A stretch of DNA of 64,000 nt. Source: Pavona decussata. Taxonomy: Eukaryota. The translations under genes and the position numbers were made by a program. Positions 1-64,000 of this stretch are shown piece after piece; the first letter of the stretch is position 1, and every line of letters starts with the position of its first letter. The stretch lies in the NCBI GenBank assembly GCA_977016875.1, contig CDRNST010000027.1, positions 1,984,001 to 2,048,000 on the forward strand, given 5' to 3'. The notes below the pieces were generated by a model that was not told the DNA's origin, did not search any database, and saw nothing but the letters and a program-made list of their open reading frames with translations.

Positions 1-1097
1 TTCTGGAATAGGACTACATTCCTAGGAATTCAAATGCATCAAATATGCCTGTGAACATATATATAAAGCTTTTGCAAAAGTTTATAACCAATCACTAGAG
101 CAAGGCATTGTCCCGGACATACCACATACTGAAGCTGTCAAAAGTAACACCAATAGATAAAGGCGGTGAAATTACAGATGCAACAAATTTCCAAATTTGC
201 AAATATTCCTCTAATTTATATATTATAACAGTCAGTGTATGAGCAGTGCGTGTGTCATCTGTGAGTGTGTGTGTTGAATATGTATATAGATGTTTACATT
301 TAAAATGCTTCTTTACAAGACTAGTACCTAACTTAGAAAACTATATGGTTTACTTAGGCACTAGGCGTTTCCACATTAGATATTTATGTTTAGTTATCCG
401 TATTAATGTTTTTAAAACTTTAAATTAACTAAATATTCATATATGTGTTAAATTAATACTATCTTAAAAGGAAATGTGAAAATAAAGTTGTTGTTGTTCT
501 TGGTACATACTTGTAATGATAACAAGAAATCCCTGATAAGAGGTTTTTGGATTTACTGGAGTACAAAATGACTCTTAAATTAATTATAGTTTGTCAGCGA
601 AAGTTTGCAGAAAATTATGTCTTCCCAAATTTACTTCAAAAGAGAAATCGAACAGCTGTTTCACTTTATGATTTACTAAAAAGAGTTTCAAGTCTTTTCT
701 AAAGTGAAGTATGTGGAATCTAGTTCACACTGCATGTCCTTGTTTTCTGTCTGAATGTGTGATATCTAGAAAACCAATTCACCTAATGGTTCGATCCTGA
801 AACTTTTTAGAAATAACTTAAAATGGTTTGGTGAACTTGCAGGCTCACAAAAATCTTATCATCTTTGAGCTCTAATCTTTTACATTTGGCCGTGGTTAAT
901 GTTGTCACACACATCTAATGAGACACAAGCCAATGCCTTGATCCTTCCTTGAATGAAGTGCGTGCATTAAATTTATATTTTCCACCTATGCAACAGGCTG
1001 GCAACCCTTATAGAATAAATAGAACACATCTGACAGGGGTCGTGATGTGTCTTAAATGTTTGGCTGTTATTAATGTGTATTTGTCCTTTTCTATTAG

Positions 1098-2837
1098 GTA
1101 CAAACAGATGCTCAGCAGATCGGTCCAACTCAGTTTGTTTTCAACTTACTTGATGTTGAAAGCATCCACCATGTGGTAATATTTCTTACTGGTGTCACAC
1201 CATTTCCAGATGGGATGGGTGGGGCGGTATACTACTGTTATCCAACCCCCGAGGGACCAGCTTCACAGCTACTGGGATTCATTGCAAACACCAAACCAAG
1301 TGCTATATTTAAACTTGCAAAGGTATCATTTCAATTGATTTGCCATACACATTAATTAAAATAATATTAAAACTAATATAAATGTTATTGAAGAGAAGAA
1401 GGCAAAAGGTTCTGGCAAACTGATCCTAACATTGTGTTGCAACATTTTGTTTGTCCAACATTTTACAGCATAATTTTAGCACTCCTTGTTAGATTAATTT
1501 AAGTTTTAGAGCTGTCACAAGGGGCCATAACCCTTGACCCTTCAACCCCTAATATCAAAGAACAAATTCTCCTATCTTGTCCCCTATACTTTTCTTATAA
1601 AAGTACTTGAGAGAAGTTATTAACATAACAAGAAAATTCTCCTTGGGTGATCATATCCTTAATTCTCATGACCTAAGGGGTGAATAAGCACTGATGTTAC
1701 AAGGAGAAATTTGAGGCTGGTCACTGTTAGGGCTTAGCTCTTTTGACATTACCAGTGATACGTAGTCCCTAAAATTGTTATTTTAATAATCATGTACACA
1801 TTAAGCAAATGCAAATCGAAATTTATTACTTAACTATTTCCAGAGTGCAGGAAAATGCATCCAGAAATGGCGCTTAAAATTCTTAAATCCTTTGACAGAG
1901 AACAGCAAAGCAAGAATTAGAAATTTGAAGCCAGTAGAATATTTTACAACATCCCAAGTATTACGTTTAAAGGGTAGACTGATTCTGTGGGGAATTTTGT
2001 GCTTGGATACTGTCGAACCTGTACTAAAAGATAAGGGCGTTAGTTTGTAAAGACACTGCGGTGCTGCGTCGGTGGGGAGTAGAAACAGATGTTTGGTTTA
2101 TAACAGAGTTGATAACTAAAGGTAAAATGGCCACCGTAAAGAGATTCGGTGGCCAAATTTACCTTTATTTATCAACTCTGTTGATAAAGCAAACATCTGT
2201 ATTGAAAGACGCCTCGTGGTTTGTATGAATTATATACATTTAACGTATGGACCCGAGGGAAACAGTTAGTTTTGTTTTCCCGAGAGTCCTGATGTTTCGT
2301 CTCGGGAAACGTCAGGACTCGAGGGAAAACAAAACTAACTAGTTTCCCGAGGGACCCGAGGGACCGTACTCGTTTTGTTGAGTGAAAGTCTAGGTAAATA
2401 ACAAAACGTTTTATTTGATGGCTCAATGACGCGGCTTCATTTTCACCTCAAAATCGAATCTATTACTGTGCTTTCAAACTAAGAGATCAGTTTTATTTCA
2501 GGTTAAACCAGAGGAAAGGGTGCAAAACCCATTTTCAATGGACTCCACAGAGACCACACATACAGGCGCTCAGATTGGCATCTCAATTGAACCCCTGAAT
2601 CAGTTGGCCCAGCAGACACCAGTGTGTAATGCAACACCGTCTAATTTGAACGCATTTGTCGAATACACGCAAAAAATGCTGGAGAATTTCTTCAATTTCG
2701 CGTCGTCCTTTGCCATGACACAGGCACAAATGGCGCCGAATCCGTCCGAGAGCTTCGTTCCGCTCAGTGTAGTTCAAAAGTGGTATGAGAACTATCAAAG
2801 AAAGATGGCAAACGATCCTAACTTCTGGAAACGATGA
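1098..2837 (+). CDS. HIKESHI: Protein Hikeshi (Hsp70 nuclear import carrier), last two coding exons 1098-1322 and 2502-2837; first exon not found in the window
   Basis: AG/GT-bounded phase-0 exons translate [17 protein letters not shown]...[22 protein letters not shown]...KPSAIFK and ...GISIEPL...[12 protein letters not shown]...[27 protein letters not shown], matching the conserved Hikeshi/OPI10 (DUF775) sequence. Confidence 0.95.
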
Positions 2838-5470
2838 TGTCGTAATAACAGCATGCATGTAATATCTAGGAAAGGAGGTGGACTTGGAGTGGTTTTCTCA
2901 TGACTATCGTAAAACCGAGGCTTAAGTCATTTCACCCGCCCAGTCGCAGCTGTGAACCAATCAGAACTCGAAGCAACAACGAGTAACTTTGTGCAAAGCG
3001 CGGGAAACCCGTATAATCCGGGTAGCATAGTTTTACCGTAGTTGGTCAGTTTTTTAACTTCCTTAATATAGAGCCAATCCGAGGCGATAGGCATTAACAA
3101 GTAAAGCAAATACATGCGACTGATTTCGACACTCAATTGGAAAACCGCTTGAATATAAAATAAAGGCTCAAGATTTAGATTAGAGACTTTTAGATTCTAG
3201 TACGACTACGAGTTTTTCCAATAGACAAAAAGAGCGCGCGAGAGGGTCACGTGAGAGTGAACCAGGGTCATTTTGGCGGGAAAACGAGATAACCGTCGTT
3301 ATTTTACTACTAGTTTTTGTGAGAACGGTGTAGTGGCGAAAACAAGTCCTCGTAACGTAGGTGATCTCGTCGTTTTGGAATCACAAACCAGCTCAAAACA
3401 ACTGCATCAAGTTCGTCGCTCACAAAGAATAAAATTAATCTTCCTGGGATATATCTATTCTTAGTACCTCGCTAAAATCTTGAAGTCAAATCTTCGTATT
3501 CGTGCTCGTCTTCGTTAGAATCTAAAGGCCTCTAGTACTGCTCAGAATATAAATGCTTGTCCATCAACCTAGAATTAGATACAGTGTAGTAACTTAACAG
3601 CAAAAAAGAAGGCTAAAAGCGAGATTATGCAGCTTGTAAAGAGCTGATAGAGATAATATAAATTTAAGCTTTGCTGTAGCTTTGATATGAAGGAAGACAC
3701 GTCTTAAGGATCTGTGTTGGTGGCAGTGATGTTGGCGCGAGGTGGACTTTAAATTTTGAGTTACAGGGCAGGGAAAACGAGTGGCGAGGTCACGAGAAAG
3801 GGAACTACCTTCAACAGGCGTCATCCCTTGGTAGCTTCACCGCTTAAATTTTTCCCTTCATTGCCAACGATACTGCAAGGTCTGCAATCTAGCCTTGCCA
3901 AAGTTTGTGGAATCAGGACAGCTAAATTTGAAAGTTGAAAAGTGACACTTGATCCGTTATCAAGTGGATACTTTGGAATCACAGAGCTGCCTCTGATTTC
4001 CCAGTGCTGGAAAATGTGTTTTCCTTTAATTAGTAGAAACATCTTGAATTCATACCTTGCACTTTAAATCCCGTTATTACTTTGAAGTACTAACTCTGTA
4101 TATGTACTTGGTTGCACTTACATGTAGTTGGCACATTAGAGCTAACGCAAATATTGAGAAAAAGAAAAAAAATGTGTATGATAGAATTTATTGAAAGAAA
4201 CTATACGCTATTGTAATTAGTCGCCACCTAGAATTAGCAAAACTAGCGTTTTACCTCCTGAAAATCACGAAGGCAGACGCGAATCACTGAATGGGTGAAC
4301 TCGCATGAAAGGCGCTAAGCGCCAAAAGTGTGAATTCGTGTGCGAGCAGGGTTAACTGAAAGACAACAAATTATCACCTACAGTATACACGTGATTTAGA
4401 GATTCTTAGATCTTAACTATTACCAATAACAATTATTATAATTTAAAAATGATTATTTCATTTCTTGGCTCATCTTTTCTTGTGTAATGATCTAATGAAT
4501 ATATTGCATTTTAAAACGGGGAGATTTGCCTGGACTGATCGTAGTAAGTTTTGTTCACCCGCCAGACGACGTCCAAGAAAGAAGCAGCCTACACAAGATG
4601 ATTTTCCTTTTGTATTTTGGGGACGGGGGGAATGAAATTAGTTTTAGGCATATATCAGCGAAGCCCAGCTTGCCGTTTTGCGTAAACCTCGCGTTAAGTC
4701 AATAACTACAACAAAATTGAATAAAAAATGTTTTGAGCAACAGCTCATGACTAAATCTATCAATTCAGCAATTCATGCACGACAAAGTTGATCCCAGTAA
4801 AAATGTGTCTCCGGGACATACTGCATGCGCGAAGTTCATCAAGTCCAAGGTCCTGTTGAAGGGACAACATCGCTGCACTATTCTTGGGGCCACATTCAGG
4901 AAGCTACATCCTAAGTATCGTTTCTGAACAATAACATATTGTTATAATGACAATAGGCTATTGTTCAGAAACAAATGTTAGGAAACATCTTAACCAAGGA
5001 GGGCTTCGTAATCTGGCCCCTAAAGCCTGTGCACGGCAAACATAAACCATGGGCCCTGTCGCTGCTACATGCCCTGTCCACATTATCACGCCCCTGTTAT
5101 TTGCCTCCTTAGTGCGTACATAGCAAAATATTTTATTGCAACTGCACATCCCTGCAACATGCCTCCTCGTCTTTCCCACATCCTAACTAAATATTCTATA
5201 TAACAATTCACCATTTTTACAATAGGTGACTTTTAAAGTTGGACGCTAAACTAACTTTAAAGTATTTTCGATCGCGTTTGGATTAAAGTTTTGCTACCCG
5301 GCAAAATTTAATGAGAAGGTCCTTTATAAAGAGGCTTGGCTGTCGGAAGACCGTGAAGTGACCAAATTCGTAAGTTCGTTGTTTCTTTCTCCTAATGTCT
5401 TTCTTTAAGTGGGAAATCTACAATATAGAAAGTACTTGCCCTATCTGTTATAACTGGTTACAAAACATTT

Positions 5471-8400
5471 TCAATACACCATTTCATAGTGCATATCATT
5501 CCCGTTGCCTGTGCCAATGAGATCATCTGCAAACTCTTTCGCTGTAGCGCTGTTTAGTTGACAAAAGTACTTGCCATCCGGCCGTTCACGTAAGTTAAAT
5601 GATTGACAGCGGCAATTTCGGAGGCAGTATGACGTGCAGGCAAACTCGTTCCGAACTATATAATGGGTAATTTTGTGTCCCATCAGCCTCGAGTTCGCTT
5701 GCGTTGTGAACATTGCATCTGCGTCTGGAAAAGAAGACACCTTTTTTTAAATCATTCATTTCTCTAAAGCAACTTTAAAGCTATTTGAACCCTTTAAGCC
5801 CTAGCAGTTATCAGTGTCAAATTTCTCTTTGTAATATCAATGCTCAGTTCAAGCCTGAACTCATGAGAATTAAGGATATGATCACACAAGGTGAATTTTC
5901 TTGATATTTTAATAACTTCTCCCCAGTACTTTTTAAAAAACGTATGGGGACAAGATGGGAGAATTTGTTTTTTGATATTAGGGGCTAAAAGGTGAACCTC
6001 CTAAGAAAACTTAGATACATACAGAAATGTCTCAGATTAGAAGTACATTGTTTTCAACTGTTTCCAAATAATATTTTCCATAGAATATCAGCGTGTTGGT
6101 GTCAAGTAAAGATGAAGAGCGAAACTTTTTTTCTTTAACTCTTTCACACCCAAGAATGTCTGAAAAATTTCCTACTGGTACTGGCAAAAGGAAAGCAAAG
6201 CATAAATAGAGCTCGTGGGCGTCGTTGGCCTGATCCAAAAGTAATGATCACACCATGTCCTCTTGAACACACTTAATTTTCTTAAATAGATCAAAGGTAG
6301 AATTAACAGCTATAAATAAGCAGTTTACTAGGTGAACATGCACAAAATATATTAATGGTAACATTGTGTCCGAGAATCAAACACAGTATTCTAACTCACA
6401 CTAAACTACTGCTTATACAGCGTATACACATTTAGGAATCGAGACTGCTGCATTACAAATCCTCGCAGACACTGGCCGGAGAACGGCCTGAGAGGGTCCT
6501 CTACTGTCCCTCCTACAACTAGGGGGATTTATTCGTGGCGTTGAATCTCCAAATTTTGATGTCACTTGGAGAGAAGGTTGGAGTATTTATAATAGTTTCT
6601 TCAAATTCGCCTTACTGTTCAGTAACGCGAAAACGTTCCTGTAATAAGCTAAGACAAGAGAGGATGCCTCTCTTGGCTACGATATTTCACATGAGAGGTG
6701 GTTCTGGAGCGCGGAGTGACAAAATTAAACGTCTGAGTTGGTTATGGACGAGACACGTAGTAATTACTCAGTTATTTTCGTTTGATCATCAAGAGAAAAT
6801 TGGAAGACCTTTGGACAGTCCGTTATACTTACACGAACCACTGCACGCCGAGGATCGGGTCGTCATGGTGGCGCCATTCCTTAGCATGGGTCCGATCATG
6901 TGTGCACACCAGTATAACACGTTTCCTCTGTTTAGGTCGCATGCGCGGTAAACGTTCTGTACTTCATCTGCAGTTAGGTATCTATTCCAGATGTTTAGAT
7001 TACTCAAGCTTCCATTCAAGTGGTTAGAGAACGCACCTTGTTGTTTGTCCAACAGGGCACCGATTACCAAAGAACCCCCTCCTTTGAGCACTTTTTCTAA
7101 GTGACAAAATAAAAAGGATTCTATAGTGTTCATTTCTGTTTTTCTCTGTCGGTTTTTTTCTTTTTGTTTTTGTTGGTTACGAGTTCGTGAGGAACTCCAC
7201 TTCACCGTGGAGACTATACAGTTATGAAAGCTAGCTGCCTTTACTCGATTTTATTGCTCGGTGATTGGATTAAAAAGTAAAGGTCTAAATGACTTTCCTT
7301 ACTTGTTTTGTTTTTTTACTCGTCCAAAAAATCGGGTGAAGGACATGAAATCGGACGACGGTTACCATTTCATAACAGTCATCGGATCTTGCACCACGTG
7401 ACACGTTTCATCCAATAAAACTGCGGGGAAATTTATCGATGAGTTACGGGGGCTAATAACTATCCAGAAGGGAACCAATCAAATCAGGCATTTGCTTCTA
7501 TCCATGGGTAGCCACCTCCTGGGGTAGTCTACATTAGTGTCTTACCTTGTCTATGTTGACGTGCCAATGTTTCGGCATGAACACCTTCGAAGTATACAAT
7601 CGTTTCACGGTTAGACTGGTCCCAAATCGTGCACACGTGATGCCAGTTCTGGTCGGTAAGGTCGATAGCAGGAAAACTGGAAAATCAAGTTAAGGCAAAC
7701 GGAATGATCGTTATGAAGAGGACGAGCAATCGTGAAGCTTGAATATTGAAAGAAATTGTAATACTGTAGTATTGAAACAAAACGAAATCGGTACAGTCGC
7801 AAACCCATTTTGAATATTTAGGAATTGAGCCTCGTCAAATTTAAAGATTTTAACTTGTTCATTTGAAACCATGAACGTCCAAACGTCCGGCAGAGCGCAA
7901 TACTCTACTCTACTCTCAGAGATCAGGTAGTAGAGTATTGCACAGTTTAGGCAAAAGGGGGAGTCGCTTAGTACACGATTAAATTAATTATCTGATGGAA
8001 AACTGGTGCAGTGAAACAAATTTTGATGAAAGGGCTCAACCGAAAACAATTTTAAAATAGCTCTGAGCACCATCAAGGTGAGGAGAAGGTTAATTATTAT
8101 CAGCAGTGTTGAAAACTAAATGTTATTTGTGCGCCGTAAATTTGAGCGTTAGCCCTTCGCTCCAAATTACTTTCCCCTTCCCCCCCCCCCCCGCACCGGG
8201 TGGAGGAGGGCTCCTATATAAAAGTGACGGGGGTGATCGTCGAACATTTTAACTCCTAAAATGTACGACGGTCATCCCCGTCACTTTTATATGGGAGTTC
8301 CCCATCCCCCGCGGAGAAAACTATCTTAACAACTCCGTTTCAAACCAAGCATTCCCATCAATTCAAGGTGAAGATTTACTTACACAATAGGCTCATCATC

Positions 8401-9829
8401 CATGTAGATATGTATCGCCGATCCATACGTTTCCAAGAGATACGCTTTTTGGAACTTAGTGTTGGTGTACGACAGTAAGGTCATTGACTTTGAACCAACA
8501 GGTTTCTGATAAACGAGTTTCACCCAGAAACAAAACGAGAAATTCGTCATGTCTGGAATATCACCAGTGATTGCATAACCGCCGCCAGCCGAAGATTGCG
8601 GAAAGTTAACATCGAACGGTTCTATGATTTGATAACCAAAAAAAGCAACTTTTTAAAAAGGCATGAGCTACCTCAATCCGCAAACTCATTAACAAGACTC
8701 CGCAAAGAAGGATCGGTCACTGTGGAACTTAAAAAATAACATTACCCATGCGTGGACTAGATATTTGAAATAGATTCAAAATTGTTTATGGTTAAAAATG
8801 ATATTTAACATTTTTTGCTTCTCTGCAGAAACAAATATGTTCTTCGCTATTATTGTCTGTGCGCATGGACGGGACATTCGTAATAATAGCAAACATGATG
8901 TACGTCGTAACTCATTAGCGATCTACATCTTCATTGCTAAATCTGTAAAGATATCACGCCAACATAAAATAAAATAATTTTGAAAACAAGGTTGGTTCTT
9001 TCTTTGACGGTTTTTTAAGAGAACGGACTTTCACACTGCCGTGCCAAGTATAAAATTGACGTTTACAAGAATTTGGTGATGTCAAAAGAGGAAAGCCTTT
9101 CCTTCACGAGTCCGTACGAACGCTGTTCTCTATTACAGCGAATTAAAGTTCGTTTGGTCAGAGTCAGAGTTTTGCAGTTAAAAATAACCCTCAGGAGTGC
9201 ACAACGAACCCTACCCTACCCTGCTTCGATCACCAATACGGACGTAAAAGTCGTTTTCAAAGAATGAAACGAAGAGCCAGAGGATGGTTACTTTCTATGC
9301 CTCAAGACATGCCACTAGCGTGAGCTCAACACCACACAACTTTGCCCCACCAACTAAGGCCAAGTTAACGATCGTGATATCTCTCGCTGGCATCGGAATC
9401 TTAGGCTAAGGACGATCACATAACTGTTATTATAACAACTAGGACGTTGTTGATTTGCGATGAAAAATCAATCATTTACGCGCCACTAACTGACAACGCT
9501 ATTTAATTTGTTGCCTCTAAAAAAGCCGATCTCCGAAAAAGAACTGAATAACACAGACAGTCTTGTCTGATCCTTTACTGCCCGCGTTTGAGAAGTTCAA
9601 CTGCTATTGTAAGTTAAACATTTTCTTTGTCCTTTACAGACTTTTTATGCTCTATACAAAAGTTCATTGACACCACTATTGTTGAAAAATTAAACTAACA
9701 GGGGGAGTTACAAAAAGAGAACTTACCGGAATCACCGACAGAAGCGGATCCTCCTGATTGCGCTGTAAGTGACTGGACATTCGAACAAATCACCAAGAGG
9801 AAAATAAAACTGACCCGGACTGATGCCAT
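5471..9829 (-). CDS. Secreted pentraxin/LamG + PAN/apple protein, copy 1 (exons 9829-9727, 8621-8384, 7676-7546, 7096-6833, 5724-5471; 329 aa)
   Basis: Signal peptide MASVRVSFIFLLVICSNVQS; pentraxin motifs FSFCFWVK, WHHVCTIWD, GGSLVIG and LNIWNRYLT; PAN-type Cys pattern CTSYCLRNCRCQSFN...CQLN. All four introns are GT-AG with consistent phases 1,2,1,1; 990 nt open. Confidence 0.9.
5787..5997. mobile_element. piggyBac-like MITE remnant in intron 4; related copies at ~17370-17581, ~25265-25437 (truncated) and ~1535-1735
   Basis: Degenerate (TT)AACCCTTTAAGCCCTA...TAAAGGGTTA ends and a shared body (CAAATTTCTC...ATGAGAATTAAGGATATGATCACACAAGG). Confidence 0.5.
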
Positions 9830-11127
9830 GTGTAAGGTGTTTCTTTCTTGGAGAACGCTTAACCTGAGTGACGTCATCAAACCGAAAATGCTCAGGGGGC
9901 ACGTGACCTATGCCTCAAATAAAACGATAAAGGAAAAATGAAATAAAACAAACAATAAAAAAAGAAAATTTAAGAGAGAGAAAAAAATAAAATGCTCTTT
10001 AGTCTAAAGAAAGGGAATCCCTTATCCAGCCAAATATTGTTCACCACTTTTCTAATGGTAACTGAACAAGATAAAAGTTAATACTTTTATTTTGCAAGAA
10101 AAACCTTGACCAAACCGGCCTTGTGCTTACATATAATCAATTTTACGTTATACAAAGTTATGAATTCTACGTTTTAGAAGAACGCAACGTTTTTTTGTCA
10201 TTATATGAGACTGAAATAAGGTACAACTGTGGAAATAATTATATAAATATAAAAATTTTATACCTTGTCTTGTTCCGAGTAAACGATAATTCCGATCTGA
10301 AGAAGAATACAGCTCGTTGACAGATGTTCACGTATGTTCTGTCGTGAATTGTAATACCGTCGTGAATTGTAATACCTGTCGTGAATTGTAATACCTGTCG
10401 TGAATTGTAATAACACTTGTCGTGAATTGTAATACCTGTCGTGAATTGTAATAACAGTTGTCGTGAATTGTAATAACGTACCTATCGTGAATTGTAATAA
10501 CCTGTTGTCGTAATTTGTTATAATCCGAGCTGTCGTGAATTGTAATACCACGTTGTCGTGATTTGTAATAAGTCTTAAGAACAAACAATTACAAAAGAAA
10601 ATATAAAAAATGACGCAAGAAAAACAACCTTTATTTTGATCCTTTTGTATTTTTTAAAAATTTGAAACACAAAATCCAGCTTACCTTCGTCGGTAACATT
10701 TGTTTACGCTTTGAAATTGAAGCAAGACAACGTTTTAATTGACCCGAACAGTATAATTTGTCAGGCACCCTTGGTTGGGCAAAATTATTCCTCTGACCGT
10801 ATTTCAGCTGCGTGACTTTTCTAAAATACGACAAAAGTACGCTTTTTCATAACAAAGTAATTTTAAAAATATGAGTGGTGAATGAATACATTTGAACAAG
10901 GAAGTCTCATTCTTTTTAAAATGCTCTGCAAGCGTGTTCAACTTGTCTCAACGTATGAGAGTCACGTACATACTTGACACTCGGTTGTAAATAACAGTTC
11001 CTTGAAGACTTCTCAGAACAAAATCTTCAAAAACAACATTTGAAGAAAACGTTACTCCTGATTCACACAGAGATTACGCTACAGAGGTTACCCCGATAAC
11101 CTTAAAGATAAAATTCTCTCGGACGGT

Positions 11128-12446
11128 TGTTCTGTCGTGAATTGTAATACCGTCGTGAATTGTAATACCTGTCGTGAATTGTAATAACACTTGTCGTGAA
11201 TTGTAATACCTGTCGTGAATTGTAATAACACTTGTCGTGAATTGTAATACCTGTCGTGAATTGTAATAACAGTTGTCGTGAATTGTAGTAACGTACCTAT
11301 CGTGAATTGTAATAACCTGTTGTCGTAATTTGTAATAATCTGAGCTGTCGTGAATTGTAATACCACGTTGTCGTGATTTGTAATAAGACTTAAGAACAAA
11401 CAATTATACAATGATGGTAAAATGACAGGCCAAACACGGCTCCTATTGGTCGAGATAGGAAAAATATGACCTTCAAAGCTAATTTGCTCTTACGAATACG
11501 CCGTCTTTCAAAGATCTCCCTTTTTTGTACGAAAGTAGGAAGGGTCTTTGAAGATCTCTCTTAGCAGAGGCTGATTTTCTATCAAGTGCCATATACTCAT
11601 CTGAATGGTTTTTAGGTAAAGCACAGAAGGGCGCCAATATTCTGCAACAAACGGCAAAATGTTTTTGCGCGTTTTTTGTTTGTTTTGTAGGGCCGGCATT
11701 CTTTCGCTGATATTGACCGTCCGAGAGAATCTTATCTTTAAGGTTATCGGGGTAACCTCTGTAGCGTAATCTCTGTGTGAATAGAGTAACGTTTTCTTCA
11801 AATGTTGTTTTTGAAGATTTTGTTCTGAGAAGTCTTCAAGGAACTGTTATTTACAACCGAGTGTCAAGTATGTACGTGACTCTCATACGTTGAGACAAGT
11901 TGAACACGCTTGCAGAGCATTTTAAAAAGAATGAGACTTCCTTGTCCAAATGTATTCATTCACCACTCATATTTTTAAAATTACTTTGTTATGAAAAAGC
12001 GTACTTTTGTCGTATTTTAGAAAAGTCACGCAGCTGAAATACGGTCAGAGGAATAATTTTGCCCAACCAAGGGTGCCTGACAAATTATACTGTTCGGGTC
12101 AATTAAAACGTTGTCTTGCTTCAATTTCAAAGCGTAAACAAATGTTACCGACGAAGGTAAGCTGGATTTTGTGTTTCAAATTTTTAAAAAATACAAAAGG
12201 ATCAAAATTAAGGTTGTTTTTCTTGCGTCATTTTTTATATTTTCTCTTGTAATTGTTTGTTCTTAAGACTTATTACAAATCACGACAACGTGGTATTACA
12301 ATTCACGACAGCTCGGATTATTACAAATTACGACAACAGGTTATTACAATTCACGATAGGTACGTTATTACAATTCACGACAACTGTTATTACAATTCAC
12401 GACAGGTATTACAATTCACGACGGTATTACAATTCACGACAGAACA
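11128..12446. mobile_element. Second copy of the same element inserted in inverted orientation inside the first; 6-bp TSD GACGGT
   Basis: Same TGTTCTGTCG...CGACAGAACA ends. GACGGT lies at 11122-11127 and 12447-12452. The inner copy carries the uninterrupted target site (TATTGACCGTCCGAGAG at ~11711). Confidence 0.92.
11480..11840 (-). pseudogene. Degraded Penelope-like retroelement RT C-terminal fragment carried inside the TIR element (split counterpart at ~10995-11127 plus 12453-12690 on +)
   Basis: Frameshifted reading LRLLRTKSSKTTFEENV...QRLRYRGYPDNL...ERMPALQNKQK...ILPFV.EY..PSV..LK.I.MS.WHLIENQPLLREIFKDP...KKG resembles the thumb/C-terminal region of Penelope-like RTs as I recall it. Confidence 0.7.
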
Positions 12447-13675
12447 GACGGTCAATATCAGCGAAAGAATGTCGGCCCTACAAAACAAACAAAAAAACGC
12501 GCAAAAACATTTTGCCGTTTGTTTCAGAATATCGGCGCCCTTCTGTGCTTTACCTAAAAACCATTCAGATGAGTAAATGGCACTTGATAGAAAATCAGCC
12601 TCTGCTAAGAGAGATCTTCAAAGACCCTTCCTACTTTCGTACAAAAAAGGGAAATCTTTGAAAGACGGCGTATTCGTAAGAGCAAATTAGCTTTGAAGGT
12701 CATATTCTTCCGATCTCGACCAATAGGAGCCGTGTTTGGCCTGTCATTTTACCATCATTGTATAATTGTTTGTTCTTAAGTCTTATTACAAATCACGACA
12801 ACGTGGTATTACAATTCACGACAGCTCAGATTATTACAAATTACGACAACAGGTTATTACAATTCACGATAGGTACGTTACTACAATTCACGACAACTGT
12901 TATTACAATTCACGACAGGTATTACAATTCACGACAAGTGTTATTACAATTCACGACAGGTATTACAATTCACGACAAGTGTTATTACAATTCACGACAG
13001 GTATTACAATTCACGACGGTATTACAATTCACGACAGAACACACGTATTTCCCTCCATTATCTTGTTCTTAAGTACGTCCTTTATCGGCGTTAAAGAAAA
13101 CAGACTGAAAAACTTCCCCCGTTGTGACACGAGCCAAGTACAGTCTTTCTCAAACCAATATTAAATAATTACTTCAGGTAGAGAAATATTAGTAAGTTCA
13201 CTCTGTGAACAGTTTGTCGAATTTAATTAAGCGTGGCCGTAGATAAATTAAAACCGAGGAAAAATGAGCAAACAAAATGTCAACTTTGTCAACTAGGTGG
13301 AAAGAAGCCAACAGAAATGTCTTTCAATGTATACACAGCTGCTCATTTATGATAATAACTAGCGTTCTATGAGTTGTACAAAAATAATTCTCATTTTGTT
13401 GTTTTGGTTAAACATGCTTCACGAAAATGCTAATAATTCTCCTTGGAGACATAACCTGAACAGCCTAGAATAAGATACAAAGTAGGAACGTAACAGCAAA
13501 AAAGAAAGCTAAAAGCGAGATTATGAAGCTTGTAAAGAGCTGATAGAGATAATATAAATTTAAGCATTGCTGCAGCTTTGATATGAAGGAAGACGCATCT
13601 TCAGATTATGCCAAGGTGGCGGTACATTTGGCGCAAAATGGAACGTAAATTTTAAGTTACAGAGCAGGAAAAACA

Positions 13676-15391
13676 GTGGGGGGGGGGGGGGGGACAGGGG
13701 GGTCGGAACCTCCCGCCTCCCGTACCTTTGCCTCCCGCCTCCCGCCCTTTTTCGCGTTTCTCCCGTCCCCGAGTAAAGAAGAAGGCTTCAAAACCCGTAT
13801 TAGTCATAAAGCTGTACCAGGATGTACCATTCTCAGGCCTTTCATTATTCATTTTTTTACTATATATATTTTGATTAACGTTAACATTATTGATAGGTTT
13901 TGTACTCTGAGTTAATGACGTTTTGACTAACATAAGGGCTTTTGTTCTTGAGCCATTGTAGCTTGATCAGAAATAAAATACAAGCAGCGGTGATAAACAT
14001 AATAAAATTGCGCATTTTATGTAACCTGACGTTTCATATGCTACGTCAAGCTAAAATGCGCAAGTATCACCGCTGTTTGTATTTAATTTTTGACTAACAT
14101 GTTCGGCTTGTTTGACGGTTCAACCATTCTTTCAGTGACAACAGTCTTAGTCCATCGTGCAGTGTAATAGTTGTTGCATTTCTTAATTATTCATTTGTTG
14201 GGATCATGTAATTCAAATGGGGAAGTAGGACATGGCGAGCCGGCAGCCAAACGCCCCAGTTTAGAGTTCGGTTTGTCTGCCTAATTCTTGGCGCTGTATT
14301 GCGGATCCATCGCATTTACTTGATACACTAATTATAATCTTGATATCTTTCTCGATATCCTAACTCCCTAAAATTGCGTGAAAAAATTGCTTTTAGTGCG
14401 GGAAAAGGTAAAATGAAACTTTAGGACCTACTTTCAATCCAAGGTTTAAATCTCTGCGTTACTGGTGGTGAATTCTAAGCTCGCTGCTACTGCTCTTAGG
14501 AAAGAATTACTGCATTAAATGCAAAAAGCGTCCGAAATTAGGCCGAACAAACTGTTCATCAAAAGAAGTCTTCATCCATGTGCAGAGGAGGCTGCACTGA
14601 TCTCCTTCTACTCCTAATCCTACTCCTCTTTTCTATGAAGTCGACGGTTCCTGGTTGCTTCCCATGCTGTTTGGCTGCCCATTGTAATAGGAACCGATTT
14701 TGCTTTGTCCAAAACGAAAAACGGTGTCGTGAAACGAAACACTCCGCACTCTCCACGTGCTCATTGAAACAGCATTCCATTCGCAAATTCCCATACACCA
14801 TGCAGCAAAATCTTTAGTACAGTCCGATTGACGGTCATTGGGAGCTAAATCCCAAGAAGGTCGTCCATGCCCCAGATTTCTCACTACCGCACTGAAAAAT
14901 GCTAAGAACTACTAAAATGGCCTTTGACGATATTGAATCTCTGATACTAAATTTACAAGACGCGTATTTGCTCGCCACTCACCTCTTTTGAGACTTCTAA
15001 AAACTTGCGCGGCACTCACACATGTGCACACATGTCACGCTTGACATTTCATGAGCTATGACGTAACACCATGAAAGGGTTTACAATTTCACCGGAAGTA
15101 ACCCTGTTTATCGCCTGAGCACGAATTTTCGTGTGCACTCGGATATAAAAGATTGTGTAAAGCCTCGGAGGACGCTAAATGGAAAACAAATAACATTGTG
15201 CAACATTGTTGAGTTCTTTTTTTGATAGTATTCTAACGCATTAATAAGTAAAGAAATTCACCGTTTTGTATTGCTCTCCCGCTTCCCGTCCTCTTAGAAC
15301 TTCCGCCTCCCGCCCTTTCCTCTCCCGTCTCCCGTACCCCTCCCGCCCCCTATTCTCCCGAGCTCCCGCCCCCCTGCCCCCCCCCCCCCAC
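13676..15391. mobile_element. 1.7-kb insertion with G-rich TIRs (GTGGGG...CCCCAC) and 6-bp TSD AAAACA; present only in unit 2
   Basis: AAAACA at 13670-13675 and 15392-15397; empty site GGAAAACACGCAGC at ~22961 in unit 3; ~30-bp imperfect TIRs. Confidence 0.85.
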
Positions 15392-17056
15392 AAAACACGC
15401 AGCAAAACCACGAGAAAGGAAACTACCTTCAACATGCCTCATCTCTCGGTAACTTCACCCGGCCTCTCAAATTTTTCCCCTTATTTCCAACGATACTGCA
15501 AGATCTGCAATCTAGCCTTGCCTAAGTTTGTGGAATCAGCTAACTTTAAAAGTTAAAAAGTGACATTTCAGTAGAAGCATAATAAATTCTACTTTAAATT
15601 TATAATTCCGTTAATTCGTTAACTCTGTATATGTACTTTGTTGTACTTACATGTATTTGGCACAGCAGAGCTAAATCAAATTTTGAGAAAAAGAAAGAGA
15701 TGTGCATGATAGAATTTTAATGAAAGAAACTATAAGCTATTGTAATTAGTCGCCACCTAGAATTAGCAAAACTAGCGTTTTACCTCCTGAAAATCACGAA
15801 GGCAGACGCGAATCACTGAATGGGTGAACTCGCGTGCAAGGCGCTAAGCGCCAAAAGTGTGAATTCGTGTGCGAGCAGGGTTAACTGAAAGACAACAAAT
15901 TATCACCTACAGGATACACGTGATTTAGAGATTCTTAGACCTTAACTATTACCAATAACAATTATTACAATTTAAAAATGATTATTTCATTTCTTGGCTC
16001 ATCTTCTCTTGTGTAATGATCTAATGAATATATTGCATTTTAAAACGGGGAGATTTGCCTGGACATCGTAGTACGTTTTGTTCACCCGCGAGACGACGTC
16101 CGAGAAAACTTAAAGAAGCAGCCTACACAAGCTGATTTTCCTTTTGTTTTTGGTGGACAGGGGAGGAAATCAGTTTTAGGCATATATCAGTGAAGTCCAG
16201 CTTGCCGTTTTGCGTAAACCACGCGTTAAGTCAATAACTACAACAAAATTGAATAAAAAATGTATTGAGCAACAGCTGTTGACTAAATCTATAATTTCAG
16301 CAATTCATGCTTGATATGGCATTATAAAGTTTAAGAATTTTAAGGTGCCCGGGTTTGGGATGGTTCCTGCAAAAATGTGTCTCCGGTACATACTCTATGC
16401 GCGAAGTTCATCAAGTCCAAAGTCCTGTTGTAGGGACAACATCGCTGCACTATTCTTGGGGCCACATTCAGGAAGCTACATTCTTAGTATCGTTTCTGAA
16501 CAATAGCCTATTGTTGGAATAACAATAGACTGTTGTTAAGAAACAAAGTTTAGGATACATCTTAACCAGGGAGGGTATCGTAATCTGGCCCCTAAAGCCT
16601 GTACAAGGCACACATAAACGAGGGGCCCTGTCGCTGCTACATGCCGTGCCTACATTATCTCGTGTGGGTACATGATCACCCCCCTGTTATGTGCCCCCTT
16701 AGTGCGTACATAGCAAACAATTTTATGGCAGCTGCACATCCCTGCTACATGCCTCCTCGTGTTTTCAACATCCCCTAACTAAATTCTATATAAAAATTCA
16801 CCATTTTTACAATAGGCGACTTTCAAACTTGGACGCTAAACTAACTTTAAGGTATTTTCAATCGCGTTTGGATTAGATTTTTGCTACCGGGCAAACTGTC
16901 ATGAGAAGGTCCTTTATAAAGAGGCTTCGCTGTTGGAAGACCGTGAAGTGACCAAATTCGTTGTTTCTTTCTCCTAGTGTCACTCTTTCTTTAAGTGGGA
17001 AATCTACAATGTAGGAAGCACTTGCTCTATCTGTTATAACTGGTTACAAAACATCT

Positions 17057-20000
17057 TCAATACACCATTTCATAGTGCATATCATTCCTGTTGCCTGTGC
17101 CAATGAGATCATTTGGAAACTCTTTCGTTGTAGCGCTGTTTAGTTGACAAAAGTACTTGCCATCCGGCCGTTTACGTAAGTCAAATGATTGACAGCGGCA
17201 ATTTCGGAGGCAGTATGACGTGCAGGCAAACTCGTCCCGAACTATATAATGGGTAATTTTGTGTCCCATCAGCCTCAATTTCGGTTGCGTTGTGAACATT
17301 GCATCTGCGTCTGGAAAAGAAGACCTTTTTTAAATCATTCATTTCTCTAAAGCCACTTTAAAGCTATTTAAACGCTTTAAGCCCTAACAGTTATCAGCGT
17401 CAAATTTCTCCTTGTAATACCAATGCTTATTCAAACCCTGAGCCAATGAGAATTAAGGATATGATCACACAAGGTGAAATTTCTTGATATTTTAATAACT
17501 TAGAACTCCCCCGTACTTTTATACGAAAAGCATGGGGACAAGATAGGAGAACTGTTTTTGATATTAAGGCTTAAAGGGTTAGGCTCATAAGGAAGCTTAG
17601 ATACATACAGAAATGTCTCATATTAGAAGTACATTGTTTTCAACTGTTCCCAAATGATATTTTCCAAAGAATATCAGCGTGTTGGTGGCAACTGAAGATG
17701 GAGAGCGAAAGTTCATTTCTTTAACTCTTTCACACCCAAGAAAGTCCGAAAAATTTCCTTCTAGTACTAGCAAAAGAAAAGCAAAGCATAAATAGAGCTC
17801 GTTGGCGTCGTTGGCTTGATCCAAATATAATGATCACAGGCACACCATGTGCTCTTGGACGCACACTTAATTTTCTTAAAATAGATTAGAGCTGGAATTA
17901 ACAGCTCTAAATAGGCAGTTTATGCACAAAATAAATTAATGGTTACATTGTGTCCGAAAATAAAACACAGTCTTCTCACTGACACCGAACTACTGGCCTA
18001 TACAGCCTATACACTTTTAGGCATTACAAATCCTCGCAGCTACTGGGAGAGAATGGCCTGAGAGGATCCCTACCGCCCCTACCACTAGAGGGGACTTCCG
18101 TCGCGTTGAATCTCTAATTTTGATGCCACTTTTACCCGGTTCAAATGCCGTACTTCACAGAAATATTCACATGAGCCGAATCCAGTGCGAACTTAGACCG
18201 ACCCATATCAATTAAGAGCCCGAATCAATTGATTCAGACACAGACGCCGAACATAATTCAGCGGAAATTAATTCACAGACCCATACTATGTAATAATTTA
18301 TGCATTTGTTCGGCACATGTTAAACACGGCGTCTGGATCAAAGCCGTTCTACAGTCGTTATTCCCGGCTGAGCAAGGCGGGTTAAAACGGCTGAGCCGAT
18401 CCGAATTACATCGACCGTTCTGAATTGATTCAGACGCCGTATACTTCACATGTAATTAATTAATTGATTTCAAGGTTATAACAGTTGAGTAATCCGTTCA
18501 TCTTTACATGATTATGTGAAGTATGGCGTCTGAACCGGGACTTAGAAGAACGTAACGTTGGGGTATTTATAATAGTTTCTTCGGAGTGACAGCATTAAAC
18601 ATCTGAGTTGGGTACGGACGAGACACGCAGTAATTACTGAATTTTGTTCGTTGTGTAATATATATATATCTGATATATCATCAAGAGAAAATTGGAAGAC
18701 CTTTGGAGAATCCGTTATACTTACATGAAGCACTGCACGCCGAGGATGTGGACGTCATCATGGCGCCATATTTTAGCATGGGCCCGATCACGTGTGCACA
18801 CCAGTATAACACGTTTCCTCTGTTTAGGTCGCATGCGCGGTAAACGTTCTGCACTTCATCTCTAGTTAGGTATCTATTCCAGATGTTCAGGTTACTCAAG
18901 CTTCCATTCAAGTGGTTAGAGAACACACCTTGTTATTTGTTCAACACGGCACCGATTACCAGAGAACCCCCTCCTTTGAGCACTTTTTCTGAGTGACAAA
19001 ATAAAAAGGATTCTATAGTGTTCATTTCTGTTTTTCTCTGTCGATTTTTTTCTTTTTGTCTTTCTTGACTACGAGTTCGTTAAGGAATCCACTTCACCGT
19101 GAAGACTATGCAGAAAACTAGCCGCCTTTATTCGATTTTATTGCTCGGTGATTGGATTAGTAAACGCCTAAATGACTTTCCTTCCTTGTTGTTTTTCACT
19201 CGTCCAAAAAAATCGGGCGATGGATATGAAATCGGACGACGGTTATCGTTTCATAACTTGCACCACGTGACAGGTTTCATCCTATAAGACCACGGGGAAA
19301 TTAATCGATGAGTTACGGGGGCTAATAACTATCCAGAAGGGAACCAATCAAATCACGCATTTGCTTCTATCCATGGGTAGCCACCTCCTGGGGTAGTCTA
19401 TATTAGTGTCTTACCTTGTCTATGTTGGCGTGGCAATGTTACGTCATGAACACCTTCGAAGAATACAATCGTTTCACGGTTAGACTGGTCCCACATCGTG
19501 CACACGTGATGCCAGTTCTGGTCGGTAAGGTCGATACCAGGAAAACTGGAAAATCAAGTTAAAGCAAACGGAATGATCGTTATGAAGAGGAAGAGCAATC
19601 GCAAAGCATGAATATTGAAAGAAACTATAATACTGTGGTATTGAACAGAGTTACAGATTTGGTTGGCAGTATCCGCCGAACTTGAATCTTATGAGGCGTA
19701 ATCAGATGATACAGGGCATGCGTGGTTGGCACTCTAAAGGAACTAAGTGAAAAGTGGACGCAGAGGCGCGCACGAAGTACATGATGAGAGTGCGGAGCGC
19801 GAATTGAAAGAGAGCGAAAACGTGAGCGCTCTGTTTGCCTCCCTCTTTGCCTGCGCACCCGATTCCCGCCTTTCCTCTCCCTTTAAAGCCTTACCACACA
19901 GGCTATATTAATCAGATCAAATCAAATTAAAGTGCGTTTGTTAACCTCATTGTCTATTGAAAAAAGATTAGTATATGATAACAAACTACAATGTCAAATT

Positions 20001-21801
20001 TCCAAATTAAAGTAGTAAAAATAAATAGAAGTAACATTGGCAGAGGATTTCGATGGCTTATAAATAAAGAGCAAGGCTATAGTAACTGATGTAACTGAAT
20101 GGGCGAGGCAAAAGGGGGATTCGCTTAGTACACGGTTAAATTAATTATCTGATGGAAAAGTTATGCAGTGAAACAAACTTTGATGAAAGTGCTCAACCGA
20201 AAAAAATTTTTAAATTGTATATTAAAATAATTAATTGCATATTAAAATATTAATTATATAAATATTATTATTATTATTATTTTTATTATTATTTAAAAAT
20301 TTTTAGTAATTGCATATTAAAATATGCTTTGAGCACTATCAAGGTGAGGAGAACGTTAATTTTTACCAGCAGAGATGAAAATTAAATGTGTTTTGTCCAC
20401 AGTAAATTTGAGCGTTATCCCTTCGCTTCGCTTTGCTAACCCCCCCCCCCCCCGATCATTGATGCCCTCATCCCCATCAATTTTATATGGGAGTCTCCCC
20501 TCCCCCCTCCGCGGACAAAACTACGTTAACAACTCTGTTTATAAAACCAAACATTCTCATCAATTCAAGGTGTAGATTTACTTACGCAATAGCCTGATCA
20601 TCCATGTAGATATCTATCGCTGATCCATTAGCATCCAAGAGATATGCTTTTTGGAACTTAGCGTTGGTGTACGACAGCAAGGTCATTGACTTTGAACCAC
20701 CAGGATTATAAACGAGTTTCACCCAGAAACAAAACGAGAAAGACGTCATGTCTGGAATATCATCAGTGATTGCATAACCGCCGTAAGCCGAATATTGCGG
20801 AAAGTTAACATCGAACGGTTCTATGAAATGACAACAAAAAAAGTAAGTTTTTAAAAAGGCATGAGCTACTTCACTCCGCAAACTCATTGACAAGACTCCG
20901 CAAAGGAGGATCGGTCACTGTGGAACTTAAAAAATAACATTACGCGTGCATGGACTAGGTATTTGACATGGATTCAAAATTGTTTATGGTTTAAAAAGAT
21001 ATTAAACAATTTTTGCTTCTCCGCAGAAACAAATTGTTCTTCGCTATGATTGTGTGTGGGCATGGACAGGGGATATAGGAAAGCCGTTCTTTTCAGTACG
21101 AACACTGTTTTCTATTACATGGAATTAAAGTTCATTTAGTCCGAGTCAGAGTTTTGCAGTTAAAAATAACCCTACCCTGCTTCGACCACCAATAGGGACG
21201 TAAATTTTTTAAAAAGACGTTTTCATAGAATGAAATGAAGCGCCAGAGTATGGTTACTTTCTATGCCTCATGCCACTAGCGTGAGGTCAACACCACTCAA
21301 CTTTGCCCCACCAAGTTAGGCCAAGTTAGTGACCGAGATATCTCTCGCTGGTATCGAAATCTTTCGTTAAGGACGATCACATAACTGTTAAGTACTAGGA
21401 ACGTTGTTGCTTTGCGATGAAAAATCAATCATTTACGCGCCACTGACTGACAACAGTATTTAATTTGTGGCCTCTTGAAAACCGATTTCCGAAAAAGAAC
21501 AGAATAATACACAGTCTTGTCTGATCCTTTACTGCCCGCGTTTGAGAAGTTTAACTGCTTTTGTAATTTAAACATTTTCTTCATCCTGTGCAGACTTTTT
21601 ATGCTTTATACAAACTTTTTGACAACAAAAATTCATTGACACCACTGTTATTGTTAAAAAATTAAACTAACTGAGGGAGTTACAAAAAGAGAACTTACCC
21701 GAATCACTGACTGAAGCGGATCCTCCTGATTGCGCTGTAAGTGACTGGAAATTCGAACAAATCACCAAGAGGAAAATAAAACTGACCCGGATTGATGCCA
21801 T
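17057..21801 (-). pseudogene. Pentraxin+PAN copy 2 with a premature stop (exons 21801-21699, 20820-20586, 19545-19415, 18988-18725, 17310-17057)
   Basis: Same exon structure with intact splice sites, but exon 4 reads GTG TTG AAC AAA TAA CAA (TAA at 18935-18933) where copy 1 has GAC AAA CAA CAA. Confidence 0.88.
18133..18541. mobile_element. PIF/Harbinger-like MITE in intron 4 of copy 2
   Basis: TIRs CCCGGTTCAAATGCCGTACTTCAC / GTGAAGTATGGCGTCTGAACCGGG with a TTA flank on the right; absent at the corresponding position in copy 1 (~6565). Confidence 0.75.
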
Positions 21802-24337
21802 GTGTAAGGTGCATCTTTCTTGGAGAACGCTTAACCTGAGTGACGTCATCAAACCGAACATGCTCAGGGGGCACGTGACCTATGCCTCCAATAAAACGAT
21901 TAAAGAAAAACGAAATAAAACAAACAATAAGAAAAAGCAAATTAAAGAGAAAGAAAAAAAATATAAAATGGTCTTTAGTCTAGAGAAAGGGAATCCGTTA
22001 TCCAGCCAAATATTGTTCACCACTTTAATTTTCTAATGGATTTTCTAATGGTAACTGAACAAGATAAAAGTTGATACTTTTATTTTGTAAGAAAAACCTT
22101 GACCAAACCGGCCATATAACTCTCGGCTGACGCATGTTAAGCATTGATCAATTTTTCATTATTCGAAGTTATGAATTCTACGTGTAAGAAAAACACAACG
22201 TTCTGAGATTGAAATAAGGTACAACAATGGAAATAATTATATAAATATAAAAATGTTCATACCTCGACCTTGTTCCAAGTTAATGATAATTCCGATCTGA
22301 AGAAGAATACAGCTCGTTGACAGATGTACACGTATTTTCCCTACATTATCTTGTTCTTAAGTACGTCCTTTATCGGCGTTAGAGAAAACAGGCTGAAATA
22401 CTCCCCCAGTTTTGACACGAGCCAAGTACAGTCTTTCTCAAACCAATATTAAATAATTACTTCAGGTAGAGAAATATTAGTAAGTTCACTCTGAGAACAG
22501 TGTGTCGAATTTAATTGTAGTGAACGTGTTCATAAATTAAAACAGAGGAAAAATGAGCAAACGAAATGTCAACTTTGTCAACTAGGTGGAAAGAAGCCAA
22601 CAGATATGTCTCCCAATGTACACACAGCTGCTCATTTATGATAATAATTAGCTTTCTATGAGTTGTACAAAAATAATTCTCATTTTGTTGTTTTGGTTAA
22701 ACGTGCTTCGCGAAAATGCGAATCAATTATTCTACTTAGAGATATAACCTGAACAACCTAGAATAAGATACAAAGTAGGAACGTAACAGCAAAAAAGAAG
22801 GCTAAAAGCGAGATTATGCAGCTTGTAAAGAGCTGATAGAGATAATATAAATTTAAGCTTTGCTGTAGCTTTGATATGAAGGAAGACGCATCTTTAGATT
22901 ATACCAAGGTGGCGGTACATTTGGCGCAAGGTGGAAAGTAAGTTTTAAGTTACAGAGCAGGGAAAACACGCAGCAAAGCCACGAGAAAGGAAACTACCTT
23001 CAACATGCCTCATCCCTCGGTAGCTTCACAAGGCCTCTCAAATTTTCCCTTCATTTCCAACGATACTGCAAGGTCTGCAATCTAGCCTTGCCTAAGTTTG
23101 TGGAATCAGCTAATTTTGAAAGTTGATAAGTGACACTTCAGTAGCAACATAATAAATTCTATTTTTTTAATTCCGTTAATTCGTTAACTCTGTATATGTA
23201 CTTGGTTGCACTTACAAGTATTTGGCACAGCAGAGCTAAATGAAATTTTGAGAAAAAGAAAAAAATGTGGGTGATAGAATTTACTGAAAGAAACTATAAG
23301 CTATTGTAATTAGTCTCCACCTAGAATTAGCAAAACGAGCGTTTTACCTCCTGAAAATCACGAAGGCAGACGCGAATCACTGAAAGGGTAAACTCGCATG
23401 AAAGGCGCTAAGCGCCAAAAGTGTGAATTCGTGTGCGAGCAGGGTTAACTGAACGACAACAAATTATCACCTACAGTATACACGTGATTTAGAGATTCTT
23501 AGATCTTAACTATTACCAATAACAATTATTACAATTTAAAAATGATTATTTCATTTCTTGGCTCATCTTCTCTTGTGTAATGATCTAATGAATAAATTGC
23601 ATTTTAAAACGGGGAGATTTGCTTGGACATCGTCGTACGTTTTGTTCACCCGCCAGACGACGTCCGAGAAAGAAGCAGCCTACACAAGCTGATTTTCCTT
23701 TTGTTTTTGGGGACAGGGAAGGAAATCAGTTTTAGGCATATATCAGCGAAGCCCAGCTTTCCGTTTTGCATGCGTAAACCTCGCGTTAAGTCAATAACTA
23801 CAACAAAATTGAATAAAAAATGTATTGAGCAACAGCTCATGACTAAATCTATAATTTCAGCAATTTATGCACGATATTAAGAATTTTAAGGTGCCCGGGT
23901 ATGGGATGATCCCAGCAAAAAATGTGTCGCAGGGACATACTCTATGCGCGAAGTTCATCAAGTCCAAAGTCCTGTTGTAGGGACAACATCGCTGCACTAT
24001 TCTTGAGGCCACATTCACGAAGCTACATCCTTAGTATCGTTTCTGAACAATAGCCTATTGTTGGAATAACAATATAGACCATTGTTAAGAAACAAAGTTT
24101 AGGATACATCTTAACCAGGGAGGGCATCGTAATCTGGCCTCTGTAGCTGGAACACATAAACCAGGCTCCCTGTCGCTGCTACATGCCCTGCCTACATTAT
24201 GTCGTGTGGGTATATGACCGCGCCCCCGTTATGTGCCCCCTTAGTGCGTACATAGCAAACAGTTTTATGGCAGCTGCACATTCCTGCAACATGCCTCCTC
24301 GTGTTTCCCACATCCTAACTAAATTCTACATAACAAT

Positions 24338-24720
24338 AGACCCTTCTCCAAAATGGCGGCCGAAAATTCCAATAAGTTAAAATTAAAAACCTCAGCATTA
24401 GAAAGAGCACGTTTACTTTAGTAACCCTGCAAAGTTTCAGCATATCAGGTGTAACATTAGCTGAGAACATATCAGTTGAAAAATGAAAAATTTACAGATG
24501 TTTGTATGACTGGGGGTATGACGTATACCCCCAGTCATACGAACGCCTGTAAATTTGTCAAATTTCATCTTACATTTCCTAAGCTGATATAACACCTTAT
24601 ATGCTGAAACGTTGCAAGATTACTAAAGTAAAGGTTCCCTTTCCAGTGCTGGTATCAGTTTTTCATTCAGTTCAATTTTAACTCTTTCAAGTCTGTTGCC
24701 GCCATTTTGGAGAAGGGTCT
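24338..24720. mobile_element. MITE with 2-bp AT TSD (ISL2EU-like), only in unit 3
   Basis: Perfect TIR AGACCCTTCTCCAAAATGGCGGC with AT on both sides; empty site ACAATTCAC in unit 1 (~5203). Confidence 0.8.
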
Positions 24721-24949
24721 ATTCACTAAGACGCTAAACCAACTTTAAGGTATTTTCGATCGCGTTTGGATTAGATTTTTGCTACACGGCAAATTGTCAT
24801 GAGAAGGTCCTTTATAAAGATGCTTGGTTGTCGGAAGACCGTGAAGTGACCAAATTCGTTGTTTCTTTCTCCTGGTGTCTTTCTTTAAGTGGGAAATCTA
24901 CAATGTAGGAAGTACTTGCTCTATCTGTTATAAACGTTACACAACATCT

Positions 24950-27900
24950 TCAATACACCATTTCATAGTGCATATCATTCCCGTTGCCTGTGCCAATGAG
25001 ATCATCTGGAAACTCTTTTGCTGTAGCGCTGTTTAGTTGACAAAAGTACTTGCCATCCGGCCGTTCACGTAAGTTAAATGATTGACAGCGGCAATTTCGG
25101 AGGCAGTATGACGTGCAGGCAAACTCGTCCCGAACTATATAATGGGTAATTTTGTGTCCCATCAGCCTCGAGTTCGCTTGAGTTGTGAACATTGCATCTG
25201 CGTCTGGAAAGAAGACACCTTTTTTAAATCATTCATTTCTCTAAAGCAACTTTAAAGCTATTTGAACCCTTTAAGCCCTAGCAGTTATCAGTGTCAAATT
25301 TCTCTTTTTAATATCAATGCTCAGTTCAAGCCTGAACTCATGAGAATTAAGGATATCATCACACAAGGTGAATTTTCTTGATATTATGATAACTTCTTCC
25401 CAGTACTTTTTAAAAAAAGTATGGGGACAAGATAGGACAAGACAAGAGAGGATGCCTCTCTTGGCTAAGACATTTCACATGAGAAGTGGTTCTGGAACGC
25501 GGAGCGACAAAATTAAACGTCTGAGTTGGTTATGGACGAGACACGTAGTAATTACTCAGTTATTTTCGTTTGATCGTCAAGAGAAAATTGGAAGACCTTT
25601 GGAGAGTCCGTTATACTTACACGAACCACTGCACGCCGAGGATCGGGTCGTCATGGTGGCGCCATTCCTTAGCATGGGTCCGATCATGTGTGCACACCAG
25701 TATAACACGTTTCCTCTGTTTAGGTCGCATGCGCGGTAAACGTTCTGTACTTCATCTCTAGTTAGGTATCTATTCCAGATGTTCAGGTTACTCAAGCTTC
25801 CATTCAAGTGGTTAGAGAACACACCTTGCTGTTTGTCCAACAGGGCACCGATTACCAAAGAACCCCCTCCTTTGAGCACTTTTTCTGAGTAACAAAATAA
25901 AAGGATTCTATAGCGTTCATTTCTGTTTTTCTCTGTCGGTTTTTTTCTTTTTGTTTTTCTTGGTTACGAGTTCGTGAGGAACTCCACTTCCCCGTGGAGA
26001 CTATACAGTTATGAAAGCTAGCTGCCTTTACTCGATTTTATTGCTCGGTGATTGGATTAAAAAGTAAAGGTCTAAATGACTTTCTTTCCTTGGTTTTGTT
26101 TTTACTCGTCCAAAAAATCGGGTGAAGGACATGAAATCGGACGACGGTTACCATTTCATAACAGTCATCGGATCTTGCACCACGTGACACGTTTCATCCA
26201 ATAAAACTGCGGGGAAATTAATCGATGAGTTACGGGGGCTAATAACTATCCAGAAGGGAACCAATCAAATCAGGCATTTGCTTCTATCCATGGGTAGCCA
26301 CCTCCTGGGGTAGTCTACATTAGTGTCTTACCTTGTCTATGTTGACGTGCCAATGTTTCGGCATGAACACCTTCGAAGTATACAATCGTTTCACGGTTAG
26401 ACTGGTCCCAAATCGTGCACACGTGATGCCAGTTCTGGTCCGTAAGGTCGATAGCAGGAAAACTGGAAAATCAAGTTAAAGCAAACGGAATGATCGTTAT
26501 GAAGAGGACGAGCAATCGCGAAGCTTGAATATTGAAAGAAATTGTAATACTGTAGTATTGAAACAAAACGAAATCGGTACAGGCGCAAACCCATTTATAT
26601 TTACGAAATGAGTCTGGTCAAATTTAAAGATTTTAACTTGTTCATTTGAAACCATGAACGTCCACACGTCCGGCAGAGTGCAATACTCTACTCTACTCTC
26701 AGAGATCAGGTAGTAGAGTATTGCACAGTTTCTGAAGTGTGTTTAGTAACCTCATTGCCTATTAAGAAAAGATTAGTATCTGATCACAAACTACAATGTT
26801 CCAAATTAAAGTAAAATAAATAGAAGTAACGTAAGCAGAGGCTTTCGATTGTTTATAAATAAAAAGCAAGGCTATAGTAACTGATGTAACTGAATGGGCG
26901 AGGCAAAAGGGGGGAGTCCCTTAGTATACGGTTAAATTAATTATCTGATGTAAAACTGATACAGTGAAACAAATTTTGATGAAAGGGCTCAACCGAAAAC
27001 AATTTTAAAATAGCTCTGAGCACTATCAAGGTGAGGAGAAGGTTAATTTTTATGAGGAGTGTTGAAAACTAAATGTTATTTGTGCACCGTAAATTTGAGC
27101 GTTAGCCCTTCGCTCCAAATTACTTTCCCCTCCCCCCCCCCCCGCACCGGGTGGAGGGGGGCTCCTATATAAAAGTGACGGGCAGGGTGATCGTCGAATA
27201 TTTCAACTCCTAAAAGGTACGACGATCATCCCCATCACTGTTATATGGGAGTTCCCCATCCCCCGCCAACAAAACTACCTTAACAACTCTGTTTCAAACC
27301 AAGCATTCCCATCAATTCAAGGTGAAGATTTACGTACACAATAGGCTCATCATCCATGTAGATATCTATCGCCGATCCATACGTTTCCAAGAGATACGCT
27401 TTTTGGAACTTAGAGTTGGTGTACGACAGCAAGGCCATTGACTTTGAACCAACAGCATTATGAAAGAGTTTCACCCAGAAACAAAACGAGAAAGACGTCA
27501 TGTCTGGAATATCATCAGTGATAGCATAACCGCCGCCAGACGAAGGTTGCGGAAAGTTAACATCGAACGGTTCTATGAAATGACAACAAAAAAACGAAGT
27601 TTTTAAAAAAAGCATTAGCTACCGCAATCCGCAAACTCATTAACAAGACTCCGCAAAGGAGGATCGGTCACTGTGGAACTTAAAAAATATTAACATTACC
27701 CATGCGTGGACTCGATATTTGACATGGATTCAAAATTGTTTATGGTTAAAAATGATATTTAACATTTTTTGCTTCCCCGCAGAAACAAATAAGTTCTTCG
27801 CTATTATTGTCTGTGCGCATGGACGGGACATTCGTAACAATAGCAAACATGATGTACGTCGTAACTCATTAGCGATCTACATCATCATTGCTAAATCTGT

Positions 27901-28809
27901 AAAGACATCACGCCAACTATAAAATAATTTTGAAAACAAGGTTGGTTCTTTCTTTGACGGTTTTTGAAGGGAAAGGACTTTCACACTGCCGTGCCAAGTA
28001 TAAAATTGACGTTTACAAGAATTTGGTGATGTCAAAAGAGGAAAGCCGTTCCTTCACGAGTCCGTACGAACGCTGTTCTCCATTACAGGGAATTAAGGTT
28101 CATTTGGTCCGAGTCAGAGTTTTGCAGTTAAAAATAACCCTCAGGAGTGCACAACGAACCCTACCCTACCCTGCTTCGATCACCAATACGGACGTAAAAG
28201 TCGTTTTCAAAGAATGAAACGAAGAGCCAGCGGATGGCTACTTTCTATGCCTCATGCCACTAGCGTGAGGTCAACACCACACAACTTTGCCCCACCAACT
28301 AAGGCCAAGTTAGTGATCGAGATATCTCCCGCTGGCATCGGAATCTTGGGCTAAGGACGATCACATAACTGTTATTATAACTACTAGGACGTTGTTGATA
28401 AGTTTGCGATGAAAAAATCAATCATTTACGCGCCACTAACTGGACCTAACTGACAACGCTATTTAGTTTGTGGCCTCTTGAAAACCGATCTCCGAAAAAG
28501 AACTGAATAATACAGACAGTCTTGTCTAATCATTTTCTGCCCGCGTTTGAGAAGTTCAAGTGCTTTTGTAAGTTAAACATTTTCTTGGTCTTTTGCAGAC
28601 TTTTCATGCTCTGTACAAACTCGTCAGTAACTACAAAAATTCATTGACACCACTGTTATTGTTGAAAAATTAAACTAACTGGGGGAGTTACAAAAAGAGA
28701 ACCTACCCGAATCACTGACTAAAGCGGATCCTCCTGATTGCACTGTAAGTGACGGAAGATTCCAACAAATCACCAAGAGGAAAATAAAACTGACTCGGAC
28801 TGATGCCAT
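24950..28809 (-). CDS. Secreted pentraxin+PAN protein, copy 3 (exons 28809-28707, 27572-27338, 26462-26332, 25884-25621, 25203-24950; 328 aa)
   Basis: Open reading across GT-AG introns with the same phases and motifs as copy 1. Confidence 0.9.
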
Positions 28810-31223
28810 GTGTAAGGTGCATCTTTCTTGGAGAACGCTTAACCTGAGTGACGTCATCAAACCGAACATGCTCAGGGGGCACGTGACCTATGCCTCTAAT
28901 CAAAACGATAAAGGAAAAACGAGATAAAACAAACAATATAAAAAAAGCAAATTAAAGAGAAAGAAAAAAAATAAAATGCTCTTTAGTCTAAAGAAAGGGA
29001 ATCCTTTATCCAGCCAAATATTGTTCACCACTTTTCTAGTGGTAACTGAACAAAATAAAAGTTAATATCTTTATTTTGCAAAAAAATCCTTGGCCAAACC
29101 GGCCTTGCGCTTACATATGATCAATTTTACGCTATACAAAGTTATGAATACTACGTTTTAGAAGAACGCAACGTTGTTTTGTCATTATATGAGACTGAAA
29201 TAAGGCACAACCGTGGAAATAATTATATAAATATAAAAAGTTTATACCTTGTCGTGTTCCGAGTTAACGATAATTCCGATCTGAAGAAGAATACAGCTCG
29301 TTGACAGAAATACAATGTATTTCCCCTACATTATCGTCCTCTTTGCGGCATTAGAAGAATACAGGCTGAAATACTTCCCCAGTTTTGACAGGAGCCAAGT
29401 ACAGTCTTTCTCAAACCAATATTAAATAATTACTTCAGGTGGAGAAATATTAGTAAGTTCACTCTGTGAACAGTTTGTCGAATTTAATTAAGCGTGGCCG
29501 TAGATAAATTAAAACCGAGGAAAAATGAGCAAACGAAATGTCAACTTTGTTAATATGTAGGAGGAAAGAAATCAACAGATATGTCTTGCAATGTACACAC
29601 AGCTGCTCATTTATGATAATAACTAGCGTTCTATGAGTTGTACAAAAATCATTCTCATTTTGTTGTTTTGGTTAAACATGCTTCGCGAAAATGCTAATAA
29701 TAACCTGAACAGTGAACACGCGTGGCAATCCTGAATCCATAAACTGAAGCGATGGATCTTCGAGCCCCTCCAGTAATATAATTGACGAGCGTCTATGTCT
29801 TGTCCCCATTTCGAGTTAAGTAAACAACGACAAAAAAAGTTCAGTGTGATTATTAAAAGTTAAATTAACGTTTGGCACTGAAAATAGTTTTTTTTACGCG
29901 ACATGAACAAACCAGAAAACAATACGTAAGTTTGTGATATAAATTCATGGCATTGAGTTAAACAAAAACCGTCTTGTCATTGTTCAGCAATAAAGGTGGT
30001 AAGGAAAACGCCACTATCCAAACAAGAATATAATTACATAGTCTCTGAATTGCTTGTGCAAGAGAACATTTTGACTCATTTTTATGACCATTTATTCGAG
30101 CAAAAACAATCAATGGAAATAGCTAGATACTGGAAATGAGCCTAACTTATTATAATCTAAACTGAGTCTTACAGGATTACTGATCATTACTGATAAGTGA
30201 TCATGTCATTTGTCAACTCCCTATTGTCCAATGGTCCAATTTGTTCTGAGAAAAGATAACTTCATGATAAGTATGCATACAGACGATAAAATACCGGAAT
30301 CAAAGAAATGGAGTAGATTTTCTTACGCCAGATTGCGCTCGACTTACTCATTTTGTGAGGTTACTTGCTCAATGTTGATGATTCGAGAACGTTCCCAGGA
30401 TGGGGGGAGGGGGAAATAAGTACTCCATACGGTGGGGATACAGAATACAGGGGAAGGGGGTCCACCCGAAAGGGGTAAATTTTTTTTCTTTTTCATTCTC
30501 CAAGTATGCGAAAGGCGGGGGAGGGATACACTGTAAACCGAAGGGGGAAATTGTTTGTTTTACGTGCATGAAAGGGGTACAATTTAAGTCAAAGTTGGTA
30601 TGTGAAAGGACAAGGGATTAACCTTCCGAGCGGAGCCTTCCCGTACGGAACTTTTCTGAGCCGCCCGGGATGGAAATGGGAATTATTTTTGCCGTCTTGT
30701 TGCAACTGTGCTGGGCATTACTGACTTAAAAAAAACACTGCTCTGAATCCCAAAATCACACGAAAGAGCTCAGTACATAGCGCTTTCTTTTGAACAGATA
30801 CACTCTAGTTTTATATAAGACCGTCTAAATTTGCATGGGGCTGAGACTGAACGTTATTTTTTTCTGTCAATTAAGTTATCTGTTATTAGTATTTCAATAA
30901 ATCGGCTATGCGGACGTGACCAAGATACCTGGCGATATGCGCCGTAATGTGGTGTCAATGTTAATGTTAAAATGTGTCCCTTTATCACTGGGGTTAATTG
31001 GACTGTATAGACTGAAGTTTTACATGCATTATTTTATCCGTATTTATACTGTTCATTTTAAAAACATTTGGTCGAAATAAAAATGCTCTAATAAGTAACT
31101 CTCAGCCTCGGTAATGTTCTTAGTATGTTCTTAAATTAAGTTAATCTCAGCCTCAACGTTCTTAGAAAAAAGGCTCCTAAAACATCAACAAAAAAAAAAT
31201 TAATAAATAAAGTGTAGCAGCTA

Positions 31224-31328
31224 GAAAACGAAATTTCATCCACCAGTAGATCGCTGCTGTCACTGTCAACCACCACTCATGTCATACAGTGACAGCAGGA
31301 TCTACTAGTGGATAAAATTTCATTTTCA
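31224..31328. repeat. Imperfect ~105-bp hairpin (MITE-like)
   Basis: GAAAACGAAATTTCATCCACCAGTAGATCGCTGCTGTCACTGT pairs with ACAGTGACAGCAGGATCTACTAGTGGATAAAATTTCATTTTC. Confidence 0.7.
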
Positions 31329-31886
31329 AAACAATATCTTGTATTTACTTTCGGTTAATACGCAGGTGTGAAATTCTCAGGTGAATGTCAGGCACTGTTT
31401 GTTTAATGGTCACGTTCCCTGCCCGGAACGAAATGTAAATTTTACAAACAGACCCTTAGACACCAATTCCATGTTTTCTTTTGGCTACTTTTCAATATTT
31501 AGCAGTAATAATAAAATATATTATTCATTGTTTGATTTTGTGTCATGGATTATTGTATAAAGTCACTCTAAACAACCACATTTACAAGTTGTTGGGTTAA
31601 CCCTTGCCAAATGAGAATCAGTATGCAATAACAATAATTAAGATACCTACACTAAAACTTTGCCACCGATGTATGAAATGCCCTAGACATTACTCTAAGA
31701 GAGACACCCACCATACATGTAGTTGCATTTAGGTGTGGCTTGCCCAAAGCCAAATTTAATTCATACTTTGAACTATTTCCAGTATATATTTATCATAAAT
31801 TTTAGCATGTAATTAATCTAACTTTATCTCCTTTCTTTATTTATTCTTATCTATTGATAGTCACTTTATTTTTAGTGAAGGTGTTA

Positions 31887-32070
31887 CAGTCGAGCCTCCC
31901 ATAAGTGCACACCCTTGGGACCCAGAAAAAGTGCTCGCTTAAGAGAGGTGTCCGCTTATGGGAGGTTAAAAATGTAGTGATTGACAAGTATGTAGCTAAG
32001 AACATGACCAAGTGTCCGCTTATGAGAGGTGTCCACCTATGAGAGGTGTCTGTTAGTGGAGGTTTGACTG
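31887..32070. mobile_element. Tc1/mariner-type MITE with TA TSD
   Basis: TA|CAGTCGAGCCTCC...GGAGGTTTGACTG|TA with internal repeats of GTGTCCGCTTATG(A/G)GAGGT. Confidence 0.75.
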
Positions 32071-32569
32071 TACTTAGGTCTTAATTGAGTACCTTTCTGT
32101 AAATGATTTTGCTATGTAGGCTTCCCCTTTAAAGATTTATTGTTAGCACTTGCCAAATGAGAATCAGTGCACAAAAATAATATTAAGATACCTCCAAAGA
32201 ACAACAACAGTAAGAACTACAAAGAAACAAACAAAGAGCAGTTACAAACAGCTAGTGGTTTCAACTCCACCAGCCTACATGTATGTGGTCCTTGAAGAAG
32301 GAATGTTATGGTTTAAATAGTCTGGGAAGAAGTCAGCCCACTCTACCTCCCTCCCATACGTTGACCTTTCTACACCTACAGGTATAATTTAATATCGTGA
32401 ATGCCAAATTTACTTATTTCACATACAGTATCACTGTATGTGAAATAAGGAGTATGAATGCATGAGTGGGGTACACATTCCATTTTATTACAGTTTTAAA
32501 TCACCCCTCCCCCCCCCCCTCCCACAAAGAGACAGAAAAAATTAAAGTTAGTGGTTGGCAAAATAGTCA

Positions 32570-35500
32570 TCATCTAGCTCCTTTAATTTTGTCCATCATT
32601 GCCTCCTTTAATTCAGAAGGTTTAAAGACTCCATATTCTGTGATAATGCCTCCTGTAATTAGCTCTGCTGGTGTGATGTCAAAACCTGGATTCCAGCAAC
32701 CAATCCCATGAGCTGCAATTTGCACATCACCAACTGTAGTCAGCTCGTGATGAGGCCTTTCTTCAATCTCAATTTGGTGGCCACTCTCAAGATTGAGGTC
32801 TATGCTGGTAGAGGGTGACGCGACGTAAAAAGGAACCATATGGTATTTGGCTGAAAACAAGGAAAGGATCTATTGATGTTCAAGGCAATAACACAACTAA
32901 ATTTGACAACCAAAGATGTAGACTTGATGATCACAGCTTAACTGCTGGTATTAACAAATGCAGACTGACCAGTTTCATTACATTGAGAAAAGATTTAAAA
33001 GTCTTGCGTTCTACCAAAAAGTGTGACTTTCTTTCAAACTCAGAAACAGGTGCAGGTAAAACCTTACATGTCATCAAAACTGGACTGAGGTGAACAAAAA
33101 AGGGACCTTATGACACCATTAACATGCCAATCTTGAGCTACTGTGTACGGTCAGTTTAAGATAGTTGAACCACACGGACTCCTCAGAATGTGCAGTTTCA
33201 GAAAATATCCATACTCCCCTCCACAGAAAGGTGTTTGTTTTGCACATCCCCGCTCCCCATAGGAAATTCCAGTTTAGCTTCATACTTAGCTTCTAAAATT
33301 TTGACTTTCAAGATCCCCCTCCCGCTTGGAATTTCCGATGACCTTCCATGGGGTGGGTACGGATTTTTTCTAAAACTGCACAGTACACTTGTACATGTGT
33401 TCAACAACTTTGAAAAATTCAGTACACTTTTCAATCACTGAAAAATCCCACAGGCACCATTAACACAGTCATCATTACGTACCACACAATGATTGTACCT
33501 ACCAGCTATAGCTATTTGATAAGTACCAATCTTGTTTGCTGTGTCACCGTTAGCAACCACTCTGTCAGCACCAACAACAACTGCATGTATCCCTTTTGTT
33601 TTCATAAGCAATGACACCATGGAATCTGCAACTAAAGTTGATGGAATCTTCTCATAAACCAGTTCATAAGCTGTAAGCCTCGAGCCTTGATTGTAAGGCC
33701 TTGTTTCAGTGCAGAACACGTGATCAATACAGCCTTTCTCGTACAAGCTTCTGATGACACCTAAAGCAGTCCCGTAGCCCGCTGTTGCAAGAGAGCCAGT
33801 GTTGCAATGAGTGAGTACCTTCAGCTTGTCGGCATTTGTCTGCTGTACCATGTGTTCGGCTCCATACCGTCCAACAGTTTGGTTATCTCTTACATCTTTC
33901 GCCAACATCCCTTCTATTTCCTGAACAACTTTCTTCTTTATATCTTCAGTGTCTTTTGTTACTGAGGACAAATGCGTAACAAGTGATATTAGTTCCCTTG
34001 CAGTGTCTGATATATTCACAGCTGTTGGTCTTGCTGTTGTAAGATATTCCATCTTCTCTGTAACAAACTGTACAAGTTCCTCCACTGAGCTGAATGACCT
34101 TGGCAGCATCTCTACTATCAAACTCAGGGAACCGACAATAGCAATGGCAGGCGCACCACGCACCTGGAACAAAAATGCAATGTCATAAACACCATTCAAA
34201 CTATCTTGAGGTGTATAATACGATAAAAATTTTGATACACCCAATTGAAAAAATGTTGTCCCGTGCAAAGTGTGAACCATACAACCTGGAGGAATTATGG
34301 GGTGATCTTATACATATAATGCGCATGTTTTGTGTTGTTCTCTTGTCCATATTTCTCAAAGCTTAAAATCAGCATGTGCTGTTATTTTCTAGCAAGAAGA
34401 ATGCAAATAGGCTCATACAGGTAGGTCAAAGGTCCTGACACCCTTGCCTTACAGGGTGCTTGAGTGTTCCAGATAACTTTCAAAATCAGAGAGTCAAGGA
34501 ATAATTTTGAGGGGTCAATAGCTGTGGTTCTCTCTTAATCTCCTTAAGTCTATACCATTCATTTTGTCGGGTCAGGAAGCCAGGCTTGTCAGGTTTTTGA
34601 CCTGAGACCCCTCTTTTATCTGAAACAATGGTGCTTACATGGATAATGGTTGGACGTCTATTCTGGTAAATGGCATCTAAAAACTTGAAACATGTACATC
34701 ACAATTTACAAATGTACATAAACTGGTTTTATGAGTTGACATAGGAATTAGTTTTCAGACCGGGGGGTATAAATCTCTCTGTCTGGTATGGCTACTGGGG
34801 TGAACTTACTTTGGTATGACTTACTATAAAATTTTAGTAATAGACCAGTACCATGTAATTTATGTTCACTATATACATGCAGAAATGCAAGAGGGGGATG
34901 GAATGAACTCATGATAATAGCTAAATGTGAAAAGTGATCTGCTATCATGTAAGCATCCCTTTAATTGTTGGGAGGTTCAAGCACAAAGTAATTCCATTAA
35001 TTTCTCATTTTGCTGTTAACCAGCTAATTTACCTGTAATGTATCAACACATAAAGTTAAACCTCCATTTGTTTAAAATAGTTTATTTCATCACACTTCAA
35101 AAATTGACAATAAGCACTCATCAGTTACGAGTAAAATGAGACAAATAATTTACGCATTAATAAATTTTATTTTAAACAAGTCAATCATCCCAAGACCAAC
35201 TATATTTCAATGGTAGTCAAATAACATTATAAAAGGAAACAATCCAGTACTCTAACAGTGATACGAAAGTGCTCAAGCGGTTGTTATCAAGCTGCATGTC
35301 TGATGGTATACTGTATACCATACACCAAGATAGCAGTATGGTACTGTTACATGTATACAGCTGATTCGACAAAGGTTGTCTAAAAAAAGCATAAAAGCGT
35401 ACGCGACAATGCCGAAAGGTTGTCTGGGAAATACCCAATAAATTTCAATAAAAGCTCAGAATCCATAATGCCTCGACCGTACAGCGAAGACTTGAGATGG

Positions 35501-38500
35501 CGGGCAATATGGATGAAAGAGTTTCTAGGATACAGCGTTGACGAGGTAGCGGCTGCTTTGTACATGTCGCCAAAAACCATTCTTCGCTACGTATCAAAAT
35601 GCCTGAATTCTGGAGAAGTGAAAGCAGAGACTTTGGGACGACCGATGAATAGTTTTCTTATGCATCCGCACGTGGAGTTTGTAATAATGGAAGCGGTACT
35701 TGACCACCCGGAAAAAACCCTCTCAGAAATTGCCCAGAATGTCTACGAACAGACAGGGTCAGAACGTGCTCTTTCGAGCATATTGCTGTATTTAAAACGG
35801 AACCGTTTTAGCCGAAAAAAGGTTTGTCACATATTTTTTGTCAGTGCTATATTTTGATTTTTCCCTGCTTATGTAAATTTAAGAAAAAACATGTTATTGT
35901 TATTATTTTTATTATTATAATCACTCATTGTTTTTTTAAAAGCTAATAACCATTCATTGGTTTTAAAAGCTCACAGCAAGTGCCCTTCAAAGATCTGAAG
36001 CAGACAGAGTACTTTTCAGGTCTAATGTTTGTCTCCTGGATCCTGAGATGTTGGTGTTCTTGGATGAAAGCGGATTTGTATGTGTTTGTTTGCTGTCTGA
36101 CACAGCATTTCGTTCTCTCTTTTACTATTACTTAGCCCTGATCGTTTAGTGGTCTCACTTTTTTTTATTTCATCAGGACAAAAGACTTAAACGTACATAT
36201 GGATATAGCCCGATCGGCAAAAGAGCTGCACTGAAACGTATGGCGCAGAACTGGGGACCGCGCATAACTGCCATTCCTATTATTTGTACAGAAGGAATGA
36301 TTGATCTTGGTGTTTTTCAGGGGAACGTCAATGGGGCAACATTTGAAGACTTTTTGGATGAAAAGCTATGCCCCAACTTGCTTCCATTTAATGGAATCAA
36401 CCCGCGATCAGTGGTCATAATGGGTACGATAGAATCTTTGGCAGCATTAGGACTTTTATCGAATTGTAAAATAATTGTTTCCACCCTTGTCCAAATTCTC
36501 TATTAAAAACATCATTGTAAAAAGCCCTCTCTCATGAATTCATTTCTTCCCTTATTTCTTATTTGTCTGTTAGATAACGCGGCCATCCACCACACGCAAG
36601 CAGCGATTGACGCAATCAATGCAACGGGAGCAGTTGTTGTTTTTCTTCCCCCCTACAGTCCTGATTTTATGCCGTGTGAGGAACTCTTTGGACAAGTAAA
36701 GAGCTGGATCAGGGAAAACGATGTGGCCTGGCAATTTTGCATGGATCCAGAACTTATGGTTGAAGAAGCGTTTCTTCAAGTCACGGATGAAGAAATCAGA
36801 AACTATATTCGGCATACAGAGTATTTTTAATGACTTTTGTTTGCAACAGTTACTATTCATGTAAATTATGAATTTGGTTTTAATTACAAAGAACTCAGTT
36901 CTGCCAACAGCTTGTCCTTCTGTGAAGCGAACTCATTTTCGTCAAGAACACCATTGTCGTTCAAAATCTTAAGGTCCTTCAGCTGCTGAAGGATTGCACT
37001 ACGGATACGTGTCTAAACCAAAAAGAAATCAGCTGATTAATTAAAACTGAATACATGAAGACATAAAAAATCCACCTGTAGGATAAATGTTAAGGCTTAA
37101 AGGTTCTTACCTTTTTTTCAACGTCCGTAGAATTCCCAGTGAATTCATTGTTGGATGGTTGAGTGTGATTGACCAAACATCTCGCCTTCCCAGTAAAAAA
37201 TGGGACGTCTGGAGGGTTGTCTTCGTTGTCGTGGGTTCCGTTTACCTGAAACAAAAAAACAATACTAATACCTGCATTTTAATAGCCACATTAATGAGCT
37301 CCAGGCGTTATGAGCAGCAGTTAATATATTGTTGTTTGCTTCAAAATTTGTAAAATAGTATGTACAGTAGGTATCAAGCAATATTTTCAGGAAAATCAGA
37401 GATAAATGATGCGGAGGAAAGAAATATAACATTCTACTTGCTTCCCGATTATTAAACGCTTTGATCAGTGCACGATAAAGCGTGCGTTACTCCACGTGCA
37501 ATTCATGCTTTTTTGTACGTTTGTCCAAAATTTATATGAGTAGTTACCAAATTTCTTCAACTCCTACTTTAAAAGATAATATTCAAACAAGGTTACAAAA
37601 ATGTTGTATTCTAATGATGAGAATTAAATATGCCTTAGCTGACTGGAAATGATCCGCGGGAAATTTAAATTTTCCTCACCATCATTCGCGCCCAGCAACG
37701 TAACTTGAATTCTGGAAGCTTGTGTTTTTTTCGCAGTCTCGACAAGCAAGCGTCATAGCTACTCTCTCCTCTTTCGTCATCATCTTCTTCACTTCCACTC
37801 ACCGCAGTACTGCAGCTGGGCTTAACTAAGTTTAGTAAATGATAACGGACAGTGAAAAAAATAAGAACATGCAGTTGACCTTCAAGTGAGGCAGAACGCG
37901 CCTTGTTTTATAGCGTTTGTAAACAATACCTTTCCTCTTTTTTCCTGGAAGAACTTTTGGAGGGTCTTTATGTGGGTCCACCCACAAGGTTATGATGCCG
38001 TTTTTTGCCAAGGATAACGCCTCAGCAAGCTGGATCTCCGATGATATGGAGTACTTTTTCTTTCCGTCGGCGTAGTACCCAATTTGGAATGTTGTGTCTG
38101 ACGCGGGAGCGATTTCCCCTCTGCAGTTCTCGAGGAGGTATTGCTTTAAAGTGAACACATTCTCACATAAGGGCACGCCCTTTACTGAATAGGTGTCGTA
38201 CCTACTCTTGTTTGTTTCCTTTAACACGCGCAGACAAATATTCATAGTTCCGCCTTCCATCGCGCTGAAAACTCGTGAACTTGACGATGAAACAGTAAAC
38301 TACCCCAACCCATAATGCCTTTCGGTATTGTCGCGTACGCTTTTATGCTTTTTTTAGACAACCTTTGTTGAATCAGCTGTATATGGGGCTATGTCAACCT
38401 CAATTGATCAAGTTGTTGAGAATACAAAATTGATTTGTAATGGGAAAGCTTTTGGTGTCTCTTACGGAATCTTCATCAACTGGCCTGGCACTGGCTCATC

Positions 38501-40139
38501 ACTTGATGAAGTTCTGTGAGGGTATTGATCCTGATCGGGTAACTGTTTTTAATTTGATCAACAAAAGGTATTAGGATCAAGTAATAACATCTTTGTTAAT
38601 TGTAATAACAATAATTGAATTACAATGTTGATTGTCACTTTACTGATGTGCATAAATTATGGACAACAAATTTACTATTTACAAAATGATCAGCATTAGT
38701 TGAAAACAAGATCAGCAAGAAACTTTTCTTCATCTTCTGTAAGTTCCTTGTAGCTTTGTTTTAAATCCACTGGCTGATCTACATAAACCTGCCTATCCTT
38801 GTTTTCAGTGTCTCTTTCACTTGCTAACATCAAATATATTTATTGTTGCACACATTTTTCCTTCTTGGGATGTAAGGTTCAAAATCAGCTGCCTTTGACC
38901 TAAGTGCAACTAGAGATCATTTGTGCTTTGGAACTGAACTAGAAAGGCTCTGCTTTTTGTCCATCTTAAAGAATGACTGCTCAGGCTTGGATGTTTTGAC
39001 GTTAATGCATTTGAGCACCGGTATTTTTTTTCTTTGCAAATGAGGAGTATTTTTAACACGAGCTTTGCCTTTCCTTGATTCACCATGTCTTAAATTTTGT
39101 CCATTATCTGAAGAATACTGTAGCCTTGGGAAGCTTGGTTCTGCAGAAAAAGATTTTTCTTCAGTTATCTTCTGTACAAAAAATGTGGAAATTTCTCCAG
39201 AATCAAACGGATACATACAATTTTTGCTGCTGCAGAGCAAAAGAGCTTCCTTGAAGTTGACATGGAACTGTACAAGCTTGCTTGTGATCCCTTGCTTTGC
39301 ACATGAATCACAAAATTTGTGGCAGTTTTCGGTTGCATGCCTATATGAATTTAAATCCATATAGCAGCTGCAGTTCACAAGAATATAATAATTACTAACT
39401 CTCGTGATGAAAGAGTACAACAAATAAAGATATCTAAAGCCAAACCAACTAGGAATGAACAATAAACGTTCGTGAACGTACCTGAAACTTATGAAACGTT
39501 ACCAAAACGTACCAATGCTAACGTCAGCAAAACCTTAGACACGTGGCCAATTATCCAACAAGATAAACAATAACATTGAATGGTTCAATGTGAATATCTC
39601 TCTGTTGCCCAACTGCAGTACAACTATATGCACACTAGACCCTAGATCTACAGTTCATTTTTCAGCACCCGGCAGTTCACATTGACTTCTATTTGTGCAC
39701 GGAGAACTTTGTGGTTTCATTTACTCTAGTCCTTTAGATGTATGGGCATATAACTTAAGTTTATCCCGGCATAGTAAATCGAACCCAGTTTATGTACATG
39801 ACTCATGCGCCAGCATCTCTCAAGCTCACGTCTTAAGCAGTTATTTTACGTCTCCAGATTAGAAAAGGAAAACCACAAAGAGAAAAAAATGGCTTTAAAA
39901 AGCATACCATATTTCAGGCCAAAAAACTACATTAAATCATCCTTTTTAAACCCAAAAGCTTACGTTTTACTACCACAAGTAACAAGTAATAAGTAACCAC
40001 ACTGTACCTTCATGGATCGAATCGCTTTCCAACCGTCTTCAACGCATCTAATTTCCTCGTAAACGGACTCATGAGGAAGGAGAAGTTGGTTCAATATCTC
40101 GAGATGGCCACGGTCATATTTAATAGCCAAAAGAGACAT
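32570..40139 (-). CDS. MRI1: Methylthioribose-1-phosphate isomerase (exons 40139-40008, 34163-33503, 32850-32570; 357 aa)
   Basis: [25 protein letters not shown]...AIRSMK|VRGAPAIA...ARPTAVN...[19 protein letters not shown]...[12 protein letters not shown]...[18 protein letters not shown]...[20 protein letters not shown]; GT-AG introns, phases 0 and 1. Confidence 0.97.
33189..33382. mobile_element. Short MITE in MRI1 intron 2; same family at 43491-43677
   Basis: TIRs TGTG(C/T)AGTT(T/C)CAGAAAATATCC...GGA(T)TTTTTCT(A/G)AAACT(G/A)CACA in both copies. Confidence 0.7.
35468..36830 (+). CDS. IS630-like DD34E transposase, 4 exons (35468-35821, 35970-36077, 36177-36423, 36574-36830; 321 aa)
   Basis: HTH N-terminus [14 protein letters not shown]; catalytic FLDESGF, MDNAAIHH and [14 protein letters not shown], with 34 residues between the second D and E; GT-AG introns and no stops. 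Confidence 0.92.
36884..38260 (-). CDS. Transposon accessory protein with C-terminal SHOCT-like helix pair, 4 exons (38260-37930, 37825-37680, 37245-37111, 37012-36884; 246 aa)
   Basis: Spliced open frame: [13 protein letters not shown]...ITLWVD...KKRK / acidic SEEDDDE...KLRCWARMM / [17 protein letters not shown] / [41 protein letters not shown]. All junctions are GT-AG and phase-consistent. Confidence 0.85.
38917..39360 (-). CDS. Nested ORF (147 aa) with a USPL1-N-terminus-like Cys motif; short gene or decayed paralog fragment
   Basis: [37 protein letters not shown] fits the CxxC...G...L....F.E...LC....C.YP pattern I recall from the N-terminus of the SUMO isopeptidase USPL1. A CAG acceptor lies 7 nt before the ATG. 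Confidence 0.6.
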   Translation of the reverse strand: MDLNSYRHATENCHKFCDSCAKQGITSKLVQFHVNFKEALLLCSSKNCMYPFDSGEISTFFVQKITEEKSFSAEPSFPRLQYSSDNGQNLRHGESRKGKARVKNTPHLQRKKIPVLKCINVKTSKPEQSFFKMDKKQSLSSSVPKHK

Positions 40140-41259
40140 TTTTTAGCTGAAAAAGTTGGACGACCGAGGGTGTTAGCGACGGAAGCCCCAATGCCCAGTT
40201 CCAATCCCTTTCTTTGCCTCGTTTTGATGACCTCATTCAGTCACCCCTCCCTAGATGACCATATTCGTTCAGTCACCCCTCCCTAGTGAAGTTTATGCGC
40301 GCGTAATGCAAGCGCAAAGAAAAAGAAGAAAAAAGCTTTTTCTTGGGCTTTTGTTTGCACCTGAGTTTTGGATGTTCACGCGCACTTGCACTTGCATTTG
40401 CGCTTGCACTACTACTTGCTGTCAGCCAGCTATTGAAGCGGCCTAATCAGTGTTTTTTTTTTTGTTTTTGTTTTAGGAATTACGCGTCGTGGACGCACGG
40501 CGGTTTACATACAGCTGGCTGTAGTAAAGCCAAAGAAATCTCTCACAACCGGAGAAAAACCAATCACATTTCGAAGAAAGTACATTCAAATGTAAGCTTT
40601 CCACACTTAAGAATTGGTTCATGCTTAGCGTGCGTATATCGAGTTATGGATGCACGCGGGAAGTTTGGAGAGCACGAGAGAAGCGTAAGAGGCGTAGTTG
40701 AGAGCAACTCTAGCTTCTTGAGTGCTCTCCAACCTTTCCAAGTGCATCCATAACTCGACATACGCACAGCTAAAATTATGAGCCAATTCTTTTATAACAT
40801 AGTGACAACAAAGTATCGAAAAGTGGTACGCGGAAAAAAAGGTTGTATTTGTGATTGATTACAAAATTCTCTCAATGCGCTGTACCGAAAAACAAAGGTT
40901 CTTATCAGCTTCACAAACACGCCACAAGGGTATAGTCTGAACGAGAAATTTTTATCTGAAATTGTCAATGAAAATTTGCTTCTTTTAATTAGTTTGTACA
41001 AACTAAAACTATTTTATGAACGCACGGCCGTGCGTGTGTTGAGAAATGTACCATGATGAAGCCAATAGGAATTAGATAGGGAAGCACGTGCACAATGTTA
41101 CAACAACAACAACAACAACAAGCTTCATTACCAAAGTTAAACTTAAACTTGTTATAAAGTCGTTTTGAGGGGAGTGGCGAGGGTGATATGACATCCATAA
41201 AAGCGACTGCGTGGGAGGCTAATTCAAGCGGTGCTACGCGCGGAAAATTACCTGTGAGG

Positions 41260-41520
41260 CAATGACTAGATTGGAGAAGCGTGGAGGGTAAATTTTCCTC
41301 AGATGGTTATACATCATATGTGGGTTAAGTTTGTTGTTGGTTCTCGTCTGTTCTCCGAGAGGTTTTTCTCCGGGTACTCTGGTTTTCCCCTCTCCTCAAA
41401 AACCAACACTCCTAAATTCCAATTCACCGGGTTGGAAAGTGTCCCCAATTAGTGCTCTGTGCTTAAGACATTGACACTTAAACAAAGGAATTTATTATTT
41501 ATTTATTATTATTTATTGCT
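41260..41520 (+). mobile_element. SINE-like repeat remnant
   Basis: ATATGTGGGTTAAGTTTGTTGTTGGTTCTCG...GAGAGGTTTTTCTCCGGGTACTCTGGTTTTCCCCTCTCC body with an (ATTT/ATT)n tail, like common cnidarian SINEs as I recall them. Confidence 0.55.
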
Positions 41521-43090
41521 TTTATAGTGAAATGATCCTTGTGAACCATGGTTTAGAGAATTTCGCTTAAGGACGCGAGAAGAAATTGGCACGGTATTTA
41601 TCCTGCCGACTACGCCATGTTATGTTGGGTTCACTAGACCATGTGGTCCTTCGCTCGTCCCCAGTCCCTTAACAGACAATACCACAGACGGTGCCTCCTT
41701 TTGCAACTGCGCATATGTTCTGCGCATTTTGCTTCAATTCGGGGGAAAAATCGTACATTGTTTTGCATTTTAAAAGCTTTTTATAATTACAAGTGTTGTT
41801 TAAATGCATGGTTAACCTCATTTTTCTTTTTGGATTCTAATATATAGCATAATAGCATTTCCCTCATCATTCGTGATCATAGACATTTAAAAATACCAGC
41901 GTTCTTAGGTCTGCGGTTACGCTGCGCTCGCCGGTCTCGAAAAAAGGCGATTACGTGAAATTTGACATAAAAATCCGACACTCCAACTGAAAAACCACCA
42001 TTCAGTTTAATGGAACTAAAAGGCTCAGGCCCGGTGAAACTAAGCGTATATATGGAATATAATTCGTATACCGGGGTTTAAAAAATCGACAATGCGAATT
42101 TCAGCAGTGAAACTATAGGTACCAACCAAGAAAACGGGACAACCACAAAGGAAATTTTGCAGTAGAACAAACTAATAACGTGTACCGTGTTCCATTTACC
42201 TCAGATTCAGCAGTCTCTCCGTCACGATGTTCGTTGTACCGAGGTGCATGATAGCCGGGTGACACCGCAAAAATAAGTTTCCCGCGATAAATAGAAACCT
42301 TTTAATTAATCTAAATTTTAATCAATCCATTGTTAGTCTGAGTTTCGTGATTGGTTGTTTTACCTTGAAGGGCCAGAATGCCCACAATTAGGCTCTTGTG
42401 GACACTCTGCAAGTTCTTTTTGACATATTCCGATAGCCATCAATCCAGAATGATAAAGCAAGAAGGTGTGTTCAAAGTGTTTGTAACAGCACTTTACTGA
42501 ACGTCTCTGTGATGCATCGGCATTGTTTTCGGAATATTTAAAGTCATTTATATAAACAGTTGGCAGATAACAAAATTTTGCTGCCTTTGTAGATGGCGCA
42601 AATTTATTTTTGCGGCAGAAAATCGAAACGCGATGATTTTTCTCTTCTTCGTGTTTTCTTTCTGTGGTATTAATTGTTGACAGTTAATTTTTGCCTAAAT
42701 GAAAGTTTACACAGGTGTCTTTTCTTGAAACGTCTTCTCTTACTCTCTTGAAAATTTAATGCTATGGTAGGAGTACAACAAAGGCTTTTGACACGCGAAT
42801 CGGACTTGACATGTTTAAGCAGCTTTGCAGAGACCATCTTTCTGTCAGGGCTGAACCGATTTCTTCTCAAAACAGAACGAAATTAGAAACCATTAATCGT
42901 CAAGTTCACATTTACGTATAAGATAAGTTTTGCAGAACAATTATTGAAATTGCTTTTTCGAAGCAAGAGGAGACGATAGCAGATGGCTTAAGTTTTCACG
43001 TCTCTTAAAATGCTCTATACTTTGGGCTGCTTCGCTTTTTTGACATTGTCGTTCGCTTTTCATCCAATTACTGTCCCAAACCAAGCTTTA

Positions 43091-43889
43091 GGGACTGGTC
43101 ATAAAGTACCGGGGGGGGGGGGGGGTGGGCTGGAAAAATTCATTTTTACGAAGGCTAGTTTTGTGTGACCCACCCTCATATTTTTGCAGAATAATGCATG
43201 GCCCACCCATATTTTTCAGGTAAAAAATGAAATGACCCACCCCTAGTAAATAAAGGTAAGACTATACATAAAACTAGACAAATTAGAGGACAAGTATGAT
43301 AGAGGAAGGAGCACACATGCACAAAGTCTTGTTTTTGAAGTTTATCATTGCATGAGATCTATTTTTGTTGAAATACCTGAAATGATTTTGAGAAGATAAT
43401 GTGCATCTAATATGTATCATTAATAACCACATGGAATCATAGTTGTTCATTTTAATGGATGCGAGTGAACTTGCCCTTTTCTTGATAGAATGTGTAGTTC
43501 CAGAAAATATCCTTACCCCACCCATGGAGGGAATTCAAGATTCTGGAGGGGATGGTGGTAAGAGAAAGAACAAAATTACAGAGATTGTATGAAAGAAACT
43601 TGGAAGTTCCTGGCGGTAGGGCGTCCTTTTATAAATTCCCTCTGTGATGGGGGATGGATATTTTCTGAAACTACACAATTATAATTTGTGCTTTTACTGT
43701 TAATACATTTCACAGTTTTACTGGCAAAAGGCACCATTTGATGCAAAACATGTGCAAAAATATTATGTGCCCCACCCCTTTAATGATGCATGGTTTTTGC
43801 TAGCCCACCCCTTTTTACATGCATGAAAACAGTGACCCACCCCCCCTTTTTTTCCAGCCCACCCCCCCCTGTACTTTATGACCAGTCCC
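43091..43889. mobile_element. PIF/Harbinger-type MITE (799 bp, TTA TSD) inserted in a coding exon, with a nested MITE at 43491-43677
   Basis: TTA|GGGACTGGTCATAAAGTAC...GTACTTTATGACCAGTCCC|TTA. Confidence 0.92.
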
Positions 43890-45711
43890 TTACTTGGCCA
43901 TGTTTATCGCTCGTTGCAAGACTTAGACTGGCTTAACTGTATTCAGTCCTGTCACGATGACCCGCACTGTTTTTCGTACAACTTTGTTCCTACAAAGCAT
44001 GGCCTCGGCGTGTGCCAGATGATTGATTGTGGATTTGAGGACTTGTGCAACACTGAGCCGGGTCTCGTTTTCTCTGCTGGAGCGATATTTCAACAGATAG
44101 CAGCAATAGAGGTAAGGAAATAAATCATTCTCATACTAATGTTGAATCTTTACTATGCCGTTATCGCGGTCATACTCTAAAGATCCAATATATAATAGAA
44201 CGAACAATTAACTAATGTTGCTAGATTAGTTTGCACAGATCAAAAAAGGTCCGAAATTTCGCTCTGACTAGAAGAGCCTTGAAAACCCTATACTCCGAAG
44301 TACTCGAAACGTGTTAACCGTAAAGGATATAATGTGTACGAATTCTTAAGTTTGTAGACTCGAACTCAAAATATGGCCGGAAAATAGACAGTATCTGACT
44401 TGACAGCGTTGGACTGGCGGGTGAATAACAGGGCCCGCGGAGCGGGTTTTGGAGTCGGGGCTAAAGGGAACGCGTTAGCGTGAGGCAACCAGGTGGGTCC
44501 GGGGGCATGCTACCCCGAAAATGTCTAAACTTAAGTCTTCTGAAATGGCAAAAAATGCATCAAAAACTGTCAAAAATGATGTAAATTTTAATTGTATCAA
44601 CTAAAATATGTTTTCTTTTCTTTTGAAGTAAGGAGTCAATGCTTCAGTCTGGCCCTTACATTCGACCAACACAACGGGCTGATGCATGAGACGTAAATTT
44701 TCAACTTGTTTTCTTGTGAAAGCCAGCAGCTTACGAAAACCCAGTTTCGTTGTTCATGTTTCCGTAAATCATAATTATGTGCTTCTTTTGAAACTTGATC
44801 TTCGTGTAACACCGATCCAAGAACCAATGAAAATAGAAACAACAGCTGAAATTCCAATATTTAACGGTTGAAATCTAGCCGTCCGTTCAGCAGCAAAACT
44901 AACAACAAACTGACAGAAATTGTCGGGTTTGTCGGAGAAAACCTTATATGCTTAATAACATGTAGTGAGTTGTTTGTGTAANNNNNNNNNNNNNNNNNNN
45001 NNNNNNNNNNNNNNNNNNNNNNNNNNNNNNNNNNNNNNNNNNNNNNNNNNNNNNNNNNNNNNNNNNNNNNNNNNNNNNNNNNNNNNNNNNNNNNNNNNNN
45101 NNNNNNNNNNNNNNNNNNNNNNNNNNNNNNNNNAAAAAGTGACCCCTCCGCGGTCCCTGAAATACCCTGGCGTCTTTGCAAGATACTATCACTAAGCCTC
45201 GTAAATAACTTGTCTCATTCATAACAGCTCATAGAACATACACCTCAAATAGCACAGACGGTTCACTAGCCAATCTCATTCTGCGGTACTGTCAGCGGGA
45301 ACTTGGTGTACTAAGCTCCACACTGTGAAGTCCGTATACAGGAACGTTGAACTGTATGCCTTCCAGCTGAACGATGCGTACGTTTAGTTGTTATCGGGAG
45401 AAAATAGTTTTTATCGTGACATCTTATAGCTGCTACGGGACGATTATAGCAACTATTATCAATGTATTTTAGTATTTTAACTGTGAACAATATTTGTTCA
45501 TGCTTTTCGCACATTTGTAATCTTTTTAGGGTACTGAGATATGCGAGTCCTCGCCAAACACACGAGGGTCACGAGCAGGTAGGTGGACGGAGTACACGAC
45601 CAGTAAATCTGAGGTCACGGATGCACATCCGTATTAATTTATCCGTATTTAGGCACATCCGTATTAATTTTTCAATAAATAATCAGAGGGAGGAGGGATT
45701 TCAGTTCAGTT

Positions 45712-46609
45712 CAGGGGCGTAGCCAGGATTGCTAGGAGGTGGGGGGGGGGGGGGGGGGGGTTCCAAATTGGTTCCAACGAAAACGGTTGGTCTAAAATCC
45801 TTACATTGCGTACGTACAAGACTTTGGCGTTTACGCTACGCAAACAGAAGACGCCTTGGTTGCCGTTGAGCGAACGTGTTTATCACTTCCTCGATATTTA
45901 TGTCTCGGTGGTAATTGATGTTCATCAACGCCAGCCCAGACCCTCGCTTGCTTGACATGGTTAACCTCAGGTATGCTTTTAACCTTCTTAGTGTACTGAA
46001 TGAGCGCTCACATTCAGCTGACGTTATCGGCAGCGTGCACAAACTGCGGATCGAGGTGTGGATGTTAGGAAACAACTCTCGATCGCATGCTGTGAGTGTC
46101 TGAACTGCACTAGTGGGAAGGTCGGCATCCTCAGTGCTGCACCACTTTCTCTTCCATCGCAGGAGCTCAACATCAACCACATGAGGAGAAGGAAGGTCGT
46201 TCTCATAAAACTCCAGCACTGCTTCAAAGTCAAGATTTCTGTCTCCGACGGCTACCAGCTCGGGAAGAAGATTAAAGAGGCTGGACAAGACAGCATCATT
46301 AGTAGGATTGATGTTTTCATCTCTGATTGTAGATGGTCTAGAAGGGGAATAGCAACTGCCCTCTTATAGTAATCAGATGGTGTCTGGGCTGGTACATTGT
46401 CGCGATGCTGCTGTATCGCAAATAGATACCACAATGACGTTCACTGTACTTATTGTAAGCATAGAACAAATCGAAGAATGTCAGGAATTGAGAGTCCATT
46501 ACACTCTTGCTGGGATAAAATCACTGTTATAAATAGGAGGGGGGTTCCTAGACGCGAGAGAGGGGGTTCCGGAACCCCTGGAACCCTCCCCTAGCTGGCT
46601 ACGCCCCTG
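45712..46609 (-). mobile_element. hAT deletion derivative retaining the C-terminal dimerization-domain coding region
   Basis: TIR CAGGGGCGTAGCCAG / CTGGCTACGCCCCTG. ORF remnant ...YYKRAVAIPLLDHL...ELLRWKRKW...FPNIHTSIRSLCTLPITSAECERSFSTLRRLKAYLRLTMS... (hATC, THAP12/PRKRIR-like). Only a 5-bp flank match (CAGTT) instead of a clean 8-bp TSD. Confidence 0.88.
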
Positions 46610-47686
46610 CAGTTGTTTTTCTTGGCGAAGCCGAACTCGCATAACTGCGTCAGTAAACTGACTTTTATGTTAGATTTCATTTTGTTTCCTTTCGGCTCCA
46701 GAACAACTTACAGATAAGATCAAGTAACTGAACTTTTAGTTTTAGCCAATACCGCTCAGTGACGTATTTCTTTTCTAAGATTTCAGTTTGCTCTTCCCCT
46801 CACCGGGATCAATAGCTAATTATGTACAAGGTGGCGGCAGTATCATCAATCTTTCCGAGTTGAGCGTGTGTTTCTGGTTCAAGTCTTCAAAAAAGCGCAA
46901 TACTGTCTTCAGCTACATCGGCACCAGGGGAGCAAAAGAATTGGCGCTAGAAATTTACGACACGCATTATGTCACGCTTACCATTGGGGACAAACAGAGG
47001 TAAGGGTCGCAGTCAACCCAAGTACACCGCTGTAAGTGTTGAGAGGAAGCGAGGGCTAGGGCCGTGTACTCCTCCCCTGACAGTGAAATGTNNNNNNNNN
47101 NNNNNNNNNNNNNNNNNNNNNNNNNNNNNNNNNNNNNNNNNNNNNNNNNNNNNNNNNNNNNNNNNNNNNNNNNNNNNNNNNNNNNNNNNNNNNNNNNNNN
47201 NNNNNNNNNNNNNNNNNNNNNNNNNNNNNNNNNNNNNNNNNNNNNNNNNNNNNAATGCTTGAATATGATTGGTTCTTAACAGCCCATATTTATAGCTTAA
47301 TTTTGCTATGTAACTACAAAACTGTCCGATTTGACCTGTCCGATTACTAGAAGCTTGTAATCGGACAGGTCAAATCGGACAGTTTAAGAACCAATGAAAA
47401 GCAAGTAGCAAATGCCACTAGCAAATGAAATTTCACTACATGGCACATGATAACCAATAAAAAATCAATGAAAAAATTGTGACCAGGTAAGCTGATAAGC
47501 TTCAACTGGAAAAGAAAAAAGGAGGAAACTAACTGGTCCAGTGACTTTTATTCAGACATTTTTTCTTTAGACTTTGACATTTTGTTATTGGCACAATTAA
47601 TTGGTAATAGGACTTCGTGCCTTACAATTCAGGGGGAATCAGGCTCGTAAATTCAAATTGTACTCCACTCAGTCCTATTACCATTA

Positions 47687-47687
47687 C

Positions 47688-47757
<70 letters not shown>
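47687..47757. repeat. (TTA)n microsatellite
   Basis: More than 20 perfect TTA units. Confidence 0.95.
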
Positions 47758-47759
<2 letters not shown>

Positions 47760-48290
47760 GTAAGCTACAATGCCTGCAGAATTCGGCTGCTAGACTTATT
47801 AATCTCGTTCCTCGCAGTAGCCATACCACGCCCATATTGCATTCTTAAGCAAGTAAAAATTCACGATAAAATTGATATAATAATTAACGATAAAAAGAAA
47901 TAATGACGTCGACTCCGAAACGTCGTTCGATTTTATCGTTGATTTTTTAAAATTTTCAATGTGTTACCAAACCTTTGCTTATTGTATTCTTTGAAGTTAT
48001 TATTATAACTTCAATTCAAAGCAATACATGGTCTTGTGCCTAAGTACATATGTGACTAGGTTTCTATTGTGAAACAGTTTCGCTATAATCTAAGACCCAA
48101 TGATGGACTATTGTTAACACCACTAAGTTCGAAACGAAAAGAATACTTTAGGGGATCGCGCATTTTCAGTTGCGGCCCCTAACCGCTGGAATCAGTTGCC
48201 TGCGGACATTCGTAAGGCGGACAATTTAACAAGTTTAAAAGTTTATTGAAGGCGCATCTTTTTAGGCTTTCTTTCAATTCGTAAAGCACA
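47760..48290 (+). mobile_element. Degraded 3' end of a CR1/L2-type LINE
   Basis: Remnant reading KLQCLQNSAARLI...HTTPILHS and ...GDRAFSVAAPNRWNQLPADIR...LLKAHLF, typical of the L2/CR1 ORF2 C-terminus. Confidence 0.75.
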
Positions 48291-49380
48291 AATGTTCTTG
48301 TTTTTGCCTTTTTTCTTCTTTTTAAGGTATTTAGGTTTTGTTTTGTTGTTATGTAATTCCTTTTTTTGGTAATTTTAGTTAAGCTTATGTTTTAGCTGAA
48401 ATGCGCTTTTAATTATATTCATGTACAATAAGCAGATTATAAATGTTATTATTAGTAGTAGTACAGTCAACTCTCGCCTTACGGACACCTCGCTATTACC
48501 GCAATAAAGGGAATTAACTAAANNNNNNNNNNNNNNNNNNNNNNNNNNNNNNNNNNNNNNNNNNNNNNNNNNNNNNNNNNNNNNNNNNNNNNNNNNNNNN
48601 NNNNNNNNNNNNNNNNNNNNNNNNNNNNNNNNNNNNNNNNNNNNNNNNNNNNNNNNNNNNNNNNNNNNNNNNNNNNNNNNNNNNNNNNNNNNNNNNNNNN
48701 NNNNNNNNNNNNNNNNNNNNNNNNNNNNNNNNNNNNNNNNNNNNNNNNNNNNNNNNTTATCGGATTGATTGCTTTTGCATTCATTTAATCAGTATGAATA
48801 GCCCTTTCTAGAGAAAAATTATTTTTTAAAAAATTGTCCACTAAAAAGGTGTTTAGTTACGCTTATTGAACTGCTGACCAAAAAAATTTTAATTGGGGGC
48901 CCTTTTCAAAAGGTTTAAAATATATAAAATTTTTATTCTTGCAACTACTTTCAACCGTCAGAACAATTAATGTGCAACTGAATGACCGCAAATGGCACCA
49001 TGTTTGTGTTATGTGGACCAACTCTGATGGACAGTGGGCGTTCTTCAAAGACGGAGTGGTTGTAAGACGCCATACAAATTACAAGACCCAGTACTTTATT
49101 TTACCAGGAGGAAGTTTGGTGCTCGGACAAGAACAATTCAGCGACAAGACGTTTGATTCCGGTCGTTCTTTTGAAGGCGAAATGACCAACTTCAACCTAT
49201 GGTCACGCTATCTGACGGCCATTGAGATTTCACGCATGTCTAAATCTTGCCTGAGTGGAAGGGGAGATGTATTTAAATGGTCGAGATTTAGGGGAGGGCT
49301 TAAAGGGAAAGTGAAAGCCGTGAGGCCCAGCTCGTGCGATCACTGAGACCCTTTGATGGAGTCTCCGCTAAATATACTTT

Positions 49381-49745
49381 TGCCGTAAACTGCCACTTAC
49401 AAGCCCTGCCGGATTGTACAACTTCTTAAGAGGTTTTAGATGGGCTTATAAACGGAGGGGCGTAAATCCGAGGGGGCTTATAACAGAAAAAAAAAACCGT
49501 TTCGAAACAAGCTATAGCAGTGTTGATCGAAATACGTTTTTCATTTACTGGTTTTTAATTAAGCTTTAAAACGTCATAATACGTAATAAATTATGTGCTT
49601 AATAACTCTCAAAACAAGGAAAGCTATGGAGCAGATGGAGGGGCTTATAATCGGAATATTGTATTTTGTGGTTTACAGGTAGATGGGCCTATAAACGGGA
49701 GGAGGGGGGGGGGGGGGGGAAGGTTACAAGCGGCAGTTTACGGTA
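49381..49745. mobile_element. MITE with CCGTAAACTGCC / GGCAGTTTACGG TIRs
   Basis: Inverted termini and internal GGGCTTATA repeats; TA flank on the right. Confidence 0.65.
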
Positions 49746-51249
49746 CATGAACTAATTATTACCGGGGTGTAATATTTAACAATTATCCTGAGAAATCGCT
49801 TGGAATGTGTTCTGATATATCTATCGTCAACGAAAAAAAAAAACCGAATTATTTGCAAGAACCGTAACGACAACCGAAATTAGGTGGTATGGATCGATGC
49901 ACGTGGGAAAGGAGAGCACGAGAGAAGCGTAAGAGTTGTTCGAGGCGTAGCCGAGAATAGGCCATTTCCGAGTTGCTTTGAGCCTAATTATGAAAGCGAG
50001 GCTTCGTACATAGTTAACAATTGTTCACCAAAGTGGAGGTGAATAGTGATGAATTCGCGGCTCGGTAAATATCCATCACTTTCACCGACACTGAGGTGAA
50101 TAATTGTTTTAGTATATACCACACAAGCTGAGTAAGAAGTGGACCAAAAATTACTTTATTTTTGACAATATACCGACAAATGGTGGGAAATTTTTAAATC
50201 TCGCGCGCCGCGCGGCAAGCGATTTCTTATTGTAGAAAGTTCCGTCTTGCTTTCTTGCGGACAAATAAAACTTTTGGAGGCACTTGTTTAGTTGCTGTGT
50301 CTTTTCTTCGATTGTTGTGTGAAATTTGTCCTGTTGTTGAAACCATACTGCAAAACATTTACATGTTTACATTGTAATTATAGTGCTAGACAGCTTTCGT
50401 AAACAAGGCATTGTATTTTTAGTTTTCGCCTTAGAATATGAGGTTTGAAAGATTAAATAACTTACCATGTAATGCCGTCAAAACAAAATTTCTTGCAATT
50501 TTTTTTTTGTAATAGCCGTCTCTTTTATGGAAATATTTTCCTCTTAAGTGATCGTGGCGAAACGGGAAGCCATCTTGTTTCTCTTCGGCTGCTCAGAGGT
50601 GAATAGTACTTGGCTAATCACCTCGGAGCTAGCCAATCAGCGTGCGCAAAATGCACAAGTTGAAAATTAGTTTTCATTCATAAGCAAACGAAACTAATAT
50701 TCACATGAAAAGCTTTGCGCTTAGTTTCGCCTTCATAATGAGGTATAAAACAACTCGTAAATGGCCTTAAACTCTCTTGCTTGCTTGCTTCTTACGAGAA
50801 ATAACATAGAGAGGCGGGGGAAAGGGGGGAGAGGGGAACCCGGGCAGGACAGTATTAGCTTGGCTGTTAATTGCCCTGAGCTTCTGCCCCAACTCAACTT
50901 GAGAATGAAACAACTGATCATCTGTCATTTAGCATACGAAGTTGGATGGATGGATGACCTTTATTTTAAACAAAGCACAAATCTTTTGGGGTCGTTCAGA
51001 TGGGGTTTGACCACTGACCAATTTCAATTTAGCCAAATTGAACAGTTATTTATTGTCTACTGTAAGCAGCGCTTACAAGGCATGTATTAGTCACTAGCCN
51101 NNNNNNNNNNNNNNNNNNNNNNNNNNNNNNNNNNNNNNNNNNNNNNNNNNNNNNNNNNNNNNNNNNNNNNNNNNNNNNNNNNNNNNNNNNNNNNNNNNNN
51201 NNNNNNNNNNNNNNNNNNNNNNNNNNNNNNNNNNNNNNNNNNNNNNNCC

Positions 51250-51480
51250 GTCTGCTTAGGGGCGCGGCCTTGTAACCATTAGGTCCTTGGTTCAAGGCCC
51301 CTTTGTGACCACCACTTGAGGGATTTGTTTCATAACCATTGTTTTATACTGCCTCGGACATGTTTTGTAAATAGCCAACTGGTAAGCCTCCCTGCCAGTT
51401 TAGTTTGCATTATTTCTGAGTTATTTAGTGCCCCAATTAGCACCCCAGCACTAAATCAATTAAATAAAGCTGTTATTAAG
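51250..51480 (+). mobile_element. tRNA-derived SINE remnant
   Basis: B-box-like GGTTCAAG followed by a GTAAATAGCCAACTGGT...GCCTCC core and an AATAAA tail. Confidence 0.5.
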
Positions 51481-51595
51481 CTGTTGTTGTTATTATTAAA
51501 TACGCGCCTTCAATGTTCTTAGAAAAACAAATTACGCTTTTTGTTCAAAATACATTACTAAAGCGTCATGTCCAATACGGCGTGAAAAATAAATA

Positions 51596-52525
51596 TTATG
51601 TCAATCCTTGATTTGTATTGTGGGTGGGCACGGGGGTGCAGGCTTCAGAATCAGCAGTCATATACCGCTGAACGTCGCATGGTAGTTGTCCAAGGACGCT
51701 ATCTGATATTTTCACGTAAAGCTGAGTTTCATTGTCATAAGTGGCGCCGCGGCCTAAATATCCATACTCGATTTCTAAATAAGCCTTAAGGTCGCTCATT
51801 CCGGTGACATCCAGTCCTTCAAAGCGATAAGTCTTGAGAGGGAAAAATATCGATTTTGGAAACGCCTTCTTCCTGTAATCATATAGACCTGGAATGTTCC
51901 AGTTGACGCAGAAGCAATCTGGGCTGTCTGGGTGTTGTCCTAAGGTGAAAACATCCAAGTGGACAAGATCGATGTCGAATACCTCGTCAGCTGGAATTCC
52001 TAACCGCGTATAGAGTTTTTTGGTTGCGAAAAATTTTAAACGCTTTCCGCCAAAGCCGGTAAACGGAATTTCTTTGCCATCTGCATCAAACCAGTCGTGT
52101 CCATAACGTGAACAATCGTGTGACATGACCACCTCGCCTTCTTTAAACGCGGTGAAAGAATCGGTATTCTTAACAGCGCTCGAGAAATCAGTCTCGACAA
52201 TGGCGATGTCGATATCGTAGTCGTGCTCGATCATTTTCCCGTCTTCACGATAAACGGACAGCGCTGTGCCGTTGTAGATGAAGTACTTTACGCTTATTTT
52301 GTTAAGGTACTCAATGACAAGCTTCATGAGGTGAATTCGCAGGGGTTTAAGCCTTCCATTTTCTTCAAGCTTTACATGTAAGTTATCCGCGCGGCACGAG
52401 CCCCACATGTCAAGGCTGATCATCTGTGGATTTTTGTCAACTTGAAAAAACGTTTCCAGATCCAGTCCATCGCACTCTTGTTCACTGTCAGAATCAGCCG
52501 AGTTGATTGGTTCCGATATCGACAT
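51596..52525 (-). CDS. LicD/fukutin-family nucleotidyltransferase, single coding exon, 309 aa
   Basis: YFIYNGTALSVYREDGKMIEHDYDIDIAI (LicD GT..G..R...DxDxD motif), HLDVF, and C-terminal IFFPLKTYRFEG...AYLEIEYG. A splice acceptor at 52551-52550 lies just before the ATG. Confidence 0.85.
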   Translation of the reverse strand: MSISEPINSADSDSEQECDGLDLETFFQVDKNPQMISLDMWGSCRADNLHVKLEENGRLKPLRIHLMKLVIEYLNKISVKYFIYNGTALSVYREDGKMIEHDYDIDIAIVETDFSSAVKNTDSFTAFKEGEVVMSHDCSRYGHDWFDADGKEIPFTGFGGKRLKFFATKKLYTRLGIPADEVFDIDLVHLDVFTLGQHPDSPDCFCVNWNIPGLYDYRKKAFPKSIFFPLKTYRFEGLDVTGMSDLKAYLEIEYGYLGRGATYDNETQLYVKISDSVLGQLPCDVQRYMTADSEACTPVPTHNTNQGLT

Positions 52526-54758
52526 CCTCGAGCCGAGTTGATTAATTACCTGAGAAAGGGAAAGATTATAGAAAAACAATAAATTTCACGGAAGATAGAG
52601 CACCGCTCATCACGTACTTCAGTTCACTAGAGACTGAGTAATATGAAGTCATAAAAATTAGTCAACTTTCTCTAAATTTAAACCTCTATAGCCTCAGAGA
52701 GATGCTGCTCTTAGCCCCTCCCCAACCCCCTGATCTTATGTTAATTTTGGTGATTCATTTCCTTCTCTTCGCCATGATAGTTTTGTATCTTTGAAACTTG
52801 ACATTTTTCCTCCATTGGTGGCATTTCAATATTTTTAGAATTATCACAGGTCAGCCCATAGACATTGTCGAGATGTCCAGCTGTGACAGAGGTGGATTAT
52901 GAGCTTTCAACCAAGTCCCCAACGGCAAACTCATGGTCACCAATCATATCGAACAGGTTTCAATAAAAAATATCACCAAAATGACCGCTAACGCAGGGCT
53001 TGTCTTGGAGAACAGTACTATTTTTTTGCCTTTAATACCAAAATTGGTCACCATGAGCAATAAAAGTATTTCAAGTTCCTCGTTTCCAAAGATATCTTGC
53101 CTATGTAACCAAACTCAAATAGACAGGCCCACCAAGTCTAGGAAGAGCTACCTGTGGACCACTCGAATGGTAAACAAGTTAAAATTAAGAAAACAAAAAT
53201 TATTGTTGTTGTTGTTGTTGTTGTTCGCCAAATAGTAATTGGACACGTTTGGCTTGGTCGTGCAAACAAGGAAGAGCTGTTATTTTTAAAAATATTCCTG
53301 ATTAAAGAAATAAGGAACACAACTAAACACTTTGAAGATCATTTTCCTAAAGGCCAGGCACTTAAGGAACATGGTGCCCATGGGTCAAAGAAGAACTACT
53401 TACCCATTTATACATAATTTTAATTCCCTGATGAATCCATAATGCATTTGTATGCAAATATCTTCTCAAATAAACATTGGGGGTGTTTAATTTGGAATTT
53501 AAAATGCCATGCTCACTAAAAAAAATTTACATAAAGTCCTATTAAAAAAATTAAAAAAATTATTGTATTTATTTTAAGAGAATGCACACTATTCGTGTCG
53601 CTTCCTTCTGGATGCTGTGCGATTTCAGGGTTTGGGGGCCATCTTGAGCTGGCTGACCACTCGCCTCGATTTCATGTGAGAGCTTTGAATCCTGTGGGCT
53701 AAGTGAAGTCCCACAGGTTGACTTGCTTCGGTCTGGATGCCATGTGATTTTAAGGGTTTGTGAACCATATTAAACCTTATTGTTGTGTTCAAGTTAGCAA
53801 CTGGTTTATGACACTGTATGAAAGCACCCCACAAGTCCACTTTCCCTGAATTATATTTCTGGGCAATCAATAGTCACTAAAAATATTAAATAATAATAAT
53901 AATAGTAATAATAATAAGTAAAAAATAGTCATGATTATTTAATAGAGTAAGTATTGTTAAAAATGTAAGCAAAAGTATTGTAAGTATTGAATTTATTGTA
54001 AATAGTCTATTATCAAGTACTTTGCTCTTTGTATTGGCTAGTTTGTGATTGTACGGAGAATGCGTTACTTGAATGTGTAATTAGATAAGCAAGTGTTTAT
54101 TGTACGCTCAAAAAGTTTAGAGCGGTTAGTCAAGAGTGTTATACTACTCTTAAAGTAAGCATGTTACTCACTTATCTGCTTAAATATTGTAACAATAAGC
54201 TCAAGTGATTTTGAAATTACTGTTGTAAAAGTAGTTTATTGCGTCAAAGAAATAAACAGTTTGTGTTAAAAAAAAGAAATTATTTCACTTAAGATTGAAT
54301 GCTCTTTACTAATCCATCATTATTACTAGCATATACATGTAGCTAAGTAATTATATGCAGTATATCAAATGTAATAAAAATTATTACAAACTACAACAAA
54401 TCGTCAGTGAAAGTCAGTTCAGCATGTACAATGTTGATGTTTTATTGCGTATCAGTCAAGTCAAAGAGCAACAGAGACTCTGGAGAAATTGAAAAAAATT
54501 AAATTTTTTGATTGGCTACTCCTTAATGGCTTTCATTATTTTACCACTGACAGAAATCCTGCAGTGAAAAAATTCCAGTTCCCCACAGTCTCTCCTGGCA
54601 CCCACTCGTTGGCCAAAAAGCCTGAGGACTCTGGATACAAGAGTGCAGTAAACTGCCAACATAGTAGGGAATTGGACCTTTTTTCTCAAATGACTGGGGC
54701 TGGGAGTGAGGGGAGAGGGTGGGTGGGGATGGGTGCTCTTCCATCTGATTGACACATA

Positions 54759-55242
54759 ATGCATCAGTCAATTCCATCAGTGCCCATTCTCCCCCTCCTG
54801 GGCCATTTCCCGGAAATTAGACATTTTGGAAAGAAGCTGGCAAATGCCGCACAGCAGGGACAAAAATGTTGTTCGAATGCCCCAGGGTAGGGGCTCAAAA
54901 ATGTTATCTCTTCCTCGTTTCTTGACTTATTTTCAATAAAATCTAAGGTAATTCAGGCCAAATTTAGTGCTAGCTTGGTCTTGTTTCCGGTATTTAGTGT
55001 CAAAATAGGTCATTCTGCAGCTTTAGTGTCCCATTTGCGTTCTATCTAGACTCTAGAAGAAACTTACTGAATTAGCCAATCAATTGGTCAGATCATTAGA
55101 AGAAGTGACAATGTTATAAGGTAAAAAAAAGTGAGATGGTCAAATGCCCGGGAGAATTGCCCGACCCCTAGGATGGACAGTACGGGAAAATACCTCACTA
55201 TTGCCCCAGGGGGACGGGCACAGGTGGAATTGACTGATGCAT
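54759..55242. mobile_element. MITE with ATGCATCAGTCAATTCCA TIRs
   Basis: Perfect 18-bp inverted termini. Confidence 0.7.
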
Positions 55243-57162
55243 AGTGCATAAAGGAATGCTGTTCCAAATATAAATATATAATGATTATTTTACTTCTTGT
55301 ACGGTAAATTGTATTTGAAAGTCCTGGTATTACGGTTATGAACTTGGTTATTATTAATACAAAAGTCACTGAAGTAGGGAGGAAGAACGCTATAACTGAG
55401 TGTCTATCGATGTTCGATTACATGCACGCGCCGATTTATACATGCGTTGATGTTCGATTACATGCACCGGGAGAAATTAACAATATTTCGCGAGGAACAT
55501 TAGATAGGATTCTTACCTGTGAAAAGATGAGTAAACAGCTGTGTGGAAAACAGAGTAATTTAGACGAACCGTACCGAGCACGTGTTCACTGTTGTCTTGC
55601 TATCAGCCATCTTGGATTTTGCTAATCGAGACTCCAGTCTGGTCAGCCAGCGGTTTTTGCCAGAGCCCGGTAGGTACGTGGTGTAACAGTCATTTAAGAA
55701 GACACGCAACCTCGTTCCCAGGGCCTCTCCTTCTCGCTCCCTGAGGACGTGAAGAGGAGAGGCCTGGGAACCAGGTTGCCAATCACGGAGGATTAACGCA
55801 ATCCTTAACACTTCCTCGCTTAAAATCGAATTTCAAATCAAATTTCAAGGCGACACTTGGTAATACTTTGCGGATCATGCTTTTTCCCTCAGTGAAATGG
55901 GCCACTAAACAAAAACACTGCCATCCAAACCCATTACCTTGTTTGAAGACCTCAAATACCTACTTTTAAGATTTAAAAAAACCTGAACAGTGAGCTTTGA
56001 CCGAAGGCATTGTAATAACAAAAACAGGACACGAGAGAAAGATCAGCAAAATATGCGAACATTTGATTCATTTATAGAGAAATATGCAGCTACTCGAAAA
56101 GAAAATCTTAATACGGGCGTTGTCTGACAATGGGGCAGACTTCTAACCGCGCGCCGGTAAAGCTAGCTCTTTTAGAATGATCACTTAGCTCAAATTAAAC
56201 ACTTACGCACTAGCTGTAGTGCGGCATTTCCGTTCAGACTAAAACTAGTATATCCGTAATCACTGAAGGTGATTTTTTTGTTGTTGTTTCTGTTGCCAAA
56301 CAGTAGACTGATGCATGCCTGTGGCATGGATTGTTTTAAGTGCCTAAAATAACAGTAAAAATTGGAAGCTTGACTCCTAAAGTTTCAGTTTTTGGCTTAT
56401 ATAGGGATCTTTCAAATTATTCTCAAGATGCAGCCTTTGTTTGTCAACTTTGTCCTCCTGGCTGGTTGGATTTTTACTTGTCGTGAAAAATCTACCACCC
56501 AGAAGGCCAACCTCCTCAATTTAAGGAAGAACTCAGTGTTCTGGTTAAATCCAATTAGCTTAATTTTTCACACACATTAAAGACTCAGTGAATCGTCTCG
56601 ACGGAAACAGTTAATTTGCACGTGCCTGAGAATCTCAATGTTTCTCGAGACGTAGTTGAAGGAAACATTTAGATTCGAGGGAAAAAATTAACTGGTTTCT
56701 CCAGGGACCAGTCATTAAGTGATTTATTATATAGCAATTGAAAATAGATGAAACGTGGAAAACAAAGTAAAAGCGGTCAACATTCGTGGGAAACAGTTCA
56801 CTGATACTCTCCGACGTCATATTTTTCGCAATGTTACATGCTTGTGGTGGTGGCTAACAGTTCTATTGTAAAATGTCATGTGACATCTGAGGTGCTTTGC
56901 ATCAGTCACCAACGTATTCAATGCAAGGAAACGTAGAGGAGGTGGGGTAATGCTGTACATTAGCCGGTATGTGCCGCCGTGTAGCATGTGAACATGTGAA
57001 CCTTTCAGGTCTGAGATTGGTTCAAATGTTCTGTCTTTTGTTCATGATTTGATCTCCAAGGCCCAGGTTCATGAATCCCTCCTTAGTTACGATGTATTCT
57101 AAGTATTGTTTCTGAACAATCACACACTTAAATACGCCGCAAATTATGCTGCTTCACATTAA

Positions 57163-57744
57163 GGACGGTGCCTACTTTTGTTACTTGCGCATACGTTCTG
57201 CGTATCTTGAGATACTCGGGTTTCCGATGGGTGGTGCTTACTAATACAGAGATGTTTTTGCACGTTTTAAAACTGGTTCGGGGAAAGCAGAACTCGGCAA
57301 GTGTTCTTGGCATCCAAAAAAAAAATTTGGGGTAACCATGTATTTTTCAGAGATAATAAAACTTCAATTTGGAAAAAAAACGCCATACATTGCTTTATAT
57401 TTTACAGCTTTTTAGAATAATAGACCCATTCGGCTGACGCAATGTTGTACCCAATTTCAGATCCCCGGGGTTAAGATTCTTTGTTTATTGCATTTGCATT
57501 ATAATGTAGCATTCACATTTAAATGATAGGAAAATCCTTAGAACAAAACATTTTATGCCTAAAGGATTTGAATTGGTTACAACATTGCGTTAGCCGAATG
57601 GGTCTATTGTTGCTTAATTATCTCTAAAAAATGCGTGGTTACCCCCAATTTTCTTTTTGGATTCCAATAGCACTTGCTATAATCTGCCTCTCCCGCATAG
57701 TCATAAACCGCGCAAAAATACTTCGGTATTAGTAGGCACCGTAC
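57163..57744. mobile_element. Kolobok-like MITE (TTAA TSD) with a nested AT-TSD MITE at 57422-57605
   Basis: TTAA|GGACGGTGCCTACT...AGTAGGCACCGTAC|TTAA; inner AT|AGACCCATTCGGCT...AGCCGAATGGGTCT|AT. Confidence 0.8.
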
Positions 57745-57959
57745 TTAAAGCAGCATAAAAATTAACAAAATTCTGGCCAAAAAAAAAAAGAAACCACTCA
57801 GAATAGTCACTAGATCCATGAATTTAATTAACAGTAACAATAGCCTGTTGTTATTCCAAGAATGGGCGTGTGTTAAGAAACAATAGCAACTTAGCAGGAG
57901 TTCGTGAATCTGTGCCCTGGACTGAAACTCGCCGGGGTATTCATTTTAATCATCTTCTG

Positions 57960-58284
57960 AAGAAACTGAGAGAAAAAGAGGCAAGTGTAATACAAAAGGG
58001 CTAATTATTAGAGGCAGTAACAGAATATCTCGGTAAAATAACAGTTTGCATGGAAGCGTGACCTAGAAATTTCAAAAATTTTCGCCTCTTGATCGATCCC
58101 CTTGACTTGAGGAGGATATCAAAAACTAAAGAAACTGAGAGAAAAAGAGGCAAGTGTAATATAAAAGGGCTAATTATTAGGGACACTAACAGAATATCTC
58201 GGTAAAATATCAGTTTGCATGGAAGCGTGACCTAAAAATTTCAAAAATTTTCCCCTCTTGATCGATCCCCTTGACTTGAGGAGA
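57960..58284. repeat. Tandem duplication, 2 x ~170 bp
   Basis: AAGAAACTGAGAGAAAAAGAGGCAAGTGTAA...GATCGATCCCCTTGACTTGAGGAG occurs twice. Confidence 0.9.
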
Positions 58285-59470
58285 TTTTTTGAAAAACCAT
58301 CAAGTTGCCCTAGAATGTTCGGAAATAATGTGCTCACGTTCTATAACTCCCATAATGCCATTATAGTGCCGCGTGTTACCGAAAAAAAATAAATGCCTTT
58401 ATATGAACGGTTATAAAAAGTAACGTGCTTTAATCTAAAAGGTCATGATCAGGAGAATCGGGCGTCACACCAGGCTGAGCCTTCAAGATTTCGTTGAGTC
58501 TATCCGTGACTATTGAACAAATCACTTATCTAAGGATAACACAATTGTTCAAATACCCTATATTTTGGGAAAAATCATATCTCTTGGAACAGCTGTCTCA
58601 GGTTCGTAGGGTATTTATGTCTTTGGCAATTCTATCACAGATTTGTTTGAAAAAAATTATCATTGACAACAGTTTTTTCCAAAAAGGTAGCATATATTAT
58701 ACTGCAACAGGAATAGAAAATAGTAGTAAACCACGCTAATCGAAAAAGCAACTTCCTCACTTGTTGTGAACTTTCTAAGTTCATGTTTTAGAGAAAAAAC
58801 CTATCAAGACAAGTTTACATTTTAAAACATTGTGACTTGCCTTTGTAACATTCACAAAACCGAAATTAAAACCAACACTATTAAATTTAATAGAGAAACT
58901 TGTATCCCATGACAGTCTTATTGACTCGATGATCAAAGACTGAACTGAGAAACTGCTTCATTTCCATCTTTAATTAAGCGGAAAAAACAAATCCCAAAAC
59001 AAGCATGATTCCGCTAAACACAATGGAGGCGCTCTGGGTAGTACTAAGGCTGGTGGTGACGACTGGCTTGGGTTTGACTATATCACGTGTGTTGCACATG
59101 GGTGTGTCACAGCAGGCCACGCCACACTTGGTAACTTTGATTCCAGGATATTTCTTACCACAGGTATCAGTTTCAAGTTTGGAGCAGGCTTTCTGTAAAG
59201 AGACGTGTGGTGCTAAACGTTATTGTCTTATTCCACAAAATGGTGGCTAAATAAAAACTGAGTCGATGATTGATTGACTGACCGACCAACTTATTGATTA
59301 AGCTACTGGCTTGGCTGTCCGCCTGTCTGCCTACCTAAATGAAAAACCGGCCGGGTAACTCGCTGACTGCCTGAGTGACCGGATAACACACTGACTACAA
59401 GACTGGTCGACTGACTTGACTGATATTAAGTAGTGAGTGAATAGCTAAACAAATGGCCAGATAACCTGCT

Positions 59471-59545
59471 CACTGACCGACTGACTGACTGACTGACTGA
59501 CTGACTGACTGACTGACTGACTGACTGACTGACCGACCGACTACC
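59471..59545. repeat. (GACT)n microsatellite inside a degenerate GACT/GAAT tract (~59270-59740)
   Basis: Direct inspection. Confidence 0.9.
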
Positions 59546-59956
59546 TGGGTGACTTACTGAACTTCCTGCTGATCAGCTGACTGAATTAGTCGGCTGCCTG
59601 CATGTCCAGCATGTTCGGTTGACTCTGAACGGTCAGCTGACGACTTGATGACATTCTCGACCGACAGACTGACTCAACGACTGAATGGCTGGTTGAATGA
59701 ATGATTGAATGAATGAATGACTGACTGACTGACTGGCTGACAGTTTCACCAATCCCCTGGCTCGGTGGCTGATGAAAAAACATCTTACCAGGGATTAAAT
59801 TAGCCTCCCACGCAGTCGTTTTCAGGGGACTTGTGGGGAGGAGGTAATACGAGTCCCCTAAAAACGACTGCGTGGAAGGCTAGGATTAATAGGAAAACAT
59901 AAACTCATAGAAGGAAAGAATGGGTAAAATAGAGGCCGTTCAATAGCAACACTTTC

Positions 59957-60029
59957 ATGGTGGTGTTAATTTTAAGTCGTCGGGAGAGTTCCGGGAACTC
60001 TCCCGACGACTTAAAATTAACACCACCAT
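59957..60029. repeat. Perfect palindrome with 36-bp arms and a 1-nt centre
   Basis: ATGGTGGTGTTAATTTTAAGTCGTCGGGAGAGTTCC-G-GGAACTCTCCCGACGACTTAAAATTAACACCACCAT. Confidence 0.95.
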
Positions 60030-62955
60030 ACACAGTCCAGCAATGTCAGGTGAGTTTTGATACTTTAAAGAGAAGTAGCTTCCATTTGTATGGTCACAAT
60101 TTTGGATTTCATTTATAGATGCAAAAGAAACAGCCACTTTCCTCTGATTCACTTGAGGTTGATTGAGTGAGAGTGAAAGATCAACGCGAAGTGGACCTTT
60201 CTTTTTTTTTGTAGAAAGGACTTATGGACCCCTGCACCACTTATAACCCTCTTAACCTACCTTTACCCCACATGCCATCGTGTAAGCTGACATCGTTTTG
60301 CCACCAACTTTAAGTTCGATCACAGTTGTCACACAGGCGTCATAAGACACGCCCAATCCAACTTTCGTGCAGTTGGCGAGGTCCGTGGTATTGGAGAGGG
60401 CTTGATCGCAGCCTTTAACGCCGCTGATGCTGATCTCGGGGGTACATTTGTAACACTGTATTCCTAATGCTAAATAAATATAAGAAATTTGGTTTTAGAG
60501 GCGTACTGGGGCTTTTGTAAGCATAGGCGGGGGCGCGCGAAAAAACTGGAGCAAACGAGCCCAGTCTCACCCTCGTTGTTTTGTGCTCGCGGCCTTGCGA
60601 AATCGACTAACCAGATAAAGGGACAGCTAGCAGTCGATTGTAAAGTTGAAAAGTCACTTGCGGGAATGGTGTAGTAATCTTTGATTTTTTCCGACAGTTA
60701 CACCATTTAGCCTGGGCTGACACAGTTAAGAAATATCATTATGGTGTGGGAACGGCATATATGTCAGAATATCGCAGGCATTTCTGAGAAAAAATATGAC
60801 TAAGAACAAGGACTTACGCGTGGTTGCCGAACAAAAAAAAGTAAATATAAAATCATAAAAAAGAGAGTTGTATCAGGGTTGGATACACCATTCAGTTTAA
60901 CTCTATATTGCATACACTGCAAGGAGTGGAGTGGAATTTTAGCTAACGCCGTGTAGTCGATATTCTTCACACCGTTCCTGAGACATTGCGCCCCGGGCAC
61001 CGGGCAATGTGCCAGTCAACAAAACCTTTCAAAACAGGTTGCGGGGAGGGGGTGGGGGGAGGGGGGGAGGTAGTTTCTAATGAAAATGTGGTGCTGTGTC
61101 GGTGGGGAGTAGAAATGAATGTTTGGTCTTATCGAAAGAGTTGATAAGGTAAATTGGCCACCGTGAAGAGATTCGAGTGCTGATGTTTTGAGCGTTAACC
61201 CCTTCACCAGAGTGAATCCGATGATTCGCTCTAACGAAGTTCTAGCGTTCCAAACGTCAGGACTCGAATCTCTTTTATACGGTGACCAAATTAGGTCGGT
61301 TTTATCGAAACCAAACATTCCTTCCCGCAAACGTAATCGAACTCATTTCAAAACAACGGGAATATTCAACAATAAAATGCACTTAAATAACGGTCAAAGA
61401 AAAGCAGCTGGGTTTGTCTCTTACTCTCTTACTCTGGTACTAATTAAGACGGTGCCTTTGAAATCTATTTTTTAACATTGGTTTTCATTGTTGTATGCTT
61501 TCTTAAAGAAGTTCTCTGTTCAGTATCTTTTGGTGTGAGCTGATGCTTCGTTAGCCTCCAATTTACATGTTAAATAGGCGTCGCTCGTTAAGTAACTAAA
61601 AAGCCTCATACTTATATAATTTTATTGTCCGCACTGCATTTGAAAACTTGAATCATGCCTTTCTAAGCTAGCGGACGCTATTCGACTGCACTGCAACGCA
61701 CTAACTGTGATTTATTTTAAACAAGGAAATTGAAATGTAATTTAAAATTGGACTGGTAGCTTTTATTTCTTGCTATTTTATTTCCTTTGTCAAGTTTTGT
61801 CAACCATTTTCTTGGAGGACCAAGAGAATGGCAGCAAGTTCAAGGCTTCCATACGTTCTTCGATCACCATTGTTCAAAAAGGCCTAAACAATAAAGTTAC
61901 CAAAACAAAAACAAACAAAAAAAAAACATTTAAAGAAATAAACCAATAATTTTTGTCATTCTCCTCATGTACACTTGGTCTGCAGGATCTGATCATGAAA
62001 CATTTCTGATAAGCCGGAGTTACACAGGATCACACAGCAACAAAAGGCTTTTGTTTGAACCATTGTTCGACTTCAAGCGGTGTACATCGCAATGAATATT
62101 CTAGAAAGGCTCATGAGAATAGCTAGCAGTAGCCAGTTTGCGTTAGCGAGGAACGCAGCCTTCAGACTGATTAGCCTTTTAAGCCGCAGTATCTGGAGGG
62201 AGATTCTCTTTACAGTACTCAATATATTTCTTGCGGTACTAGTTGCGAGAATGTCTTAAAAGATCACGCTATTTTATCTTTGGTGACCAATTCTCGACAC
62301 ACTTATAATCTATATGTTTTGATCAAATGAGTAATGATTGTACTGATAAAGAATCGAAATTATATATCGGCTGAAACTGAAAGTAGGTAATTCGCGTGGC
62401 ATGTTCGTGGACTTTGTAATACCAGAGAAACTTTAAAATGCTTGCATGGCTAATTCGCGTCGCCTGTAATGAAATGACTTTGTAATACCAGAAAAACTTT
62501 GAAATATTTGTATGGCCTAAGAAAACAACTTTACGATTCAATTGTTTATTTGAAACCCAATGTGTTTTTTCAAATCGGCTTACAACTTAATAGAATGTTC
62601 TAACACTTGTAAGGCCGAGAATTAAGGCAACAACTAAACTAAGTTTCTCCAATTAAGTTGTACAAGTAAACCAGTATCTTGATTTTCTATAATTGACCGT
62701 TCAGGCCAAAAACTCTTGCCTTACAAATGCAGTTCCGTTCGAAGCGATTGCCAAGACAAAACAAACGCTTAAAATGGGCTTTTATATCGTTTGATCAACA
62801 ATATCACGTTCTTTATTACTCACCAAGATAAGAAAAAAAATCCCGAAATTAAAATATTTCTCACAGCAAACTAATTTTTTTTTCACAACTTGAATAATAG
62901 AGCCTTTACACCTTTGTAAATATTCCAAATTTTAGATGCAGAAATGCCTTTAAAG

Positions 62956-63870
62956 CCAGTTGCCAATGAACTTTTCATATCTTGGAGTAACTTTAAGGAT
63001 ATTTATATCTGGAAAGCCTTGTAAACGCATTCGGTAAACGCTTTATTCCGCCGTCAAATTCTTTACAGTCAGGGCCAATTAGGATAAGCGGCCTTTAAAC
63101 TATAAAGAGTGTTTTAACAAAGATTTGTAAAGATTCAACAGGGGGATATTAGCATATGACGCTTCACGCTTAAGATATTTTACTGTACACTGAGATCCAA
63201 AAAAAATATATCTGAGTGAAAAAACCGCGTTGAATAAAGAAAATTTGTTGTATATGCTAACGTGCATGCACTACTTTTGGATAACTTAAACAGTAAACCA
63301 GTAAACCAGTAAATAAATTTTTCATATACTTTGTTAATTGTTAGCAAACAACAATCAACGTTCATTTCGGCCAGGAACGAGCTTTGTGGGAAAATTAAGA
63401 CAATCAGCTCAAACCAGTTGCCAATGAACTTTTCATATCTTGGAGTCGCTTTCAGAGGGATATTTATATCTGGAAAGCCTTGTAATCGCATTCGGTAAAC
63501 GCTTTATTCCGCCGTCAAATTCTTTATACAGTCGGGGACAATTAGGGTAAGCGGCTTTTTAATTATAAAGAGTGTTTTAACAAAGATTTGTAAAGATTCA
63601 ACAGGGGAATATTAGCATACGACGTTTCCCGCTTAAAATATTTTACTGTAAAAAGATACAACAAATTATACATCTGAGTGACAAAACCGCGTGGAATAAA
63701 GAAAATTGTTGTATGCTGATATACATGCACTACTTCAAGAATATAGTATTTACCTTTGGATAACTTAAACATTTTTGGTATCACGCTTTGTTAATTGTTT
63801 GCAAACAACAATCAACGTTCATTTCGGCCAGGAACGAGCTTTGTGTGAAAAGTAAGGCGATCGGTTCAAA
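62956..63870. repeat. Diverged tandem duplication, 2 x ~458 bp
   Basis: CCAGTTGCCAATGAACTTTTCATATCTTGGAG at 62956 and 63414, collinear through ...CATTTCGGCCAGGAACGAGCTTTGTG. Confidence 0.9.
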
Positions 63871-64000
63871 CGGATTGAAATCAACGTGAATCAATGAATC
63901 CGTCTTCTGAAATACATTAAAATCTGCCATGTTTCATTTGGATTCTCTGATTTTATATTTTGATGTTGTCTTTACAGACTTTGCGTATAATATCAGCTGA

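Follow-up and report, generated by a model that had tools for sequence, protein, structure and literature searches.

Introduction

Can a Tc1-like transposon carry a second gene as a regular part of its machinery, and what would such a gene contribute? The question is raised by a locus within a 64,000-nucleotide stretch of Pavona decussata DNA (here called the window; all positions refer to it), in which a sequence-only reading had proposed a spliced IS630/Tc1 element harboring, next to its transposase gene, a second gene (ORF2) as an integral partner. Transposons of the Tc1/mariner type are the textbook case of elements needing only their own transposase, and hence are widely used as gene-transfer tools.

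Results

The element proper spans positions 35358-38379 and is structurally intact. It is enclosed by terminal inverted repeats of 62 bp at 35358-35419 (+ strand) and 38318-38379 (- strand), sharing 97% identity with two mismatches, and is flanked by a TA target-site duplication at 35356-35357 and 38380-38381, which was read directly from the sequence and is seen in the empty-site joint as well. Considered as longer inverted arms, 35354-35428 and 38309-38383 pair over 75 nt with 92% identity. A candidate transposase-binding site is the 11-bp motif AAAGGTTGTCT. The 64-kb window contains it three times as an exact match, in every case within the ends of the element: an outer (35371-35381, +) and an inner copy (35415-35425, +) on the left and one copy (38356-38366) on the right, where the equivalent of the inner copy has decayed. 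Its core AAGGTTGTC is retained in the ends of a diverged sister family (family B) and of a Stylophora copy. Between these ends, two genes of four exons each converge, the transposase gene on the + strand and ORF2 on the - strand. According to both gene models, their stop codons are separated by a spacer of 53 bp (36831-36883), and the start codons are located 48 and 57 bp inward of the 62-bp ends. Direct reading and alignment therefore bore out the repeats and the duplication described by the sequence-only reading, as well as the distance between the stops and the placement of the starts about 60 bp or less from the repeats.

The transposase gene encodes 321 amino acids, with every intron running from GT to AG. 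Its first exon (35468-35821, +, 118 codons) comprises the helix-turn-helix (HTH) DNA-binding part, recognized by matches to HTH families and the NCBIfam IS630 model, and the second exon (35970-36077, +) contains the first catalytic D (LDESGF); both are colinear with intronless relatives. The last nucleotide of exon 3 (36177-36423, +), which matches DDE_3, opens the codon of the second catalytic D. This codon is split over the exon 3/4 junction, and joining both parts gives ..VVIM-D-NAAIHH.., again colinear with the intronless relatives. Exon 4 (36574-36830, +) provides the catalytic E, the C-terminal helices, and the stop codon. Scored per exon against Pfam DDE_3 (cut-off 28.6 bits), the gene reached 26.8 and 39.3 bits, the latter for exon 4, in addition to the HTH matches; the intronless relatives scored 94-99 bits. 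The exons supply the complete catalytic triad of D, D, and E. A direct count yields 34 residues from the second D to E, and NAAIHH...MPCE aligns free of gaps to the DD34 segment of SETMAR, which puts E at the DD34 position. For the N-terminal part, the best scores were obtained from IS630-type models and not from the Tc3-type HTH, the latter matching weakly in one relative (20 bits compared with a cut-off of 31.5). Judged by its sequence features, i.e., TA duplication, inverted ends, and the combination of HTH and DDE_3, the element is assigned to the IS630/Tc1/mariner (ITm) group, and its residue spacing would place it with the Tc1 family (DD34E). Exons, GT..AG introns, DDE_3 match, and SETMAR alignment all agree with the four-exon, 321-residue DD34E transposase proposed beforehand.

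ORF2 codes for 246 amino acids in four exons on the - strand, each intron being of the GT..AG type, which confirms the gene structure of the earlier reading. The exons of the window were searched individually, and whole proteins were represented by full-length homologues (NCBI gene models and intronless ORFs). Exon 1 (37930-38260, -) encodes a domain followed by a KKRK basic patch. The AlphaFold2 model of this domain (pLDDT 85) adopts the PB1 topology beta-beta-alpha-beta-beta-alpha-beta of a beta-grasp fold, and its top eight Foldseek matches are PB1 domains (E from 2e-4, TM by target 0.56-0.67), the best being those of p62, aPKC/Par6, and p40/p67phox. On the sequence level, the PB1 profile (PF00564) gave no match to exon 1 of the window at E<=1, homologue P0073 reached 16.7 bits and, hence, stayed under the Pfam cut-off of 23.6, and a search of the PB1-like profile against sequences of solved structures returned nothing useful. 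PB1-PB1 pairing makes use of an acidic OPCA motif and/or a conserved beta-1 lysine. In ORF2, conserved basic residues occur within strand 1 and behind it, and the OPCA-equivalent stretch, as placed by sequence reading, is mostly basic or neutral, not acidic. Exon 2 (37680-37825, -) contributes an acidic linker and conserved helices with an invariant Trp near the end, according to homologue alignment and model. Exon 3 (37111-37245, -) consists of a 14-residue motif and a variable linker, delineated by comparison with family B and homologues. Exon 4 (36884-37012, -) encodes the C-terminal helical hairpin, also found in the P0073 model, and the stop codon. It scored 22.7 bits against SHOCT (PF09851) and its relatives 23.8-25.9 bits, all below the gathering score of 27. 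Several ORF2 homologues are labelled SHOCT in precomputed database matches and UniRef; the NCBIfam search with ORF2 gave no match. Structure models of ORF2-type proteins reach pLDDT 84-85, and in the single-chain model of P0073 the modules are connected by disordered linkers. Consequently, the domains guessed from sequence persist as modeled likenesses, a PB1-like N-terminus and a SHOCT-like tail, but not as domain assignments, both remaining under the Pfam thresholds.

A genome-wide examination of ORF2 linkage, as had been suggested, yielded 12 ORF2 loci in this genome matched at E<=1e-3 (window included), none of which resembles a host gene. Transposase exons were located alongside at seven of the 12 (C8, C289, C6, C273, C67, C270, and C354), three are internally deleted copies (C93 and, twice, C20), and one is a decayed fragment with stops (C2). 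Two further weak ORF2-like matches (C15 and C104, E about 0.007) were rejected as noise, as tblastn did not confirm them and no transposase was found nearby. In other assemblies, a transposase adjoins ORF2 at nine out of nine loci, at L073 in form of a truncated HTH gene only. A stand-alone host ORF2 gene was found neither among the 12 loci here nor among these nine. The linkage persists whether the two genes are convergent or in tandem, and intronless lineages keep it as well. Family B preserves all six intron positions, and the layout of four plus four exons recurs in this family and in other species. Given this recurrence and the further copies in the genome, the two-gene element is not a chance arrangement. 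The ORF2 family amounts to 876 clusters at 50% identity. The two-gene layout is widespread in marine invertebrates and almost absent from annotation. One family member is assigned to the bin of a bacterial symbiont.

In respect to selection, the window copy was compared with L078, for which exons are 92% and introns 83% identical. With counts computed exon by exon and only then summed, dN/dS amounted to 0.24 for the transposase and 0.21 for ORF2, providing the comparison that the sequence-only reading had called for. Toward family B, where dS has reached saturation, dN is 0.17 for the transposase and 0.37 for ORF2. These values point to purifying selection on ORF2 equal to that on the transposase.

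Evidence on splicing came from several sources. The Logan contig L068 is devoid of exactly the three ORF2 introns and begins outside the inverted end; this candidate transcript could represent the spliced ORF2 of a close relative or, alternatively, an intronless DNA copy. Its start outside the end does not favor a promoter within the inverted ends, as had been considered. NCBI gene models of Porites, Montipora, and Oculina join identical ORF2 junctions. Four read runs of the species are DNA-like with even depth over the introns and yielded no evidence of splicing, and in its probable RNA runs only 0-3% of the words of the element are present.

The same four runs revealed the state of the insertion. 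A joint from 35355 to 38380, skipping exactly 3024 bp, i.e., the element plus one TA, was present in all four of them (originating from at most two samples of one study), at a depth of 16-79; the left flank is covered at 29-135 and the interior of the element at 12-95. The presence of this exact empty site marks the insertion as heterozygous or polymorphic and, since the empty allele still exists in the sequenced material, as recent. The subfamily is otherwise represented in the genome by a decayed copy (C8, 89%), flanked by TA on both sides, by the internally deleted C93, and by many MITEs. In this subfamily as in family B, all remaining copies are broken, and any statement on activity consequently relies on one copy together with the empty allele. 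The stretch 35358-35514 (+) is common to an abundant MITE family of ~259 bp with ~94% identity. Both ends of these MITEs are of the left type. In total 21 MITEs were delimited, 18 of which carry TA on both sides, and MITEs without coding capacity are far commoner than full copies. Summed contig depth over the shared stretch is ~5000x that of the flanks, a value not to be read as a copy count.

Finally, a complex of ORF2 and transposase was predicted for an intronless relative pair from L075, standing in for the window proteins with a PB1-like part only ~28% identical, and scored 0.71 compared with 0.02 for the best control. Of 78 solved complexes, 51 attained the applied mark, as did two of 108 mismatched pairs and also seven of 44 blind neighboring gene pairs. 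Three runs share at least 66% of their contacts, with partner pLDDT of at least 69. The predicted contacts connect the three conserved ORF2 modules with the most conserved segment of the transposase and are situated on its catalytic domain, not on the DNA-binding part; the lowest-error contacts are those of the helix equivalent to the Trp helix of ORF2 exon 2. By extension from this pair, ORF2 is predicted to bind the catalytic domain of the transposase.

Discussion

Linkage to the transposase over deep divergence, kept intron positions, equal purifying selection, and the successful prediction of a complex for a relative pair support the view, already expressed in the sequence-only reading, that ORF2 is an integral, element-encoded gene of the transposon. 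We favor the explanation, with a probability of roughly 0.6 for the whole of it, that the window contains an autonomous cut-and-paste DNA transposon of the DD34E type, predicted to be active from its one intact copy and the empty allele, and belonging to a large two-gene lineage in which ORF2 acts as an accessory subunit binding the transposase. The ORF2 protein would be non-enzymatic and would dock onto the C-terminal part of the catalytic domain via its PB1-like domain, the Trp-bearing helical hairpin, and the SHOCT-like tail. The KKRK patch probably brings it to the nucleus, and the PB1-like and SHOCT-like modules probably render it oligomeric. In this way, it may promote assembly of the transposase complex on ends bearing AAAGGTTGTCT sites or, conversely, restrain that complex. 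A more far-reaching version, which we put forward only tentatively, regards ORF2 as the obligatory second subunit of a large overlooked ITm branch of corals, sea anemones, sponges, and probably other marine invertebrates, with an oligomeric PB1-like/SHOCT-like scaffold clamping the catalytic domains and building the paired-end complex.

The predicted position of the contacts would also suit a self-limiting inhibitor that damps transposition via the catalytic domain, enabling the element to persist without killing its host, and that is no needed cofactor. The convergent genes with their overlapping 3' ends could additionally yield antisense RNA, and the excess of non-coding MITEs over full copies is in line with such damping. 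A pure inhibitor, however, is easily lost, yet even where synonymous divergence is saturated ORF2 has remained linked and under the same constraint as the transposase, which makes this alternative unlikely. ORF2 might also serve the element without touching the transposase, by nuclear import, by tethering to chromatin or target sites, or by anti-silencing through host partners of the PB1-like domain. The KKRK patch following this domain, the general role of PB1 domains as protein-protein adaptors, and the disordered linkers between the modules fit such a function. We nevertheless regard it as quite improbable, considering that the complex test was passed by a wide margin over the controls and that no result of this analysis points to a host partner.

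Two further explanations deny ORF2 any role. PB1 is usually a host domain, and PB1 domains have previously been picked up by transposons (PMC8616336); ORF2 could accordingly be a host gene captured by transduplication and carried along as a passenger. This reading was rejected as disfavored and appears very improbable in view of the lacking stand-alone copy in this genome, the linkage in convergent and tandem layouts and intronless lineages, a dN/dS equaling that of the transposase, and the 876 clusters. The notion that chance antisense open frames merely simulate an ORF2 gene was likewise rejected and can practically be dismissed, given the cross-species conservation, the confidence of the structure models, the spliced contig, and the independent NCBI gene models.

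If a constrained, transposase-binding partner proves true of a large lineage, the accessory-subunit reading would describe another way to build or control a transposition complex and would give a testable function to an ORF2 that, to our knowledge, has been described only as "unknown". The window copy is well suited for experiments, with both genes intact and an insertion segregating with its empty site; as the abundant MITE family demonstrates, its ends are a good substrate. Moreover, hardly any member of the family is named in public annotation, and recognition of the family would aid the annotation of coral and sponge genomes.

Compared with known systems, the element shares with Tc1-like DD34E transposons (Tc1, Sleeping Beauty) the TA duplication, the inverted ends with repeated binding-site-like motifs, the N-terminal helix-turn-helix, and a DDE_3 domain with 34-residue spacing. 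The classic members possess one, usually intronless, gene, whereas the element has three transposase introns and a second four-exon gene. According to Puzakov and Puzakova, bivalve elements of the ITm family or superfamily L31 (Mariner-31_CGi-like) reportedly carry an ORF2 as a regular component, and L31 elements are reported from hexacorals, too. A second ORF as a regular component would be common to L31 and to our element, a likeness by description only. L31 is defined as DD37E (PMC7325037; bioRxiv 10.1101/656579), in contrast to DD34E of the element and its intronless relatives. A literature search on L31, two-ORF Tc1/mariner elements, and PB1 or SHOCT in combination with Tc1 found no paper on such a layout. 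In TLEWI, an ITm transposase gene is split by spliceosomal introns (bioRxiv 10.1101/656579); these are DD36E elements of molluscs with a single gene, whereas the element combines introns with a spacing of 34. The ciliate TBE and Tec elements belong to ITm and combine DD34E transposases with extra reading frames (PMC7325037). Their three ORFs differ in kind (zinc-finger protein, tyrosine recombinase), they are confined to ciliates, and their ends are very unlike those of the element. The PB1 domains of p62/SQSTM1, aPKC-Par6, and p40phox-p67phox share the fold of the ORF2 N-terminus as its best structural matches; the sequence resemblance is weak and limited to a homologue. PIF/Harbinger elements, likewise of the cut-and-paste type, encode a second, non-catalytic protein that binds the transposase and acts together with it. 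The Harbinger transposase superfamily is unrelated to that of the element, and its partner protein is Myb-like and binds DNA, whereas ORF2 combines a PB1-like domain and a SHOCT-like tail with no recognizable DNA-binding domain. If ORF2 indeed were an obligatory subunit, the element would represent a two-component Tc1-like system comparable to Harbinger.

Structure of the element and its transposase

The window contains an intact two-gene DD34E element of the IS630/Tc1/mariner (ITm) group at positions 35358-38379. An inverted-repeat search delimited it by arms of 75 nt (92% identity), and the terminal 62 bp of the element itself are 97% identical to each other, corresponding to 2 mismatches; sequence reading showed TA on both flanks. 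The transposase gene on the + strand comprises four exons (35468-35821, 35970-36077, 36177-36423, and 36574-36830) encoding 321 aa. Convergent to it, the second gene, ORF2, encodes 246 aa on the - strand, likewise in four exons (38260-37930, 37825-37680, 37245-37111, and 37012-36884), with 53 bp separating the two stop codons. All introns of both genes are of the GT..AG type, and intron 3 of the transposase interrupts the codon of the second catalytic Asp (G|AT), the spliced product reading ..VVIM-D-NAAIHH... The sequence-only reading had described the same 62-bp ends with 2 mismatches, the TA target site duplication, both gene models, and the stop-to-stop distance, and all of these figures, read from the sequence, proved right. 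In addition, intron 1 of the transposase carries a 29-bp tandem duplication (35917-35971) repeating the TTTTAAAAG|CT acceptor context, thereby providing a possible second acceptor 27 bp upstream of the modelled one.

The transposase was compared with domain families one exon at a time. Exon 1 matches helix-turn-helix families as well as the NCBIfam IS630 model, while exons 3 and 4 score 26.8 and 39.3 bits on Pfam DDE_3 (cut-off 28.6). Exon 4 aligns with the DD34 segment of SETMAR free of gaps, the Glu of ..MPCEE.. being at the third catalytic position; therefore, the enzyme is DD34E. Intronless transposase relatives reach 94-99 bits on DDE_3, and the four exon peptides of the window are colinear, end to end, on them: exon 1 covers residues 1-116, exon 2 begins at 117, and exon 4 at 236, straight after the split Asp. 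This colinearity provides independent support for the three transposase junctions.

Copies in the genome and recent insertion

Searching the genome (602 Mb, 1180 contigs; window at C27:1984001-2048000) with the element DNA revealed one other full-length copy, located on contig C8 with 89% identity. This copy is dead: both genes have frameshifting deletions, exons and introns diverged about equally (92.9% vs 91.2% identity), and dN/dS amounts to 0.53 and 0.63. One further copy, on C93, has an internal deletion. In four DNA-like public runs (one study, at most two samples, possibly including the assembled individual), a contig joins 35355 to 38380 and thereby skips exactly 3024 bp, i.e., the element plus one TA. 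The depth was 16-79 at this joint, 29-135 in the left flank, and 12-95 in the element interior. The joint is an unoccupied site without footprint; therefore, the insertion is young, and heterozygous or polymorphic. With both genes open, this makes the window copy the only subfamily member in the assembly that is a candidate for activity.

The same search recovered numerous short TA-flanked non-autonomous elements (MITEs) of ~259 bp, in which left-end positions 1-157 stand opposite an inverted copy of positions 1-115 (loci L004-L030). Their family is very abundant, as indicated by a summed contig depth in the same four runs of ~5000x the flanks at 35388-35502, a value not to be read as copy number. 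The 11-mer AAAGGTTGTCT has exactly three exact occurrences within the 64-kb window, all inside the ends of the element: a pair with 44-bp spacing at the left and a single one at the right. Its core is conserved in the ends of diverged relatives. Judged from this distribution, these copies are candidate transposase-binding sites. With two left-type ends, the MITEs have two AAAGGTTGTCT-type sites at either end, whereas the autonomous element has two at the left only, which may explain why MITEs far outnumber full copies. One-mismatch copies of AAAGGTTGTCT were also seen at 10622-12116, within a putative nested inverted-repeat transposon (10329-13047).

ORF2 as an integral part of the element

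ORF2 is linked to the element, conserved, constrained, and spliced in a relative. ORF2 exon 1 detected 12 loci in the genome at E<=1e-3, window included. Transposase exons adjoin seven of them, i.e., the C8 copy, four loci of family B, a diverged sister family (C289, C6, C273, and C67), and two of distant lineages (C270 and C354); three are copies with internal deletions (one on C93, two on C20), and one is a decayed fragment bearing stop codons (C2). Family B has its own inverted ends of ~80 bp, beginning TA|CAGCT, and the same convergent layout, with all six introns at identical places and canonical splice sites. Identity to the window ranges by exon from 61 to 81% for the transposase and from 51 to 69% for ORF2; synonymous sites are saturated, with dN values of 0.17 and 0.37, respectively. 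None of the four full-length family B copies is free of lesions. A nearly intact copy in another assembly (L078; 85% DNA identity to the window, dS ~0.2) gave dN/dS values of 0.24 for the transposase and 0.21 for ORF2, at 92% identity in exons and 83% in introns; thus, the constraint on ORF2 equals that on the transposase. The genome-wide distribution over transposase-linked, deleted, or decayed loci, the conserved introns, and this selection like that on the transposase support the earlier proposal that ORF2 is integral to the element. Two of the deleted copies, both of family B, are nearly identical and lie 42 kb apart (G000:C20:5350342-5353647 and C20:5308540-5311845; L061 and L062); at ~1.7 kb they retain the 5' parts of both genes and represent either a segmental duplication or a mobile non-autonomous derivative.

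Distribution and splicing in other species

A word search with ORF2 exon 1 returned 67 proteins, among them a Stylophora pistillata gene model located in a decayed copy of 3.0 kb that shares the ends of the window element and its layout of four plus four exons; two more loci in ENA assemblies have this layout as well. The same ORF2 junctions occur in NCBI gene models (196-251 aa) of Porites lobata, Montipora foliosa, Oculina patagonica, and Desmophyllum pertusum, and partial models exist in Acropora and the sea anemone Exaiptasia. Furthermore, a Logan contig of 1004 nt (L068, run SRR26904559), ~90% identical to the window, matches 38379-37930, 37808-37678, 37246-37111, and 37014-36767; therefore, all three ORF2 introns are precisely absent from it. 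It starts 35 nt beyond the inverted end, which does not favour the inward promoters suggested earlier for the TIRs, and continues beyond the stop codon of ORF2 into sequence antisense to exon 4 of the transposase. The contig is most simply read as a spliced read-through transcript; alternatively, it may be an intronless DNA copy. If L068 is RNA, the convergent transcripts of both genes overlap, and at least part of the transcription of ORF2 enters from the flanking DNA.

With clustering at 50% identity, an exhaustive ORF2 profile search extended the family to 876 clusters at E<=1e-3, of which 248 passed E<=1e-10; many were single full-length ORFs of 230-370 aa. Inspection of five loci for three single-ORF proteins showed an intronless DDE_3 transposase (308-321 aa) directly adjoining ORF2 in four: L074 and L075 (convergent) and L076 and L077 (tandem, same strand). 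At the remaining locus, L073, a truncated HTH gene is all that lies beside ORF2. The pairing is therefore old and widespread, the introns belonging to the coral branch. In the tandem loci, which represent one intronless lineage (L076:5001-7058 and L077:5001-7058), ORF2 lies upstream of the transposase with a 156 bp gap, and gene order is therefore variable across the wider family. Named sources in this wider set are confined to the sponge Amphimedon queenslandica and one bacterial bin associated with a sponge. Family member P0294 was submitted under an uncultured Candidatus Thioglobus bin as a hypothetical protein; its DNA probably comes from the sponge host and was binned with the symbiont.

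In one ORF2 sublineage, the gene models of Porites lobata (P0068-P0071) and Montipora foliosa (P0069) are at least 87% identical (locus L067), with visible similarity to Acropora cervicornis P0074 and P0078. Such identity is high for coral families that are probably long separated, and it suggests that the element moved horizontally between corals. In P0074 (298 aa), ORF2 exons are fused behind an F5/8 type C-like N-terminus, and the model is probably an annotation chimera arising from a transposon within a host gene.

Fold of ORF2 and predicted binding to the transposase

Alignments of ORF2 members ~25% identical to each other show four conserved modules: an N-terminal domain, a basic patch (KKRK), a Trp segment (..L..KH...Y...Q.R.WA.M...G.H.S.D.PP..P.F.G, its Trp invariant), and a C-terminal segment (..LRS....QLK.LK.L.E.G.LT..EF.EQK..IL..L.). 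The AlphaFold2 model of window exon 1 (pLDDT 85, pTM 0.74) has the order beta-beta-alpha-beta-beta-alpha-beta, with PB1 domains of p62, aPKC/Par6, and p40/p67phox as best Foldseek matches (E from 2e-4). Pfam PB1 reaches 16.7 bits at most, in one homologue only, and UniRef names one Porites homologue "PB1 domain-containing". A full-length Oculina homologue was modelled (pLDDT 84) with a helical hairpin (129-164), a C-terminal hairpin (205-250), and disordered linkers between. Hence the beta-rich block predicted earlier is PB1-like by model and Foldseek, and the KKRK patch and SHOCT-like tail also stand, the tail missing the SHOCT cut-off of 27 slightly (22.7-25.9 bits). Domain and fold searches found no enzymatic or DNA-binding domain in ORF2.

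Complex prediction was run on the natural intronless L075 pair, a distant relative of the window's pair (320-aa transposase and ORF2 residues 76-348). It scored 0.71 (0.68-0.73 in three runs) compared with 0.02 for the best control; in calibration, 51 of 78 solved complexes attained this mark, as did 2 of 108 mismatched pairs. The runs share at least 66% of their contacts, with a partner pLDDT of 69 or higher. On ORF2, confident contacts map to the Trp-bearing helix (..NIQYRIWAECIEART..), to the SHOCT-like hairpin and, within the PB1-like domain, to a loop and a strand. On the transposase, they involve residues 193-226 and 279-303, both in the C-terminal portion of the catalytic domain. The window counterpart of this portion, exon 4, is the best-conserved piece of the enzyme between families. 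Modelling thus supports binding of ORF2 to the transposase, with the caveats that the modelled pair is a distant relative and that 7 of 44 blind neighbouring pairs pass as well. We infer that ORF2 is probably a nuclear, oligomerising adaptor binding the catalytic domain, which would assist assembly of, or restrain, the complex on the element's ends.

Relation to known elements

Puzakov and Puzakova reportedly described a regular ORF2 component in L31 elements of bivalves and hexacorals. Compared by its published definition, L31 is DD37E (PMC7325037; bioRxiv 10.1101/656579), in contrast to the DD34E element described here, which is therefore not filed under L31; it may be L31 itself or a sister lineage. 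Within ITm, the ciliate TBE and Tec families are documented examples with several ORFs (PMC7325037), the DD36E TLEWI of molluscs are Tc1-like elements with introns (bioRxiv 10.1101/656579), and PB1 domains are reportedly "usually not associated with TEs" (PMC8616336). The present analysis adds to this picture by assigning a fold to ORF2, predicting its complex with the transposase, describing intronless and tandem relatives, and identifying a copy that may still be live.
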